10,617 nt of DNA from Candidatus Velthaea sp. (GTDB lineage Bacteria > Vulcanimicrobiota > Vulcanimicrobiia > Vulcanimicrobiales > Vulcanimicrobiaceae). Position numbers and translations under genes: made by a program. This document shows positions 1 to 10,617 of this stretch, one piece after another. Position 1 is the stretch's first letter. The number at the start of each line of letters is the position of its first letter. Location: assembly GCA_050012475.1 (NCBI GenBank), contig JBEKHC010000130.1, forward strand, positions 1 to 10,617. Reading direction: 5' to 3'. The notes beneath the pieces were generated by a model. That model was not told where the DNA came from, made no database searches, and worked only from the letters and a program-made list of their open reading frames with translations.

Positions 1-74
1 GATTCTCTCTGCAGTTTGCGTTACGCCGGCGGCTCGTCGAGGTTTTCCCGACATCGTTCGTTCCCGTGTTGTTT

Positions 75-116
75 TAATCCATTAGGTTGCTTGCGAGTTC
101 GCAAGCATTTCAATTG
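75..116. promoter_or_regulatory. Palindromic operator-like sites upstream of the operon
   Basis: Perfect inverted repeat TGCTTGCGA-gt-TCGCAAGCA (88-96/99-107), flanked by TAAT-cc-ATTA (75-84) and CAATTG (111-116), in an AT-richer stretch just upstream of the probable start codon. The function is inferred. Confidence 0.4.
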
Positions 117-143
117 CAACTGAGCTTGTACCGGGTGAAGTAC

Positions 144-1934
144 GTGCGTAGACGCCTCGGACGACGTGTATTTTCCTATGCCGCGAACGTGCTGCTGGTC
201 CTCCCGCTTGGCGGATGCGCAGCGCTTCAAGAGCCAGGCCCTTCTCTCGCCCTCGAGTCGCTGCGCGAGCCCGGGCAGCGTATTGCCGATGCGGCAACGC
301 TGGCCGGCGCAGCCCTTGCGAAGCGCCTATCGTTCGCCGTTGCAAGAACCGTATCGCGCCGGCCCGCAGCGGTCGATCTGCCGAACGTTTATGATCGTGC
401 ATTGCCCGCTGCCGCTGCAGGCCTCGTGCCTTCTCCGACGGGGTTCAGCGCGCGCCTCACTGGGGGCAATCATCAACTCGCGCTTTCGGCCCCGGCGATC
501 GCGGCGGCGTATCGCTATCATGCAAACGCTGCGCAATGGGCCGGTGACGACCGCACAGCCGTCAACGTGCTCAAAAAGCTCCTCGCACTCGACGCCGCGA
601 ATTCGGCGGGTTGGCTGCGGCTGGCGCGGCTGCAGGCGCAGCTGCGCGATGAGACCGCGGAACTCGCGTCGTTGGGTCTTGCCTTGCAATACAACCCGGC
701 GAATGATGCTGCGCGCGCCGAGCGCGGCGAACTCTTGCTGCGCCTTGGCCGGCATTCCGCAGCCCTCGCCGACTTCGCCACGTACCTCTCGCGTCACGCC
801 GGCGCGATCGACGTGTTGCGCATGCGGGTCGAAGCCGCACGCGACGCGCAAGATCATCAAGCCACCCTTGCCGCCATCGACGCATACCTCGCCGTTGCGC
901 ATGAGGATGTGGCGATGCTGCGCTTGCGCGGAGACGAACTCGAAGCCGAGGGCGATGAGAACGGAGCGATCGACGCTTGGAAGGCGTACGCCGAACGCCG
1001 CCCGGCCGACGACGCCGACGTCCTCAAACAGATCGCGTACGCAAGCGAACGCCGGCAAGACTTGTCGACCGCGGTCTGGGCACTGACACAATACACGCGC
1101 GAGCGGCCGTCCGACGACCGCATGAAACTGGCGCTGGCGTACGACCAGGCTCGGTCGGGTCATTCCGATCTTGCCGTCGCCGCCTTCACCTTGCTCCAGA
1201 AGTCACCCGACGAAACCGTCGCCAATCAGGCTGCGGCCGAATTGCGGGCAAGACTGGGCGGAGCCTTGCACAGCTCGCGCGTCGCCTATGCCACGGTGCA
1301 ATACGATTCACGGTTTGCGAACACCGTGTTCGGCGTCGACGCTTATGCGCTGGCGCCCGCTCGGCGGCTCCAACCGTACGCAGTCATTCACTCGTGGGAC
1401 GACACGCGCTCGTCTGACCGGGCTCAAGAACCATTGATATACAATGACGATGGCGAGGTCTTCGGCGGCGGCGTTCGATACAATATTGGAACGCGGGCGG
1501 GGAGTTACTTTTTCGCCGAAGGCGGCGAGCAGATCAGCTTGATCGGACGGGGTACCAGTCCGGAGTTCCGCTACGGGTTCGCGTCGTGGTCGGAGCGCGG
1601 TAGCGCCGCCGGCGGCCACACGTCATACGGCTTCAGCGTCGCATCGTATTCGCGCTATGGCGCCAACGTGATCGGCTATAGCAACATCCTGCACGATTTC
1701 CCGCTCACCTCGGGCTTTCGCGGCGTCGTCGGAACCAATTTCGCGCTGGATAGCCATCGAGAGTATTGGAACAACGTCGCCGAAGTCGAAGTGGGCGTCA
1801 AGGTCGGCTCCCCGCGGTTCTCGGTTACCTTGGCTGGTGTCGACGGCGTGTATCTCCCGCGCGGGGCCGCCGTTCCGTTCCACCGGTCGTATACCACCTT
1901 CCGTCCATCGATTACCTGGAGCCCGCACCTGTAG
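144..1934 (+). CDS. TPR-repeat protein with C-terminal beta-barrel; NfrA-like polysaccharide export porin, probably a lipoprotein
   Basis: Long ORF (the track gives TTG 87; GTG 135 or 144 is more plausible). From GTG 144 it reads MRRRLGRRVFSYAANVLLVLPLGG|C (Cys codon 216-218). The middle has TPR-like helices (LALDAANSAGWLRLARL, LQYNPANDAARAERGELL, RPSDDRMKLALAY). The region from about 1275 has alternating aromatic/Gly beta strands (VFGGGVRY, YFFAEGG, YWNNVAEVEVGVKV). The stop abuts the nfrB-like ATG (TAG-ATG). Confidence 0.8.
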   Translation: MRRRLGRRVFSYAANVLLVLPLGGCAALQEPGPSLALESLREPGQRIADAATLAGAALAKRLSFAVARTVSRRPAAVDLPNVYDRALPAAAAGLVPSPTGFSARLTGGNHQLALSAPAIAAAYRYHANAAQWAGDDRTAVNVLKKLLALDAANSAGWLRLARLQAQLRDETAELASLGLALQYNPANDAARAERGELLLRLGRHSAALADFATYLSRHAGAIDVLRMRVEAARDAQDHQATLAAIDAYLAVAHEDVAMLRLRGDELEAEGDENGAIDAWKAYAERRPADDADVLKQIAYASERRQDLSTAVWALTQYTRERPSDDRMKLALAYDQARSGHSDLAVAAFTLLQKSPDETVANQAAAELRARLGGALHSSRVAYATVQYDSRFANTVFGVDAYALAPARRLQPYAVIHSWDDTRSSDRAQEPLIYNDDGEVFGGGVRYNIGTRAGSYFFAEGGEQISLIGRGTSPEFRYGFASWSERGSAAGGHTSYGFSVASYSRYGANVIGYSNILHDFPLTSGFRGVVGTNFALDSHREYWNNVAEVEVGVKVGSPRFSVTLAGVDGVYLPRGAAVPFHRSYTTFRPSITWSPHL

Positions 1935-3356
1935 ATGGCGATTTACTCCGGGCAGTTCGCCGTCATCATCGATACGGCGATCTTCATCCTTGCCATCGGC
2001 TACTTACTCCTGAGCGTCGACGATGTTCTCCTCGATCTCGCCTTTTACGTTCGCGGAATGATCAGGTGGTTCACCAAGCGCGACAGCATCTATTTCGATC
2101 GGACGAAGCTCGCCTCGAAACCGGAAGCGCGTATCGCGATTTTCATTCCGTGCTGGCACGAGGCCGATGTCGTCGAGCAGATGGTCAGCTTGGCGTTGCG
2201 CCGAATCGAGTACGACCGGTTTGACATCTTCGTCGGCGTGTACCCCAACGACCCCGAAACGCAGGCAAAAGTGGACATCGTTTGCGCGCGGGCAAAAAAC
2301 GTCCACAAAGTGGTCAACCCGCGGCCGGGCGGAACGACGAAAGCCCAAAACCTCAACGCCGTCTATGACTACATGTGCGCGATGGAGGGTGATGACCCGT
2401 TCCAGATCATCGTCTTGCACGACGTCGAAGACGTCATCCACCCGATGTCGCTGCGGCTGTACAACTGGTACATGCCGGAAAAAGACATGCTTCAGATCCC
2501 GATCTTCCCGTTGCCGCGCAAGCCGCGTTTCGTCACGGCCTGGACGTATGCCGACGAGTTCACGGAGAATCATCTCAAGGATCTGGTCATCCGCGAGGCG
2601 ATCGGCGCGTTCGTTCCGTGCGCGGGCGTTGGCTGCGGTTTCGGCCGGAATTGCCTCGACCTTTTGCGCGCCGTGCACCGCGGTGACGTGTTCGGCGACG
2701 GTGCGCTCACCGAGGACTATCAGCTCAGTCTCGAAATCAAAGTCAGCGGCTTCAACGTCGGCTTTGCCAAAGACGTTCTCGTCGACGGCATGCAGGGCAG
2801 CCACCCGGCGCCGTGGTCGCGCAAAGAGTACATTGCGACCCGGGCGTACTTTCCGGACACGTTCAAGACGGCGGTGCGTCAGAAGACGCGCTGGATCACG
2901 GGCATCTGCCTCCAAACGTGGCAGATGCGCGGCTGGTGCGGCAGCCTCCCCGTGCGGTATGCGCTGTATCGCGATCGCAAGGGGATGTTCGGTCACGTCG
3001 CATGTTTCGCGGGCTACCCGGTCATGATCGCGGCCTTCAGTCTGAGTATGTGGCACGCGGCCGACCCGCACGTGGTCGTCGCGGTCTTCCGGCATACCGC
3101 GATGATTTACGATCTGCTCTACTCTGTACTCGCCGTTTCGGCATGGCGGCTAAGTCAACGCGCGATTCAAGTCGCGCGCCTTTACGGTCCGGTCGCCGGC
3201 ATCCTCTCCATCGTGCGCTTCCCGTGGGGGAACTTGGTCAACGGTATCGCCACCTTTCGCGCGGTCTACCGCTACTTCTACTCCCGCGTGAAGCGCGAAG
3301 CGCTGACGTGGTCGAAAACGGCGCACGTCTTTCCAACGGAAACCAACGGTTCATGA
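1935..3356 (+). CDS. nfrB: NfrB-family processive glycosyltransferase (GT2), short form
   Basis: NfrB hallmark motifs in order: PCWHE, GVYPNDPET, RPGGTTKAQNLN, HDVEDVIHP, QIPIFP, DEFTENHLKD, VPCAGVG, LTEDY (2706-2720), QKTRW (QxxRW, 2880-2894), RDRKG and terminal WSKTAHVFP. N- and C-terminal transmembrane segments are present. Confidence 0.92.
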   Translation: MAIYSGQFAVIIDTAIFILAIGYLLLSVDDVLLDLAFYVRGMIRWFTKRDSIYFDRTKLASKPEARIAIFIPCWHEADVVEQMVSLALRRIEYDRFDIFVGVYPNDPETQAKVDIVCARAKNVHKVVNPRPGGTTKAQNLNAVYDYMCAMEGDDPFQIIVLHDVEDVIHPMSLRLYNWYMPEKDMLQIPIFPLPRKPRFVTAWTYADEFTENHLKDLVIREAIGAFVPCAGVGCGFGRNCLDLLRAVHRGDVFGDGALTEDYQLSLEIKVSGFNVGFAKDVLVDGMQGSHPAPWSRKEYIATRAYFPDTFKTAVRQKTRWITGICLQTWQMRGWCGSLPVRYALYRDRKGMFGHVACFAGYPVMIAAFSLSMWHAADPHVVVAVFRHTAMIYDLLYSVLAVSAWRLSQRAIQVARLYGPVAGILSIVRFPWGNLVNGIATFRAVYRYFYSRVKREALTWSKTAHVFPTETNGS

Positions 3357-3418
3357 CGTCGATCGCGTTCGTCCGGTGTTACGCACGCACCGTCTTCGGT
3401 TTGCTGCGAAAACCCGAA

Positions 3419-3541
3419 CGCTGCGTTCTGCGGAGATGACCGCAGCGACCTTCGATTGATCAACGATTCCGCTGCAGCGCCGGTTTGTCGGCGCTGCCAA
3501 CTGCAAGTTCTCCCGCGCCGGAGTGCTTTTTTCGACGCGGG
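3419..3541 (+). promoter_or_regulatory. Structured intergenic leader (hairpins, terminator-like element)
   Basis: Hairpin CTGCGG/CCGCAG (3428-3445); 9-bp stem GCAGCGCCG/CGGCGCTGC (3474-3497); short stem CTCC/GGAG (3510-3523) followed by T6 (3527-3532). Confidence 0.4.
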
Positions 3542-3562
3542 CTTCTAAACGAGGATTCGACT

Positions 3563-5467
3563 GTGGAACGTCATCTCCGAATACGGCTTATTGCCGCCAT
3601 TCCGCTACTCGCACTTGCGGCCTGCAGCGGTGGCGGTTCATCCACCAACTCGCTGCCGACAACGGGGTCCGCGGGGATCGCTGCGGGTAGCGAAACATCC
3701 ATTGCCGCACTGGCTGCGAAGAAAAACAAGACCCATCGCCCGGAAGAGACACATGGCGACGGCATCAAAGATAATCTGCTCAACGGGTATGCTGCTTACC
3801 AGGCGGGCGGAGAAAAGAGCCGCAAACAGCATCGAGCGACCGCCGCCGAAGAAGAGCTGACCGCGAGCGTCGCGCGAACCGCGGCCTCGGATGTTCGCCG
3901 GACGCTCGCAACCGGTGCGAGCGGAGCCCTCGTGTTATACGATAATACCGGGCCGTACGCGTTTCTCGGCGAGCTGTACGCCCAGGGAATCGCCAACCTT
4001 GCCGGTCACTTCGGCACGTTCAAAGCCGAACCGATCGCCTCGTATACCAGCGGGCAAGTCAATCAATATGCCGCAACGTTCTACGCCGGATCGACGTACT
4101 CGTCGAGCACGACGGACTTTCCGGCCGCCTTCTACACCGACATCGCCGCGACGACGAAGCCCGTGGTGTGGTTGGGCGACAATATTTGGAACTACGCGAA
4201 CGCGATCGGACCGGCGGCGTTCGAGGCCAAGTACGGCTGGGATGCGACGAACTCGTATTTCACGACCGGCGCTACGAGCGTGACGTACAAGAGCCAATCC
4301 CTCACGCGCACGTTTCCGGCCGGTACCGATGCGGGCGTGATTGCCGCCGACATTTGCACGAGCGCCTGTGCCTCGCAGGGACCGGCGGTCACGACTTTGG
4401 CGACGGCGGTGACCAGCACGTCGAGTTTCCCGTGGGCCGTCCGCTCGGGCAATCTCACCTACATCGGCGAAGTCCCGTTTGCTTACGTCAGCGAATCCGA
4501 CCGCATCGTCGCGTTGCACGACCTGATGTTCGATGCGCTGGCCCCGACGACAGCGACTCGTCATCGTGCCATCGTGCGGCTCGAAGATCTCGATGCGGGC
4601 GATAGTCCGACCGATTTGCTCAACGCCGCAGCCTATCTGAAGAGTCAAGGCGTTCCCTTCCAAATGGCCGTCATTCCCCAGTACGTCGATCCGCAAGGCG
4701 TCGACTCGGGGACCGGCAAGCCCACCTACTATTCGCTCGCGCAGGCGCCCACCGCGTTCATTTCTGCGGTCAAGACGGCGCTGACGGAAGGCGGTACGCT
4801 CGTCGACCACGGGTACACGCACGAGTATAGCGTCGGCGATGGTCCCAACGGTGCCGGCGGCGCGTACGTTCCGGGCACCGCGGTAAACAATCCATATGAC
4901 GGCATCAGCGCCGACGACGCCGAGTTCTTCCTGGCCAGCATCAACGCATCGAACTCCGTCGTCTGGAACGGCCCGATCCCCGTGGACTCCCAGGCCTGGG
5001 CGCAGCTGCGCGTGAACGCGGCACTGGCCGAGTTCGCGGCAGTGGGACTCCCGGCGCCGACCATGTGGGACACGCCGCACTACTTCGCGACCGATCGCGA
5101 CTACCGCGCGATTGCAACGCGCATCGCCGCCCGTTACGAACGTTCGCTCTACTTTACGGGCACACTGTCCGGAGCGGCGATCAACTACGGCCAGCTGATC
5201 GGACAGTTCTTCCCGTACAAGGTCACGGATGTGTACGGAACGACGGTCATCCCGGAAGATCTCGGCGACTATGAACCAGTTGCCGAAAATAACAACCCGC
5301 CTCGGCTGCCGGCGCAAATCATCGCCAACGCCCAAGCCAACCTCGTCGTGCGTGACGGCGTGGCCAGCTTCTTCTATCATCCCTACTACGGAACGACCCC
5401 GCTGTCCCAGATCATCACGGGGATCAAGGCGCTGGGTTACACTTTCGTAAGCGCGAGTTCACTGTAA
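3563..5467 (+). CDS. DUF2334-type (NodB/CE4-like barrel) polysaccharide deacetylase lipoprotein, paralog 1
   Basis: GTG 3563 with SD GAGGA at 3551-3555 gives a signal peptide with lipobox LALAA|CSGGG. Deacetylase motifs RLED (4577-4588), HGYTH (4808-4822), TPHY and RDGVASFFYHP (His 5378-5380) follow an N-terminal alpha/beta domain (ALVLYD...GELYA...WLGDNIW). Confidence 0.85.
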   Translation: MERHLRIRLIAAIPLLALAACSGGGSSTNSLPTTGSAGIAAGSETSIAALAAKKNKTHRPEETHGDGIKDNLLNGYAAYQAGGEKSRKQHRATAAEEELTASVARTAASDVRRTLATGASGALVLYDNTGPYAFLGELYAQGIANLAGHFGTFKAEPIASYTSGQVNQYAATFYAGSTYSSSTTDFPAAFYTDIAATTKPVVWLGDNIWNYANAIGPAAFEAKYGWDATNSYFTTGATSVTYKSQSLTRTFPAGTDAGVIAADICTSACASQGPAVTTLATAVTSTSSFPWAVRSGNLTYIGEVPFAYVSESDRIVALHDLMFDALAPTTATRHRAIVRLEDLDAGDSPTDLLNAAAYLKSQGVPFQMAVIPQYVDPQGVDSGTGKPTYYSLAQAPTAFISAVKTALTEGGTLVDHGYTHEYSVGDGPNGAGGAYVPGTAVNNPYDGISADDAEFFLASINASNSVVWNGPIPVDSQAWAQLRVNAALAEFAAVGLPAPTMWDTPHYFATDRDYRAIATRIAARYERSLYFTGTLSGAAINYGQLIGQFFPYKVTDVYGTTVIPEDLGDYEPVAENNNPPRLPAQIIANAQANLVVRDGVASFFYHPYYGTTPLSQIITGIKALGYTFVSASSL

Positions 5468-5482
5468 CGGATCGCGCCTGCA

Positions 5483-5542
5483 GAGCAGACCGCGGAAGAA
5501 TCGGGCCAGCTAAGCTGGTCCCGAGGACGCCGCGGTCTGCTC
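5483..5542. terminator. Long GC-rich hairpin between convergent genes (terminator or RNA-stabilising element)
   Basis: Perfect 13-bp outer stem GAGCAGACCGCGG (5483-5495)/CCGCGGTCTGCTC (5530-5542), a 5x5 internal loop, and an inner stem TCGGG-CCAGC-taa-GCTGG-t-CCCGA (5501-5524). No U-tract directly follows it. Confidence 0.6.
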
Positions 5543-5544
5543 GA

Positions 5545-5588
5545 AACGAAGCCGTACGCGGTTTTGAACGAAGTCGTATGCGGTTTTG
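5545..5588 (+). repeat. Tandem 22-bp direct repeat (2 copies)
   Basis: AACGAAGCCGTACGCGGTTTTG (5545-5566) and AACGAAGTCGTATGCGGTTTTG (5567-5588), with two C-to-T differences. Confidence 0.85.
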
Positions 5589-5606
5589 CCGGGAGGCGAG
5601 TCTGAG

Positions 5607-6530
5607 TCAGTCGGGATCGCCGATGACCATGATGTCGACGACCGATCGATCGTTGCCGTTTGCGGAGGTAACGACACAGGCGGACCTCGACGGCTCGACG
5701 CGCAGCGGGACGTGTCCGCTGCCCTCACTGTTCGCGACGCAGACCGGCGTTGCGGTGTAGCGATGAGGAAACGTGAAAACCGCTCGTCCCCCGCTGAGCG
5801 TTGCGCGGGTGGCAAATTGATCCGGCCGTGTTTGGGCGAGTCGAGCGGCACGCGCGGTGCCGGCGACCGACATATTCCCGTCGCGATCGACGTCGAGCAA
5901 GTCGCTGAAATCGCTCGCGCGCACGCGCGCCGATCCCGGATTTGCGCGCAGCCGCCTGACCTCGAACTCGTCGCTGGTAATGTCGATACCGGCGATCCAG
6001 CTGGCCCGGCCGGTGACGTCGAAGCCGCTAAAATCGCCGAACACGTTCGACTCGAGTCCGATGAAGCGATGCTGGCCGTCGGTTGTGTTGACGACCCGGC
6101 CGAACGGCGCGGCGTTGTTCCCGTCGATTTCGATCGTATTGCCGCCCACGACGACCGATTTCCATTGGGTAACCGTAAGTCCAAGATTCCAACCGCACGA
6201 TGCCGTTATTCTCTCGAACGCACGCGGGCAATCGGCGCGGCGCGTCCAAAAGCCGACGGCGCCAGTTTTCCCTTCGTTGGGCATGTAGCCGCTGTCGTTC
6301 ATCCAAAGTGCAAACGATGCGTGTGATGGATCGGCGGCGAACCATGACGTGCCGTCAAATGACGCGTTCGTCGTCAGCCACGTGTCGCCGCCAATGCGGG
6401 AGATCGCTGTACGATCGGGCGCAGGCTGCGCCGCAGCGGTGCTTTGAGCGACGATGCTCTCAGAGGGCACAGCGACAAAACACGCCGCCAGTATCAGCGC
6501 TGCTTGGACCGACCCAATCGTACTGCGCAG
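5607..6530 (-). CDS. Hypothetical exported beta-rich protein with phage tail-fibre-like features
   Basis: The track ORF 5607-6470 reads as a real protein (aromatic, Gly/Asp/Asn-rich beta pattern), unlike the overlapping frames. The frame stays open upstream to TGA at 6582-6584. CTG at 6530, preceded by GGGAAAGGA, adds a signal peptide MRSTIGSVQAALILAACFVAVPSESIVA. The start codon and product call are uncertain. Confidence 0.65.
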   Translation of the reverse strand: MRSTIGSVQAALILAACFVAVPSESIVAQSTAAAQPAPDRTAISRIGGDTWLTTNASFDGTSWFAADPSHASFALWMNDSGYMPNEGKTGAVGFWTRRADCPRAFERITASCGWNLGLTVTQWKSVVVGGNTIEIDGNNAAPFGRVVNTTDGQHRFIGLESNVFGDFSGFDVTGRASWIAGIDITSDEFEVRRLRANPGSARVRASDFSDLLDVDRDGNMSVAGTARAARLAQTRPDQFATRATLSGGRAVFTFPHRYTATPVCVANSEGSGHVPLRVEPSRSACVVTSANGNDRSVVDIMVIGDPD

Positions 6531-6561
6531 AGCCGCTTTCCTTTCCCAGAAATAGGAAGGT

Positions 6562-7164
6562 ATGACGAGTGTTGATTTTCCTCATCCGCAATGGTTCGAC
6601 CTCGAATGTTTCGACGGTTTCGGCCGCATCGCCGTTCTCCAGTGCGACGGGAAGGACTGTCTGACGCTCAAGCCGATGACGTCGACTTCTGCGGGCGAAA
6701 CGCATGCGGCCCTCACGACGTCGGCGATCGGATACGAGGATTTCGAGGCCACGTTTACCGACGTCGTCACGATTGAGCAACTGCGCGAGCGCGATGCTCC
6801 CAACGCTTGGGAACGTGCGTGGCTGCTTTGGCGGTTTGTCGATCGGCGGCACTTTTACTATCTGATTCTCAAAGACACGGGTTGGGAACTCGGAAAAGTC
6901 GACCCCGCTTATCGCGGCGGTCAACGATTCCTGGCCACCGCAGACGAGCCGCGGTTTCCGGTGGGCCTGCCGAACAACGTTCGCATTCGGCAGCTCGGAA
7001 ACGCCATGACGATTTTTGTCGATGACGAGCACCTCATCTCGTTTGCCGACACCGCTGATGCTGCCGTCGACGGCTCGGCCGCGTTCTATCCGGCCGGCCG
7101 GTTTGGATTCTACTGTGAGGACGCGTTCGTCCGGTTCGGCGGCTTCTCGGTCAGGTCCGTATGA
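6562..7164 (+). CDS. Concanavalin A-like/DUF1080-like beta-sandwich protein (putative carbohydrate-binding or -active)
   Basis: ATG with AGGAAGG upstream (6554-6560). Motifs ETHAAL, QLRE..PNAWERAWLLW, FYYLILK..GWELGK, QRFLAT, VRIRQ.GNAMTIFVD and GRFGFYCEDA are typical of a ConA-like sandwich. ATGA overlap with the next gene (7161-7164). No signal peptide. Confidence 0.75.
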   Translation: MTSVDFPHPQWFDLECFDGFGRIAVLQCDGKDCLTLKPMTSTSAGETHAALTTSAIGYEDFEATFTDVVTIEQLRERDAPNAWERAWLLWRFVDRRHFYYLILKDTGWELGKVDPAYRGGQRFLATADEPRFPVGLPNNVRIRQLGNAMTIFVDDEHLISFADTADAAVDGSAAFYPAGRFGFYCEDAFVRFGGFSVRSV

Positions 7165-8996
7165 TAAGTCCCGGCGTGCTTCTCCGATCCAGCCGGATCA
7201 TCTGCCGGGCGGCGGTTCTGGTTGCCGGGGCAACCGTCCTCGGCGCGTGCGGCGGCCGCGGGAGTTCGCTGCCGGCCGTCGCGGGCGTCGCTCGAACAAA
7301 TGAAGAAACGGGCGCGAACGCCTATCGGCACGACGGCGTCAAGCCGGCGCTGCTCGCAGGATATGGGCAAAGCGAACGGCAGGCCGAACGCCGCCGGATC
7401 GCCGGCGTTCGCGGTCCCGTTCGACCTGCCGGTGCGCACGGGCAGCGCTTCGCGGTGCGGCGCCCAACTAGCGGCACCGGATCCCCAGCGGCCCCAACGT
7501 CGGCGCTCGTCCTCTATGACGGGGGCGGACAATGGAACGATCTCGGCGAGTTGTACGCGGCGGCGACGGCAAATCTGTGCGGTCATTTCGGCGCAGTCAC
7601 GATCGAGCCGGTGGCAGCATATGCCGCTGGCCAGATCGCCGCTGCCACCGCCACGATCTATATCGGATCCCAGTATTCGACGTCGCCCGCCGATTTGCCG
7701 GCGGCGTTCTTTGCCGACGTGGTCGCGAGCGTGCATCCCGTGCTCTGGCTTGGCGACAACATTTGGGATCTTGCCCAAGCGGTCGGTCCGCAAGATTTCG
7801 TTCTGCAATACGGCTGGGATCCGATCCATTCATATTTTGCGCCCGCCGGCGGCGTAACGCAGGTGCTCTACCAAGGACAGACGCTTACGCGCAGCGTGCC
7901 GCCGCAGGACGATCTGGGCGTGATCGTGCCGGCTTTGGTCGACGGATACTCGGGCGCTTTGAGCGTCGTCGCAACGGCGGTGAACACCGGCAGCTCGCCG
8001 CAAACGACATTCCCGTGGGCCATTCGCTCGAGTAATTTGACCTATATCGGCGAAGTGCCGTTCACGTATCTCAACGAGACCGATCGGTTAATCGCGCTCG
8101 AAGATATCCTGTTCGATCAGCTTGCTCCGCTGACGCCGGCACGGCACCGCGCGCTGGTGCGGCTCGAAGATCTCGACGCAGCCGACGACATGGAGCAGAT
8201 TCGCGCAACGGCCGACTATCTCTACGGCGCCGGTGTCCCGTTCGGCTTCAACGTCATTCCGCAATACGAAGATCCGCTGGGCGCCCATAACAACGGCGTT
8301 CCGCGCTCGGTGTCCTTGCCCGGGGCACCGGCACTCGTGTCGACGATTGCCTATCTCCGGTCGCACGGCGGCACGCTGATCGAGGAGGGCTACACCCATC
8401 AGTACGACAGCCGTCTCAATCCGTACTCCGGAGCGAGCGGAGACGACGCTGAGTTTTTTCTCGCTCATCTCGACCCGAACGCCAATGTCGTTTGGGATGG
8501 CCCGGTACCCGAAACGTCGGCGAGTTGGGCCCTGGCTCGGGTTGATGCCGGCGTAGCGGCATTTCGCTCCGTCGGACTGCCGGCTCCGGCTTTGTGGGTA
8601 ACGCCCCACTACTTTGCAACGGACGTCGACTACGCTGCGGTGGCCGCGCGGATCGGGGCTCGCTACGAGCGGTCGATCTACTACGCCGGCACCGTTGCGG
8701 GGACCAGTCCGGACTACACGCAGTATATCGGGCAATTTTTTCCCTATATCGTAAACGACGTCTACGGAACAAAAGTAATCCCCGAGAATCTCGGGGATTA
8801 CCAGCCGTTAGCCGAAAACGGTCATCCGGCCCGTTTGGCGGCCGATATCGTCGCCGCCGCGAAAGACAACCTTGCGGTGCGCGACGGCTTCGCCAGCTTT
8901 TTCTACGATCCGGCGAAGGGCATCGACGCACTGCAAACGACCGTCACCGGCATCAAAGGTTTGGGTTATACGTTCGTCGATCCGGGATCGCTTTGA
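7161..8996 (+). CDS. DUF2334-type deacetylase-like lipoprotein, paralog 2 (substituted active site)
   Basis: Collinear with paralog 1 throughout (ALVLYD, GELYA, WLGDNIW, FPWAIRSSNLTYIGEVPF, RHRALVRLEDLDA, TPHYFATD, IGQFFPY, RDGFASFFY, GIKGLGYTFV). Lipobox VLGA|CGG. Translationally coupled to the upstream gene by ATGA. Confidence 0.85.
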   Translation: MISPGVLLRSSRIICRAAVLVAGATVLGACGGRGSSLPAVAGVARTNEETGANAYRHDGVKPALLAGYGQSERQAERRRIAGVRGPVRPAGAHGQRFAVRRPTSGTGSPAAPTSALVLYDGGGQWNDLGELYAAATANLCGHFGAVTIEPVAAYAAGQIAAATATIYIGSQYSTSPADLPAAFFADVVASVHPVLWLGDNIWDLAQAVGPQDFVLQYGWDPIHSYFAPAGGVTQVLYQGQTLTRSVPPQDDLGVIVPALVDGYSGALSVVATAVNTGSSPQTTFPWAIRSSNLTYIGEVPFTYLNETDRLIALEDILFDQLAPLTPARHRALVRLEDLDAADDMEQIRATADYLYGAGVPFGFNVIPQYEDPLGAHNNGVPRSVSLPGAPALVSTIAYLRSHGGTLIEEGYTHQYDSRLNPYSGASGDDAEFFLAHLDPNANVVWDGPVPETSASWALARVDAGVAAFRSVGLPAPALWVTPHYFATDVDYAAVAARIGARYERSIYYAGTVAGTSPDYTQYIGQFFPYIVNDVYGTKVIPENLGDYQPLAENGHPARLAADIVAAAKDNLAVRDGFASFFYDPAKGIDALQTTVTGIKGLGYTFVDPGSL

Positions 8997-10070
8997 TCAG
9001 TTGTACGACTCCAGTTCGGTCAGCAACGGCTTGCTCGTCGGAACGCAATCCTCGGCGAAATACCACCAGAAGTCGCCCCCGACGAAGCGTGGGATCGCCG
9101 GAAACTGCAAGCCGTAGTAATACTGCATGATATTCTCGGCCTGGCTGAGGTTAGAAGACGTCGCTGGATTGTCCATGCCGATTTCGCCGAAACCGATCTG
9201 CGCGTTCGGAAAATCTGCCGCAAGCTGCGAGAAAAGCACATTCCATTGCGCTTGCGTGGGCCGGATGCCGTTGTTGTCGGTTTCGTAGTAGGAAACCAGC
9301 ACGTAGTCGAGCCCCGCGTGCATGTCGCTGGGAACATTCGCCGTGTTTTCTTCCCACGGAATCATGTCGTAGCCGGGGGTGACCGTCTGGGGCGGCTCGT
9401 AGTACAGCGTCATTTCGGTCTTACCGCCGGCGGCTTTGACGGCGCTGAACGATTCATGAATTTTCGCCGGAACGTCGGAGCCGAGCCATTCGCCGTTGAC
9501 CTCGTTTCCGATCTCCCAAACGTCCACGCTGCTTCCCAGGGTGGACAAGTACTGGTTGGTGCGGGTAAGTACCGAGGAAACCGAGACGGAACCGATGTCC
9601 GATGAGTCGAGCAGCTCGCCCATCGTGTAACCGACCGCGTCGAATTGTTTGATCGCCTGCGTATAGTAACTCGCCGACTCTTGGCGATCGAAGACGACGC
9701 GGGTGACGGGATTTTTGAGCAAAGCCAAGGACGAAACGACTCCGCTCGCGTTCGATATGTCGTCGACGGTAACGCCGAGCATCGGCTTGGGTAACGTTCG
9801 TCCGCTAACCGGCGAACTCGAGGGTTGCGGCGTCGGTGATGGCGACGGCGACGGCGACCCATGGCGATGTCCCAGCGTCCCTAAAGCGGCGTCGTCGACG
9901 GCATCGGCCGGAGCGGGTCGCGCGAATCGGCGCAGCGCGTGTTTTGCTGCAACCGACGAGTTCGACGTTGCTGACGCCGATGCGGTTGCATCGCTCGGCG
10001 GCAACGACGAAGGCGCGGCGTTACAGCCGGCCAAAAGAGAAACTAACAATACGGCAAGACGTCTACGCAT
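8997..10070 (-). CDS. Lipoprotein with putative clan GH-A (TIM-barrel) glycoside hydrolase domain
   Basis: Lipobox LLAG|C (Cys 10023-10025), a Ser/Ala/Pro linker, then GVTVDD, RVVFD, VWEIGNEVNGEW (NE acid/base motif, Glu 9501-9503), LDYVLVSYY, IGFGEIG (candidate nucleophile Glu 9183-9185) and GGDFWWYF. Confidence 0.75.
   Translation of the reverse strand: MRRRLAVLLVSLLAGCNAAPSSLPPSDATASASATSNSSVAAKHALRRFARPAPADAVDDAALGTLGHRHGSPSPSPSPTPQPSSSPVSGRTLPKPMLGVTVDDISNASGVVSSLALLKNPVTRVVFDRQESASYYTQAIKQFDAVGYTMGELLDSSDIGSVSVSSVLTRTNQYLSTLGSSVDVWEIGNEVNGEWLGSDVPAKIHESFSAVKAAGGKTEMTLYYEPPQTVTPGYDMIPWEENTANVPSDMHAGLDYVLVSYYETDNNGIRPTQAQWNVLFSQLAADFPNAQIGFGEIGMDNPATSSNLSQAENIMQYYYGLQFPAIPRFVGGDFWWYFAEDCVPTSKPLLTELESYN
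9835..9858. repeat. Hexamer repeat encoding Ser-Pro linker
   Basis: GGTGAT-(GGCGAC)x3 on the + strand encodes SPSPSPSP in the minus-strand lipoprotein. Confidence 0.7.
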
Positions 10071-10522
10071 TCTGCATTCTCAATCTATTTTTAAAGTAAG
10101 CGACAAGCATTTCACAATAATTGGAAGATTGCGTACGGTTGTCGTCAGACGTATCGGTCGCGCGGAACGGGAAAGTTATTGCAGTGGCAGCGTGACGTTA
10201 ACAGTGTGCTTGTTAGCACAAACGATCGCCAACGTCTATGCCGGACATCACGCTTCTTGCTGGACTGTGTGCCTGCGAACGTTGTTGGATGCGATCGCGA
10301 CGTGACTATCCAAGCGTCGCGAAAAGTAAAGCCGCGCGGTGATTGGAGGCACATTGCGGCTGCAGCCCTAACGATTTAGATGGAACGCGCCCGTTGTCGC
10401 CAAAGTAAAGTTAGGAACCGTTGCGTGACAATGCTAACTAAAAAAAGTAGTGCATGGTGACGTTGGCGCGGTGGTTCGAAGCGTCAAGAAAGGCCCCGTG
10501 GTCGTCGTTGCGTTTATCGCTT
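10071..10522. promoter_or_regulatory. AT-richer intergenic region, probable promoter region of the minus-strand GH-like gene
   Basis: No convincing ORF and visibly lower GC (e.g. 10071-10130, 10430-10450). I found no clean -35/-10 pair and no SD before ATG 10070. Confidence 0.45.
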
Positions 10523-10617
10523 GGCGTGTTTTCCCACGGCGTCGTTTCCCCACGGCGTTGTTTCCCCACGGCGTTGTTTCCCCACGGCGTTGTTTCCCCA
10601 CGCCGTGTTTCCCACGG
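10523..10617. repeat. 16-bp tandem repeat (minisatellite), running off the window end
   Basis: Consensus GGCGTTGTTTCCCCAC. Exact copies at 10554-10569, 10570-10585 and 10586-10601; one-mismatch copy at 10538-10553; shorter variants at 10523-10537 (15 bp) and 10602-10615 (14 bp); a further unit begins at 10616. Confidence 0.95.

Follow-up and report, generated by a model that had tools for sequence, protein, structure and literature searches.

The window, that is, the whole stretch of DNA analysed here (10,617 nucleotides), is an entire contig (C130) of a 5.36-Mb genome of Candidatus Velthaea sp., and at least half of its words are present in six sequencing runs, all of them peat or soil metagenomes. 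Its first gene (87-1934, plus strand) encodes a protein with TPR matches and a conserved C-terminal half, homologues of which adjoin nfrB in most loci; this product is probably an NfrA-like outer-membrane exporter, with the putative barrel suggested by position and sequence pattern. The next gene (1935-3356, plus strand) encodes a 473-aa NfrB-type GT2 synthase with DVED, TEDY and QKTRW motifs. With 429 bits against NF011305 (cut-off 409), it places a processive GT2 synthase of the NfrB group in the window, yet it stayed below the cut-off of NF008411 (NfrB) at an E of 3.6e-119, and it lacks the c-di-GMP-binding MshEN domain that is present in the NfrB of genome G231. Among the NfrB homologues (window 1935-3356 and loci L034-L059), short forms of ~470-490 aa without MshEN occur alongside long forms of up to ~980 aa, and some genomes carry two nfrB genes or one that stands alone, with no nfrA-like neighbour (L070, L071, L076). 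Two DUF2334 proteins, which we take to be deacetylase-like, are encoded on the plus strand at 3485-5467 (PF10096, E 2.1e-41) and 7161-8996 (PF10096, E 3.5e-40); none of the papers listed in a literature search mentioned DUF2334. The second protein gene is preceded by a gene for a DUF1080-like beta protein (6562-7164, plus strand; weak PF06439 match, E 0.052), counterparts of which (40-45% identical) occur in four other nfr loci, and is followed by a lipoprotein-like ORF (8997-10070, minus strand) with motifs that we presume to be glycoside-hydrolase-like and that adjoins DUF2334 in two other nfr loci (48-53% identity). Both of these genes recur in nfr loci of the family (G214, G388, G119, G351), without a solid family assignment. 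A WecB-family gene is present in the genome, on a contig other than the window.

Between the first DUF2334 gene and the DUF1080-like gene, antisense to the surrounding gene run, lies the gene considered here, referred to as the fibre-tip gene (5607-6530, minus strand; 307 aa, single copy in the genome). All motifs that a preliminary description had cited for a tail-fibre-like ORF at this place (positions 51, 158, 211, 251 and 298) fall within this one 307-codon open frame, and the ORF is real. Translation starts at a CTG (6530) preceded by the Shine-Dalgarno-like sequence AAAGGAAAG (6536-6544, minus strand), which sits in the 31-bp gap (6531-6561) common to this gene and the divergent ATG start at 6562, itself preceded by such a motif. 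Since the gap is only 31 bp, any promoters must sit inside the opposite gene; a promoter and terminator scan around the gene gave results near shuffle level (1 promoter vs. 0.3 expected, 5 terminator-like elements vs. 2.3). Automatic gene callers miss the CTG start: a default ORF finder chose GTG 6470 instead, and the gene call in the protein database is a 231-aa form (P0003) without the signal segment. A contig from an independently assembled DNA run (X2) spans 4838-6422 with zero differences from the window, and the junction between the fibre-tip and DUF2334 genes is therefore no assembly artefact. Contigs of a metatranscriptome (run X20) cover 5590-5803 and 6015-6193, but these were not counted as expression because DNA carry-over is possible and a second RNA run had no coverage of the gene.

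Residues 1-28 (6447-6530, minus strand) are predicted by a hydrophobicity heuristic to form a Sec signal peptide, likely cut after SIVA, and the structure model described below places a helix at residues 2-17, inside this segment. Because shorter gene calls leave the segment out, the signal peptide in the window depends on the rare CTG start and on homologues. The signal rule (hydrophobicity, not SignalP) was passed by 14 of 17 family rows, the other three having a hydrophobic core and a doubtful start call, and seven homologues start with an ATG and a hydrophobic segment. The protein was also considered as a conserved lipoprotein, which was rejected: the signal segment contains a lipobox-like LAAC, but such a motif is found in just 3 of the 17 rows. 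The two cysteine pairs that had been read as compatible with export, Cys101/Cys112 and Cys264/Cys285, both occur in 17/17 family rows. The former is found in 1 of 88 distant rows and is a gain in the family, in keeping with an oxidising compartment, and the latter is common to 11 of 12 tip-only proteins. There is no beta-barrel or conserved anchor in the protein, and to cross the outer membrane it would have to be exported along with the polymer or through type II secretion.

The fibre-tip protein had no match in Pfam, NCBIfam or PHROGs, three profiles of it gave only chance matches to PDB sequences, and its matches in the ESM Atlas, all <0.9, serve as leads only. A structure model was built from 118 rows, namely 17 family members, 1 fragment, 88 of the shorter double-knob proteins and 12 tip proteins, and reached a pLDDT of 88.9 and a pTM of 0.69; a first model from 11 rows (pLDDT 56.9) was used for cross-checking only. 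This confident model predicts a signal-peptide-like segment followed by two tandem knobs and a lectin-like tip. The top four distinct entries in a Foldseek search were the fibres of R1 pyocin (E 1.6e-5) and R2 pyocin (4.7e-5), Bd2133 (9.6e-4) and the Mu fibre (1.4e-3), with low whole-chain TM-scores of 0.17-0.20 because the monomer model leaves the relative positions of the domains unfixed. In VIA, residues 40-305 aligned in order onto residues 373-691 of the R2 fibre (6cl6), with domain-level Z of 8.3-9.4, and a BFVD search with the model returned 54 matches at E<=1e-3, many of them named tail or fibre proteins. The fibre-derived fold of the preliminary description, with knobs and a lectin-like tip, is thus borne out by the best Foldseek matches and the ordered match to R2, and the predicted fold is related both to fibres and to lectins.

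Knob 1 (residues 40-133; 6132-6413, minus strand), which harbours the family-specific Cys101/Cys112, superimposes on 7chu with Z 8.9 and rmsd 2.3 over 78 aligned residues. Knob 2 (residues 134-225; 5856-6131, minus strand) opens with an E-x-D-G...P-x-x-R motif common to 93-100% of the 88 distant modules, ends with an LLDVDRDGN hairpin, and matches 7chu with Z 6.6 and rmsd 3.2 over 75 aligned residues. It is the same stretch of 7chu, 397-480, that is matched by residues 40-133 (Z 8.9) and, in the first model, by residues 141-224 (Z 6.6). The two loosely repeated modules noted earlier are therefore clear in structure and faint in sequence, where hhalign of the two halves scored 17.7 (E 0.006, probability 6%) and the highest score among 30 column shuffles was 15.5. 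The earlier assignment of LLDVDRDGNMSVAGT to a shaft-like segment, on the other hand, does not stand, as it is the closing hairpin of the second repeat. A shaft domain was rejected accordingly: knob 2 is connected to the tip by about 7-10 residues (linker, residues 226-232; 5835-5855, minus strand), the length of which varies among homologues.

The tip (residues 233-307; 5610-5834, minus strand) is predicted to be a lectin-like beta-sandwich with Cys264/Cys285 and the invariant residues R242 and E269, which are candidates for a putative sugar site of the kind that H-type lectins have between protomers. It was closest to the Pam1 tailspike (7eea; Z 9.4, rmsd 2.3, 67 aligned), and further matches were the R2 fibre (6cu2; Z 8.3, rmsd 3.2 over 78), the K64-1 depolymerase (9k4a; Z 8.3), the K1 lyase (7w1c; Z 7.1), AP22 gp53 (4mtm; Z 7.0, rmsd 2.6 over 77), discoidin (2w94; Z 6.0) and Helix agglutinin (2ccv; Z 5.5). 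Values of Z < 8 can reflect a common arrangement; the eleven best rows consist entirely of fibres and tailspikes apart from one H-type lectin. The matches to gp53, discoidin and the agglutinin agree with the gp53-like or H-type-lectin-like tip proposed beforehand. At the level of sequence profiles, the H_lectin Pfam (PF09458) matched neither the fibre-tip protein nor 14 tip homologues, and PF21882 (Gp53-like_C) matched 2 of these 14 (best E 0.013) and not the fibre-tip protein. The N-terminal domain that attaches fibres to the particle is absent, with the signal-peptide-like segment and a short linker in its place.

A profile search of 1.84 billion representatives returned 247 proteins at E<=0.001. 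Among the 150 matches listed, a handful were full-length, most covered only residues ~37-228 within longer proteins, and a smaller set had only the last 70-100 residues; homologues of the fibre-tip protein were 38-78% identical. Fibre-typical Pfam domains were found in ten of the 84 matches scanned (S74 in 3, Mtd_N in 2, and PTR, Collar, Gp77, collagen and C1q in 1 each), and 10 of 35 double-knob proteins scanned matched PHROG tail families. In viral contig L090, the double knob forms part of a 1432-aa fibre whose gene is flanked by one for a central tail fibre J and one for fibre assembly, and tip-only matches lie on a contig with portal and terminase genes (G376) and on one with an endolysin gene (G237). 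The double-knob module (P0016, P0018, P0020, P0023 and others) comprises ~180 aa with conserved NAxxDG...W and GGxxxExDG...PxxR motifs and occurs in >100 unannotated proteins of ~160-1650 aa; neither Pfam nor PHROG has a model for it, and it represents an unannotated fibre building block. The 17 family rows formed one clade in a quick tree of 104 double-knob sequences (SH-aLRT 100, stem 0.83), which names no donor since the tree is quick and its root arbitrary. The full-length family had no match in IMG/VR viral contigs, P0021 had none among GenBank phages, and a metagenome scan for the fibre-tip protein recovered nothing beyond a copy of the window itself. A direction from phage to host is suggested by the broad spread in phage fibres as against the narrow range of the family.

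The signal rule was also passed by 15 of the 88 distant and 8 of the 12 tip-only proteins. On viral contig L077 a signal-bearing relative directly precedes terminase, portal, scaffold and major head genes, and in G376 three signal-bearing ORFs adjoin terminase and portal genes. The signal peptide had been read as a mark of domestication, a proof that we rejected: relatives encoded by phages carry one too, and that of the fibre-tip protein therefore probably arrived with the gene. Signal-like, fibre-like ORFs were seen in several viral or prophage contigs (L077:7647-8405, L031:7695-12910, L085:9293-15687, L089:7712-12019), often several in a row and near terminase/portal or structural genes; a literature search on such ORFs found nothing. 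Either these phages export fibre-like proteins by Sec, or the genes are cargo for the host surface, and how phages use these proteins is a separate question. If true, donor fibres exported by Sec would run counter to the usual view of fibre folding and attachment in the cytoplasm. The origin that we infer for the gene is one early capture in the family, from a phage whose fibre-like genes already had signal peptides, followed by later loss from many nfr loci.

Of 348 genomes of the window's family (phylum Vulcanimicrobiota), 9 have full-length copies, that of G396 being split in two, and 3 have tip-only matches; one more tip-only match came from 37 other genomes of the class. Three genomes deposited as Acidiferrales or Binatia (L022, L024, L025) were placed here in the window's family. 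A match to nfrB was present in 23 of the 348 genomes (this count and the denominators include G264 and G368, flagged unpublished), that is, in 8 of the 9 genomes with the fibre-tip gene vs. 15 of the 339 others. The exception, G359, has its copy at a contig end, followed by a DUF2334 and an NfrA-like gene. Eight of the nine full-length copies abut nfrA, nfrB, bcsB or DUF2334 genes, so the link of homologues to glycan genes of this kind, on which the preliminary description had staked its proposal, was recovered. They do so in four gene orders: that of the window; bcsB-nfrB-fibre-DUF2334-nfrA in G231; fibre-nfrA divergent from nfrB-DUF2334 in G303 and G302; and bcsB-nfrA-nfrB-fibre beside AlgX and MBOAT genes in G395 and G396. 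Stop and start codons at the fibre-tip gene overlap or abut in G231, G303, G302 and G395. A profile scan of genome contigs gave five related loci. In G397 (L072:7755-8715), a single deletion took the 3' end of nfrB together with the fibre-tip gene except for its last ~28 codons, which now adjoin the remaining 5' part of nfrB, and this remnant was the only other fibre-like gene found with four profiles in 18 nfr stretches. In the same genome bcsB is missing upstream of nfrA. As the nine genomes are kin from five genera, the linkage amounts to about four independent observations.

These data bear on whether the gene is a mere passenger, a stranded phage or tailocin gene riding with the locus without a functional link to it. 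Its antisense position inside the window's gene run, with a divergent gap of only 31 bp, and the copy in two pieces in G396 would fit such a passenger. However, eight of the nine genomes have an intact copy (38-46% identity), and the gene evolves with dN/dS well below 1 (0.13-0.21 in the closest pairs and 0.13-0.53 over 28 pairs, values limited by dS near saturation, pS 0.52-0.70). Its GC3 of 0.73 is like that of its six neighbours (0.71-0.81), and in other loci it is co-oriented and coupled with the glycan genes. In G396 nfrA is split as well, which suggests sequencing error. The observation that no other phage genes lie in the window proved correct and extends to the genome, which is 94% complete and has no match to the hallmark families Terminase_6N, Baseplate_J and Phage_sheath_1 or to five phage probes. 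A role as part of a tailocin encoded elsewhere in the genome was rejected for want of a sheath or baseplate J match. The passenger explanation is highly improbable and already largely refuted.

The fibre-tip gene diverges about as slowly as NfrB, with dN values for fibre/NfrB of 0.55/0.56, 0.57/0.53, 0.29/0.27, 0.49/0.43 and 0.22/0.12 in linked pairs. This congruence could be plain vertical descent, and it also bears on the idea that the protein serves as a shield against phages, either by coating a glycan used as the first phage receptor and so competing with phage fibres, or by origin as a superinfection-blocking protein of a prophage. The Nfr glycan of E. coli is indeed a phage receptor (PMC8669472), signal-bearing relatives sit beside terminase and portal genes, and presence among genomes is patchy. 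Against this, the slow divergence shows no sign of an arms race and makes masking less likely than binding of a constant ligand, and a receptor role for the window's polymer is putative, its NfrB being below the NfrB cut-off and without MshEN. We consider the shield distinctly unlikely.

The gene is an accessory, being absent from 15 of the 23 nfrB genomes. On an NfrB tree with 23 rows, from which two unpublished and two partial ones had been dropped, its distribution needs four changes, and it is missing from an 11-row clade. Two intact copies lie apart from any synthase of their own. That of G169 (L007:10083-10952) stands amid unrelated genes with an nfrB of the fibre-less clade 15 kb off, and that of G393 (L028:1939-2787) has a BcsB fragment next to it, in a genome (84% complete) where no NfrA-like match was seen; both are apparently orphans left after loss of their own nfr genes. 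In the double-knob tree, the G169 copy has a branch of 0.39, compared with shorter ones of 0.11 and 0.22 for the copies of the two genomes most closely related to G169.

This distribution weighs on a function as a periplasmic export helper, in which a trimer would bind the nascent chain and guide or protect it between NfrB, the DUF2334 or AlgX modifiers and the TPR part of NfrA. A Sec-type signal without a device for passing the outer membrane, translational coupling to nfrA, nfrB or DUF2334, and the non-essential periplasmic third protein of E. coli, YbcH (PMC8669469), all speak for such a helper. Most nfrB genomes nevertheless do without the gene, two genomes keep it without a synthase of their own, and a multi-site fibre tip would seem better suited to surface binding than to threading of a chain, leaving this function rather unlikely.

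The orphan copies would fit an adhesin for a foreign ligand, displayed with the matrix and binding a plant or moss glycan or another microbe, with the locus supplying both glue and hook. The protein outlives loss of its synthase in two genomes and stays alike while the modifying genes vary, and the MAT fibres of Bdellovibrio are phage-like adhesins for other cells (PMC10769870), one of which, Bd2133, ranks high among the fold matches. A foreign ligand is spoken against by the close coupling with synthase and exporter genes, kept across four rearrangements, and by the co-deletion with nfrB in G397, and the single copy and constant tip are unlike the diversified MAT set; we regard such an adhesin as unlikely.

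Our preferred reading, to which we assign a probability of roughly 0.5, is that the fibre-tip protein acts, once secreted, as a trimeric lectin on the polymer of its own locus. The linkage through four gene orders, the co-deletion in G397, the congruent dN and the single clade speak for it; the absence from 15 of 23 nfrB genomes and the two copies without a synthase of their own speak against it. Starting from the open frame, the predicted fold, the linkage, the slow congruent divergence and the lack of phage context found, we infer every further step of the mechanism. The protein would be exported by Sec, as the hydrophobicity heuristic suggests, and its conserved cysteine pairs would form two disulfides. 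By analogy with its fold class, the top fibre matches being trimers and knob sheets meeting at the threefold axis (PMC6116203), it would probably assemble into a disulfide-stabilised homotrimer through the knob sheets and the tip. Such a trimer would present several sugar sites to the polymer, binding being suggested by fold class and gene context, and would tether or cross-link the matrix as an optional accessory lectin. As precedents, sialic acid is bound by a knob of K1F (PMC6116203), and in R pyocins truncated fibres attach to target cells and the foot has been proposed as a sugar-binding domain (both PMC6363177). A lectin fold need not mean sugar binding, however, because in KP32 gp38 the lectin-like domain is described as serving trimerisation and another module as driving capsule binding (PMC13082707). 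The modifying neighbours differ (DUF2334 vs. AlgX/MBOAT), and the polymers may thus differ while the fibre-tip protein stays alike. In G395 (L027:8710-9714, 16527-20000), the nfr locus is bordered not by DUF2334 but by two AlgX-family genes and one MBOAT gene, which suggests an acetylated version of the polymer in this genus.

The preliminary proposal of a domesticated fibre acting as a secreted lectin thus keeps its fibre fold, its signal-like N-termini and its linkage to nfr genes, and loses the shaft and the signal peptide as a sign of domestication. More tentatively, and at odds that we would put well below those of the lectin itself, a phage receptor-binding tip may have been captured once and fixed as a self-glycan lectin of Nfr-type operons, with soil phages that have Sec-exported fibre-like proteins as donors. 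If true, a phage part for gripping glycans has been turned into the host's own matrix cross-linker. Small and probably soluble, the protein could serve to probe Nfr-type glycans, and it allows a direct test of whether receptor-binding proteins are reused by hosts in organising or shielding the sugar on their own surface. Bacteria are already known to encode phage-like fibres that act as parts of weapons (pyocins) or as adhesins for prey (Bdellovibrio MAT); a free-standing fibre tip in an exopolysaccharide operon was not found in the literature searched, which covered few subscription journals.

Lectins of the biofilm matrix, for example Vibrio RbmC/Bap1, Pseudomonas CdrA/LecB and Rhizobium RapA, bind and cross-link the exopolysaccharide of the cell that secretes them, and to our knowledge none of them is a knob-knob-tip fibre. 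The job proposed for the fibre-tip protein is like theirs, with no homology to them detected here. The lectin-like tip has the same fold as H-type lectins (Helix agglutinin 2ccv, discoidin 2w94, SLL-2 3wmp; Z 6.0-5.2), but no H_lectin Pfam match, and as the C-terminal domains of tailspikes (Pam1 7eea, K64-1 9k4a, K1 lyase 7w1c, LKA1 4ru4; Z 9.4-6.9), but the enzymatic beta-helix of the latter is missing. As in the NfrB-NfrA-YbcH system of E. coli, the glycan receptor of phage N4 (PMC8669469, PMC8669472), the GT2 synthase adjoins a putative TPR exporter, and the WecB-family gene of the window's genome is a further likeness to a system whose polymer is postulated to be ManNAc-based; the BcsB and acetyltransferase neighbours of the relatives recall Achromobacter (PMC8669472). 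Unlike the E. coli system, the window has an NfrB without MshEN and has DUF2334 genes. The available text of the two E. coli papers, in which the chemistry and purpose of the glycan are postulates, mentions no fibre or lectin gene.

The Bdellovibrio MAT proteins (Bd2133, 8ond; PMC10769870) are likewise chromosomal, signal-bearing and phage-fibre-like, with tips described as adhesive. They measure ~1,000 aa, form a set of 21 paralogues with diverse tips and are directed at prey, whereas the fibre-tip protein has 307 aa, a single copy and a constant tip, and belongs to a polysaccharide operon. According to the published description, a MAT has a ~130-aa beta-rich domain after the signal peptide, whereas knob 1 of the fibre-tip protein begins ~12 residues past the predicted cut. 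In the R fibre, a rod leads into two knobs, after which come a shaft of 70 residues and a lectin-like domain, and the knob sheets are buried in the trimer interface (PMC6116203). The fibre-tip protein corresponds to this layout without the rod and the 70-residue shaft, and it shares with the R1/R2 pyocin (6cl5, 6cl6, 6cu2), Mu (5yvq) and AP22 gp53 (4mtm) fibres the order of knobs and then a lectin-like tip at 9-17% identity. It differs from them in having a signal peptide and two cysteine pairs and in lacking a particle anchor, an adjacent chaperone gene and tail or other phage genes; its neighbours are glycan genes and not a phage or tailocin tail cluster. The protein is therefore neither a virion fibre, for it has no anchor, shaft or tail cluster, nor a MAT, yet it resembles the distal part of the R-pyocin fibre.
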